This document shows, in pieces, positions 1-64,000 of a stretch of DNA of 64,000 nucleotides; position 1 is the first letter of the stretch; every line of letters starts with the position of its first letter. Made by a program: the position numbers and the translations under genes. The notes below the pieces were generated by a model that ran no database searches, had not been told where the DNA came from, and saw nothing but the letters and a program-made list of their open reading frames with translations. The stretch is from assembly GCA_030704615.1 (NCBI GenBank), contig CM060732.1, positions 58,404,001 to 58,468,000 of the forward strand, written 5' to 3'. This DNA is from Takakia lepidozioides. Lineage: Eukaryota > Plantae > Bryophyta.

Positions 1-5
1 GTGGT

Positions 6-1175
6 ATGCATACAGAGGTGCAACAATTCGTGGCTAGGTGCATGGTGTGTGACAGGGTGCGTGCTTCATTCAACGCCCCTACACCACAGTTGCATCCTTT
101 ACCAATCATGGGATTGGGCTACAGGTGGAGTCTTGACTTCGCAGGACCGTTGCCACTAACTATGCGCCACCACAGATATGTGTTGGTGATGGTGGAGCAC
201 TTCTCCAAGTGGATTGAGTTGGTTCCATTGCCTGACAAGGCTAGTGAGGGGGCTGGGTATGCATTCTTGGATCGTGTGCTTAGCCGATTTGGTGCTCCAG
301 CTGAGGTACTCACGGACCAAGGGAGAGAGTTCTTGGGGGAGTTTGAGGCTTTGTGTGATAAAGCCTTGATAGACCACCGCACCACTTCTCGGGATCATCC
401 TGAGGCCGATGGCTTGGCAGAGAGAGTTGTTCAGACGGTGAAAGAGGGTTTGCGCAAGTATGGCTTGCAGAAGGGACATCTAGGAGATTGGGATCTTCAA
501 GTTCCTTGGTTAGCCATGGGCTACAGGTTCAGCAAACAAACATCACTTGCCTCCTTCTCACCATATTTCCCTCTCTTTGGCCGAGAGCCGGATTTGCCTG
601 CAGCCATTTGTAGGGACACTGCTCAAGTCCTTAACCTTGACGATCCGGACGTGTGGGTACGTGCATGTGATCAGCGTGCAGAGTTGTTCAAGAAAGTCAT
701 GCCCATGGCTTTTGAGAACCTTGCCATTGCACAACACCGTGATACGTTGAGGTATGCCACTATACGTGGTGGAGGATATCGTCCTGGGGTTCGGAGGTTT
801 AGCCCTGGTGACTATGTTTATTTGCAGCAGACTGCTCCTACGACTCTGGATGTTACTGCAGGGCGTGTTATTCTGAGGGTTCAAGAGGTGTTGTCCTCAG
901 GAGTCCTGATCTTGGAGGGTCGGGATGGCATGACTTGGAAGGATCATGTGCGTAATCGTGCGCCATGTCACCTTCCCAATGTCGATGGCAGAGTTGACCC
1001 AAACTTGGCAGTGGTACCTGCAGGTTTGAGGTGCATGCTCTGTGGGTCTGCCAAAGGGGTAGCCACCATGCTGGTGTGTGATCGATGCTCAAGAGGTTGG
1101 CATATGGGATGCTTGATACCACCTCTTGAGAGGGTTCCTGATGGAGATTGGTTATGTCCACACTGCTTAGGATAG
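6..1175 (+). mobile_element. Ty3/gypsy integrase, 5'-truncated by the window edge, with C-terminal PHD finger
   Basis: CMVC end of the H2C2 finger; rve core LDFAG...LTDQG...AERV (D,D,E); C-terminus CMLC-LVCDRC-WHMGC-WLCPHC is a C4HC3 PHD pattern directly before the stop. Confidence 0.9.
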
Positions 1176-1423
1176 TGGCAGTGGACATGACTAGAGGCAG
1201 CTAACAAGACATGGGGGCCAAGCTCAGAGGAGTCAATACACGAGATCCCAGGCTCAAGTTCACAGGTTGCACGACGGCGACTAACGATGGGGCAACTCTT
1301 GCACCCGGCCTCTTGATCTATTGAGTTTGAGTGTAGTAGGGACAGAGGTGGAGGACTTAGTGAGGCTATGGTCACTATCACACCTTGTGGCTACCTGGAC
1401 TTAGAGGGACCTAAGCACCAGCT

Positions 1424-1681
1424 AGGGGGGCGATTGTGTGGACTAGTGACTGCCATAGTGGGCAGCATAGTGGCAGCCTAGTGACTGACTAGTTGTGGCC
1501 TAGTGGTTGGACTAGTGGCTGGACTAGTGGTGGACTAGTGATATACTAGTGTGTGGCGTACATTTGTGTTGTGTGGTTTTGGACAACGATGTAGTTGTGT
1601 AGCGATATGTATGCGCACGACATCTTGTTAAGGTTGAGGAGTCACTGGGTCTTTCGTCGGAGTGCCCAGATAGCGACTGCA
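1424..1681 (+). mobile_element. Probable polypurine tract and 3' LTR (about 1435-1681) of the PHD-integrase element
   Basis: AGGGGGGCGA then TG at 1435; internal (G)ACTAGT repeats; candidate CA end at 1680-1681. The partner LTR is outside the window, so the right end is unverified. Confidence 0.45.
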
Positions 1682-2140
1682 TGCTCCCTTTTCAACAACA
1701 AAAGACCCATTTGTACCAGCAGGCCCAGCTCGCCCCACATCACAAAGACCTTCCCATGCAGGTCATGCATTTGTGGAAGGACTCACCTCAGATTGGAGGT
1801 GAATACCAAACATCTTTCATCCATAGCCATTTTCTAGTGTCATGCTCTTACAAACACAATGGCTGCTTACTGGGGCGATTGCACTGCGCAGCACCTTCAC
1901 CTTACTCTCAATGAGGCTAGACGTAGAGATGGAAGAGGAGAACCACCAAATGGAGCTGCAGAGAACCAGGAAGCAAGTGGAAGGAGCAGGGTTGCCCACA
2001 GCCTCTTCTTCATCAGTCGACTCAGTATCAGGAGGAGCTGGAATGGCTTCATCACCAGTCCCCTTACATCTAGGGATCCAGTCCAAAGGTAAGGGAAAAG
2101 CCTCTCCACCGAAGATCCAGCCACACTTGCGCATGAAAAG

Positions 2141-2560
2141 CCTGGTAATCAGGCCTAAATTTCAGATGCCAGGCTGCATAGCCCTCAATGTGCAGGTCCA
2201 GAAGCATCAAAACACCCTGGATTCATTCAATTCCAGCCACATTTCTAGTGTGAAGACATAGCCGCCAATGCACATGGCAATTAGGCCTGGAATCAGCTGC
2301 AAAATCTTCGTAAGGCCTCACCATAGGCATGAAATGCTTCAAACTCCTGCAATAAAAGCACTTAGCAGCCCCCATTCACACCAACAGAAGCTCACATCTG
2401 AACAGGTGTGAAGACATAGCCGCCAATGCACATGCCAAGACCAATGATTAGGTCTGGAATTCTATTCCCAGGCTGCAAAGCCTTCATTACGCTTCTCCAT
2501 AAGCGTCAAACGCCATGAATTCATGCATCAGGAGCACTTAGCCGTCACCATCCACTCCAG
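2141..2560. repeat. Degenerate direct repeat, period about 155-160 bp
   Basis: GTGTGAAGACATAGCCGCCAATGCACATG at about 2248 and 2406; ATTAGG(C/T)CTGGAAT...GCTGCAAA also recurs. Confidence 0.6.
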
Positions 2561-3819
2561 CACTGCTTCCACAAGCAGAGGCCGAAGCAGCAATTCGCAA
2601 GCTGATGGGCACCGACAACGTTGAAAGCCTGCGTCACACTTCTCCCCTGCTACTCCTTCCTAATCGTCATGGTCAAAACCTTCCCTAGAGCTGGAACACT
2701 TCGCGCATTTCAGTCAACGTGAACTTCGTCCCCCTTCTTCAACAGCTCTTGAACACCTTTAGCTGAACTATCACAATATGGGAAATTAGCTGTATTATCC
2801 TGCACACCTCCGAAAGGACGAGGTCCGATTGAACAGCACACTTACTGTCAACGAATGTGGTGCACAGTCAGGAACACTTGTTTTTGCAAAACCTGGAGTA
2901 GGACACTTGAAGTGCACGTGGTGCGCAATCCCTCTTTGGCTTTTGTGTTTCCTTTCATGGACGTCTGTTGTGGAGCAGGAAACCATGTCCGTGAAGTACT
3001 TCCACTACTTGTGACCACACCACCATGTCCAGCCAGCTTCATGCTAATGATCGCCGTCTCTCTCATCCGACCCCCAGCCTGTCGTGCTCACCCCCTCCAC
3101 GGGAACTTCATTCGACAGAGAGAGATCTATTTTCCTGAATCACATAGCTGCGCCTCTGAAACCGTATCCTATGTCGATTGCTTATTCTTGCATTCCCGGC
3201 CATGAGTCTAGCATTTGCCAAAACTTACTTCACCAATTCAGTGCTTGCAAGCAAGCTACGTTACATATCCGTGCAAATCCTCCTCTCAAAATGTAACCTA
3301 ATATCACTTCTCCATTTGTGACCTACCCCGTCGCAATCAAATATTTCTTAACATATCTCTGATTGAGTTCAGTGAGTTCGCATCTCTGCCGTTTGTGACA
3401 GAGAGTCGTCAGACTATAATGACCTCACTCCAGACCCGTGTCTCTGAGCCACCATGGGTTCTCAAGTGTATGGAAGGCGGATTGAGATACTGGTCTCTCT
3501 CTCATTTTCAAAACAAAAACCACAAGTGCTAAAAAACTAAACTCACCTCTGGCACTCACAGATGCAAGATCATCTCTCTTGAGTGATAGAAAACTAAGAA
3601 CACACTATTCACACAAGAAACATGAAATCCAACACCATCACTCTTTAAAATAGTAGTCAAGCCAGGGGCACCCCAAGCTATGGGGACTCCACCCCACAAA
3701 CAACCTATCCTCCCTTCATAAGCACACTTAGATTCTGAACGATGAAAGAGCTCGGTCGTGCAGGCTCAACTCGAGAGAGATGAGCCGCACAACTGACGCT
3801 CTCGTGAAGATAAGACGGT

Positions 3820-3906
3820 TCAGGTGTCAAACTAAACTTGACACCTGACTTAACACTTGAACTAAATCCAAGTGTTAAATATAAATAACTAGCTTTATTC
3901 TAGTTA
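3820..3906. repeat. Three adjacent perfect inverted repeats
   Basis: TCAGGTGTCAA/TTGACACCTGA (3820-3848), TTAACACTTG/CAAGTGTTAA (3850-3878), TAACTAG/CTAGTTA (3886-3906). Confidence 0.9.
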
Positions 3907-5127
3907 GTTTCACACTGTGTTTATTTAACTTGACACCACCCTAAGTAGTCATAAGAGGGGGATAATGGAAAAATATAAATTATTATTTATAATCGCAATC
4001 AGAAAAAATCGCCATTATGACTTATTAGGTCGGCTCTAAGGAGCTGTAGGGCAACGTTGAGTCCTGCGATTTGGAGCTGCGATTTTCAAGCTAAGTGTCG
4101 AAGTGTCGGGATGAAGCCAATACACCTCACGGATGAAGCAGGAATAAATGGGCGCTGATGGATGGAAAATGAGCACACCTAGTTGATGATCGTAGATGAC
4201 GGGCGGATGAACAGACTTGACAGTTGGACGTCACTGGGTGGATGAATAAGTAAGCATAGCTGGATGACAGAAAGATGAATGAAGGTGGTGCATAGAAAGG
4301 TGTGCTTATTCATCCGTATGAATGAAAAGAAGTAGATGCAGAAAAACTAGGGGGGCACAAGTATTATCGGCGCGCAGGGTAGATTTAATAGGGATAATTA
4401 CGCGCGATCTGCCAAATAAAAGAAGCCAAGAACGATGGGTTAGCCATGGAATTAGCGGTCTCTCAGCACACCATCCGCTGTGGACCGGGGAAGAATATAA
4501 GCGAGTAGTAAGCATGAATCAGGACCTCAATGTGTGAGATATGGGCTGGTACAGTCCAGACTGAGTGGGCAGTAAATGGTGAACCTTTGGTGCATATGGT
4601 GAAGGTCTTGTCTCTTGAGATGCAATGTTTGGGGCATATAGACGGATCAGATGCTTAAGGATTGGGGGTTTGAATTTGAGACATAGACTTAGAATGACTC
4701 ATGTTCACATCAGATTGTGCCAGAACTGGAGCAGGTTGCTGACAAGATCTTCAAATTATTGTTGAGGGAAAGCATCATGGGTACTTAGAGCACAAATAGT
4801 TAATCGTACCAGGAGTATAAGCGTTTGATTCATTTCCACAATCTACAATGTAGATAGAAAACCCTTGGAATCATGATGGCGGTAGCATAGATTTTGACCA
4901 CTTGTTTATGCTCATTCAATTCAGTTTTAAGGGTAGAGAGATACACATAGGATAAGAGATGAAACTCATTAGAACTAGACATACTTGCAATTTCTAGGAT
5001 AGCATGCTAGATGGCGTAGGTGATATCTTCTCTTCTGCTGCGGTGTCACTTGTGTCATCCAACTAACCACAATGCATGAGCGAACAAGAAGAATATGCAT
5101 GAGCCCTCTTTTTTGCTCTACAGAGTC

Positions 5128-5368
5128 TTAAGAGAGGGAAAATTGAAAGATATAAATTCTATTTATAATCGCCCTTAGGACTCCTTAGGGCGGCCCTAAC
5201 GAGTCCGAAGAGAGGAAAATAGAAAGATGTAAATTATTATTTATAATCGCCCTAAGGGGTCCGGAGAAGGAAAAAATGGAAAGATAAAAATTATTATTTA
5301 TAATCGTCTTTAGGACTTTAGGGCAACCTTAAGGAGTCATAACAAGGGGGGAAAATAGAAAGATGTAG
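5128..5368. repeat. AT-rich tandem repeat of about 55-80 bp units, with one more unit at about 3950-4060
   Basis: GGAAAAT.GAAAGAT.TAAATT..TATTTATAATCG plus CCTTAGG/CCTAAGG repeated 3-4 times; same core near 3955-3996. Confidence 0.75.
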
Positions 5369-6363
5369 TAATTGGGATACAAGATCTGTAATTTTTTTGG
5401 ATTAGAAAATATCATGTATTTTAAGGAACATTCGGCGTTCAGCTACGTAATAGGATGAATGAAGTGCATGAAAACTCTGCAACCTACAAGCAACGTGTTT
5501 TCAAGAGAGTGATTTTTGTAATTATTTCAATTGGAAATAGAGCGTTGACAAACTTGGTAAGTGCTTTTGTTTATAGTAAAATATTATATTACATTAAAAA
5601 TCCAATAAATCTGATTCATCTTCATATTATTTTGTCGAGCATGTGTGTATGTGCACACGTGCGCAAATATATAATATATAATAAATTAGTGGCATGTTCC
5701 AACATGAATCAATGTATATTCATTGAGAAATCTATTTCACGACGACGAAGTGCACAATCAGCAAGGCTCAGCTGGCCACAAACTATAAGACGGACTAAAC
5801 GAACATTTCATGATATTTTGGACCGAGACGTTTCCAGTGACCAACAAAATCTGACCGCAATATTAAGGTTACTCATTCGTCGAGTACTTTGAGAAGGGAA
5901 TCAAGCCTAATTCCAGTAGATCGTAATACTGAGAGTGAGTTTCCAGGTTATGATGTATTAGCCCCTACCTACCACAATTTCATGGATGTGAAAGATGTTG
6001 AGCTCTCAATTATTCAAATAAAATAAAATTCATGGTAGAGATTGCATAACTCTTAGAGACTATTTGATTTGTCCAAGATGTAATACAAGATATATACTAT
6101 ATATTAGCAGTAATATATGTATGAGACATCCAATGTACCTATTCAAAAAAAAAAAAAAACCTATTCAAACAATCTTAAATAAGTTTCAAAATCTGAAAAC
6201 TAATAAAGTTTTAGCTTACATAGATTATTTTATTTGTCCAAGAAAAAACATATTATAGTTTAGATTACACAAATGATATGTCACATGATATTTCCAAATA
6301 TGGGATTGTAAAACCACAGTACGTTGTAAAGCCTTAGAGCATAATCTAGTTCGATAATCTGTC

Positions 6364-7472
6364 TCAAAAATCTGAACTATTTTGTATTTCGTTCCTTTTA
6401 TTTAGAGAGAACACCCTCCCCCATGAAGCTTGAACTCCACCACTGTGATGGGAGTCGACAGTGGATGTACCTTCACGAGTCTGTGATGAAGAGGAGAATA
6501 ATTAGTGAGAAATGTTTCATAGCACATTTGGGTGGGAATGCAGACCCATTCCGGATGGAACGGGTTCAGAGTCATTGCTCATGGACCGCCATAACTAAGT
6601 GCGCTGAAGCACTCAATTCAGGCAGTGCGAACATCATGCCTTTATAACAAGGTGTACAGTGGAACTTCAACAGAGAAGGCATAAATATAAAGTATTTGAA
6701 ACCTACATTCTGCCCTGGGCAATCCCCCTTCGTCAGATATAGGTTGTTGACAGAGTTCCAGGTCTTGATAATCCACATCTCCGAGGCTTTCAAGTAGCTT
6801 GTCAACTCCCGACGACATCTCATCGTGATAGATTGTATGATAACAAGAACCCCTACATCGGAAAGGAAAAACTTGCAAAATGAAAACACCCAACTCCAAT
6901 ACCTCTCGTCAAATTTGTTCCAGGTTGGGCAGGTGTCACTGGGAAAAATATCCGAGACTGGATGCCCGTCCGGAATGTCCACGATAACCATCTCCAAAGC
7001 AAACGGTTTCTGTGCACCATTCACCCAAGATTCTTTCCCCCTCCATGCCTGCAAGCACTATAGCGTGTAAGAAGGGGATGATGTTTTATAAGCGATATGT
7101 CTGATCCGAGTAAAAATAAAACAAAGAAATCAAAACTCAAACAGATGCATGATAATTGCTTACTGATTGGAGAAAAGCACATAGCTTGTCCCACGTTTTG
7201 GAAGGATCACCACTGTAACTTGACTTCTGTGTCTCAATCATGGCCAGGAACCCGTCGTTTACCAGTTTGCACATGCCTGAAAAAATGATTATGGATGGGT
7301 GCTCCATTGCATCGTAGAGCTCTTTTAGACCCTTCTTCTTTCGGTCAGGTTTTTTGGCTGGGGGTGGGGTCTGCACTTGCCCCGGTTTCACCACGGACTC
7401 CTTCTCATTGTCATTCTGACTCTTTTTCTGCCCCTTTCCCTTCCCTTTCCCCTTGTCCTTTCTAGGCTTCAC
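6364..7472 (-). pseudogene. Spliced gene fragment resembling the catalytic half of a beta-class N6A/N4C DNA methyltransferase
   Basis: Exons 7472-7164, 7048-6707 and tentatively 6480-6364, joined by phase-0 GT-AG introns. LEMVIVDIPDG...WNKFDERYWSWVFSFCKFFLSDVGVLVI mirrors the DLIxxDPPY...W...RxLKxxGxL layout. No FxGxG motif found; the 5' end abuts a retroelement remnant. Confidence 0.5.
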
Positions 7473-7639
7473 TGGCGTATTCTATGCAAGATGCTCTTTC
7501 TCAGCCAATATCCTTAAGTTTCTCTTGTGCAACTCCTTCTCCATCAAAGGGGCCAATGCCTCTGCATTTTCGTTTTGATTTCGGGTCACAAGCTCAGACC
7601 AATGGCATCCAGAACGTGGGATATCCATATACCAGCAGT

Positions 7640-9400
7640 AGTCTCGAGGACACTAAATCTGCTCTACAGCTTGCAAAGTGAAACTTGATTGAAGCAGGTC
7701 TGGGGCAGGAGAAGTTGCATGAAGTACATAAGCAACAACTATACCAGTTGCAGGCTAAGCATGAGGGCAAACTGCATGAAGTGTAGTTGCTTCATATGGA
7801 ATTGGAAGCAATCCATAATAGAATGACCATACAATATGCCACACTAACGACTAATCTAGAGCTGACTGCACTAGAAGCTAAGAACCAAGCTGAGAGATGT
7901 TTAATGGCAGAGATAGAGTCAGTGGAGCAGGCGAAACTCATTGCTGACATGAAGGCTATTGTCTGTCGCAATGAGGATACCTTTCAACAGGACCACCAGG
8001 TCGATGCCCAGAAGGACAGGTACATCCTTGAATTGCAGCAAACAATCACAGTACGGGAGAATGAGCTTTTTGTGACTGACAAGGCCTGGAAAGAAGCCAA
8101 TAATCTATCCGTTGCCTATGCAACTTTGGTGGAACCTCATGCAAAATGCATAGAAAGTTTACAGCAGCAGTTGGAAACATATAGACTCAAAAAGGAGCAA
8201 GACCTCCGTGGTGCTACACAGGACTTGGTGGATAATCATCTTTTGCAAGAGTGGTTAACACAAAGGCCAGTGGAAGGGAATGCACCAAGAAAGCTCACCC
8301 AAGAGGAGATGATTGATCTCAGGCTACGGGTGCAGAACATTGCCACAACCACTATAAACAATGTCTATAGTCGGATAGCTTAGTTACATGAGGATGTAGA
8401 AGGGCTGCAGACTCAAGTGGATGACTTGAGCTCCGACATTGAAAAAAATACCTTTGTTCCTGAGGAACAGCTCGTGGCTACTTATTTGCACGCAATGACT
8501 CTGATTTTCCAATCTTTAGCACATGAGGTGTAGGCATTGCCAACATCAGGAGGGACAGTGGCATCAATATCACAACAACCACACCTGGTCGACACTGTTG
8601 ATACCATGGCACTGCAGCAATCTGAGGTTTGGGATGATGCTTCTTTCAACCCATCTATTATTACTCACTGCACTTGAATACAATTGGGTTATGATTATGC
8701 CCTTCAACCAAATTCCCATTGTTATAGATTTGGCTTGGAAAGAATTCAATCCTCCAGAGTCTTTGGCCCACCATTACCAGATTATGCGCATTTGGTTGCC
8801 AGTGGCAACTTGGACTAAAGTTCTTTCAAATGACAGACCCATTGAAGATCACCATTTTGGCGGTACTAGTCTGAGGTAGGCACCATGCCGAAGGAATTAA
8901 TTGCCTTCCAGATTGTTCATGGATACATGTACACCAAGACCAAGGAGATACCTAGTTTGGTCATGGGTTGTGGACTGTATTATGTTGCTTGTTTTATTTC
9001 ACGCTATCACATTGAGCAGCAAAGGATGCAGATGAGATTTCAGACTTATTCCAATGGGGATCATTGGGTGATACCTTTGGTTCCATCACATACATATCTG
9101 TATGATGTAAGAATCATGCTTTAGAAGGATTCCCAACTTCGTTCTTCGTTCACTTTTGCTCTGGAGAATTTGGCCAAGAAAAACTTGGGTCTTGACCACA
9201 TTTTTTCTAAAGGGCATGAAGCCAAAAAGTGTTACACTTCTCCAACGCCATTCGCACACCACTAAGCTATACAGATGAGGAGCTGCGGGTGTACACTAAT
9301 TTTGCCCGCAAGAGATTGATACAAGTTTTAAAGTTTAAGCTTCCAGACATGGTGGGCAAACAATGTATGCCACGCAGGATTCCTGAGAAGCCACATTTTG
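7640..9400 (+). pseudogene. Diverged second copy of the gypsy accessory ORF (homolog of 13250-15000, minus strand)
   Basis: Shared peptides: ALQLAK..LIEAGL, APRKLTQ.EM..LRL.VQNIATTTI.NVYSRIA, IMPFNQIPI..DLAWKEF, ELIAFQ.VHG, MGCGLYY, KLPDMVG..CMP. Several stops and frameshifts. Confidence 0.9.
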
Positions 9401-10370
9401 GTTGCGATTTACTTTCCTGTTCCTTAGTCAGTATCTGCTATGGCGGCTGAGTTAGTTTTCCTGATAGGGCTAGTTGATGTGGTCGACTATAGGAGTTGCA
9501 TGTGTAGTAATTGCATATGCAAGTGGGGTTCGGGTTTTAAGGCTGTTTTTGTGAGAATGTTGCTCCTTACTTTTTGGCAGACGGTAGTGGGAGAAGGCAA
9601 GGAGATAGAGAAGTGGAGGGCGCATGGTGATGTGAACGAGAGGCTAGGGCTTTAAGCTGGAGGGATCATGCTGATGAAGAAGTAAAAATTGGCTATTTGG
9701 GTCACTGCTTGGTGTTTGAGTCTGAAATTGCATATGCATGAGGGAAGTCTGATTGCAGCTTTGGCCAGCCAAGCATGTAAAGGGTGTGGGTACAATAGCT
9801 AGGAAATCAGGGCATGTAGGTAGTGCATCACTCAAATCACCTTGAGGGGAGACTCCATATTGCATAGATGGAATAGTAGGGTGCATCTGCAAAGTGGCAA
9901 CATTGTTCTTTTGTTCCAGAAGATCAATCGAACCCGCACTCGTGTGTAACTGACGAGTGTATTTGGATCTGCCCCTTGGACGCGAGAGATAAAAGATGAG
10001 AGGGAGTGAGAGAAAATGAGCGGATGCCGGGTAGGCTCGGGTAGTTCGATCAGGTTGTCTGACGGGGTGCCATGAACACAAGAGGGTGACTGCTCTTCAC
10101 GGGCTAGGCCCATCTTTCAAGGGAAATTCTGTGAAGGCTATGATGGGTGTTTTTCAATATGCGTGATCACATGCACGGCAGTTGTTAATCTATGACGGAT
10201 GTGTGTCCTACCCATGTCTTCTCTTCCGCTGCGGCATGGGTGGGATGGAATGTTACTCTGGTGACTTGAAGTGAATGTTGTGAGGAGATGTTTTGCCCCT
10301 TTCTTTTCACACCAACACCCCCTCACACTTAGGCGCATGGGGAGGGCCGAGTCAGGCCGTGCTGGGGTTT

Positions 10371-11183
10371 GCGACGTCCAGACGTCGCCAAAATGCCACA
10401 ATGGCGAGGTTGCGATTCCCCACAGTCGTATGTCTGCTGGGGCGACGCTCCTGTAGGGCCGCGACATTGGGGAGTCGCAAAGATGCCATTTTCCCCTTGG
10501 CCGCCACATGGCGAGGGCACGCCACCTCGCGGGGGTTGCGACTGCTAGAAGTCACCCGTCAGCGGTAATGCGACGGGCCTGCGACGTCCGGGAATCGCAG
10601 AGAGGCCCTATTTAGTGTCTCTTTGCAAAGGTCATGGCTGAGGCCAGGGTCAATTGATCCCCTTTTTCCAATATTTATAGTGCTCCTTCCCTCTTGCTAT
10701 ATAACAGTGCCAAAGTTCTTTCTACCACCATTGGTGCCAATCCCATTTGACGGCCGCCGCCACATTCTCCTCCTCATTACCTCAAGTAGGATGATGATTT
10801 TTTGCACATGCACATGATTTTGTTTTATTGTGTTCCCAAGCCATATGCTTAATGACAACGTTTGCTATGCGTGTGCAAATTTTGGGAGTGAACAAAAATC
10901 ATTTGGACTGAAAATCATATTTTCTTCCCTCTTTTTGCACTCCCAAGTTGAGTTCTTTTCAACTTCATGCACCCTCCATAGAGAGTTCCGCAATAGTGAG
11001 TGAAAGAAACTCTTTGTTTTTGTTTTTTATTTATTTTTGTTTGGTCCAATGTTTTCCATGGATGTAGTGGTCTGGGGTTTGCATTCACAAAACAAAATAG
11101 AGCTAAAACAAAAATCATTACGTAGAACAAATCCGCAATCATAGATATTATAAATGTAGGGGGTTGCGACCTCCAGGGGTCGC
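10371..11183. repeat. Array of GCGAC-N8-GTCGC dyads, likely CACTA subterminal repeats
   Basis: Perfect dyads at 10371, 10461 and 11166; 1-2 mismatch dyads at 10412, 10538 and 10581; spacer always 8 bp. Confidence 0.7.
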
Positions 11184-11845
11184 CTTGCGACGGCATTGCG
11201 ATGCCCCAACAGGTCTATGACGGCGGGGAATTGCAATATCGTCTTTTCTGTGTCTTTGCAAAGATCATGGCAGAGGCCAAGCTGAATGGATCCATTGTTG
11301 TAAATCTTTTTAGTCCTCCTTTTGTGCTACAATATAACAGGTCTATCTTGCATGTGGGAGACCGTGATCAACCCGGGCGGCCTTATTGTTAAAGACAAAG
11401 GGCAGGAAGAGGGGTGGGGACACTAGGAAAGGAAAAGGGAAGGGCCATGGGATTAGAGGGTTGAGGGTAGATTGCTTTGGCAATGGCTTTATCAACATTG
11501 TTGTCTTTTACACCAATTTCGAAGATTTTTTCTGTTGTATCGACATCATGTTAACCAAATCGATTGAAGGGTTTCCAGGGGTAAGTCTTGGTCAGCACTT
11601 GTAGAACAAGAACCATGTCTTCCAACATTCTTGCCCTCGTACAAAAACTCAACAATCCTAGATTTTTTTTTCGAGTCACAACTTCACTAGAATCATTCCT
11701 AGATTGCCACACCTACAAAAGATTTTTTTCATGGATTTTTCATTAATCAATCATAGAAATAAACTACAGGCATATACATGTACAATCAATCGAATGGATG
11801 GGTACAATTATGTGCGAGAATTATTATGAAGCTTTGATTACGTGT

Positions 11846-12028
11846 CTAATCAACTTGAATATCATTATCCGGAGCTTCTTCATCCTCATCAAGCTGCAAG
11901 TCTTCTTGCTTATCAGAGTCATTCTCATAAATGGCCTAGTCACCAAAAGACACATCTGAATTATCTTCCTTCTCGGTTTCAATGACCATGTATTCATCTT
12001 CTTCTCCAACATCCGCATCTGATGGAGC
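11846..12028 (-). pseudogene. Acidic C-terminal tail of the CACTA transposase, continuing from 25180
   Basis: Removing the gypsy element and one TSD restores ...TIYDEAP-SDADVGEEDEYMV... in frame; one internal TAG at 11936. Confidence 0.75.
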
Positions 12029-12938
12029 TGTCGCGCGGCAATTACTCACCCATCCCTTCGCTATTCGAGGCGGAAACTCCAAGATAGAAGAGTTGGAAAT
12101 CTCTAAGTACTCAGCCCGCGCAGAACAATCAGTCATGACCTACAGCTAGTGTATCATGGGGTGTTTCCTATTTGTTTCCCTTTTGGCATTCATGTTAGCT
12201 ACCTTACCATTGATAATTAAGTATCAGTTTGCTTTATCAATCTATTGGATTCCATCAACTCATCCATTCATTCCACAGCTTCACTCAGATCTCTCTACAC
12301 AGTGTGATTGTATCGTAAAAGTATCCGATTATGATTTATCAGGTATCAGGCCGAAGCCATTGTGCTCTAATCCTGCTCTACAATATTACAAAGCCTTGCA
12401 TATAACAGCATCTACTCATCATCTCTCTATCTTCACTTCCGTTCTTAATCTCTGCCCGATCCCCTCTCCTCCATGACCAAGAAGTCCTCCTCCGAATGAA
12501 TTCCCCAAAATTCCCCGCTTCTCCCTTTATCTTCCTACCCGTGGTTCTAACCGTTTCCCTCACTAACCGTCGTCTGTGAACTAACATGTTCCCTTCGCAG
12601 GTGTTGTTCCCCACAGTCGTTCCCTGTCCTGCTCTCCGTTCCCTATGATCGTGACAGCTGTGTCAGCTGTGACTGGCTGTGTGACTGTGACGGGCTGTGT
12701 GGCTGGACTGTGTTTGGCTGTGTCGGGCTGTGACTGGCTGTGTGGCTGTGACTGTGTGGCTGTGTCGGGTGACTGTGTGGGCTGTGTGTGGCTGCTGTGT
12801 GGCTTGGTGACCTGTGTAACCCCCTCTACAGTGCGCTGCTGTCACCCCTAAGGCTCCTGTTGGTCTCAGTCTGTGCAAAAATTAAGGGTACCCTACAGAT
12901 CCCGTATAAGTGTCTAAGTCCCAGACAGTCCTCTAACA
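12029..12938 (-). repeat. 3' LTR (910 bp) with GGCTGTG minisatellite
   Basis: Near-identical to 24169-25179; adjacent PPT reads GAGGGGGGAAGGGTAA on the minus strand at 12939-12954. Confidence 0.95.
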
Positions 12939-12988
12939 TTACCCTTCCCCCCTCAAAAAGCCGTGTCCTCACGGTTTACTGATTTCGA

Positions 12989-15900
12989 TTAGCAAACCTT
13001 TGTGAGTGAGCACCTTTGACGTTGAGAGTTTCGTGGCGGACTGTGTGTACGAGCCCGAGGTCTGTCTCTGGTTGACGGAGATGGTTGATCACTACCTGGA
13101 TAAGTGAGGCCCTCTGGAGGCTGATATCGAGGTAACCTTTCCGGCATAGGAGACCCCCGTCGCTTCTTCTCTGCCATCTGAATTGCATAGTCTTCTCCCA
13201 TGTCAAAAGAATTCGGTGAAGAAACAGTTGTATCAGAATCCTCATCGCCTCTCAGGTTTTTAATTTTCGAACTTTTTGTGGAATCATCTGGGGCATACAA
13301 TGCTGTCCTACCATGTCTGGAAGTTTATATTTTACAACTTGGTGTAACCGCTGAACAGCAAAATTGGTGTAGACACTGAGCTCCTTGTCTGTCCAGGTGA
13401 GTGGGGTACCAATTACTGGTGCAGCGTGCAAGTATTTCCATGCCACATGTCCCTTATAGAAAATATCATCAATGCCGAATTTCTGTGTTGACAAATTGTT
13501 CCAGGCCGCTTGAAACCATGAACGAATTTGAGAATCCTTTTGCATCATAACTTTTGGTCATATAGGTACATATGAGGTGGCACCGAAGGTAATACCCAAT
13601 GATCTCCACTGGAATAACTCAGAAAGCGTGTTTGCATCTTTTGTTGCTCAATGTGATAACGTACCAGAAAACAAGCAGCGTAGTATAACCCGCATCCCAT
13701 GACAATACTTGCTACTCCTTTGGTCTTGGTATAAATGAGTCCATGTACAACCTGGAAAGCAATCAATTCCCTCAACATGGTACCTGCCTCGTGCCAGTAT
13801 TGTGCAAAGTGATGATCTTCAATATGTCGATTGTTCGGAAGAACTTTAGTCCTAGTTGCCACTGGGCCAAATACGCATGATTTGGTAGTAATGTGCGAAT
13901 GACTGCGGAGGACTAAATTCTTTCCAAGCCAAATCCAACATGATGGGAATTTGGTTGAAGGGCATAATCAGCCCTACTGTACTCCCTTGCAGCTGGAGTT
14001 TTAGGTGGGTTAAAAGCGCATTGCCCCATACCTCAGGCTGTGGTGTGTTGTAGTAACCACAGGTTCAGCTACTGGTACAGTGACTTGTTGTGGTGGTGGT
14101 GGTACTGGCTCTTGTATCATTGGCATCTCCTGCACCTCCTGTGAAGACTGAAAAGCCAAAGTTCTGGCTTGTAAATAAGAAGCCATTAGCTGTTCCTGAG
14201 GGATATAGACTCTTTGTCGATGTTTGAAGTGAGGTCTCCACTTGAGTCTGCAGTCCGTCTACATCCTCTTGTAACTCTGCTATCCTACTATAGACATTGT
14301 CTATAGTAGTTGTGGCAATGTTCTGCACCTGCAGCCTGAGCTCATTCATCTCGCTTTGGGTGAGCTTTCGTGGTGCTTTGCCCTCTACTGGCCCTTGTGC
14401 TAACCAGACCTGCATAAGGCTGTTATCCACCAAGTTGCTTGTGGTTCCCTGAGAGTTTGCTCCTCTCTTAGCTTGTACACTTCTAACTGCTGTTGTAAAG
14501 CCTCCATGCGCTTCGCCTGAGGTTCAACCAATTCGCATAGGCAGCAAGTAGATTATTGCTTCCTCCAAGCCTTGTTATTGACCGCGATTTCATTTCTATT
14601 GGCCATGATGTTTGTTGCAACTCCACGATGTGCTTCTCTTGATCAGCTTCAATCTGCCTGTATTGCTTGAAAGTATCCTCATTGCGACAGATTGTATTCT
14701 TCATATCGACAATGAGTTTCATTTGCTCAACATTCTCTTCTTCTGCCTTCGTACATTTTTCCGCTTGACTGTTTATTTCTTTTGTAGATTGGTCAAGCAT
14801 AGTTGTGAATGTAGCACATTGTATCGCCATCCTGTCATGCACTGTCTGCAACTCCGTATGTAGTGCATTCACTTCTTGCAACTTGCTTTCATGCTGCACC
14901 TGCATTTGGTATAGCTGTTGCTTATGTGCTTCGTGCAACTGGTCTTGCGCGAGGCCTGCCTCAATCAATTGTTCCTTGGCCAATTGCAAAGCCTTCTGTA
15001 TTTCCCAAGTCCTGCTGCATCTTGAGAGTGACCTCTTCATCGACCTTGTTTGCACACTCAGTGGCTAGTCGAGCCTCAACTCCTTCCTGAGTTCCTCTCT
15101 CAAGGCTGTCAATTGGGTAGTTGGAACATGGGATTTGACATAAGTCCCCAACAAATTAAGTGTCCTGCCTATGGAACTCATCAGCATTGCCTGTTGAGGG
15201 TCATCATGGTGAGGTTGCTGCTGTTCCTCCTGATCCTCAACAGTGTGATGTCTCACGAACCATTCAGGCCATTGTCCCACCGGATTTTCTTCCTGAACCA
15301 CTTCATCTATCACCGGTGCTACAGTGTCATGACCTTCCGCCTGTGGTACCTCCGACACAGGTGTGTGTATTATATGCACCTCAGGATTTCCCTTGGGCAA
15401 CTGTTGCACCTCTGGGAATCTCTGTCTCCTTGACCAGACCAGAATATTCATAGAGAAGGTCCCCCTTCTCCATTTCTGCCACTATCTGTTCTGTAGTTGG
15501 AATATCTAACCCTTCTCTTTCCAAATCAATTATTTCTGGTTGAGCTGCATGGACAACTTGTGACCTTGTGACAAGTCGATCAGCTGGCTGTGATGGTTGT
15601 GATACAAAGTAACTTCCTCCTCCCTCTCTGAAGGTCCTGCTTCCAGTAATAGCATTTCTCTGTGCTGCTGTGGCCCCTTCCTGCACATTGAGCTTGGGAA
15701 ACATTATCATTGCGGAATCCGTGAAGCCAGTGGGATCCGCCACTACAGTCTTTCCCCGTCTCTGCCTCTTAGTCTCGGGTTGCCCTGCTAGTCCACCCTC
15801 ACTGTGTGAAGAGCTTGCTCATTTCATTTTTTGGTTTCTGGCTCAAACACTCCCATTTCCTTTCTTTCTTGAGCATCAAGTATGCCAGAATCAAGGATTA

Positions 15901-16794
15901 TTTGAGCAATGATTGGGCCAGACACTATGATAGGAAACTTTGCGGTAGTACCTTGTAATCTTTTCATCTCCTCACCAGTGCGTTGTACATTATGTCCGCC
16001 CATTGTACCTCTGGTCCCTTCAGGCCTTTGAGTATTTCCTCCGTGAAGGATCTGCTCAAATACTGTTGGTTCTGTTTCATGGCAATCAGAACGTTCAATA
16101 CCTGGCCTACCTCTTTTAGCCCTGGGTACACAGCCTTGGTACAAGCATAACCCTGAGTTTTAAAGAAACTCCCCTTCTGGAATAAGTCCCCTTTGCAGTC
16201 TTGCCCTGTGTTCCTCCACATGCACCTGACCTGCTGGCAATCAAAACAATTGCTGGAGGTATAGGGGAGTAATCATCAATTCAACTCCCTTCACCGTTGT
16301 TGTTCCTGTCCTTGGCTCAAAGTTCTGCAAAAATTGTAACATGTACTGTCTATGGTGTAATGTCCAATCTAGGCTTTGCAATCCTTGCAATCTCAGCTCC
16401 TCCAGTATCTGTATCGCCAGTGGGGTAGCAATCGTTTGTTTCTGCAGAATGTGGTGCTCTTCACCCTGATTTCCTCCATTCCTCTCACTCTCTTCATTTT
16501 AGACTCACAGAACTGTTTTGGCTGTAACAACTGCAGGAATTGCTGTAGTGCACAAAGCATAAACGTATGGTTGCCGTAGAAAGCTATGGGTAATTTCTTG
16601 TAAGCCTGCGGGGCTTGCAAGCATCGCTCAAGAGAAAAGCTCCGCTCTGTCCTTTCGTGTCTATGCCACTGCGTAAGTAATATTGCGAGCGTATAGTCTT
16701 CTGTTAGTTCCTCCATAGTTTCCAAGCTATAGCATTGATGGTCTGTCCCGTCGAGACGCCCGTTACTCAGAACGACGCCGCCTCTTGCGCTCAA
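12989..16794 (-). CDS. Large frameshifted accessory ORF downstream of pol, same strand as pol (about 1200 codons if joined)
   Basis: Chain of overlapping minus-strand ORFs: N-terminal globular region, low-complexity linker, coiled coil (about 14200-15100) and an aromatic-rich C-terminal domain; homolog at 7640-9400. Confidence 0.75.
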
Positions 16795-17189
16795 TTTCCC
16801 TCCATTTCTTGATCCTTTCTCTGGTTTTCTATTGGCTGTATCCGCTGTGACTGGATTTTAGATTTTATTTTCTTTAGTGGACTTTCCCTGCTGGATAGTC
16901 CACTAGGATCACACATGTGACAAGAATTTCGTTTTTCTGTACTTGCCGTTCGTTCTGTTTCCCTTTTTCCGTATTCATTAATGGGCCCGCCTTTCATCCC
17001 TTTTGACGGCCGTTCTTGTCCTCTTTCTTTATAACACCTGTTCTTGCACTTCCTTCTCAGCTGTGTGTCGCGCCCTGACCTCCACGTGTCTATTTTTAAA
17101 CTAATTTCCGTTTCTCTTCCGTCAGCCATTTTCTTGAAGTTATTATGCGTCCACCTGTCACTGATTCTATGGATCGTGTAACCCTAGTA

Positions 17190-17430
17190 GGCTGTGTTGA
17201 GCTGTGACAGGCTGTGTCATACTGTGTTACGCTGTGATAGGCTGTGATGCACTGTGGTAAGCTGTGATAGGCTGTGACACGCTGTGGTAGGTTGTGATAG
17301 GCTGTGTTGCGCCGGTGCTGGGCTGTGATAGGCTGTGTCACGTTGTGATGGGCTGTGATAGGTTGTGCTTTGCCTTGATGGGCTGTGATAGGCTGTGCTT
17401 TGCCTTGTTGGGCTGTGATAGGCTGTGTCA
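17190..17430. repeat. GGCTGTGATA-based minisatellite overlapping the integrase C-terminus
   Basis: 10/30-bp periodic units; translate as TAYHSPxxxx repeats in the integrase frame. Confidence 0.9.
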
Positions 17431-18844
17431 CGTTTGTTTTGCCCGCCCTGGTCATATATGCTCGGCCTAGCGACAAGTGCTCCATACTCCGTTCGTAACA
17501 CTGGTGCAGCCCGTGACTGCTCTTGCGGTTCAACATGCAAATCATGCTGCAAGGGTTTGTCATGGATACCACTGTACCCCTTCAACTTATTGGCATTGAC
17601 TCTTCCCAGCATTTCTTTGTTAATGGTTTGTAACATGGCGGTGTTGTTATCATACATCTTTTGTATGACATAAGGTCCTTTCCATGGTGATTTAAGCTTA
17701 GAAGCTTGAATCTTTCCTTTCTTCTGCAACCATAGAACCAAATCCCCCGTCTTAAAAGTCTTTAACTTGCCTTCATCAAACTGTTCCTTTCGCTTCATCT
17801 GAATTCTGGTCATATTATCAGCTGCATCAGCACGTACTTCTTCCACATGGTATAATTCATGTTTCCTGACCTTGATGGAGTCTTGCAATTCCATTCTCTT
17901 TCCCCACTCCGTTCTCATGGTAGGTAACAGGAATTCCACTGGAAGTAAGGCTTCCATACCATAAACTAATTGGAATGGTGTATACTTAGTGGTGACTTTA
18001 TATGAAGTCCTGTATGACCACAAAGCTGTCAGCAGCTTTGTATCCCAATCCGTTCTGTTTGCATTGACTATCTTAGCCAAGATAGTACATAGTATTTTGT
18101 TGGTAGCCTCTGCCTGCCCATTACCCTGTGGGTAATATGTTGTACTCTTTCTATGCACAATCATGAACTTTTTAGTCAACAACTCAATGGTCTCATTCAT
18201 GAAGTGACTTCCCTGATCACTGATAAATTCTAAGGGACAGCCAAATCGTGTAAATATGTTCTCGTACAGGAACCTTGCTGTGGACTTGGCTGTGTTGTCC
18301 CTCAAAGCTTTAGCTTCCACCCACTTTGTAGTATAATCAGTGGCTGTAATTATGTACCTGTTTGTGTATTCTTGGATGGTGGGTTAATTGGTCCAACAAA
18401 GTCTAGTCCCCATTTCTGAAATGGTTCCGTAGGCATTGTAGGATGCAAGGCCATCCTTCCAGATCTCTGCAAAGGTCCTAGCCTCTGACATTCATCACAC
18501 TTCTGACAATACTCGTGTACATCTTTGAACAAAGTAGGCCACCAGTATCCTGCGAGTAGTATCTTTCTACTGGTAGTCTCTTCTCCAAAATGACCTCCAG
18601 CCACTCCTTTATGAACTTCCGCCAAAACTTTATTTACTTCATGGTGGTACAAGCATCGTTTTAGTACTCCATCAGGTCCTAACTTATACATTCTGCTTCC
18701 TACCATAGTATAAGGTAAAGCTTTGATAGCGATTCTCTTCCTCTGCTCCTTACCATAACTAGGTGGGCACTGACCATGAGCAAGGTAGTATCTGATTGGC
18801 CACTGCCAATCTAACCAGTCATCTGCACTTCCCTGCACCTCCAC
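17217..18844 (-). CDS. Gypsy integrase (H2C2, rve, GPY), split by a frameshift near 18350
   Basis: VHKGVAGGHFG...CDEC, WGLDFVGP, ISDQGSHF, QAEATN, WKGPY. Confidence 0.93.
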
Positions 18845-18895
18845 TGCAAAGAGACTCGCATCTGGTAATTGATCATCTATTCCTGTGGCTGGTTC

Positions 18896-21301
18896 TCATG
18901 TTGACAATCGTGACAAATGATCCGCCACAAGATGCAGTCTCCCAGGCTTGTAAACAACCTCGAACTCAAACTCGTGCAAGATTATCAACCATCTTGCTAT
19001 TCTTCCGCTTATCAAAGGTTTGTTTACCAGGTATATCAGAGCCTGGTGATCCACATAGAACATAAACTTCTTGCCCAACAGGTAATGCCTGAATTTCTTC
19101 ACTGCATAGATCATTGCCAATGCTTCTCTTTCCGTTGTGCTATAGTTCCTTTCAGCACTGTTCATCAACCGGCTAGCATAGTACACAGGTGAATCTATAT
19201 TCCCTGTAACATTCTGGGCTAACACCGCTCCCAACGCTTCTCCTGATGCATCGCAGTGAACATGGAATACTACATGCCAATGAGGGTTAATCAGCACAGG
19301 TGTAGTTGTTACTGACAGTGTAAGTTCCTCAAATGCCTGTTGACATTCAGCTGTCCAGGCAAACACTGCATCTTTCTTCAGTAGTTTGCTCAATGGTGCT
19401 GCTATTTGTGCATACCTTTTGACAAATCTCCTGTAATAACTGGTTTGCCCAAGGAATCTTCGTAGACTTTTAACATTCACTGGTGGTGGAGAGGCTTTAA
19501 TGGACTCTGTCTTTCTGGGATCCACAAGGAGTCCCTTCTTACACACAATGTGTCCCAGAAGCACCCCTGAGTTCACACAGAAAGTACACTTCTCTGGATT
19601 CAGGCCCAGACCTCTCATCCTGCATCTGGCCAAACATAACTCCAATTTATGCAAGTGCTCACTTAGAGCTGTACACACTGAATCATCCAAGAATACCTGC
19701 ATGAAATCATCCAGATACTCATGAAAAGATTCACTTATCACTCTCTGAAAGGTCGCTGGTGCATTACAAAGTCCAAAGGGCATGACTTTGTATGCATAAG
19801 CCCCCCAGTCTGTGATGAAAGCTGTTTTCCCTTGGTCTTCTTCTGCCACTTGCACTTGATTATAACCACTGAAGCCATCCATGAATGAGTACATCTCATG
19901 GCCTGCCACAGTGTCTAATACTGCTTCTGTGAATGGCAAAGGGAAAGGATCTTTCTTCGTACAAGCATTCAGCTTCTTATAGTTCACACATACTCTTAGT
20001 TTGCCATTCTTCTTGGGAACTATAACAATGGGTGACAACCAAGTTGTATACTCTATTGGGTATATAAACTTAGCCTCAGCCAACTTCTTTATCTCTTCTC
20101 CAACCTTCTGTGCGTAGTTGGGATTCATTCTATACCTCGCCTGCTTGATTGGTACCGACCCTGGTTCCAGTTCAATCTTATGCTGACAGACTTCAGGTGG
20201 TATCCCCTTTAGATCCTCATAGCTCCAAGCAAATACATCTCTGTATTTGATGAACAAGCTTTTAGCTTCTTCGAAGAATTCCGGCTCCAAATCAGCTCCT
20301 ACTTTCACCATCCTCGGTTCCTCTTTAGTTCCCACATTTACTTCCCTCACCTGCTCATCAGCTGTGATTGTCCAACCAGTCACCACTTCATCCTGTAAGC
20401 TCACAGTGGCTGGTTCTTCTAGGATTTCTATTTCTTCTTCTCTTTCTTCATAGAAATGTGATGGGTAAATGCTGGTTTCCTCTTCAGTTGGTGTTGCTGT
20501 CACTACACCACAGCAGATACCTCTCAAACAACTTAGGCTTTCCAGCCGCATCTCTGCAACCTGCTCCCACTCTGGGTGTGCAGCAAATAGGGTAGCTTCC
20601 TGCTCCTCATCCAGTCCTCCTTTCCAGTCATACTCTCTGACTCCTCGAGGTCTTCTTGTAGCAGGTAATCTACTAGATTTCTTTGTGGTAATTTGTATCT
20701 CGTGTATCCCATTATGCACGGTTAGTAACTGAGAATTCCAGTCATGGAATACCCTGGCCTGTTTCAGCCAAGGCCGTCCCAATAATAAGGAGTAAGCCTC
20801 CATGACTTCATCCAGTTTCAACACAGTTACTGTGATCATAAAGATCATCTTCTGTATCTGTATCTTAACTCCTCTTATTAATCCCAATGGCTGTACACTT
20901 CTTTGATCTGCCATTATTACTGTAAATGGGGCTGGTTTCATGTTACTTAGACCAAGCTTCTTCCTTAATTGGTCTGTCATGATATTTACTCCAGAACCTC
21001 CATCTATCAGTACATCAGTTAGTTCTGTGCTTCCAATTCTCAATTGGATTACTGGCATAGAATCATCAAAGTCCATGACTGTTTCTCGCCCTTCCGGCTT
21101 CACATTATAACTGGTCACCTTGCTGTTCAGGTCTGTGTTTCCTGTCTCTTGGGCAATTCGATTGATTGCTTGATACAGCCTGTGCCTACAATAAGGTGCC
21201 ACAGCTAATAGCTGTCCAATGGTAATTTCTGCTTTGGTCTGGCATATTACTTCAGCCAAAGTCTCTTCATTACTTTGCATGTCTGCATCTTCTTTCTTCA
21301 T
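18896..21301 (-). CDS. Gypsy pol: aspartic protease, reverse transcriptase, RNase H
   Basis: LIDGGSG protease; MDGFSGY, MPFGLCNAPATFQ, FLDD RT motifs; HCDAS, TTERE, YVDH, VADHLSR RNase H motifs. Confidence 0.96.
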   Translation of the reverse strand: MKKEDADMQSNEETLAEVICQTKAEITIGQLLAVAPYCRHRLYQAINRIAQETGNTDLNSKVTSYNVKPEGRETVMDFDDSMPVIQLRIGSTELTDVLIDGGSGVNIMTDQLRKKLGLSNMKPAPFTVIMADQRSVQPLGLIRGVKIQIQKMIFMITVTVLKLDEVMEAYSLLLGRPWLKQARVFHDWNSQLLTVHNGIHEIQITTKKSSRLPATRRPRGVREYDWKGGLDEEQEATLFAAHPEWEQVAEMRLESLSCLRGICCGVVTATPTEEETSIYPSHFYEEREEEIEILEEPATVSLQDEVVTGWTITADEQVREVNVGTKEEPRMVKVGADLEPEFFEEAKSLFIKYRDVFAWSYEDLKGIPPEVCQHKIELEPGSVPIKQARYRMNPNYAQKVGEEIKKLAEAKFIYPIEYTTWLSPIVIVPKKNGKLRVCVNYKKLNACTKKDPFPLPFTEAVLDTVAGHEMYSFMDGFSGYNQVQVAEEDQGKTAFITDWGAYAYKVMPFGLCNAPATFQRVISESFHEYLDDFMQVFLDDSVCTALSEHLHKLELCLARCRMRGLGLNPEKCTFCVNSGVLLGHIVCKKGLLVDPRKTESIKASPPPVNVKSLRRFLGQTSYYRRFVKRYAQIAAPLSKLLKKDAVFAWTAECQQAFEELTLSVTTTPVLINPHWHVVFHVHCDASGEALGAVLAQNVTGNIDSPVYYASRLMNSAERNYSTTEREALAMIYAVKKFRHYLLGKKFMFYVDHQALIYLVNKPLISGRIARWLIILHEFEFEVVYKPGRLHLVADHLSRLST

Positions 21302-21380
21302 TTCTTCCTCACTCCTTCTTTTTCTCCATCCGAATCAGAGGAATCTGCCACAGGAATATCAGTACTCTTTTGCATTTCCC

Positions 21381-23565
21381 TTATAGTATCTGCCACTTTC
21401 TTGTGCAGTTCTTCTCATCTTTCCAAGTCTCTTCATCTTCAGGCATATCATTGCCACTTCCATTATCATCTTCTTCCTCTTCTACTGGAGGTATTAGTTT
21501 GGCTTTACTTCTTGTTACTATCATTGTACTTACTTCTGGTACAACACATGGCCTAACCATGTGAGCTGCCACCACTGGGCCCTCATTCACATGAGCTCTC
21601 ATCTCATTCTGGTGTCTTATCCAGAATGAACAGGCTGCCTTGCGATGTCCTGGCTGATTACAATAGTAACATAGCTCTTCACCATTAGGTCCTCGCCCTT
21701 GGTCTGTTCTTGGATTATTTCTATAATCCTGATTCCCGGGCTGGTAATTCCCCCTTGGATTACCCTGATAGTTGCCTCTGGAATTTCCTTGGTAATTCCC
21801 TCTTGAATTACCTCTCCCTTCTATGCCATTGTTATAACCACCAGACCTACCATAGTGGTCCTGATCATTGTTTCTTCTTGGCTGGGGCTGCACCTGATGC
21901 ACCCTTACTTGCCTAGGTTCTCTTGCAGCTGTCCTTCTGTTGTAGTAACAATTCTCAGTAGAATGGTTATCCATTTTACAGATAGTACAGTGTTTCTCCT
22001 TCATGTGGCATTCTGTGGTGGTATGGCCTTCATTCTGGCACTTTGCACACCATACACCCTTCCTCCAATATGTTGCAGCCTCTGTGGCATACTTCTTCAA
22101 GATTTCTTCCAATTTTTTTTCATAGTTATCCCTCTTCAACTTCTCCTTTCTCTTACTCTTTCTTTTTAGTTCTTGCTCTTCTTCTTCATCTGACTCATCC
22201 TCAGAGTCCTCATCTTTTTTTTCTCTCTCCTGAGCATTTCCAATTGCTCAATTCTGTTTGCAGTTTCAAATGCCTCCTCCACTGTATTATGGGGTAACAT
22301 ATCCACTTTCTTTTGCAACTCTGGTCTTAGTCCACTCACAAACCAAGTCTTCTGTAAACCGGGTGCTGGTACTGCAGCCAGCTTTTTCATCATCAATTCC
22401 ATCTTCTCCATATACTCTTCAACAGTTTCATGCTTCTTCTGCTTCAGCTGTTGTAAACTTCCATACACTTCATCCTCAGTTTTACTTGTCCTGAACCTAT
22501 TTCGAAATGCTGTATTCAAGCCATTCCAGGTTAGGAAATGATTATCAGGGAATATTGCATACCATTCACTTGCTTTCTTGATAAGTGAACAAGGAAACAG
22601 TCTCATCTTGGCATCATCGCCATTCTCATTGTTCACTATACACATGTGCTCAAATTGGCTAATGTGTATATCGAGATCCCCTTTTCCTGAATATATTGGA
22701 AAGGGTGGTTTTGCCCGTGTTGGTTGTAACGCCATCTGTGGCCCTACCTTCTGCCCACTGACAGGTGCTGGCACCCTTGCTGGTGCTGGTCCTTCTGGAC
22801 CTGTTGTTTTTGTGGTGGATCTTCCACCAAGTGGTGGCCTTTGAGCACTCCCTGCTTCTGGCCCCACGATATTCACATATTCCCAGCTTCAGTTGCACTA
22901 CTTCCCACACTCCCTGTCCCCCCAGAGCCAGATCCAGGCAGCCCGCCTGATCCCCCTGAGCCGACACCTTCGTTGGCCTGTGATCCAAGTGCTCCACTTG
23001 ATCCAGGTCCAACGGGTTGGGATGTCCTGGTTGTAGTCTCAACCTCAGCTGTTGGGTCTACTTCTTCATATTCTTCCTCTTCCAATTTCTTCTCTCTGTT
23101 TTCATCCTCCAAGTTTTGCCCTTGGGTTTCTTTTTCACTCATGTAACTCAACTGTAATGGTGTTGGAGAGTCTGAACTCTCCGTTGGCTCTGCCACATCC
23201 TCTTCTCCTTCTTCACCTTCTGCTTCAGAAACTAGAGTTCCTGCTTTTGGTGTTCCATGCCAACTCTTATCAAAGATTTCTGTCAAATCTTTTATCCAAG
23301 GATGTACCTCAGATCTTTCACCTCGTGATTGATCTTCTTCCTGTACCAATTCCCTTAATCTTTCTTGCAAAGAAACAGAAGGAGTGGCATCCAACTCTAG
23401 TTCTTCCGGTATAGGTGATGTACTCTTTGATCTTAATGGTGTGAGAGGTCCAGATGATTCCCCTATGTCTATTCCTCTCTCCCAAAGATATGGATAATTA
23501 GCTTTCAGATAGCTTTCTCTTTTTGCTGAACATCTCTGGCGTCTAGCTTCTCTTTCATCACTCAT
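21381..23565 (-). CDS. Gag (acidic/Gly-rich N-terminus, capsid, three CCHC knuckles), split by frameshifts
   Basis: MRLFPCSL..KASEWY and QQLKQKKHETVEEY capsid motifs; CAKCQNEGHTTTEC, CTICKMDNHSTENC, CYYCNQPGHRKAAC; RGNYQGN repeats. Confidence 0.9.
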
Positions 23566-23586
23566 GTCCCATGTCTTTCATTTCTT

Positions 23587-24276
23587 TTAATGTGGCAATA
23601 ACCAAAACTCTCTTCTGTAATATCTCTCGTATATGCCTGGGTTTCTTTCAAGCTTCAATGCACCCTTGGCTATACTTGAAGTCTCCGTTACCATATAACC
23701 ATATGGCAAACAAGTCTGAAAAGTTGTTGTGAGTTTGATCCACAAAATATCCTTTGGAATCCAATTCTTTACCAGTACAAGCTCTTCATGCATATGAGTA
23801 TAAACATTCACCTTTCTTTCTTCCCAGCCTTCAAACTCTACTCGCTTAATGGATAGCAATGCTATCACATAAACCAATGTTGGTAACCAACGTGCTCTTC
23901 CTCTACAGGCTACCTGATAAATCTTTATCACTCCTTTCTCCAGACCCCATTCCGGATCAGCATCATGCACTCGCTTAAGAATATTTTCTTTACAACCGTC
24001 TGGCAATTCCAAGAACCTTTGAAAGAATTGTTTGGACAATCTTTCTTCCTTCGTTCCACAGGGAATTTGATTCACTTCAAATTCTTTAATGGTCCAACCA
24101 CCATGATCCCACCAGATGCCTGTCACATCTGGTTGTTCATGACTCAGTTCCCCAGTATGGTCGCCAAATGTCGCACGGCAATTACTCACCCATCCCTTCG
24201 CTATTCGAGGCGGAAACTCCGAGATAGAAGAGTTGGAAATCTCTAAGTACTCAGCCCGCGCAGAACAATCAGTCAT
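23587..24276 (-). CDS. 229-aa ORF of unknown function upstream of gag, opening inside the 5' LTR
   Basis: Uninterrupted ORF across the LTR end and PBS, ending 22 nt before the gag-region ATG; no recognised motif. Confidence 0.5.
   Translation of the reverse strand: MTDCSARAEYLEISNSSISEFPPRIAKGWVSNCRATFGDHTGELSHEQPDVTGIWWDHGGWTIKEFEVNQIPCGTKEERLSKQFFQRFLELPDGCKENILKRVHDADPEWGLEKGVIKIYQVACRGRARWLPTLVYVIALLSIKRVEFEGWEERKVNVYTHMHEELVLVKNWIPKDILWIKLTTTFQTCLPYGYMVTETSSIAKGALKLERNPGIYERYYRREFWLLPH
24149..24166 (-). promoter_or_regulatory. Primer binding site, tRNA-Arg-like
   Basis: TGGCGACCATACTGGGGA on the minus strand, 2 nt after the LTR CA; resembles plant tRNA-Arg PBSs (TGGCGAC...). Confidence 0.75.
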
Positions 24277-25179
24277 GACCTACAACTAGTGTATCATGGG
24301 GGTGTTTCCTATTTGTTTCCCTTTTGGCATTCATGTTAGCTACCTTACCATTGATAATTAAGTATCAGTTTGCTTTATCAATCTATTGGATTCCATCAAC
24401 TCATCCATTCATTCCACAGCTTCACTCAGATCTCTCTACACAGTGTGATTGTATCGTAAAAGTATCCGATTATGATTTATCAGGTATCAGGCCGAAGCCA
24501 TTGTGTCTCTAATCTGCTCTACAATATCATTACAGCCTTGCATATAACAAGCATCTACTCATCATCTCTCTATCTTCACTTCCGTTCTTAATCTCTGCCC
24601 GATCCCCTCTCCTCCATGACCAAGAAGTCCTCCACCGAATGATATTCCCAAAATTCCCCGCTTCTCCCTTTATCTTCCTACCCGTGGTTCTAACCGTTTC
24701 CCTCACTAACCGTCGTCTGTGAACTAACATGTTCCCTTCGCAGGTGTTGTTCCCCACAGTCGTTCCCTGTCCTGCTCTCCGTTCCCTATGATCGTGACAG
24801 CTGTGTCAAGCTGTGACTGGCTGTGTGAAACTGTGACGAGCTGTGACTGGCTGTGCGACTCTGTTTGGCTGTGTGGCTGTGTCGGCTGTGTCGGGCTGTG
24901 TCGGCTGTGTGGCTGTGTCGGCTGTGACGACTGTGACGGGCTGTGTCGGCTGTGTCTGCTGTGATGACTGTAACGAGCTGTGTTGGCTGTGTCGGCTGTG
25001 ATGACTGTAACGGGCTGTGTTGGCTGTGTTGGCTGTGACTACTGTGACGGGCTGTGTAACCCCCCTCTACAGTGCGCTGCTGTCACCCCTAAGGCTCCTG
25101 TTGGTCTCAGTCTGTGCAAAAATTAAGGGTACCCTACAGATCCCGTTTAAGTGTCTAAGTCCCAGACAGTCCTCTAACA
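24169..25179 (-). repeat. 5' LTR (1011 bp)
   Basis: Matches 12029-12938; about 100 bp longer, mainly in the GGCTGTG minisatellite. Confidence 0.95.
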
Positions 25180-25745
25180 GGAGCCTCATCGTATATGGTC
25201 CGGGATGCATTGTCCGGGGCGTCATCATTCTCTTGTACCCTCTCTATCCAACCTCGGCCAACATCAGCGTCATCATGACCAGTCTCTTCCTCCTCCGCAT
25301 CTGCCTCGCCCCATGTAGATCCCCGACCATGATAGATACGTCTTCCTCTTGGCTGAGCATGCACAACCACCTTCCAATTTCCTGATTTGGAGAAAAAAAC
25401 TTGCTCCATGTCTGAAGGCCATGAAAAAGGTTCATCGGAGGGACGATGAGTAGACTCGAGCCTATCTGTATTGACGCGCATGAAACCACATTCGTCTTCC
25501 ACTATTGTTGCGGATGGCCCCACAAGATGTGGCTGGAACCACCTTGCCTTGAAGATAAGAGGCTGGTGCCTTGTATATTGAAGTTGGAGTATGCTCTCAA
25601 GCTCTCCAAAGTAGTTGAGTGTGCTCATGGTAGGTCGTGTATCTCCCCTGCCCCACACAGAATCTTGCCAATATGAGACACACAAGCCAGAATCAAATGT
25701 TGTTTTGCGCTTCATGTCAAGAGCACGAATGCAGAATCTTACGAG
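25180..25745 (-). mobile_element. CACTA (En/Spm) Tnp2-type transposase C-terminal fragment, DUF4216-like
   Basis: TFDSG...YFGELESILQLQY...FKARWF...DECGF..V...DEPF..P..MEQVFF...WKVV..AQPR pattern. Confidence 0.85.
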
Positions 25746-25837
25746 TGGATGTGGGTTCAAACCACCTTGTTGGTTGTTACAAAGGTGTCCACCTTCCTAC
25801 CGGAAGCCGGTTATGGACTAGGTAGCCGGGGAGGCGA

Positions 25838-25929
25838 GACCGGCTACGGGGTGTAACTGGACACCAGGAGTGCCGAGATGCGGGAGCGTCAAATGATTCT
25901 TGATGTCTAGCTACACCCCGTAGCCTGTC
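25838..25929. repeat. GC-rich foldback with a stem of about 30 bp
   Basis: GGCTACGGGGTGTAACTGGACACCAGGAGT pairs with ATTCTTGATGTCTAGCTACACCCCGTAGCC; mismatches within this core are transitions. Confidence 0.85.
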
Positions 25930-26037
25930 AAGCCTTCCCATCTACCATACATAATTGAGGTGGTGGTGGGCTATGGCTGGTGACATGCTTGTCGAGGACA
26001 AATTAGACACTGCCACGTAGGCAAAATGCCTCCAAAC

Positions 26038-26812
26038 CGGTGTTGGATTGGTATATAGGGTTTGGCCGGGCATCACCGAGGGTATTGAATAACCGACCCG
26101 ACTGGTATTGGCTATTGTAATACTAGGGTTAATAACCGGACCAGTTGGTACTGCTAAAGCCAATACGGGCCATCCAATACCCGTATTATGGGCAAAAAGA
26201 AGGACTGTACCATGGTATAAATATGAAATTGGGCGGGTACACATATGGGAGGGCATGTCCAGCCCCAAGGTCCGCCACTATTCTTCATTTTTTAGCACAT
26301 GATTGATGAATTTGAGGACCTCATTGTAGATGCTGGTTTATTTGACGATGATGAATATGAGGACCTCATTACAGATGCTCGTTTATTTGACGATGAGGGT
26401 TGCAATCCAGTCTTCTTTTAACTAAGCTTGCTTCATTTTGCATACTAAAATCTGCAACGTTATTATGTAATGCAAAGTCTGAATTTTGCAACATAAAAAT
26501 TAATTTCCTTGTGAAATCAAGTATGCTTCTAATTTAAATTAAAGACATATTAATGATAAAAATTATTTAGTGGTTATTTTAATTTTAATTTTAATTATTT
26601 ATATCGGGGGTTGATAACCGGCTGGTATTCTTGGAATACCCATCCTATTGATACCCGTCTGCAAATCAAAAATCATACTACTATTGAGAACCGACAGATA
26701 TTAAAATTAAGTGAATCTTCCAATACTATGGAACCGGCTGGTATTGAAAAATAATTTCTTTTCAATACCAAGACCCGGCTCGTATTAGAAAAGTGATACC
26801 CGCCCAACACTG
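26038..26812. mobile_element. Non-autonomous hAT-type element (MITE), 775 bp
   Basis: Termini CGGTGTTGG...CCAACACTG; 8-bp TSD CTCCAAAC at 26030-26037 and 26813-26820; many ACCGG/ATACC subterminal motifs. Confidence 0.92.
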
Positions 26813-29084
26813 CTCCAAACCTCGGTTATGGGTCTATGGCTACGGAGTTGGGATCAATTGTAGTTGGTTCTTCAGCTGATACCTATTGCAGGAGGCGGCA
26901 AGACGTAGTACACTAAGGGGTACACAATCACCGCTCCAACCCACTGGCCAAACGATATGTAGGCCACTCCATTGGAATTGCAATAGTGCGAAATGCGGCC
27001 GACTCTTGCAACATCTCCAGCACCATTTCTCCAAATGGAACAGGATGTTTACTGTGTTGGACTACTAGCCGAGACAACGATCACACACTGGCGAATCCTC
27101 TTCTGTTGGCTAGCTACAATTCCTGATCGTAGCAAAGTCTCCTGAAGAATACAAATCTGAAATTTTATACAGCAGCTTTGAGACACTGTTGAGTTCGAAT
27201 TTTATCATCGTAACAATCCAAGAATTGAGCAATCTCAATATTGGCTAGTAGCTGGAAGATGTTTGCTGAAAATTCTGGTCGGGTGGTGGGGCCCATCACA
27301 TCTCCATGGACTACCTCGACTACCTCCAAGGAGATAGTAGCGTTAGGACTAGGAATTTTCTTGGAAGGGAAAAAATTATAACTATCTTCATGCAGGTAGT
27401 TTCATGACTACCTCCAGAAGGAAAGAAGGACAGAAGCCCTCCCTTTCTCTTTTCTATGGTCGTCTTGGCTCTCCACTTTACCTAAGTTAGGGTTCATGAA
27501 ACTTTCCTGTTGTAAGGAAAAGAAAAAGCCGTAGCGGTTTTGAATGCGGAGAAGCTCGGTACCCATCTAAACTCTTGATTGCATGTGTATATGCTCTGGC
27601 TTGTGTGAATCCACATGCATGGGTTCGGGATGCTGTAGCAGTTTGTGGGATTGTTTTTCATGCGGTATGTCGATGTGCGAGGAAGGTGCTTTCTGAGTAC
27701 AAGTTTAAACGTCAGCCCTCAAATCAATTCCGTGTAACCGGTTCTCTGAGCTGTGCGCCAGCGCAATGGTAATGTCATACCTTGGGGATGCATCCCCAGG
27801 ACCAGCTCCCAGTAACCTGCTGGGACTATCTGCCAAGGGTCGTTATGGATAACCGATTATCATACGGCCCTCGCCGTAGCCCTGGACTTTAGAAAGTTTC
27901 TAGTTTCTCTCTCTCTTTAGAAATTTTGTCGCTAGGAAAACCCGAGAAATGTTGAAAATGCAAGAAACCACAATGTTGAGAAATGTATGAAGGCCAAGTG
28001 TGCACTCAAGCTCTTGCCGACCGTAGCTTGCTGATCAATGTGATGTCCCAACTGTTCATTGCTGTTGTTCTGTGTATCTCTTGCTGTAAATTGATCCGTT
28101 TTGAAGTTTTCTCAGCGTGGGTGTGCATCGTGAGTAGAATGTCTCTTTAATACGGGACTAATAGACAGACATGCAGACATACAAACCTATTTATCCAGCC
28201 TTTCAACCCAAGTCGGGTTTTCTAACTACTTTCGAGGTGGCTGTCACGTATATCACTAACTGTACAAGGGTAATGCCACTAACCAGAAGATGCATCGATC
28301 CAGAGAAAATAATTTCTGTCTAGAGATAAACCCCTCTGACAGGAATCAAATGCCCGCATCACCAGAGTTATAGAGAATACTCATCGACCGTTCCCTGGAG
28401 CGAGTGACAGTCTTATTTGACCATTTCCTGTGAACCTTGTTGCCATGTTAGGGCATAGTCCCCCTGGGACTCTAATCTTCCTGACCCTGGTAGTTGGGAT
28501 TGAGCCCACCAGGGTATCTGAGACTTATCCGAAAATGTCCATAGGAATCATACAAAGTGATTGGTTAGTTGATGTATGAGCTAGTTTAGACATGATGCTA
28601 GAAAGCACAATGTTGATTCCATCGGCAGGGAGGTGCCTAGAAAAGGGCAGTGATTGGTTAGTTGATGTCCCTTGCTTTCATTGGCACTGTAGTTGTTGAC
28701 AGACAAATTCATAAATCCTGAAAATATCCTAACACTGGCAACACAGTGTACCATGCAGATAGGCATATATGCAAACTGGAGAAGGGCTGTAAGCACCCTT
28801 ATGCGGCTCTTTTAAGATTCGTTTTTGGAGACATCATTGTGAGCAACTTGAGTGTTTAGAGGATAGATAGACAGTTACCCGTTGCTAATTAATTTGTTGG
28901 TTTCATTGGATTTGTTGAAGATGTTGCCAATGTGCTTTAGAGGCCAAGAAAGACAGGGAGGAGGGAGGGCAGTTACACTCCTGATCATTTTTCCTTTCCT
29001 GCAGGGGGTGCTCTTAATAAGGGAAACTCAACTGAATCACAGAGTCAGACTATTACTAAGTCATAGATAGAAAAAGCAGAGATA

Positions 29085-30263
29085 ATGAGTATAGCAAAGT
29101 GGCAAAAAGTTGTGGAGCTGGAAGAGGAAAGTACAACGGTAGCCTCAAGCGCAAAGGGTAAGGAGGGGCCATGGAGTAAACTGCCCGAGGATGTGATGGA
29201 GAAAGTGTTTGCAAGCCTGCCTTTGCACACCCTTCTTCGAGTGCGTGCTGTTTGTCTTAGATGGAAACGTGTTATCTCTTCCTCTGCTTTTACAAAACTT
29301 TATGCACAAGTATCTCCCAAGAGTCATTGGTTTCTCATGTTCCCACAGGGGAAGCATCGGGGGAGGGTTGCAGCCTATGACTCAACCCTCAGCAAGTGGC
29401 ATGAGCTTCCGTTCAAGTTCCTACCTGTTGAGTTTGAGTGTGTGGCATCAGCAGGAGGGCTACTTTGTTGTAGGAGTACCCAGTCTCGTGTCTACCTTTT
29501 TGTTTGCAATCCGATGACAAGGACTTTCCGCAAACTTCCCCGCAAGCTGCAGCACCACCAGGATCCAGCCATTGGTATGGTCATTGACAGAGATACTGGA
29601 GGATACAAGGTGATAGTGGCTTTAGCTGTTGTAAGGAGGGCAAGTAATATTGGGTCTGTTGAGATCTATGATTCAACAAGCAAGCTTTGGGTTCTTAAAG
29701 ATCCCATACCTTCAGACTATTGTGTGAGAATGGTCACTCATCCCCACCCTACCTTTCACAAGGGGTCTTTGCATTATGGCCTCTCGATTGAGGGTGGCTT
29801 TATTTCGTATGATATAGAGCGCGAGGTGTGGAGTAAGGTTCAGGGATCACCCCTGATAAGACCGTCATATCTGGCTCCTCATCTTTTTGTGAGCCAAGGA
29901 CGGCTTTTTTTTGTGAGCCAAGGACGGCTTTTCTGTGTCATTCTTACAGGTGAAAATATTCGGGGCTTGGTTGTCAGGAGCGTGAAGATATTTGAGCTGC
30001 ATCAAACCAGCCCAGTGTTGTTGGAAGTGACCAGGATTCCGCCTGCTTTTGGGGAGTATCCACGATCTATCACAGTTGCTGGCCATATCAACTCAAATGT
30101 TATCTGTGTCTCTTCTCAGAATTGCCCTAGAATTTTATTGTACAATATGTCTGAAGACTCTTGGGTCCGAGTTGCTAACTTCCCAGATCGTAGTAATCAT
30201 CTTCCACGAGTAGGTCCTGAGTCAGCATTTGCATTTGAGCCTAGGCTGGATAGACTCGTCTAA
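29085..30263 (+). CDS. F-box protein with kelch-like/FBA beta-propeller C-terminus, single coding exon
   Basis: WSKLPEDVMEKVFASLP...LRVRAVCLRWK F-box; VASAGGLLC, VCNPMT, YKVIV, VEIYDS motifs; FEPRL end typical of plant F-box/kelch proteins. Confidence 0.95.
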   Translation: MSIAKWQKVVELEEESTTVASSAKGKEGPWSKLPEDVMEKVFASLPLHTLLRVRAVCLRWKRVISSSAFTKLYAQVSPKSHWFLMFPQGKHRGRVAAYDSTLSKWHELPFKFLPVEFECVASAGGLLCCRSTQSRVYLFVCNPMTRTFRKLPRKLQHHQDPAIGMVIDRDTGGYKVIVALAVVRRASNIGSVEIYDSTSKLWVLKDPIPSDYCVRMVTHPHPTFHKGSLHYGLSIEGGFISYDIEREVWSKVQGSPLIRPSYLAPHLFVSQGRLFFVSQGRLFCVILTGENIRGLVVRSVKIFELHQTSPVLLEVTRIPPAFGEYPRSITVAGHINSNVICVSSQNCPRILLYNMSEDSWVRVANFPDRSNHLPRVGPESAFAFEPRLDRLV

Positions 30264-31868
30264 GATGGGTATCAGCATATCTTGTTATTGCTGCCCAAAA
30301 TTGCACACTTTTTCTGTTTTGTAAATCAGACAATACTAGTGTTATTCTTTTGGTTTGCTCTCTATTCTCTGATTTGCAGTGCAACAACAATAAGCAGCTG
30401 TGCTCAAGACAGTGACCAGCATGTGGGGAGTTGACCTTTGGCTTTCTTACTACAATGTCAATGCCAGCCCTTAATGGCCCACCTCATTGTTTGCAGTTCG
30501 GTCTCCATTTCACCTATTTAGGAATGTTCTTACTCTGCAAGGGATCATCACCTCACTCCCTGTGGTTTCTTATTTTCTCTTTCTACTGCATTTGTTTTAG
30601 TAAAAATATGTTTGGTTTAGTTTTGATTGATTACTCCTAGTCTGGTTTTCCTGTGTTGTGCTGCAAGTTCGGCAACAATAGATGCTTCAAATTGGATTGC
30701 ATGGATGGCAGTCACACTCGTTAGTGACTGGAGATGGGTGAGAATGTATGGGCTTTGCTACCACTACAGCTAACATTTTGTTCGCATGATTGGAAGGACT
30801 CCAATATGAGGGACCTTCATGTATTTTGCAAATCAATTCCATCTGTTAGGCCTTTTCTCACTCTGTTGGTACCTCCTGACTCTTGAGTTATGGCTTGAGA
30901 AAATTGAAACTCTAGAATGTCCTTGGAAGTTCGAAGAGCTTATGGAGCAAAAGGAAGCAGGAGACAAGCAAGTAGAGAAAGAAACTTTATAACCTCCGTT
31001 CAAAGAGCACAGGATCCCACAAGACAGGGTACTCGCTCACTCGGTGAGCCTACAATCTGTCCAGTATCTACTACCTAAGAGGCAGAGAATCAATTTCTAT
31101 TTCTCCTCCACATACTGGGAAATCAGAGTCAGTATTACTGTTTCTTTCAAGATTCTCCATGTTTGGCAGGGGCCTTGACCCTTCTCAAAGAGAAGCTGAA
31201 GTGCTTCGCAAGAGGACATCTGTTTCCATGCCACATTTTTCATGTATTTTATTTGGTTCTCTTGTATGCTACTGTCTTGGAGATCATGCGCTATAGATTT
31301 CTCCCCCTCATTTGCTTGTATCTGTTATGGAATTAGTCTTCTCTACGTCTCACTGTTCCTCAGTAGATGAGAAAAGTGATCATATACATATAGAGGTCCA
31401 ATGGAACACAGACAACATGACAAATGCTCTTTAAAGTTTTTGGAGGCAACACTCTCCACGAACGTCGTGTGTAGATGCGTTGCGATGCTCCGCGTTTCAA
31501 GATATAGTTTCCAGGCGTGACTCTATTATCTAAAGCGATGTGCAAGTGTATCATAAGAGCAAAGCACAAGAACCACGACTGTCAGGCATGCTAGCACACG
31601 TCTGTGGACCACACTTTATTTTGGAAGTTCCATCTCTGCGTTCCCACATGAAAATCTCATAGGGTACACAAAACTGGACTAAACCGCCTAGTTTGCAAGG
31701 GCCTATTAGCCCCTCTCTCACTGTTTCCATTTACTTATTTTCCCCTGATAACGGTAACCCACAGATCTCTTTCTGCATCTCTCTCTTTCTGGAATGTAAT
31801 TTTGTGCAGACAATTTGGTGTGCCCCTCAGTGTGGTGCAAGCGGTGCAAATTGGGTTGATCCAGGGCA

Positions 31869-34800
31869 ATGCCAGAGCTTCGGGGTGCGTCCCAAGGGCC
31901 GATCAACCACACATGTGTGCGGGGATGTTGCCACAGTGACCACCTCAGTCTAGCCATACCGAAGGCTGACATTGAACTCATATCCGAAATTGCACGAGGT
32001 TTGCTGCTCTCTGGCGTTTTAGGTCTTTCTTTGATTTTCAGAGTCATCCATCCCCGAGCCTGATCGCTTCAGCATTCAGATTCTCAGAGACAGAGAAACA
32101 TGAGAGTGGGTAAAGGTCACATACAATCGCTAATTCCTTTCAAGATCCGTTTTGCAACCATGTATGGATGCTGAGCGCCTGGCCAAAATTATACACGCTC
32201 ATGTTCGATTTTCAACATGAGTGGACTTCGAGGATCTTTTCCACGCGAGTTAGAAAGGATGTACTCATAATTCTTTTATACTGAACCCATGCCGTAGCCT
32301 TGCAACTACAAATGCGGAGGTGTAGAATCCCACATCTGAAATTCGGATTTTCATAAGCTGTCAGAATCAACATCGTCGTTCTCATGAGATCAAGCTCGAA
32401 TCTTCCTGTTCTCAATTACCAGCATTGTACAGAGATTGTCGGTAACAGAGAGTGTCATTTTCCCACTTTTTCCTCCGTACCCTTTGTCAAGGGTGGAAAG
32501 GTCGGGGGCGGGGGTGTGGGGGGCTAGGCGGGAATGAAAGGAAGGTGATAGTAGTTAGTGACAGAAGATGTAAAAGCAATGGTGGTTGTGATTTTTTCAG
32601 GGGCAGAAAGTGTGGTGTATGAGGCTCGTTTATGGGGCCAGCCTGTAGCTGCGAAGAAGCCCCGCCTGTCCACAGTTGACGATATGGACCGATTTCACAC
32701 TGAACTGCAGATAGTTAGGTTGGTCTGTTGTGAATCATCTTGGCAAAAACTTGTCACAAATTCAAGTCCAGATCTGAGGTTGGAATTTATTTGGATTGAG
32801 GATCTCGGGATCGAATTCTTTTGTTTTTACATGTGCCAAGCGCTAGGAATCATTTGTATTCCCTCTCAGAAGAATCTTGAAATGTACTGGGAAGAGAAAC
32901 TGCAATGAGTCGTACAAATGATGGGCCCTAAATAGCACCATCACAGACACAGTCATCCCCACACTTAATTATGGAAAGATGTGAACACAATTACAGGCTG
33001 TCTCATGGAAACATCCAACATTTTGTCAGTTTTGTGGGAGTTTTTGTACCAGAGGTGAGCTCGTTCTGTCTCTCCCATTAATTATTTTGTTCCGGTCTGA
33101 GGGCCACATTGCTACATCCACAACAATCTGCTGAATACCTGGTTCTGTCTGTCCTCCTCTCTCAAACCACACTCAAGTAGGTGTCTGTGGATCATTTGGT
33201 GGGGGGCTCAGCAAATTGGATCATCCGAATCTAGCGGCGATGGTGGGTGCGCGGGCTTATCCTCCCGACTATTTTTTCCTATTTCACCTCTATGAACATG
33301 GCAGCTTGGGCCATGCCCTGCATGTTGCAGATTGGAGGCCAACTCTACAGCAGATCCTGACAATTGCCACACAACTGGGTTGGTTCTTCAGCCTGCCTCC
33401 TGAACTCGCCACATTGAAGTCAGGAACTTCAACCTTCTGCAGCCTAGGAATCTAGGTCCTTCCAAGTGAACATTGGATATGATATACCCTTGGAGGCATG
33501 CTTTGAGATTGCCATAGACCTTGTACGCACAGACAACGACACTTCAGTTGATGGAGTGTATTTGTATTTAAGGGATGGCTTGACGTCATTAAGGTTCCTT
33601 GTTTCTTACCCACTCTCTCACAGAGGTCTTCCATTATGAGGTGCTTGGCAGCTTACCTGCATGAGGTGTTGACTCTTAGACAATCCCTAGGGGTCCCTCT
33701 CTCTTTCTTCTTTCTTTCTTTCTCTTGTCCCATAAGCTCTTTGAGCTTTCTGTGGACGTTATAAAGTACCATTTCATTCCCCCCCCCCCCCCCACCCCCA
33801 CTCCACCCTATTTGAGGGCCGCTTTGCTATTTTGGTTTTCTTCCTGCTTCTCTTTCTTTCTTTCTCTAGATATCATCCAAAATAATGATATGTAGAGAAA
33901 GAGAGGAAGAGAGAGAGAGATGTTGTTTGCCGTAGCCTTGTGGCCATACACCCCCGCCCAGTTTGGGCAGAACAAAAGGGAGCAAAACTACCTTTGTGAG
34001 GGTCTCACTTTGGTGGTGTTACTTACCTTCCTTCACACAAGCATCAACTTGCTGTGTGTGAGCTGCCCCGCAATTAGACCGTTTGGGCGGAAGAGAGATT
34101 GTACTCATAAGACGTGTTTGCTGTAGCCTTGTGGCCATTGACCCCGCGCCCAGTTTGAGCGAACAAAAGGGACAGAACCTACCTCTGTCAGGGGCTGACG
34201 TTGGTAGTAAGACTTACCTCCATATATAGAATAGAATAATCCGGGTTTTTCCAGATATCCTCTAGAAATCCCTTCACACAAGCATCAATCTGCTGTGTGT
34301 GACTTGCCCAAAACTAGGCCTCAGGAGGGCCTGGGCTTTTGGCTCAGCCTCGAGACTTTCAAAGTTGGTAAACAGGGGTACAGGCACAATACCCTTAATA
34401 GATTTGAAGAGAGCGTCTCTTTGGTGAGAGAACCCCGGACAGTGTATCAGAAAATGAATACTGTCTTCAGATGCCCACACAACGGGCAATTGCACTCTCC
34501 CTTTCCTCTCTGCTTCTGTTTGCTGTTCAAAGGTAGGCTTCCTGCCCTGAGTTTAAATTTCAGTCTAGTACCGAGAGTGGGTAGACCCTTGAGGTCATCC
34601 AAGATGTCCTCCCCCATGTCACAGACTGGAAACAAGTTCAGGGAAGTTTTCTGCCTAACTTCATTTTCATCAGACAATCTCATGGCAACAGACATGGCTG
34701 AGGACACTACAGCCTCTAAGTCAGATTTATCCAGCAGGGTCAAGACTTGCGGATCCAGGTCCAGGTCCTTGAGGATCTCTTCTACTCTCTTCTGCCAGGA

Positions 34801-37800
34801 CTTAGCCTGTTTGACAGGGCGGTCCTGTTTCCAAGATATAGAGTCGATTAACTTAGGATATCTGGTGTTGGGCATAGTTGCAGCTGACCCCACCATCTGA
34901 CCTTGAATTCATCTCGTCGGGAGCTTAAGGACGGAATGCCAAACTCACCCCGAACAGCCACATTGGCTGTTTTGGAGCATGCTGACATACACTCCTTAAG
35001 CACCCCCACTTGAATGGATTCTAGAGACTTAGCCTGGTTGGAGTTATCAACCCATATAGCAGATCCGTACTCCAAGGCAGGTCTAATAACGCGACAAAGC
35101 ATGGTTTTCTTAACCTCAGAGTTGACCCCGGAGAGGGAGAGAGAGAGGGAGAGAGAGAGAAGACTGGCCAAAGAATAGAGGCTGATAGAATCAAAGAACA
35201 CATGGCTATGTCTGCAGTGTAGCAAATCCCTGAGCTACTTACAAATCAAGGTTGATAAGTTGATGATTATTTGACTCTTTGCTCTTTGGCAGCAAGGGCA
35301 TTGCAGTACTTGCACAAGCAAGGCGTAGTACACCGCGATGTGAAGCCTGCCAATATTCTGGTATCCCTTTCCCTTAGCTGAATATCTCCCCTTTTTGCTA
35401 GATCTGTTTTTGGCTTTTTAACTGCATTGCGCTTGTTATCCGGAAATGAGAAAATCTCTTGTCTTGCTGCCCTGGAAATGATCATTTCCATTAACCTTGT
35501 GGTATCTAGATGCACACTTTGGCTGGTGCCTTTGAATGCTAGCTAGGACCTACCCTTGAGGGCAGAGTCCTTGTGGGAACTTTACCCTCTCTGGAGAGGG
35601 TGTAAACTCAGTCTGAAGATTGCGTAACTCTGAAACAGCTGGCAAAGGTTTGGTTGCAGGGGCTGTATATTTGGGTGAAGAGAGACGAAGAGAAGAGAAT
35701 ATCAGGAGAATAGAATGTACTCATAAGACGTTGTTTGCCGTAGCCTTGTGGCCATTGACCCCGCGCCCAGTTTGAGCGGAAATATCAGGAGAATAGAAAC
35801 AGAGAGTGAGAGAGGAGGGTGGCAGAGGTTTCTACGTGTAAACTCAGTTGTCTTGTTCTGCTAGCTTGACGGTTGCTGGGGAGCACATTTAGGAGACTTC
35901 GGACTTGCCACCAACGTGGCAGATTTGGAGAAGCCCAGTGTGCAAAACTGGAAGTCCTCAGGAAAGCCAACAGGGGGATTCCACAAAAAGAACATGGTTG
36001 GAACATTGCTCTATATGGCTCCCGAAGTGTTGAAGAAGGATGTGCAATCAGAAAAGTCTGATGTCTATGGATTTGGCATCACTATCAAGTGAGCACCTTT
36101 GTTTGAAATCTTTTGTCACGTATTCTTCAGAGTTTTATGCACAGGGACCCAACCATTCAGTGGAAGCCTCACAACTTTACATGAGCTAAGCAAATGTGAT
36201 ACCACAAAAAAGAAGATGGATCACAGTAGAACATCTATTTTCTCTTTTTGTTCTGTGGACTAAGACAACGGGCAGTGAACTGATGACAGGCGTTGTGCCG
36301 TACACCGACCGTAAAACAGAGGCTCAGGTCAGTGCAATTTTTTCCCCACGAATGCTGCTATTTCTTCTTGTGAGAGGACTTCTAATGGTTCTTCAGGATC
36401 GGTCAATCTGTGGAGTGAACTAGACTGGAAATGAGTCAAGCTTGTCATGTGAATGTGTAAGGCTAGGTCTCCTTTAGTCACGTTCTCTTTTTCCCGCAGC
36501 CTACCCATTCCATAGTGCAATAGCACACTTATTTTCTTGAATGCATGCTCTTTACGTGGGACTCCAGGCACATACGGTTCTAGAAATGAACTACTCAGAG
36601 CAACAGCTCTCGGCAGCAGTCACGTCACAGGGATTGCGACCAGTTCTGGCAGGCCCTGAGTCAGGGGTGCCACCTAGCCTTGCTTCCTTGATCGAGCAGT
36701 GCTGGCATGGTGATGCTGCACAGCGTCCCTCTTTTGACTATATTGTACAAAGCCTGATTGAGATTGTGGCCCACACTTCCCTGGAAAACTCAACTTTGTC
36801 CAGTGAGAAGCAGAAACCAAACCTATTGCCTTGCACACTCCAGAACGATGCACTTGAACCGGTTTTGAGCTATACCCAGCAGAACACAGATGTGGGCTGG
36901 GCAGCTAGGGCGATTGAGGGGTGGGGCCAAGCAGTTGCTGGACAGCTGTCTGTCTCTCCAGGTTGGCTTACTTCATCACCTGAGGAAGCATCAGCTTATC
37001 TGCCCACCCTGTCATGGGGCTCCTTTGAGACTAAGGGTGCTCGGCAAACAATGGAGGACACACATTTTTTGGTGCCTCATTTGGGTGGTGCACAACACGT
37101 CTACTTGTTCGGTGTTTTTGATGGGCATCGAGGTAAGCCTGTATACAAGCATATGTAGAATGATGAGCAGTCCCCATGTGGTTAAAAGCAAAGAGCATAA
37201 GTTGCCTCTCTGGAGAAGTCAAACAATGGTGAATTGTTCACAAGGATTTAAGATGTGTCATTTGTTTGTGAAAGTTTTGCAGTAGTATGTAGCTGTCTCC
37301 ACAGATTTGATGCGGCCTCGGTTTCAGGGGGTATTGCATGTCATTGGCTGAACAGGTCCTGAGGCAGCTGAATTCGCAGCACTTGCCATCCCCCGCTGCT
37401 TATTGTCAAAGAGCTCAACTATGAGGTACATCTTGGGCTCCTAGTGTTGGTCTTAAAGGAGGGGGAGAGAGAGAGAGAACAGGAGACCAGGAAAGCTGCA
37501 CTATTTATGTTTGGCACATGTGTTTAGTCAGGTTTTGTTATTAAAGAAGCGAGAGAGTAGCAGCCACAAAGACTTTTTGAACTCATAATGGTGGCTGGGT
37601 TTGGAATCGCTGACCTGGTCAGCATTTTGCGAAGTGTAGCCCACAGGAAGCGTTAAGTGCAGCATTTATTGAAACGGACGCTATCTTCCGTCGTGAGCTG
37701 GAAGTCCAGCGGTCTTGGAGGAAAGGGGGTGGCGCAGACTGGCACCCTGGATGTACTGCCACTGCAGCTCTTGTTATCAACAATATGCTGTATGTAGCAA

Positions 37801-39293
37801 ATGCCGGTGACTGTCGAACCATCCTATGCAGGAAAGGGAAAGCAGTTCCTCTCAGCAAGGTACATCTGCTTTGTTTAAGCACAGTGACTGAATAAGGGGA
37901 ACGGTATGGGGAGGAACGGTATTTGGGTTTGTAATGCTTTTTTTCCATATATGCGGCACGTAACTGTCATAGATCTTCTAGGGCCCATGACATGTCAGCA
38001 AGATTTAGCTCTATTTAGACATATACAGAATCTCTTCATTAGATTTCGCTTTGCATGGCCTTGTGGACATAGACCCTGTGCCTGGAGGAGGCCAAGGTAG
38101 GAGAGCAGAATGGAGCCCACTATAATCCTGGATTGTCCTGCACATAAGGCAGAAATAAGCACATCTCCTGCTTTTAGCTCTACCAAGATGTGCGTTTGTG
38201 ACATCATTGTAGGATCATACAGCCAGCTGCAATGACGAAAGAGAGCGTGTAATCAAGGCAGGAGGGTATGTCAGTTGGCGTGTTGACACCTGGCGGGTCG
38301 GTGCTGCTGCCCTTGAGGTATTTTGACTAAGATTTTCTTCGCCAAGTGTTCTGTCAATTGCTCAGAAGCTGGAGGGTTGCAGTATCAGCGTTCTTGGGTA
38401 AACATCTCTCATGCATCACAGGGTTCACTAGTGCCCTAGTCCATAGAGGCCAACTCAAAGTGATTTCTACCCTTTTGCAGCTACGGTAGGATAATCAGAA
38501 GTGACACTAATACATGCGTGTCTTACATGATGGACAGGTGACACGTTCAATAGGGGACGATGATTTGAAGCCAGCTGTGACTGCAGAACCAGAAGTAATG
38601 GAAGGGTGCACTTTATCATCTCATGATGAGTTCTTGGTGGGTGTCATTGTCTTTTCTTGTTCTCTCCTTTAGATTTCAATGTTGGTTGGTCTCAATCATG
38701 CAATCGAGATGTAGTAATTAGTGATTTTGAGATTCAACCCTCGTGGATGCACTTGTTGGCTTTTATCCACAAGATTATTAAACTCAGCCCAGGACTTCTG
38801 CGTGCCAAAAGACAATACCCCACAGAGAATGTGGGGTGTTATTTAATGACTAGCAGCGACACTGTGCTAGAAGGCACGAAGCTATATCATGGCTGCTTTT
38901 ATTGTACATCACAAATAAATAATAGGTGTCGCCATACAAAATACAGACAGACAGAGAGGGCACTCCCTAAATCCTGCTAGTATTCTTGATGCATGAGACT
39001 ATGCACCTTTGTCCTCCAATATCAGCACTGCTGTCTTTACATTACAGGCCTTGATTTTAGTTGAATTCCCTAAGCATTTTCTTTTGGTCAAGAATCAGGT
39101 CATAGCAAGTGACGGGCTTTGGGAGACAATTGGAAATGAAGATGTCGTCACCATGGTTAAGGACACAGTGAAAGAGCCTAGCATGGTGTCAAAGAGGCTT
39201 GCAACAGAGGCTGTTGAACGTGGGAGCCGTGACAATATTACTGTTATTGTGGTATTCCTTACACCTGTCTCAACTGTAGAGAGGGTCTACTGA
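31869..39293 (+). CDS. Protein kinase + PP2C fusion protein (Arabidopsis At2g40860-like), 12 exons
   Basis: Exons 31869-31998, 32601-32718, 33212-33378, 35293-35360, 35865-36088, 36276-36327, 36568-37132, 37356-37425, 37640-37859, 38213-38317, 38538-38636, 39099-39293, all GT-AG. Motifs CVRGCC, GAESVVY, HRDVKPAN, DFG, YMAPE, MED, FDGHRG, ANAGD, TRSIGD, ASDGLW, DNIT. Confidence 0.95.
34100..35130 (-). mobile_element. 5'-truncated non-LTR retrotransposon (RTE/RTEX-like) in intron 3; related short 3' piece at 33920-34090
   Basis: IRPALEYGSAIW...LESIQ...AVRGEFG post-RT region; FKLRAG...CPLC...EDSIHFLIHCP zinc finger (frameshifted); flanked by (GA)n tracts. Clade assignment tentative. Confidence 0.85.
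35716..35780 (-). mobile_element. 65-bp insertion of the LINE 3' terminus with 18-bp TSD, intron 4
   Basis: Near-identical to about 34100-34161; AATATCAGGAGAATAGAA duplicated at 35698-35715 and 35781-35798. Confidence 0.9.
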
Positions 39294-40978
39294 TGAAAAG
39301 ATCAACTTAGTAAACAAATTCCTGGTGTGCTCAGAGAAGACAGGTGAGTTGTGCACTGCTACCATAACCCATGCAAGCTCCTGTTGTTATAGATCTAAAC
39401 TGATTTTCAGCATGGCATCCATTGAATGCCATAAATAATCCCCGAATTCAACTCTCAGGCATGGGACAGCTTGAGGAACATGTTACAACATTCTATCATG
39501 GTCCATTGAGGGGACTACACTATTTTTTTTATAGATGCTACCATCCTGTCACAGATGAAGTTTGCTAAAGTCAGATTGATGAAGCCTGTTGGATTTTACT
39601 CCGGTATCTAAGCCTGTATTGAAGAGGTGATTGCCTTGAATGCTTCATCCTGTTGATGTATCAAATGATGTCATTGAATCATATAAGATTTAGCTTGAAA
39701 CAGCAAGGGTGGAAGTCTTATCTCCTGTTGTTCAAGTGTATAAGTTGTCTGGAAGTAGAAGGGCCTTTGCAAAGAACCAATGGAAGAAAGGAGCTTAGCA
39801 TAGTGGATCTCCTAGTGAAGTACTCACCTTCATTTGCAAATGGGGTTCCCAGGCACTGCCTCCTTGGTCTATCAGCATACTCATTGCAGTAACAGTCTTT
39901 TTTCCCATCCCAATCTCTGCAAGAGTGCCTCTCCAAAACTCTTCAATCTGATCATAGAGTTTCAAGGTGGGGGGCACCCTGCTCAGGGGTCATCTAACAT
40001 CATGTTTCATACCTTCTGCGGATGAGTCATTTTTTTTCTTAAAAAGTTTTTTCCTTCCTGGGGGCCGCTGTATTTGGCGAAGTATTCACACACACTTCTA
40101 TCAAATACTGAACAAGTCAGTGTTGACTAAGCTTACTATCAATTTTGCTTGGTGTCACATACACACGATGAATGATGACTATGCAGCACCCATGTGACGA
40201 ACACTAACGAGGTGGCAGGGTTAGAGAAGTGGCTGTATAACAGGTGGCCGGTCGCTGTCACATCTATTCTGAATTACAGGCGAGTCACCCCAGGGCATTT
40301 CGTATCAGGGCAGGAGATTTTCAAGCCCTGCATTCAACCCTACGTTTCAAATCCAAGCTTGAAATTCCAAACAGTGAAAGCTGATATGAAATGAACTTAA
40401 AGGCCTAACAAACAAATATCTGCTAGAAATCACATCCTTAGATTTTCTTTCGAAATACAGAACGAAGGCATATCATGGAGAGGCAAAAACCTTCGAGATT
40501 GCGAACAATTGTAGGTGGCACAGGAGGGGGCTTGATAGGAGTCGCAAAGAAGGGGTCCCCGGCGCATACAGCTGCTTTGGGAAGTCTGAGTACAGATGCA
40601 ATTACAGTTGTAGCTGGGATACTACACTCTCGTTTCTTACTGGCTACATCATTCCTCTTCCAACAATGTAATTGTGTCCTCACGGAATACTAAATCATCA
40701 AATGTTGCCAATTGCTGGATCTTAGCCGTCTTCCCACATATTGTTTTTTCAAATTACTGAATCATTCTTAAAAGGAAAACAAGTGCAGGATTTGTCAACT
40801 ATAGCTCCATCCCTGGTAGCTTCCAACTTTTTCCATACATGAGATTTCTCTGAACTGACTTGTTCCTCATAGCACATCTGCATATATAGACCCAAAAGTT
40901 AGGAGATGCAAGGAAAAGTAACTCTGTCTGCACAGAATCAACATTTGCGAAGCACAATGAGATTTCCCAGTATCTCTT

Positions 40979-43900
40979 TGTTGAAACACTCAGCTGTTCA
41001 TATTCAACTACATAGAACACCTGAGGTGAGGGTACATATATAGTGTTTGTCACATAGATAGATAGAGAAAGAGATAGAGCAGGACCACATGGTCACCACA
41101 TGGGCCTTATCGCTAACTATAATGGAGCTGCAATTACTAAGGCATATGGTAGCCTGCCACTATCTAGAATCTTGGAGCAGTGCATTCACTTATGCCTGAT
41201 CTATCGGCATACTACATGGGTGTGTTAATTCCAATACCTAAGTGATCTAAATAGCTTCATAGTATTAGTGTATGTCCTCCAGTATCCCCTTTGCCAGATT
41301 GCTGAAGACTTGTCTATAGTGGTATGAATCTGGGATTGAGAGTTCTATGGACTATCCTACAGGAGCATACTGTTCTACTGGTTATACTTTACCCTATCCT
41401 ATTTCTGATCCAGCAAGTTGACTCTATGATGCAACATGGTCTAAGTCTACTTCTCCTTTTAGTATTTTCTCTCTAATGAAGTGGTAATGCACCTCTATGT
41501 GCTTAGTACGCACGTGTGAAACATTGGAGTGTTCCCCATTTTGATAGCACTGGAATTATCACACCAAAGTTGAGTTGCCTTACCAATGAGGAAGCCAAGT
41601 TCCTGAGTAAGAGTCTGCAACCACATCCATTCTTTGGTACCTTCAGTTATGGCTCGATACTCAGCCTCGGTTGACGACAAGGATACGGATGGCTGTCTCT
41701 TGCTCGACCATGTTACAGGTGATCCCCCAAGTTGGAACACAAATCCAGAGGTAGATCGTCTTGTTTCTTGATCACCTGCCCAATTTGAGTCCACAAACCC
41801 GTCCAAACCTATTCCTCCTTCCGCGTAAAACATCAATCCAAAATCCATGGTTCCCTTTAGGTAGCGGAATATCCTTTTGACTGCCTCCATGTGAGACTTT
41901 TGAGGTGCTGACATAAATCTACTTACCACCCTTACAGCGTAGCAAATGTCTGGCCGTGTATTTGTCTAATAGATCAACTTTCCGACCATTTTTTGATACA
42001 AAGCTCATCTGCTCGCTCCTCTCCCATGTCAGCAATTAACTTCAAGTTCTCAACCATGGGAGTTGGGCTTGTGTTGCATTCACTAAGACCTAGTTCCTTG
42101 AGCATGGCTTGGATATACCATCTCCGCGTCAGAAAAATCCCATTCGAGAAGTACTTGAATTCTATGTGTAGAAAACCACCCAGTTGTGACATTCTGAACT
42201 TCTTGACAAGCTGCTGGGTTAACCACTCAATCTTTTCATTGTGATTCCCCGTCAAGAGCAAGTCATCCACGTATATAATTAGAATAATCAGCCTATCTCC
42301 TTCTCGGATGTAGTAGAGATTATGGTCTGCATTGCTTCTCTTGAGGCCTTGCTCCCGGGGAAATTTATCTATTTCTTCATACCACGCTCTCGGTGCTTGT
42401 TTCAGTCCATATAGGGCTTTAGCAAGCTTGCAAACCTTCCCTTAGTGCCCACGAACCTCAAAGCCCTTGGGCTGCAACATGTAGACCTCCTCCTTGAGGC
42501 TTCCATTGAGAAAAGCCGTCTTGACATCAAGGTGCGACAATTTCCAATTATTTTTCGCGGCAAGAGCAATCAATGTCCTTAGTGTGCCCCATTTCATCAC
42601 TGGGGTGAATGTCTCTTCATAATCAATTCCCTCCCCTTGCTCATAGCCGCGAGTGACAAGTCTGGCCTTGTGCTTGATATGATCTCCATCTGCATATTTC
42701 TTCTCCTTGAACACGCACTTAGAAGAAATTGGACGTTTTCCTGGATGCAAATCAACAAGCTCCCACGTATTGTTTTCTTGTATAGAGTCCATCTCCTCTT
42801 GCATGGTTTCTCCAAATTGAATGGAGCACTGCCTGCTCAAAGAGGTAGGTTCCTCTGCATTTTCCAACATAGCAACGTAATCCTCTAGTCTTCGTGGTAT
42901 TCTTCCGTTCCCGCATAGGCAACCTTCGAATTTGAGGAGCGAGTGGAGCAGGTGGCTGATCAAGCAAGACAGCTTCACTAGAGTTTTCACTTGAAGTGTT
43001 TCCAAAAATAGATGTATCGGAGAGTATATAAGGTGACTTGGAATCAGTTGAGAAGGGTACTTGATGTCTCCGACGAGGATTGCAAAGAATCATGAGACTG
43101 AGAGGGTGCAGGACTAGCTGGTAGATCAGGAGGAGCACTGGGTCTTTGATCAACTTCTCGGAATATGAGGGTGGTTGTGTCATGATTGCACGATGCCCTT
43201 TGGTCGGGTGCACAACCAACATGAGACTCATCGAACTTAACATCCCTCGAAACAAGTATACGTCTAATTGAGGATGATAGCACCGAAAGCCTTTAGACTC
43301 CAGATCGTATCCTATGAAGGCACATTTGACAGCTCTCGCTTCCAATTTCTCTTCCAAAACTCCGGAGATGACGAAGGTATGGTCGCTTCCCCGTGTGAGT
43401 CGCTGAAAAGGAGTTACTCCTGAATTGGCTCGTGTCGGTGATCTATTGATGAGGTAGTTCGCAGTGTTTACTACCTCGGCCCAAAGATAGTGGGTGCATC
43501 TGCTGTGGGTCATGCTACAAGCCCGCTCCATGATCGTCCGAATCTTTCTTTCGGGCGACTCCGTTGGAGTGTGAAGTCCTTGCCTCGGTAAGCTGTCGTA
43601 GAATGCCATGCTTATCAAGATAGTCCTGAAATTCACAAGACATAAACCCCCCCCCCATCTGTGCGTTGGGTCTAAATGGATTTTCGAAAGTGGTTACATT
43701 CTATGAAAATTTCGAAAATAGGAGAAGGCTTCACTCTTTTCCTTGAGAAAATAGACCCACGTGAAGCGACTGAAGTCGTCGGTAAAAGTAATGAAGTATC
43801 TTTTTCCTCCTTTTGATGGAACTGGCAGTGGCCCACAGAGATCAGAGTGAATAAGTTGTAAGATTCCAGTGGCTCTGGAGTTGCTGGATTTAGGAACTCT

Positions 43901-45938
43901 CTCTCGACTTTGTTTGCCAAGTTGGCACCCTTCATAGGCAGTTTCGAAAATGGGCAGGTATGGAAGTCCAGTGGCCAACTCGTTCGAAGTCAAGTGATCA
44001 TGAACTCCTCGGTGGTTCAGGTGACCCAATCGCTTATGCCAGAGTTTGACTATATCAGATAGTGCGCCTAGAAGAATGTCATCAGATGATTCGAGAGATA
44101 GCACTTCATGACCTTTAGCTATTGTATCTAGCCTGTACAATCCATTGTAAGCATCTCTGATTCCTCTGTCCGTAATTCTTCCACTTCTATCGATGAGAAG
44201 ACACTTCCTGGAATCAAAGAGAGCAATGTGTCCATTGTCAACGAGAGTTCCTACAGAAATCAAATTTTTCTTAAGCCCATGCACTTAAAGAACATTCTCG
44301 AGAGTCTTTATTTTCCCATTAGGGAAGTGAAGAAGTGGGACGAAGTGAGACTCTCCTCCTGCGGATTTGACACTTTGAGACTCTTCAGAAGGACTCGCCT
44401 TGATTTCATCTAATAGCTCTGCGTTTCCGTGACGTGCTTGGAGGCACCTGTGTCGAGGTACCAAGGTTCTCCCTTCATTTCTGCAGACAGGGCAGCCAAA
44501 GTTTCTTCGAAGAGCTCGGCCGGGCTGACCTCATCATGAGAATGCTCTTCTTTTTCTATGCAATGGATTCATCGTCCTTGGGATCCTCCAGTCTGAGTAA
44601 ACGGCTCCTTTCCGGGGCGCTGACGCCAATAATGCTTTCCACACTTGTGGCAAACACCTCAAAAATTGTGGTTGCGTGTGGAGAGTTGTGGTTAGATGAT
44701 CCAGTCCTCCTCCGATTGTTCAGCAAAGTGTGAAATCGGACCAGCAGCGCTTCTTCGTTCGTTAAAACTGGCGACTCTTGTGAATGGCAAGTCGAGTCTG
44801 CTCAAGCAGCAGTCGTCCAGTAAGCTCTTCAAGTGTGGGCATATATTTTTCATTGCTGATCATGACTTGAACAAACGGAGTGTAGCTCTCCTGGGAGAGC
44901 ATTGATGACTTGCTCGACAATGATTTCGTCGGCAGGAGTTGCATCGATCTCTGCCATCTGATTCAAGAGGCTCTTCACGGTCCACCATGAATTTTTCCAC
45001 CGAAGCTGCTTCCTCCATCTTCCTCCATCTAAATTCAGCTGGCTAAATTTGTTGCGAATCATAAGACGTTGTGCGTTGTTTTTGGTGTCATAGAGACCCT
45101 GCAGAAGTTCCCAGAACTCCTTTGGATCAGTGACCTTCACAATGTAAGGAATGATGTGGTCCCTGACGGATAACTTTAGTATGGCCAACGCCTTGCGCTT
45201 CAGTTTCTTCATCGTATTTTCATCAAGGTCAGCCTTGTCCTCGGCAGCTGTTGCGTCGGTAGTAAGCTCAAGGAGGTCCAAGAGGTCCTCTTTTTCCAAC
45301 ACAGTCTGCATCTTAAATTTCAACAAGGGATAGTTGCTTACACCATCCAACTTGTTAGACTCGGAAATGGAATATTCAAGCGTAGAAGCAGCCATGATGA
45401 TGCAATCACTACAGTCACTTGTCTAGGAGAGCTCTATGATGGAAGAATAAGCAGGTAGGATCAGAAGGAGAAAGAATAATACAAAAAACAAGATGATAGT
45501 AGCAAGGTGAAAGAACAAGATAATGAGGGTCAAATTTTTCTCACCACATGCGTACTCTGCAGGAAAGTCGAAGTACACGCTATATTAATATCGAATCTAT
45601 AGATCTTGTAACCCGGGTGTTACCCCCTAACAACGCTATGATACCATGTTGAAACACTCAGCCGTTCATATTCAACTACATAGAACACTGGAGGTGAGGG
45701 TACATATATAGTGTTTGTCACATAGATAGATAGAGAAAGAGATAGAGCAGGCCCACATGGGCCTTATCGCTAACTATAACGGAGCTGCAATTACTTAGGC
45801 ATATCGTAGCCAACCACTATCTAGAATCTTGGAGCGGTGCATTCACTTATGCCTGATCTATCGGCATACTACATCGATGTGTTAATTCCAATACCTAAGT
45901 GATCTAAATAGCTTCATAGTAATAGTGTATGTCCTCCG
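40979..45938 (-). mobile_element. Degenerate Ty1/copia LTR retrotransposon
   Basis: LTRs 40979-41281 and 45647-45938; PBS TGGTATCATAGC (tRNA-iMet-like) at 45635-45646; gag, WHKRLGH, IHSDLCGP, KARLV, DVKTAFLNG, YVDD, SSTEAEY in copia order; many frameshifts; no matching TSD. Confidence 0.95.
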
Positions 45939-46164
45939 GTAGCCACTAGGTCTACGATCATGAGCCTGGGTGTGGACTGCCTCAACACTCTTCCGGTGAA
46001 AAACTTTTCGAAAATCTGCTCGATACTTATGATTTTCTATTCCCCTCTCTTTCTCTCTATCTTGGTGGATCGTGTTTATATCAGGAAAATCAGTGACCAA
46101 TGAGCCCCTTCAGCAAAAATCAGTTAGACAATTTTCAAAACACACTTGCAAGATGCCAAATCAC

Positions 46165-46247
46165 CTGTACGTAGTGAGATGGCTGAATGAAGTAGACAGC
46201 CTCATGATCAGGTAGGGGCTGCCAGCGTTTATGCAGATCCCCTACCA
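46165..46247 (-). pseudogene. Orphan exon of a SEC1/KEULE-family gene
   Basis: After acceptor CTGCAG: VGDLHKRWQPLPDHEAVYFIQPS versus family motif VEDxxxRRQPLPxxxAxYFIQP; rest of gene not found. Confidence 0.75.
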
Positions 46248-46565
46248 CTGCAGCAGAGAGCCAATATAAGAGTGCCTCCACGCACATGGTCTTAGATAAG
46301 CATGTACGCACTTCATAGTAAAGAAGCATTCTATTGTCTGCACTTTGTATGCACCTTGAGTAACTATCAAGAAAATATGAGGTCGCTGAGACGTGGAATT
46401 ACGCACACTTAACTTTGCTTCTTTGCGGAGAAGAAGACGGAGAAATCGCTCTGAACAAGCTGCGACAGTGCGGATGTCTGGCGACGTGCGGCGACGGCCC
46501 AGATTCAGGCACGCCTCCACGAGGGCCTTCCCCAGCGTAAAGTCCATTCTGCCACGTGTAACATC

Positions 46566-46667
46566 CGAGCCTGACCAGGGCCCTTAGGCAGCGTAAAGTA
46601 CTTCTCGAACCTGGCCAGGACCCTTATACGGCGTAAGGTTCCTCCCGAGCCTGACCCGGACCTTACG
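46566..46667. repeat. 40-bp period tandem repeat, 2.5 units
   Basis: CGA(G/A)CCTG(A/G)CC at 46566, 46606 and 46646; GCGTAA recurs at 46535, 46591 and 46631. Confidence 0.8.
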
Positions 46668-48030
46668 TTTGACGTTGATAATATTTTGGTTTGGAAAATA
46701 CAAAGGAAAAAAACCAGCAGTGAGCGACAGCCACTCGCGTGACGTGGCGCTATATTCCAGGAAATAAAGCCACCCAAAATACAAAATACAAAGGTTTTTT
46801 TCCTTAAAATTCTTAACATACAAAATAATATGAGCGTCGGAAGGATTGAGGATCAACTGTCTATCCTCTGTGACTGTTAATCCAACGACCATGGATGGCA
46901 TATCCGTCTCACCGAGACTACTGGGCTGCTGCTACGTCCGAGACCTGGTGATCTCCTGCACAGACTACTTAAGGCAGCCGTGTTGGTACATACTCTCTTG
47001 TACATCTTGTGCTGGCGAGGCATAAGTAAGACCACCTCACGAGACAGATTACAGTGACGCCATTTGGCATATTGAGCGCACCCGAGTGGACTCTAGCTAG
47101 TAGCATACTCCAGTAGCATGCATGCATGAACGGTGACAATTATCGCCAAAACGTCCCCGTAAATAAATATATATCAGCCATCGTCCCTCCACTTGAATTG
47201 GATCAAAGCATCAAGGCTGAAGCCCGCCAGAGTCTATATCGAAGCTGGTGAATGACGGATTCAGCAGCTTGGCTCTAGCGCTTATGTTCTAATTTCACAA
47301 ACTAGATATGAAATGTTGGGCTTGTTATGGGGTGATACATATATCGAATTGGTCAATGCTCAAATTGTAGAGTCTAGTGCATTTGCTATCATCGACAAGA
47401 AACGCTGCAATATCACTTGTAAAGAAGAACTCGAGGCATCAAGAAACTTTAGGCCCACAATGCATCCAACAGTAGACCAAGTCTACAGGAAGCATTTCCA
47501 AAAAATGGTTAGCGTGCAGTAAGAGAGTGACGAAGATATATGTATGTATCCTCAATTCTATTTTATTAGAACCCAACCAATTAAGTGTCCTCTGCCTATA
47601 TTTGCATAGTAACATAAGCTCATCGTTTCTTAAGATCTATGCGATCATGAAGCCATATCTCCATATTGAAGTGACCTTTCTACGTTGACTGTGATGCTCA
47701 GTTGGTGAGCCTAGAAATGTGAGAAAGTACAGGTTTAGACAACCCAGGTATTTGGTGTGAGCAGGTGGTTCCAAGGCACTCCCTTGCAATAGCGACTGTC
47801 ACTGCTGGATGCTCCTCATCACAGATTGCCATCGCTAGCTTGAGCCGCTAATACTTTGTCAGCTACTTCTATTGGCCAGACCCCTAGTGTTCAACTCTAA
47901 GAAGACCGGAAGTTCTCCGCAACTCTTCAAAGGTAGGTGAGCATGCAATGTGAACTCGTATATTATTCTAAGCCAGTGCCATCGAATTGAGCACTGGTTG
48001 ATGTTGTGTCCAACACTTTAGTCGGAGTTC

Positions 48031-48150
48031 CTACACAAACAGAGAAGGCCCCGGATGGGACAAGATACTAGCACCCAAGCAGACATCACCATCATACAAT
48101 ACTAATGCTTGGCCTGGCGTTACAGCTCTTGCAGGGCTTGCAAATCGCAC
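48031..48150 (-). pseudogene. mnmA: Orphan terminal exon of tRNA 2-thiouridylase MnmA/TRMU
   Basis: After acceptor GGCAG: [30 protein letters not shown] matches the MnmA C-terminal RAVTPGQxxVxYxGxxCLG motif; no upstream exons found. Confidence 0.8.
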
Positions 48151-49504
48151 CTGCCAACACAAACCCACAAAACGTCCCTTTTCACTGCATTTCTCACTGT
48201 TTCAAATGAATAAAACTAGTTTAGTTTTTTCCTTACTGTTCTACTTTGTCCCATTGCCCTTGTCCTTGTGGGCGTTTTTTAAGTTTTTTTCTCCGCAGAC
48301 GCTATAAAGTACCATTTGATTGGGGATTCCTCCTTGCCCTACGGGCTGTAGCAGGTCACTTGATGACCTGCTGATCCGGTCCTACCTACCTGTCAGGCCA
48401 AAGGAAGAGACAAGAGACTAGGCTGACCCACCAGCTGAAGGCAAAGGTGGGCAGCTTACTGGTCGGCAAGGGGAGAGGCATCTGCAGGCCCGCTGTCAAA
48501 TCCCCACCCCTATATGCCCTGCTGCCCGCTGACCCCTATTGGGGATAAAAAAGATTGGACTCTAGCATGGACGGCGATGATACTGCCCGTGGTCCGCGGA
48601 TCGGAGAGCCCGCCCTGTTCCCGGGCTGCCCGGTCCCCCGCTTCCCTATTCCAATTCCGTGGTCGGAAATAGGGCTGAAGGTGGGGAGCGTGAGGAGATT
48701 TGACTGGCAGCATGCGGACGACTTGCCTTAAGCTGCTTGTAGCCTCGGGCCTGGTGCATCGATGGAGTGCTACTTTTCTCAGAGTAGGAGGACGCGCTTT
48801 CTGTAAAAGGAAAGGCAGAGTGATGGAATGAATGTGGGCCGAATGCTGACCCAATTCGTGCGAGCATGCAGGGCACATAGACGTGTTTGCAAGCAGGTGG
48901 AGGATATGGCTTTGATTGTGGGCCCTCGGAAGAAGAGAAGTTACGGTGGGCTGTGGAGTAAGAGAAGAGCAGAGATGGAGTGGTGGGTCCAGATGTGGGA
49001 GGGTGGTGGGGCCGCCCAAAACTCAGCGGAGCTCTGTGCTATACAAGAGACCGGAAATGGTGTAGTTTGCACACTTGTACCCGAGTACTTACCCTGCGTT
49101 GGGAGTTGCATCCACATTGGGACCGGGGAGGAACATTGCTGACTTTGAATCCGAGCTTTCAGCTCGACACGGTAAGCGAGGGGGTACTGTGTTGAAGTCG
49201 TCATTGTGACCTGAAAATCTCAGTCCAGAAGTCTTGCTCGGGTTGAGTGGTGATTCTGTCAGACCTAAACCCTGTAACATGGGCCCGAGGAATCGGAACC
49301 TGCGGGCGTGGGGGCTGTTGTATTTCTTTTCAACGTGCCTGCAGACAACGGGGGTTCAACAATGGCTGCATTGCGTTGCATTATTCTGTGCCGTTCAGAT
49401 GGAGGCAGAGGAGCAGCTGTTCATACTCTTTGTCTCTCTTTCTTCAGGAATTCCCTGTTTGAACTCTTGAATCTGGTTGGAAATGCAGCTAGCGAAGAGT
49501 TACA

Positions 49505-51770
49505 ATGGCCCAAGTGGATCCTCGTCAGGCTTCTCCCGAGGCCTTGAAGACGATCTCGAAGTATTTCTCGTTAGCATTTGTTGACAGCAATTTCTTCACC
49601 GCCGCATATGACGCGCTCAAGGAGCTGGGTTTCACAAGGTACAGAGACCACAAATCTCTATGAATTTGAGTATGCGTAGCTCACATTTTACAGGCAACAG
49701 ATTCCGAGTCCGGAGTGGTGTTATACTAGCTGAACTGGGTTTTAGCTGTGAGGGTTTTTGTTTCGTCAATGTTTATTGACCTTGAAATTGGAAAACGACA
49801 GGGGCACCACCATTGCTTTGGTGAATACATGCCGGGACGAACTTGCACGACCTATTTCTCACTTTTTTGATGAGGTCTGTTATAACCACAACTCCACACT
49901 GGGTACCATATCTAATCTACATCAGGCACAATGAAGCCTTCCAGGATCATATCTGTCTGTCATATGCATGAGTCCCCCTTGAATGATGTGCTCTATCTGT
50001 TTGCTCAGTCTATCAATCAGAAATCTGGTATCTTACTCTTGGAAATTCCCTCCAGACAAAAGTGCTTCTGAGATGGGTGGAGGGTTTTTGCTATGCAGAA
50101 ATATGGCCATTCCTTCAATCTCTCAGGCATTTCTGGTATAATGACTGCTGGAACGTTGGGTTTCTTGGCTGCCACGTCACATGCTCCTTATAATCCTGAT
50201 GGAAGGGACAAATGTAAGTGCTTAATAGCTGGTATTGATATGTCTTATACACTGCTAGTACAGTGGTTGGGATGCGGAGTAATCTCAATTGTATAACCTG
50301 GTCTCCCACTTGAAAGCAAAATTCTTACTCACATCAAGCCCTTCCAACTGCCAATGTAAGCGGCTCTGACCTCACTGTAATGTGCTGTGTTGCAGATGTA
50401 TTTTTCGCATCAACACACACTGCAGTTGATGAGAAGGGTATGTGCGTTTGTGTCAGTCTTTGTTGTTCTGTTACTTCAATTAACCCAGTAGTGGCTTTCC
50501 TTGGGGAGATCTTGCAGTTTTTACTGGCTCAAAAGCATGCCTGTTCCCGACGTTCAGGTGCAGAGGGTGTTGTGCTCAGAGAAGGGCAAAAGGACGTCTC
50601 AAAAGCATGTGGAGCTATTGAGGCAATCAAGGCTGAAATTGACTCTGGAGTCACACAGGATGGCTCCATACGGGATGATAATATCGAGTATGATACCTTG
50701 AAAAGAAAGATTTTCTCAAAGGTACAAGGTTCTGCATGGTGATCGCTGTGCCCCTCCTGATCAGATTGTCTCATTCAAGTTGTCCTTCGGCCACATTTAA
50801 ATGTCGGTGAAGGTTAATTTGCAGGTTTAATCTCTTGTCTATGCAGGATACTATGCAGTCCTGGAGATAATATATGATATAATCGAAGTCCATGCAATTT
50901 TCTGATTTGTAATTCATAATCTGAAATGGAAATGGCAGTAGTTAATGGATTGCGACTGAGTTGGCTGCTTCATCCGCAACCATCCTGTCTGTCGTCACTT
51001 GAGTGGTTCATTGACTGGAGTACCTTACTTGCGCTGATGACTGCAGAGTCCTGGTGCTAGCCCAACCAATTTTGAACTGACAAAAATTACAGCTGAGGTA
51101 TGGACACAAACTAATCTGCCTTAGGTGCTAAGTTGATGAAAAATCCTTTCTCAAGCCACACCTCCAGAAAAGTGTCACATGCAAGTGAAATTGATGGTTT
51201 GAATTGAGTTATGCAGGTTATCACCAGTGATCTCGAAGATTTGATCTCTAAGACTGTTGACCCAGCTAATGCTGATTATGCCGTGCTCACTGGAATTCAA
51301 ATTCATGCTGGAGTAGAGGGAGGCACAAGGACCCCAGATGCTTTCATTGATTATATAGCACCTGGTAAGGGCTTCTGCTAATTTCTCCTCGTGTCCCCAG
51401 CAGTATATGTAAAAGAGCTGTTTTCCTGAGCATGAATGTATAACCATACTGGTGTGTCGTTTGGAGTGGTTTGAACTACTGAGCATGTGACTAACAAATT
51501 TGGTGTATGTCCGATTTGCTTGAGCCCTTCACTAAGCAAAACTCACAGGACAAAAGACTCGTCATCCATGGTGTGGAATGGCGTAGAAAGGTCTGTTCTG
51601 TCTGAATAAGAACTTTGACATTGAGCACTGAACGAGAGAATTTCTGTCGGCTATCTGAGAGTTTCACTGACTTGTAATTGCCCACTACAGTGGCTTCATA
51701 TGCCGTGATTGGAGGTACAAAATATGACCTCAAAACTGACGGCAAAAAATACTTCGTCGAGAAGGCCTGA
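49505..51770 (+). CDS. LCIB: LCIB-family (theta-type carbonic anhydrase-like) protein, 8 exons, 268 aa
   Basis: Exons 49505-49638, 49802-49874, 50099-50213, 50396-50437, 50558-50721, 51047-51097, 51217-51364, 51691-51770 (807 nt, all GT-AG, phases consistent). Motifs GFT..TIALVNTCRDE, SHAP, YVFFASTH, KACGA, ITSDLEDLI.KTVDP..ADYAVLTGIQIH match Chlamydomonas LCIB as remembered. Confidence 0.92.
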
Positions 51771-53051
51771 TCTGTAAATCTCAACTCCAGGCTGGACGCA
51801 TGGCCAGGTACATCATAAGCATGCAGATTTTAGTAGTGACAGTCAAGAATTGAAGTTTCCCACTGAGTGACGGTAAGGTTGAGCTTGAAATTGAGAGAGG
51901 ATTTTTTCAAATGGGAACCAAGCCTATGGTGGATGTGCTCTTGGCAGATTTTCTGTATGGCTTGGAGCTGCTGCAAGCTGATTCATTGGTTGTGGAAGAC
52001 AAGGCCACCATTCATAACATCTTGGGCTGGATACAAATGTTGTCCACACACTTGTCGACAGTCGAACTGTCCACAACTGCTTCTGTAAAGGATATGTGAT
52101 GAGCTTACTAGAGGGGAAAGACTGTAAAATATTCATTACATACCACCAAAAGACGTACTTCAATCTTGCAGTTGCCCAAAAAATGTGTCTGTAAGAATAT
52201 TTACACAATTCTTGGATTGGCTACAAGTCGCTGTTGGCCCATAGTTGATGAGTGCAGTGTAAATTCTCACAGTTGATATCAGCAGTGGTTTCGGTTGCTA
52301 GTCGGTAAGAATTGCTCTGAATGTCTGTAAAGATTGGGTCTGTTGGAATATTGCTCGATGCCAGTCCTCCATGGAGATACAGATTTGCGGCACTCAGACA
52401 TCCAAGTTCCTTTTAGAGTTTCCTGCTTACAAAGTGACCTCTCTGAGTCTGCGTCAACCATCGAATCTCTCTCAAAAACTGAACAACAACTACAACACTC
52501 CATCCAGATACCAACCGAACGCTGCATTCAGATGTGCATTGCAATTTGAAAAGCGTTCAAATGACGACTTTTAGCACCAATCAATGCGTTTCATCAGTAT
52601 AAATCTTCAGTCCTGACCGTCTTCACTGTCAATATGCCAAGTTAGTTCGTTCCGGGGTTATGAAAGTGTCTGAGGGATGTTTGAAAGTCTCAAAAGGAAG
52701 GATTTACAGAAATTCTGACTCCGAATGAAATCTTAGTTTGCGGGCCTCCAAAAACCTGAGATTTGAGGTCCGTGTGTTAAGGTTTTAGGGTTAGCAGATG
52801 CGGGTTTTAGTTCAGGGACGGGGTAAGCTACCAGCGTTGTATGGCTCAAGGTGGGTCTGATTTCCTACTGCCGCAAATTGGCCTGTTTCTGATGAGTTGG
52901 GTCCATTTGTTTTTACAGAGGAAGAATCTCTATATCATGACCTCCGAAGCTTTGGTGGTGTAGGGACGGTAGGGGAGTTGATTTCCGAAGCTGCTTAAGC
53001 TGGATTGGATATGGCCGTTCTATCAAGGCTATTGTTGTTCATCGACCATCG

Positions 53052-56000
53052 ATGCAAAGTTACTCTCTCTCCTTGTGTACTGATGTTCGGGTACATTTGA
53101 TGCTTTGGCCATCCTCCCACAAGAGCAGTAGCTCAAAAGGGGTTTGGCAAAAGAAGTGGAGAAGCAGTATTGCCATGAGCCTCTTAAAAGGTGTGGCAAA
53201 ATGCTTTGGCAAAAGAGTTGGAGAAGGAGCACCCATGGCAGCGCAAACAGTTCGCATGGTGCCTGTGGAGAACATACCACCCTTCTCTGCACGTTTCGAA
53301 AGCATACGGCCGTGCCCTTGCACGCCTCCCCGAGGATTTACTGTTTTGAAGGTTGTCCCTGGGCCGGAAGCGTCGATAAGGTGGGGACTGTACGAGAAGC
53401 TTGGGATTGAATACATTTCAAATCCCAGACTATGGTGGGACAATCGAGGCAATAAGGTAAGATCAAGCAATGCTACATAAGAAGGCAACAAAGACTCTCT
53501 CGCAAACTAATAGTAATCCTATGCTTCTCTTTGTCTCCCCTTAGCCTGTGATGTGATTCTTCATTGTGTATGCAAGCAGAAAGACACATTTCGCTATTTT
53601 TTCCATTCTCTGGAGGTTGAAACTCTATGACAGACCCTCCGAGGGTTAATATCCAGCGTTGCGAGATCATACTTGCAGCCAACGGGTGCAAGCACATACA
53701 CACTTCCCCTTACGAATCGGATTTTTTAGTCGCCACCAATTCAACTCGGTTTTTAGTAGTCAGGGGCCTGGTGTTTGCTATGTAATTTATGGTTTGTCTT
53801 TGTCAGCCACTTGCAACCAGGGTAAGGATACTCATTATTGTAGAGGCAGGGAGGGAAGATCCATCTCAGAGGACCTGCCTTGAAGCACCAGAGTGTGAAA
53901 GAGGCACTGTGCATTGATAACTACAAGAAACCTGCATGGGTAGATGGTCAATCGGAGAAGCTTGAAGCATCAAGTTGCAAGTCCTGGTGGGGGGGGAGGG
54001 TTAGTCTTGGGGAAGATTCCAGTATGCCCATTCTTGCTCATTTGTAGATGCAGATGTTGGTAGCATGGGGGTGGTTTACTAAGTGGTCTTGTTATACATT
54101 TCAACAATGGAAACAAGTAGGCACTCATTGGGCAGAGTTCTGCTACTGAACGAAGGGATAGTTAATTCTCTTGATTCCTACAGAAATTGAGCAGAAACTT
54201 CGTATGTGTGGGGGTTCATAGGAGATTATTCCCAACAGAGTAGCCTGAAGAGATGTTTTATGTTGTAGCTTTCTTCTAGGGTCAAGTTGAGCACAAAATC
54301 GGTACTTGGTATTCCCTGCATAGAAAGAAAATATATGTTGTGGCCAGTCCGCATGAAGAGACCTTTCTTCAAGATAGATTTTGCATCAAGGTTGGTAACT
54401 TACGAGGTTTTACTCATGCAGGATGGCGGGGTTGAATCAGGCACAGTTTTTTGAGTCAGGCACCCCCACCATGACAATTGCTTTTGAAAGAGGATTGAGA
54501 GAGGTAGTCGACAAGAACTCTTCTGGCACTTGTGGGGATGTGAGGAGACTAAACAAGGCAGGACAATTGAAAGAGGCGCTGCACATTTTAAACCGTGGAG
54601 GCATTTTGGCAGACTCCAAAACTTATGTCTTTCTCTTGCAAGAGTGCATCAAGATGAAAGCCCTAGCAGAGGGAAAGCAGGTACATGCCCATATTATCCA
54701 AAGTGGATTCAAGCCAAACATCTTTCTACTCAACACACTCATCAACATGCACGCCAAGTGTGGAAGTGTGGTGGATGCACGCCTAGTGTTTGACAAAATG
54801 CCTGAACGAGATGTGATTACATGGACTACAATGATGGGAGGATATGCCAATCATGGGTATGGTAGAGAGGCCTTAGAGATTTACAAGCAAATGATACAGG
54901 AAGGCGTAACACCCAATAGAGTTACCTTCATTTGTGCTCTGAAGGCTTGTGTTAGTCTGGTTGCCCTGGAAAAGGGCATAGAGATCCACGCTAACATCAT
55001 AAAAGCTGGAATTACTCCAGATATCATTCTGGAGAACACCCTCATTGATATGTATGCCAAATGTGGGAGCATGAAGGATGCACATTGTGTGTTTGACAAA
55101 ATGACTCGTCGGAATGTGGTCTCTTGGAGTGCAATGGTTACAGGATATGCTCACCATGGGTGTTGTAGGGAGGCTTTTGAGACATATAAGCAAATGATAC
55201 AGGAAGGGGTGTTGCCCAACAATATCACACTCACTTCTGTTCTCAAGGCATGTGCCAACGTGGCAGCCCTGGAAAAGGGCATGGAGGTCCATGCGGACAT
55301 CAGCAAAGCTGGAATTGTGCCAGATACCATCTTGGAGACCGCCCTCGTGGACATGTATGCTAAATGTGGGAGCATGAAGGATGCACATCAAGTCTTCAAC
55401 AACATGGCTCAGCGAAACGTGGTCTCATGGAGTGCGCTGATTGCAGGTTATGCACAACATGGGTGTGCTATGGAAGCCATGCAACTATTTGAACAAATGC
55501 AGAAGGAATCCTTGAAGCCAGACGGTATCACCTTTATATGTCTCCTATCTGCTTGTAGCCATGTGGGTCTAGTGGATGAAGCTTGTCACTACTTTCACTC
55601 TATGAGTCAGGATTATGACCTTAATCCTACAGTGGAGCATTTTGGCTGCATGGTGGACCTTCTTGGTCGTGCAGGGCGGTTGGATGAAGCAGCGGACTTC
55701 ATCAACAATATGCCTCTTCAACCAGGTGTTGCGGTCTGGGGGGCCTTGCTTGGAGCTTGCAGAATTCATGGGAATGTGGAGGTGGCAGAACATGCAGCCA
55801 AAAGCCTTCTCAAGCTGGATCCCAAGGACGTGTCAACATATGTACTACTATCAAATATCTATGCTGCAGCTGGCAGGTGGGAGGATACTGCAAAGGTGAG
55901 AAAATTGATGAAGGACAGAGGTGTTAGAAAGGACCCAGGTCGCTGCTGCATTGAGGTTAACAACCTGGTTCATACATTTGGTGTAGCTGACAAATCGCAT

Positions 56001-56342
56001 CCACAAATCAATGAAATCCATGCTGAGCTGAACAGATTACTAGGGCAGATGAAGGAGGGGGGTTACATGCCTGACGCCCATTTTGTGTTGCATGATGTGG
56101 AGGCAGGGGGAAAGGAATTTTCTCTTTGTTACCACAGTGAGAAGCTGGCCATTGCTTTTGGACTGATCAGCACGGTCCCTGGGAAGCCTCTTCGTGTCAT
56201 CAAGAACCTTCGGGGGTGTGGTGACTGCCACCTGGCCACCAAGTTCATCTCGAGGATTGCTGCGCGACCAATTGTTGTACGCGATGCTAACCGTTTTCAC
56301 CACTTCCAAGATGGAGTTTGTTCTTGTGGGGACTACTGGTGA
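53052..56342 (+). CDS. PLS-class PPR RNA-editing factor with E1-E2-DYW; predicted 5' exons add an OSB-type PDF motif
   Basis: 54423-56342: about 11 PLS motifs, PG box (KDPGRCCIEV), HSEK...CGDCH, terminal DYW. Exons 53052-53456 and 53844-53986 join 54422 in frame via GT-AG introns; start codon uncertain. The PPR-DYW part is secure, the 5' exons less so. Confidence 0.88.
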
Positions 56343-58068
56343 AATGAGCAACACGAGGGAGTCAGAAATCAGCTCATGACATGTATTGCAAACATGGAAT
56401 GTGCATAATGATGCTCTGAAATATTTAATTATGGCAATAAACATTGCCCTAATGAAAGGAAATGCCTTGCCTTGTCATCACTGGCCTGAGAAAATGTCTT
56501 GGGACATTACCCTCATGGTTAAACAAAGTCTCAACCTGCTGATCACATGAAGGTATGGTCACCAGTTTCTTCTACTGCAAGCTCACCAACTTTTGACCTT
56601 CCTGGCCATTGAAATTTACTGTTTCTGCCCAGCCTCCCTCCCTGCCTAAGGTTCTCAGGGTATTTAAATGTTAGAGTTTCTGGTGCACAGTGTGTATTAT
56701 TCTTTATGAAACTCAGCATTTCCTTTGGTGTGGCAGCACTGCATGTAAGATATCGACACGAGAATGGGTCAGCTTTGCCATGAAAATTAGGAGAGAAATT
56801 TCTGGTAGCCCCTTGTGGAGACACAATTCTTTTCTGCGGGTTTATTCCACTCTCTACCATCTGTAGTAGGATCAGTAGACCTTTGCTTGCAGGGAGGACC
56901 CAGAACAGTTTGCCAATGATCACTCAACCCACATAAAATAACATTGAGCACTATGTCATCCACTCTCCCACTGAAGGGAGGCCAAGATAAATGTAAATCA
57001 TGTGTGCAAGTAACTATCCCAAATATCAAAGATTCAACAAATGTGTCCATTTGAAGATCGGTCCCCTTATCTATCTCTATGGTCTTCCATGTGCATACAA
57101 GAGTTGAAGACTATATATTATTACTCTTGTAGGCCCCATATTTTTTTTCCTTTCAAATTCATCTTGCAAATGTTCTTGGGAGTGGAGGGATGCCTTTCTC
57201 TCACAATTTGATGCCCAATGGGGGCTCGCTGGACTTTTATGTCAAAGACAGGGAGAAAGAGTGCAATGGGCATCCGGACCTCCAATCCACTGTGACTCCC
57301 CAACTCACTGTGCTTCCCCGGCAGAAGTTGAGGACCGTGACATCAATTGACCTCAATTGGTGGCATCGCAAAAACAGAGAATCTAATGTTAGAGCTCATC
57401 TGAATTTTGAGCCTCTTACGAGCAAAACGTTGACCTGGTCTTTTGCTTATGCAACTTTATCTCAGTGGTGGGTTCCTGGATTTTGGTTTGCCATGGCTGG
57501 CTCTGGTCTGGCCTTGGCTCCAGTCTTGTTTGCAGATCTCCTAGTTACAATGTCTTGGGTAGGCTGGGCTTCTAGGATGCTCTGCTTTCTTTTCCTGGTT
57601 AGCTCTTGCTTCAGCTTTAGTTCTTTAGCTGGCATTCGAGCTTTGGGTAGTCTGCCTGCAACAGTAGGCATTCTGCTTTGATCTGTTTGGTTCCAGCTCT
57701 CTTCACAGCTTTCAGCTTTGCTTAATGTAGTCAGGTGGCTGTGCTCTGGCCTCCCCCTTCCCTTTCCTTCCTTATAACTTCGTTCTCTTTAGTTTCCTGA
57801 AGCATTGGCTTCCTAAAATTTTAGGGCTTCAGATTAAAGCTTGCCATCGGTGGTGGTAGGGTGTTACCCAATCTACCAGGATGTAAGCCTTATGGCCTTC
57901 TGTCCTGGTTATTTTTTCCATGACTTCTTTAATATGATTTAAAGGGCTTCCTCCCCTTTCATTTGTTTTTCCTTGAAAAAAATTCATCACAAAGTGCATT
58001 CCAGATTTGAGGGCAGTAGCCCGCGGGGAAGGCCTGATAATCCGGGCATTGCCCGCCTGTGATAAATT

Positions 58069-58148
58069 GGCCTACAACACTAACATATTGTTTTATTTTT
58101 TTGTTGGCTCCAACAAAAAAAAAAACTAATATGTTACTCTTGTAGGCC
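58069..58148. repeat. 80-bp near-perfect palindrome
   Basis: GGCCTACAA-TAACATATT-T-rich-GTTGG ct CCAAC-A-rich-AATATGTTA-TTGTAGGCC; right arm TTACTCTTGTAGGCC also at 57121. Confidence 0.85.
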
Positions 58149-58749
58149 TCGGATTGTTTTCACTCACCTTTGCAGTATGTCATACATCAACATGTTGACG
58201 TCTGTTAGTAGAGGCTCCTCATATTTATGAGGAAAGCCATGACTATATAGTATGGCAAACCCGGGCAAACGATATGGGATAATGTGAGAGAACCTGGACC
58301 AACAAAATCAGGAATTTTATGTTCGCACAGTGTGGGCTTGAAGGATGAATGTAGGTCATGTGTTGGATGAAGGATGAGGTCGCAGGCGGCGGATGGATGA
58401 TAGAAGTTAGAGGTTGCGCTGCTTCCCTCGCCATATATTTCTGGTACGCTGTCTCCCTCGGATGCTTTGCTTTGGGTCTGTGTTTTTGACTAGTGTAGAT
58501 GTGAAGCTCTGTGTGCTCGGTCCTCAGCCATGAGGTAGCAAGTTCGTTTGGTGTATCAAACATGTAAATCTGATTTGAGTTTTGGAATGTCATTGGATGT
58601 CGATGATTCAGATTCACGTTTTGCTGACAATTTGTTGACCTTTAATGCAAGCGTGGAAAGCGTTGGAGGTCTGAATGGAAACGGACGAGGTCCAACTTTA
58701 GAGACCTAGCTAGCCGTGCGCATTACTCTTTACATATATGTAACACCAG

Positions 58750-58861
58750 GAGAGCGAAGGAGCTGCAAATGGAGGGGAGATCGGCGAGTAATATCAAGAA
58801 TATGACAGTGAGAGAGCTAATAGCATGGCTTACTTCCAACAATGTCTCCCTCCCCAACTCG
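58750..58861 (+). pseudogene. Exon-like fragment with a SAP/HeH-like helix
   Basis: CAG acceptor and GTGAGT donor flank NIKNMTVRELIAWLTSNNVSLP; no full gene could be built. Confidence 0.3.
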
Positions 58862-60421
58862 GTGAGTTCCAGCCACACAAATCACCAATTGTTTTGGCCA
58901 TACAACCGACAAATTCTTGTCAACGCATGTGTAGAATGTTGCCCTTCCAAACCATTGACCCCGATACAAAGCTTTGAATGACAATATGACCAACAGGGTA
59001 GGGGGAAAGAAGAACTTAGGGGGAAAGAAAAACTTGAACACCGTTAATATTGCCCACTGGCTAACCTTCCCGTACTCAAAAGGGAAGTTAGTCAAAAACT
59101 GCCAATTGAAGGATTAATATGCATTTAGACTACGTAAGCTCGCTTGAATCCAAGAGGGGAAGCAAGAAACAACAGCGTCTCTCTTTTCTTTGTCGATTTT
59201 TCAGTTTAATTGTTTCACCCCCAATAACTTGAAAGGAATGCTCTCTCTTGGAAAAAACAGAAGCAAAGGAAGGAATACTACCAAAATTTAGCACTCGACA
59301 AATTTCGAGAGCTCGAGAAGGTTGGGAAATCCTGGACATCTCTCTCTCATCTACTTCATCCTTGAAGCTTCTTGTGCCTCTTTTGGCAGCTTGCATGATA
59401 ACAATGACAAACCAAGATTTGCAGATTCCTGTAGTTCCACATGCGTACATATAACTAAATATCTGATTAACTCATTTATGACTCAAAATCCAAACAACTC
59501 TCCAGTAATCAAAATAGTGAAATTATTTTGACAATGTGGAATTGAAGGCCCCCCAAAATTTGATATCTCTGCTACAATTAAAATCCTTGGGCCTTTGTCC
59601 CCCTGATATAACTTGAAAAACTCAGGGCTTCCATCCCCTCTCTTTAAAAAATTTCTAAATAAAAATCTAACCAACATATACAAATACTATACATTGACAC
59701 TCTACAATTTATCATGATCTAATTTGTGAGTAGTGATTCTGAGTTCAAAGCTGCTACATTGTCGGCTGTGGTATAATTTTCCCTTGGGCAGTGTCCCATG
59801 TGCTTATCGCAAGGTTGCTGTGAAAGAGGTTATTTTCTCGTCTCACTATAATTAAAGGGGCCGGATTTGTGATGAGCGGTGGCTACATGGCTACTCAGTG
59901 TTTCCCCTCAAAACATTTATTAAAAATAAGATTAAAAAATTGTCAGTGTGTATATGTACTAAACGTAGGGGAGACAGAGGCCCTAATAATTTAGACCCCT
60001 CTGAGGTATACTAAGTAAGCACACTGGCAAGCTGGACGGTGCCAGCATCACTTTCTTAGTCAATTTTCACAAAATTAGTGTATGCCATGAATAATAGTAC
60101 AAGTTCGTAGGCTGGTATTTGTTTGGTCATATACTTGTAACGTCATAAGTAAATTTACCAACAGTCAGTAGCTCAGTTGGTAAAGGGCACTCAGCTTGAT
60201 AATTCTGGGTCAAATCCTGCTACTTGATGCGCGTGGTATACTCTAGCATTCATGGCGCGGCTTACTGTGGAAGAGGTTATTTTCTCCTCTCACTATTTCT
60301 AAAAAACATTTAAAAATAATAATAATTATACAGAGATATTCATATTTTTTTGATAATTTGCGGATAACTTACATCAAATTTTCAGGATTTGCAGACAGAA
60401 GAAAGCTTGAGGGGCTTTGCA

Positions 60422-60907
60422 ATGGCACAACAACCCACACCAACATCTCCGGGAACCAGCGCATTCTCCCAAGACTGGGAGTCAGTCACAACATCTTACA
60501 CGCAACACATTCCTTCCACTACGGTGCCGCAAAAAGTGACACCACCATCGTTATCCAACATTATAATGACTCGCCGAAAAACAGCAGCGTTACGGCTATT
60601 GCCAACGACGGATTCGGAGGTAGACTACCTAGTGTACCCTCCCCATGCATATGAGGTAGCCCAGCCTAAAAATATATATTTCCATACCAGTGAGAATCGG
60701 GAGGGGGCAGTCACCAGAGGAATGACCAAAAAACAAAGTTTTATCAAAAAATCTCCCACCATCCACCATCATGCTCGGATGGTGAATTCGGATAACAACC
60801 ACTTTTTCATTTTCATGTATATCTCCTTCGTATTTCTTGCTGTATCAACGGTTGTTGGGATATTTACGTACACCTATGTTTTGAAGAACAAATTAGGGTT
60901 GCAATGA
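60422..60907 (+). CDS. 161-aa tail-anchored membrane protein, possibly ATG8-interacting ATI1/ATI2-like
   Basis: DWESV fits the AIM/LIR consensus; YLVYPP resembles ATI FVFPP; hydrophobic segment FFIFMYISFVFLAVSTVVGIFTYTYV near the C-terminus. Confidence 0.5.
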   Translation: MAQQPTPTSPGTSAFSQDWESVTTSYTQHIPSTTVPQKVTPPSLSNIIMTRRKTAALRLLPTTDSEVDYLVYPPHAYEVAQPKNIYFHTSENREGAVTRGMTKKQSFIKKSPTIHHHARMVNSDNNHFFIFMYISFVFLAVSTVVGIFTYTYVLKNKLGLQ

Positions 60908-61531
60908 TGACCATGATGATATTTTGGCAACATAATGTTCAGTTATTTTCTTGATGTCTATTTAGTGAGAGAATTATAGTGAAGAACAGGATGAATAAAA
61001 TGATTCTGAACGGATGGACACATTTGGTTCATGGATGTAAAATAATGCGAAGCAATCACCTTGAGTTCTCCTACTATATCTTTTGATGGTCGTTGTTACA
61101 GTAGCATATGCTGTTAATTTGGATGACACACAAAGCGACCACGTGTTTCACCTCAAATGATTAAGCTTCCAAGATTGACTACTAATTCTCACCAAAGTAG
61201 AGTTTGGACTTATCCTTATTCAACAACGTCAACCTAACCTATTATGCTTTTGTCGATTGGAACCCAAGAAGTTACAACGTTGGTGCTCGCGGTCCATTGG
61301 AATGTCTTCTCGAATGTCCCCAAATTAATCCAGTCTGGTTGGTACTTGATACCTGCCCGCAAAACTACAAATTGTTTTTAAAGAAATATTTAGGGAAATG
61401 CGCGGGAGCGATTGCTCAGGCCCGTAATTGTGGTGAGAGGAGAAAATAACCTCTTTCATATATCCTCGCCATGAGGCGCTGAGTGCAAGGCTCTAGGGAC
61501 ACCACCCAAGGGAAGGGGGGCAAGAATATAC

Positions 61532-62336
61532 CAGTGTTGGCCGGGAATGGCATCTAGACATGCATACCCGGCGGTTATTTGCCAGTTATGCACATATGCA
61601 TACCCGAAAAGTGCAGCCCTAGGAGGAACCGGCTATGGAAGGGAACTGGCAAAAGCCATCGAGCTTCCTAACCGGCTAGAGAACCGGCATTGGGATTGTA
61701 AGGGTGTTATACCCGGAGCAGGATCCGAGCAAATGTGCATGGCGTAAAGGCGGTTCTAGATAATATAGGTATAGGGGTTGGTGATGGCAGGTAAGATTAT
61801 TGCATATGGACATATCCTGATTATGTCTTACTAGTAACAATACGTTTACAATGGTTGGGGAGATTAGGTGCACAACATTGAGAATGCCCAAGTAAATAGG
61901 AAATTAATTAGTTGAGCATTTGGCTAAAACAATGGTTATAAACTTACAGTATTACAGGCCCTGAAGGCAGAGAGATAGATGGTAGGGGTTGAACTTTTGA
62001 ACCCGAGACCCACATGCCAATACATGAGTGGCTTACCACCATGCCACAACCCTCTTGTGTAGTTTTACACACATACACAAAAATGCTAGAAAAAAGTAAA
62101 AATATAAAAATGGATGAATACCATAACCGGTACCATGGAACCGGCAATTTTTAAGATGGCATAACTAGTAGATTGAGAACCGGAAAAGAAAAAATTCATG
62201 TGTTTAATTAGAACCTGTAACCGAGATGTTTTTCAAACCTATTGTTATACCCTGCCCCGGCCATCCACTTTTTTCAAGGAGTAGGCCATAACCGGGACCG
62301 GAAGAGGGCTCAAAACATGGTACCTGGCCAACACTG
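61532..62336. mobile_element. Non-autonomous hAT-type element (MITE), 805 bp
   Basis: TIRs CAGTGTTGGCC(G/A)GG; 8-bp TSD GAATATAC at 61524-61531 and 62337-62344; ACCGG motifs. Confidence 0.93.
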
Positions 62337-62930
62337 GAATATACCACACCCGACAAGGTAGCAGGATTTGAACCCAGAATCACTTGGGTGGCACGCGCTC
62401 TATCCAACTGAGCTACCGGCTGACTATTGAGAACCAGCCGACATTGAAATTTATGAATTTTTTTAATTTGTTTTTCAAAATGAAACCTGGGAGCAACTGC
62501 TCACAATTCAGGCCCTTGAGGAGGGGGAAAAAATAACCTCCTTTCAGAGAAGCCATTAGGCACACAGGTGGAAACGTCACCACCAGACCAACCGGTCACG
62601 AACAATCCACACACCAAGCAGGGCAGCGGGTTTGAACCACGAACCACCAGGGCGACGCACTGTACACTTCCCAGCTGAGCTAATGTGCTGAACATTCTAA
62701 TACTATGGAATTGAAAAGTTAAAAAAAATAAACATCATGATCCGACTTGTATTAGAAAAAATAATACCCATCCAACTCTGGTTGGGACTCGGGACCAGGG
62801 ATTTGTTTTTGGACCGGCCTTAGTCGTTGATGTGGCTGTGAACCACCGTGTTGGTTGTTACAAAGGTGTCCACCTTCCTACCGGAAGGCAACAGCCCTTC
62901 TGGGTCAAGTGACACCATAAGTTATGCTAT

Positions 62931-64000
62931 GTGTCTACTCACCGTTTCATGGGTGATAAGCTTTTCAAAGAGCTCACTAGAGGGGGAGTGTCATGTTATT
63001 TGGAAGTGCCACCACGGAGCCAGCTGAATGCTTTATTGGAGCGCTTCCATTGTTCCTTGTATGCAGGTCACCTTGGTATCAAGAAAACCATGGCCCGCAT
63101 CCAAGAGGTTTACTATTGGCTGGGAATTCACCGGGATGTCACGGAGTTCATCTCTAAGTGTGAAGGTTGTCATGCTAACATTGCTCTCCCTAGGGTCCGG
63201 ATCTTGTATGAGCTGTAGCCTTTGCCTGTCACCCATGCTTTTGCTCGTGTTGGCATTGACTTGGTAGGACCCTTTGAACTCACATCAAAGGGTCGAAGCT
63301 ACCTTTGTGTTGCTACCGACTACTTGACTGAGAAGTCCGGCATTTGCGTTTGTCCTTGGGAAATACTAACGGATCAGGGCAAGGAGTTTTGTAACCAGCT
63401 CCTCATGGTGGTATGCTTCAATTTTGGTGTCAAGTATTCCACCACAGCCTCATACCATCCCTAGACCAATGGCCTCATGGAACGCTTCAACCAAACTCTT
63501 TGCCGAATATTGGAGAAGAATGGCGCACTTACCAGGGAGTGACATACTTTTCTTCCCCATATTCTCTTTGCTTATCGCACCGCCATGCATGCTAGCACCA
63601 AAAAGACTCATTTTGAATTGTTGTATGGTCGCAAGTGTGTTTCTCCTTTATATTCTACCCCTCTTATCTCTACTATTGCTGATCCGGTTGATCTTGATAC
63701 CTTTGTTGAGGATCTTCATGCTCGGCATGTGGTGTCTATCCATGATGCCAAGACGAACATTGGTAAGGCTCAGCTAACCTATGCCCGCAATTTTAACAAA
63801 CGTGTCAAGTATTCTAATCTATTTCAGATGGGACAGACCGTGTGCGTTCGATTGCAGCATGGTAAGCATGCATGCAAATCTAAACTAGTCAAGATCGACG
63901 GTCCATACTTGATCTATCAGATTTTACGTGGGCGACGTGCTCTCCTTCTTCCACAGGGGTCCAATACTGAAGTGCGGGATGATCCGGTTTCTTTGACGGA
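62931..64000 (+). pseudogene. Degenerate Ty3/gypsy integrase, running off the window
   Basis: HCSLYAGHLG...YYW...CEGC, GIDLVGP, LTDQGKEF, YHP..NGLMERFN, AYRTAMH, DGPY; stops and a deletion. Confidence 0.9.

Follow-up and report, generated by a model that had tools for sequence, protein, structure and literature searches.

A short LCIB-family carbonic anhydrase gene of Takakia lepidozioides and the probable loss of its chloroplast transit peptide

Structure of the gene

The window analysed here is the whole stretch of 64,000 nt, and its forward strand carries, at 49505-51770, a gene of eight exons whose joined sequence, rebuilt from the raw letters, forms an open frame of 268 amino acids. The coding sequence totals 807 nt, and all seven introns, which range from 119 to 326 nt, follow the GT-AG rule. 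Exon 1 (49505..49638, 134 nt) opens with the ATG at 49505-49507 and encodes residues 1-44 plus 2 nt, and its product already corresponds to the conserved N-terminal helices. Exon 2 (49802..49874, 73 nt) contributes the NTCRDELARP motif with the zinc-ligand position Cys55 together with Asp57 and Arg61, exon 3 (50099..50213, 115 nt) spans a segment from FNLSG to TSHAP that includes the invariant His97, and the small exon 4 (50396..50437, 42 nt) encodes STHTAVDE with the zinc-ligand position His115. The third ligand position, Cys139, lies in the KACGAI motif of exon 5 (50558..50721, 164 nt). Exon 6 (51047..51097, 51 nt) is bounded by introns of the same phases as its counterpart of 60 nt in the leafy liverwort Calypogeia fissa, exon 7 (51217..51364, 148 nt) encodes the DYAVLTGIQIHAG segment, and exon 8 (51691..51770, 80 nt) ends in the TGA stop codon at 51768-51770.

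Two further stretches were considered as coding sequence and rejected. A candidate ninth exon at 51549-51590, open in another frame, would need to be joined in phase 0, which the phase-1 end of exon 7 does not permit; moreover, no homologue possesses residues at that place. Intron 4 is 120 nt long, in frame and free of stops, and was likewise rejected as coding: the Pfam profile cannot accommodate it, and its 40 residues are absent from every homologue. Elsewhere in the window there are intronless ORFs, namely a PPR-DYW gene at 54423-56339 and an F-box gene at 29085-30260, and scans of the 64-kb window against Rfam and for tRNAs returned no match.

Family membership and active site

Family membership was examined with a Pfam search run exon by exon, and the joined protein entered local alignments, HMM scores and trees. 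Matches to PF18599 (LCIB_C_CA), which has a gathering score of 25 bits, are collinear in exon 3 (27.6 bits, profile positions 48-79), exon 5 (22.6 bits, positions 98-152) and exon 7 (27.2 bits, positions 176-208); exons 3 and 7 each pass the gathering score alone, and exon 5 falls slightly below it. In the PDB, exon 3 alone matches the LCIB structure 5k5w at E 2.8e-4, as well as LCIC of Chlamydomonas, and exon 5 alone has no match. An HMM of land-plant homologues gives the joined protein 473.6 bits, and the profile of this clade aligns along its full length with the solved LCIB of Chlamydomonas reinhardtii (CrLCIB; 5k5w, 222 and 169 bits) and with LCIC (5b5x), with E values of 1e-48 to 1e-65. 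Judged by these alignments, the family match is far beyond chance, and the gene is a member of the LCIB, or theta-type, carbonic anhydrase family (PF18599). The description of a complete LCIB/theta-CA gene of eight exons and 268 residues, given in the initial annotation, is therefore borne out by the rebuilt model, its GT-AG introns and the PF18599 matches.

The same holds for the zinc-ligand positions that had been read in the Cys of NTCRDE, the His of STH and the Cys of ACGA, which are recovered as Cys55 (NTCRDELARP, residues 53-62), His115 (STHTAV, residues 113-118) and Cys139 (KACGAI, residues 137-142). All three columns are invariant in an alignment of plants and bacteria, and CrLCIB and PtLCIB4 have their corresponding positions in the same columns. 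Asp57, Arg61 and His97 are all present, and the plant-bacterial alignment shows no variation in the C-R-D-E and H columns; Asp57 and Arg61, which follow the first Cys in the pattern C-x-D-E-x-x-R-P, and His97 in the SHAP segment, are taken here to be LCIB catalytic positions, with His97 presumably at the position of the PtLCIB4 H88A mutant. More broadly, of 36 residues that do not vary across plants and bacteria the protein keeps 35, and of 118 that do not vary among land plants it keeps 110, with conservative substitutions at the remainder. It would be predicted to adopt an LCIB-like fold in which zinc is held by Cys55, His115 and Cys139, with Asp57 and Arg61 beside it.

A short N-terminus shared among land-plant relatives

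The distance from the ATG to the conserved domain had been put at only about 12 residues, and this proves right, with bacterial homologues starting at window residue 11-13 or thereabouts. Exon 1 aligns with the start of these bacterial proteins and, in the crystal chain of CrLCIB, with residues from about 23-32, and because the alignment is with the first helices of both, the exon 1 residues are best regarded as domain rather than leader. Fifty-four residues precede the zinc Cys, five acidic residues occur among the first 40, and the protein has no hydrophobic stretch outside the domain. An N-terminal chloroplast transit peptide (cTP) of the kind found in the plastid LCIBs of the CO2-concentrating mechanism (CCM) is thus not encoded by this frame.

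Upstream of the ATG, a strong polypyrimidine/CAG acceptor ends at 49447 and would close a putative 5′UTR intron at 49171..49447 on the forward strand, as read from a donor ACG/GTAAGC at 49170/49171 and the acceptor TTTCTTCAG/G. Acceptor-like sites lie at a comparable distance 5′ of the ATG in loci L003 and L004. The in-frame TAG at 49490-49492, previously noted between the ATG and this acceptor, is present, and it is accompanied by a second in-frame stop, TGA, at 49460-49462, so that both stops on this strand sit 3′ of the acceptor.

Relatives were sought with a query consisting of the stop-free stretch that runs from exon 4 across the in-frame intron 4 to exon 5. In a representative protein library, this gave one full-length match, KAJ7542757.1 of the lycophyte Diphasiastrum complanatum, and word searches seeded with the Diphasiastrum protein and with alignments added others. 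These include a second Diphasiastrum isoform of 269 aa, two copies of 267 aa in C. fissa (CAM6085623.1 and CAM6091767.1), and three transcript-derived proteins of 267 aa (P0011-P0013; Logan SRR33208217, Logan SRR2518103 and JGI metatranscriptome 3300052651), orthologues that are probably of bryophyte origin. The window protein itself is absent from the protein collection searched. Its identity to each short relative is 64-68% (64-65% for Diphasiastrum and Calypogeia), and since this level is kept across the distance from liverwort to lycophyte, the subfamily is considered to be under constraint.

The Diphasiastrum and Calypogeia genes, deposited as hypothetical proteins and without a publication that could be found in the searchable literature, are orthologues that agree with the window gene in length, start and exon plan. 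All seven intron positions and phases are common to the window and Calypogeia genes, with exon lengths of 134/73/115/42/164/51/148/80 and 134/73/115/42/164/60/139/77 nt, respectively, and the Diphasiastrum gene is composed of the same eight blocks, its first coding exon likewise measuring 134 nt. Proteins of the subfamily are about 267-269 residues long, and their annotated or transcript starts, including those of both Diphasiastrum isoforms, coincide with the window start. Each clade member begins with Met and 5-8 further residues, followed by QASxxAL(E/K)TI(S/H)K(Y/N)F, and in six of six the zinc Cys lies 53-55 residues into the protein, with 4-7 acidic residues among the first 40.

Transcripts and genomes also speak to the start. 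In the mRNA contig L002 an in-frame stop precedes the shared ATG by 18 codons, and in L005 by 5 codons; contig L001 has a 70-nt leader without an upstream ATG, and the genomic loci of Calypogeia and Diphasiastrum have in-frame stops 12 and 15 codons 5′ of the ATG. In Calypogeia, the nearest in-frame stop immediately precedes an acceptor-like site, and that locus alone therefore leaves room for an upstream coding exon. As far as can be judged from sequence, the short N-terminus is real, rather than an annotation slip, and extends across the clade. The missing transit peptide reported in the initial annotation is accordingly supported by the start, the stops and the acidic N-terminus in all clade members, and the location of the protein is what we infer from it. 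Transcripts that add a presequence, which would have spoken against that report, were not encountered among the orthologues, where the stops of L002 and L005 and those of the Calypogeia and Diphasiastrum genomes lie upstream of the ATG.

Phylogeny and origin

A careful maximum-likelihood tree of 49 sequences was computed under LG+C20+F+G4. The LCIB phylogeny that had been suggested for this gene was thus realized with algal, bacterial and short land-plant sequences. Eukaryotes are supported at 100/97, streptophytes at 96/88, and the short land-plant clade at 100/100 on a long stem (1.2). Inside this clade, the lycophyte falls outside a group supported at 100/95 that unites the liverwort, the window and the three transcript-derived sequences, and the window and the transcript-derived trio are grouped at 98/61. 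This order is compatible with a tree that mirrors the species tree, with the window and the trio as mosses, and the place of the window would suit an early moss. The LCIBs of streptophyte algae form the sister group of the short clade (96/88). When land plants and Closterium were placed together as one clade, as the species tree would lead one to expect, the AU test gave p = 0.055. The relationship between the short clade and algal LCIB may be one of orthology, with accelerated change after loss of the leader, or may reflect an older duplication. The short subfamily would, on the placement in this tree, have arisen from streptophyte-alga LCIB by vertical inheritance.

A bacterial source could conceivably explain both the length of the protein and its missing leader, as the bacterial homologues measure 236-274 aa, share its starting point and reach 32-39% identity. 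The gene does not group with the bacterial sequences in the maximum-likelihood tree, however, and its clade nests within the eukaryotes and with the streptophyte algae at the support values given above. Scores from a land-plant-only profile point in the same direction, with the next-best proteins coming from Closterium species (Zygnematophyceae) and Coleochaete scutata (EP00245_P013615) at 230-259 bits, compared with at most 196 bits for bacteria and 169 bits for CrLCIB. Moreover, seven spliceosomal introns are common to the window and the liverwort. Horizontal transfer from bacteria was rejected on the tree placement and these shared introns, and must be considered extremely improbable.

Location, activity and alternative readings

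Taken together, the window gene probably encodes an intact theta/beta-like zinc carbonic anhydrase of the LCIB family, from a land-plant subfamily that lost its chloroplast transit peptide, and the protein would be non-stromal and most likely cytosolic. The closest algal relatives keep the N-terminal transit peptide that would have been lost in the short subfamily, and an anchor-like hydrophobic segment, which follows the transit peptide in many of these algae, would have gone as well. Outside the plastid stroma, presumably in the cytosol, the enzyme might interconvert CO2 and bicarbonate, for example by holding CO2 as bicarbonate, either for carboxylation in the cytosol or to be passed on to the plastid. 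A more far-reaching version can be offered only tentatively and is itself rather doubtful. It is that an ancestral LCIB lineage lost both the transit peptide and the anchor-like segment before the living land-plant lineages split, giving rise to a cytosolic theta-CA that is now patchy in mosses, leafy liverworts and lycopods, with hornworts having kept only the plastid form.

Plastid envelopes can be reached by proteins without a cleavable leader, and the short LCIBs might therefore still be associated with the chloroplast through peripheral docking at the envelope or an internal signal. Envelope association would be a family trait in land plants, given that the single LCIB homologue of the hornwort Anthoceros agrestis appears as a thin ring along the chloroplast envelope, overlapping TIC40, and the short clade does have its own conserved N-terminal motif, QASxxALETISKYF, and a C-terminal tail, both absent in bacteria. 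Yet the hornwort protein is itself listed with a predicted cTP, and the nearest algae have long leaders, often with a hydrophobic segment, whereas the window protein has neither these nor an anchor, so that non-canonical targeting of this kind is unlikely. It is very unlikely that a transit peptide is supplied, in a minor isoform, by a 5′ coding exon that was missed or by an alternative promoter or splice form. The probable 5′UTR intron ending at 49447, a weak in-phase acceptor-like CAG at 49526-49528 and the Calypogeia stop that precedes an acceptor-like site would all accommodate such an exon, but two in-frame stops follow the strong acceptor, the ATG is shared by three orthologous mRNA contigs (two of them with upstream in-frame stops) and two annotated genomes, and both Diphasiastrum isoforms have the same start.

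The protein could also be a non-catalytic relative, acting as a CO2/bicarbonate sensor or as a structural or regulatory subunit. The residue after the zinc Cys bears on this: it is Arg56 in the CRDE of the window protein and likewise Arg in CrLCIB and in all aligned relatives from plants, algae and bacteria, while PtLCIB4 has Ser at this position and is represented in the PDB by an S47R mutant. CrLCIB is reportedly inactive in vitro, and S47R is said to have silenced PtLCIB4. Because the CRDE Arg goes with this reported inactivity, the window LCIB may need activation before it works as an enzyme. On the other hand, the zinc and catalytic positions are invariant in plants, algae and bacteria, and the Arg is the norm of the family rather than a peculiarity of this protein, which makes a non-catalytic role rather unlikely. 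Preference is thus given to an intact zinc carbonic anhydrase outside the stroma.

Implications for CO2-concentrating mechanisms in land plants

According to the papers on the hornwort CCM, LCIB is absent from land plants except hornworts (Li et al. 2020; Robison et al. 2024), and this statement underlies evolutionary scenarios as well as arguments for crop engineering. The Anthoceros angustus genome paper, however, had reported, on the basis of 1KP transcriptomes, that LCIB/C-like sequences occur in land plants other than angiosperms, with the species not named in the text (Zhang et al. 2020). The suggestion in the initial annotation that LCIB extends beyond hornworts is upheld by the genes in C. 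fissa and D. complanatum, although it cannot be called new, having already been made in 2020. Indeed, the liverwort and lycophyte genes alone show that the family occurs beyond hornworts. No mention of LCIB together with Takakia was found in the searchable literature, and a leaderless land-plant LCIB is not described in the papers found that pair LCIB with lycophytes. What has gone undescribed appears to be the loss of the leader, although a 2020 supplement had in part foreshadowed the leaderless subfamily.

Together with its liverwort and lycophyte orthologues, the window gene shows that an LCIB lineage persisted far more widely, in a form without the plastid leader, and it corrects the presence/absence matrix for a biophysical CCM in the first land plants. 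It provides a testable case of an algal CCM enzyme that would have changed compartment in land plants, and engineering work could draw on it as a plant theta-CA that naturally lacks a leader. If the loss of the leader was ancestral, land plants without pyrenoids would keep an unnoticed ancestral piece of CO2 handling in a new compartment.

Comparison with known LCIB systems

Algal LCIB is a plastid component of the pyrenoid-based CCM. The LCIB and LCIC of C. reinhardtii (5k5w, 5b5x), which form a stromal CCM complex, share PF18599 and the CRDE, H and C-G motifs with the window protein, and an insertion before the last strands is likewise common to both. In chlorophyte-type relatives, 117-127 residues precede the zinc Cys and the leaders are nearly free of acidic residues, whereas the window protein has 54 residues there and no transit peptide, and the Chlamydomonas proteins fall in a different clade of the tree. 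Beyond the domain, the window protein continues for about 12 residues; CrLCIB also carries a long C-terminal tail, which was reportedly removed for crystallisation.

The Closterium and Coleochaete LCIBs are 42-48% identical to the Diphasiastrum protein. With lengths of 380-438 aa, they have 139-193 residues ahead of the zinc Cys and cTP-like starts, and most LCIBs of the Closterium type also possess a hydrophobic stretch of 19 residues; the window protein has none of these. Among the algal relatives overall, about 117-192 residues precede the zinc Cys, with 0-1 acidic residues in the first 40. A long leader with few acidic residues is what a transit peptide usually looks like. The bacterial LCIB_C_CA proteins of Nitrospirota, Bacteroidota and cyanobacteria (PDB 6kfs, 9vzj) resemble the window protein in their size, leaderless start and invariant residues, but at 32-39% identity they have neither the loop ahead of the last strands nor the N- and C-terminal motifs of land plants, and they form a separate clade.

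Finally, the only land-plant LCIB that has been studied is that of A. agrestis (AagrBONN Sc2ySwM_368.2612), which, as compared through the papers rather than by sequence, has the conserved active-site residues seen in the window protein. It differs in its envelope site and in a predicted cTP (2025 preprint, Supplemental Table 1), and in the same preprint it clusters with algal, not land-plant, proteins. The initial annotation had allowed that the window gene might be the standard hornwort orthologue with the same short N-terminus; the single LCIB of A. agrestis has a predicted cTP instead, which makes a hornwort of the Anthoceros type an unlikely host. On the published description of the hornwort protein, then, the leaderless window gene is distinct in form from the cTP-bearing LCIB of hornworts.

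Gene Structure and Genomic Setting of the Takakia LCIB Gene

In the eight-exon LCIB gene of the window (49505-51770, + strand), intron 4 (50438-50557) is 120 nt in length, in frame and free of stop codons, so its retention would add 40 residues while keeping the reading frame; these 40 residues are absent from every homologue. Upstream, an ORF of 61 codons (49362-49547) begins at an ATG at 49362, runs in a frame different from that of the LCIB gene and overlaps the main ATG. As the start of this ORF lies within the putative 5′UTR intron (49171-49447), splicing of that intron would remove it.

The LCIB gene is followed, 1.3 kb downstream, by a gene for a PPR-DYW RNA-editing factor (53052-56342, + strand) that includes a 639-aa ORF (54423-56342, + strand). 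The remainder of the window consists for the most part of mobile-element remains, and its features include an integrase and PHD ORF at the left end (6-1175, + strand), a long series of ORFs of retroelement-like appearance at about 17-26 kb (17100-25800, - strand), a gag/integrase remnant of copia type (about 42-45 kb; 42400-45400, - strand) and an intronless F-box/KIB1-type beta-propeller gene (29085-30263, + strand).

Short and Possibly Anchored Forms among LCIB Relatives

Within the land-plant clade of short LCIB proteins, Calypogeia fissa (GCA_965154635.1) possesses two 267-aa copies, CAM6085623.1 and CAM6091767.1, which are at least 90% identical and occupy separate large contigs. The neighbours of these copies, a hexapeptide-repeat protein and a SUV3 helicase, revealed no synteny with the window. 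In Diphasiastrum complanatum, comparison of P0005 with P0010 showed that 13 residues, VEYGILKKKLFAK, are missing from the 256-aa isoform where the counterpart of exon 5 ends; the gap has the look of either alternative donor use or variant annotation.

A short form also occurs in P0145, a 274-aa protein from an EukProt transcriptome, though it falls inside the streptophyte-alga clade. Its first zinc-ligand Cys lies 51 residues from the start and its ORF is flagged complete; the leader may have been lost, or an isoform lacking it may have appeared, on more than one occasion.

The Closterium-type LCIBs nearest the land-plant clade (P0131, P0132, P0134, P0135, P0137, P0141, P0142 and P0146) contain a hydrophobic stretch of 19 residues (Kyte-Doolittle 1.75-2.2), located after a transit-peptide-like start and before the CA domain, that could serve as a membrane anchor. 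Should hornwort LCIB also possess this stretch, its envelope-membrane location would be accounted for. The Coleochaete-type and chlorophyte-type LCIBs, in contrast to the Closterium type, lack the hydrophobic stretch.
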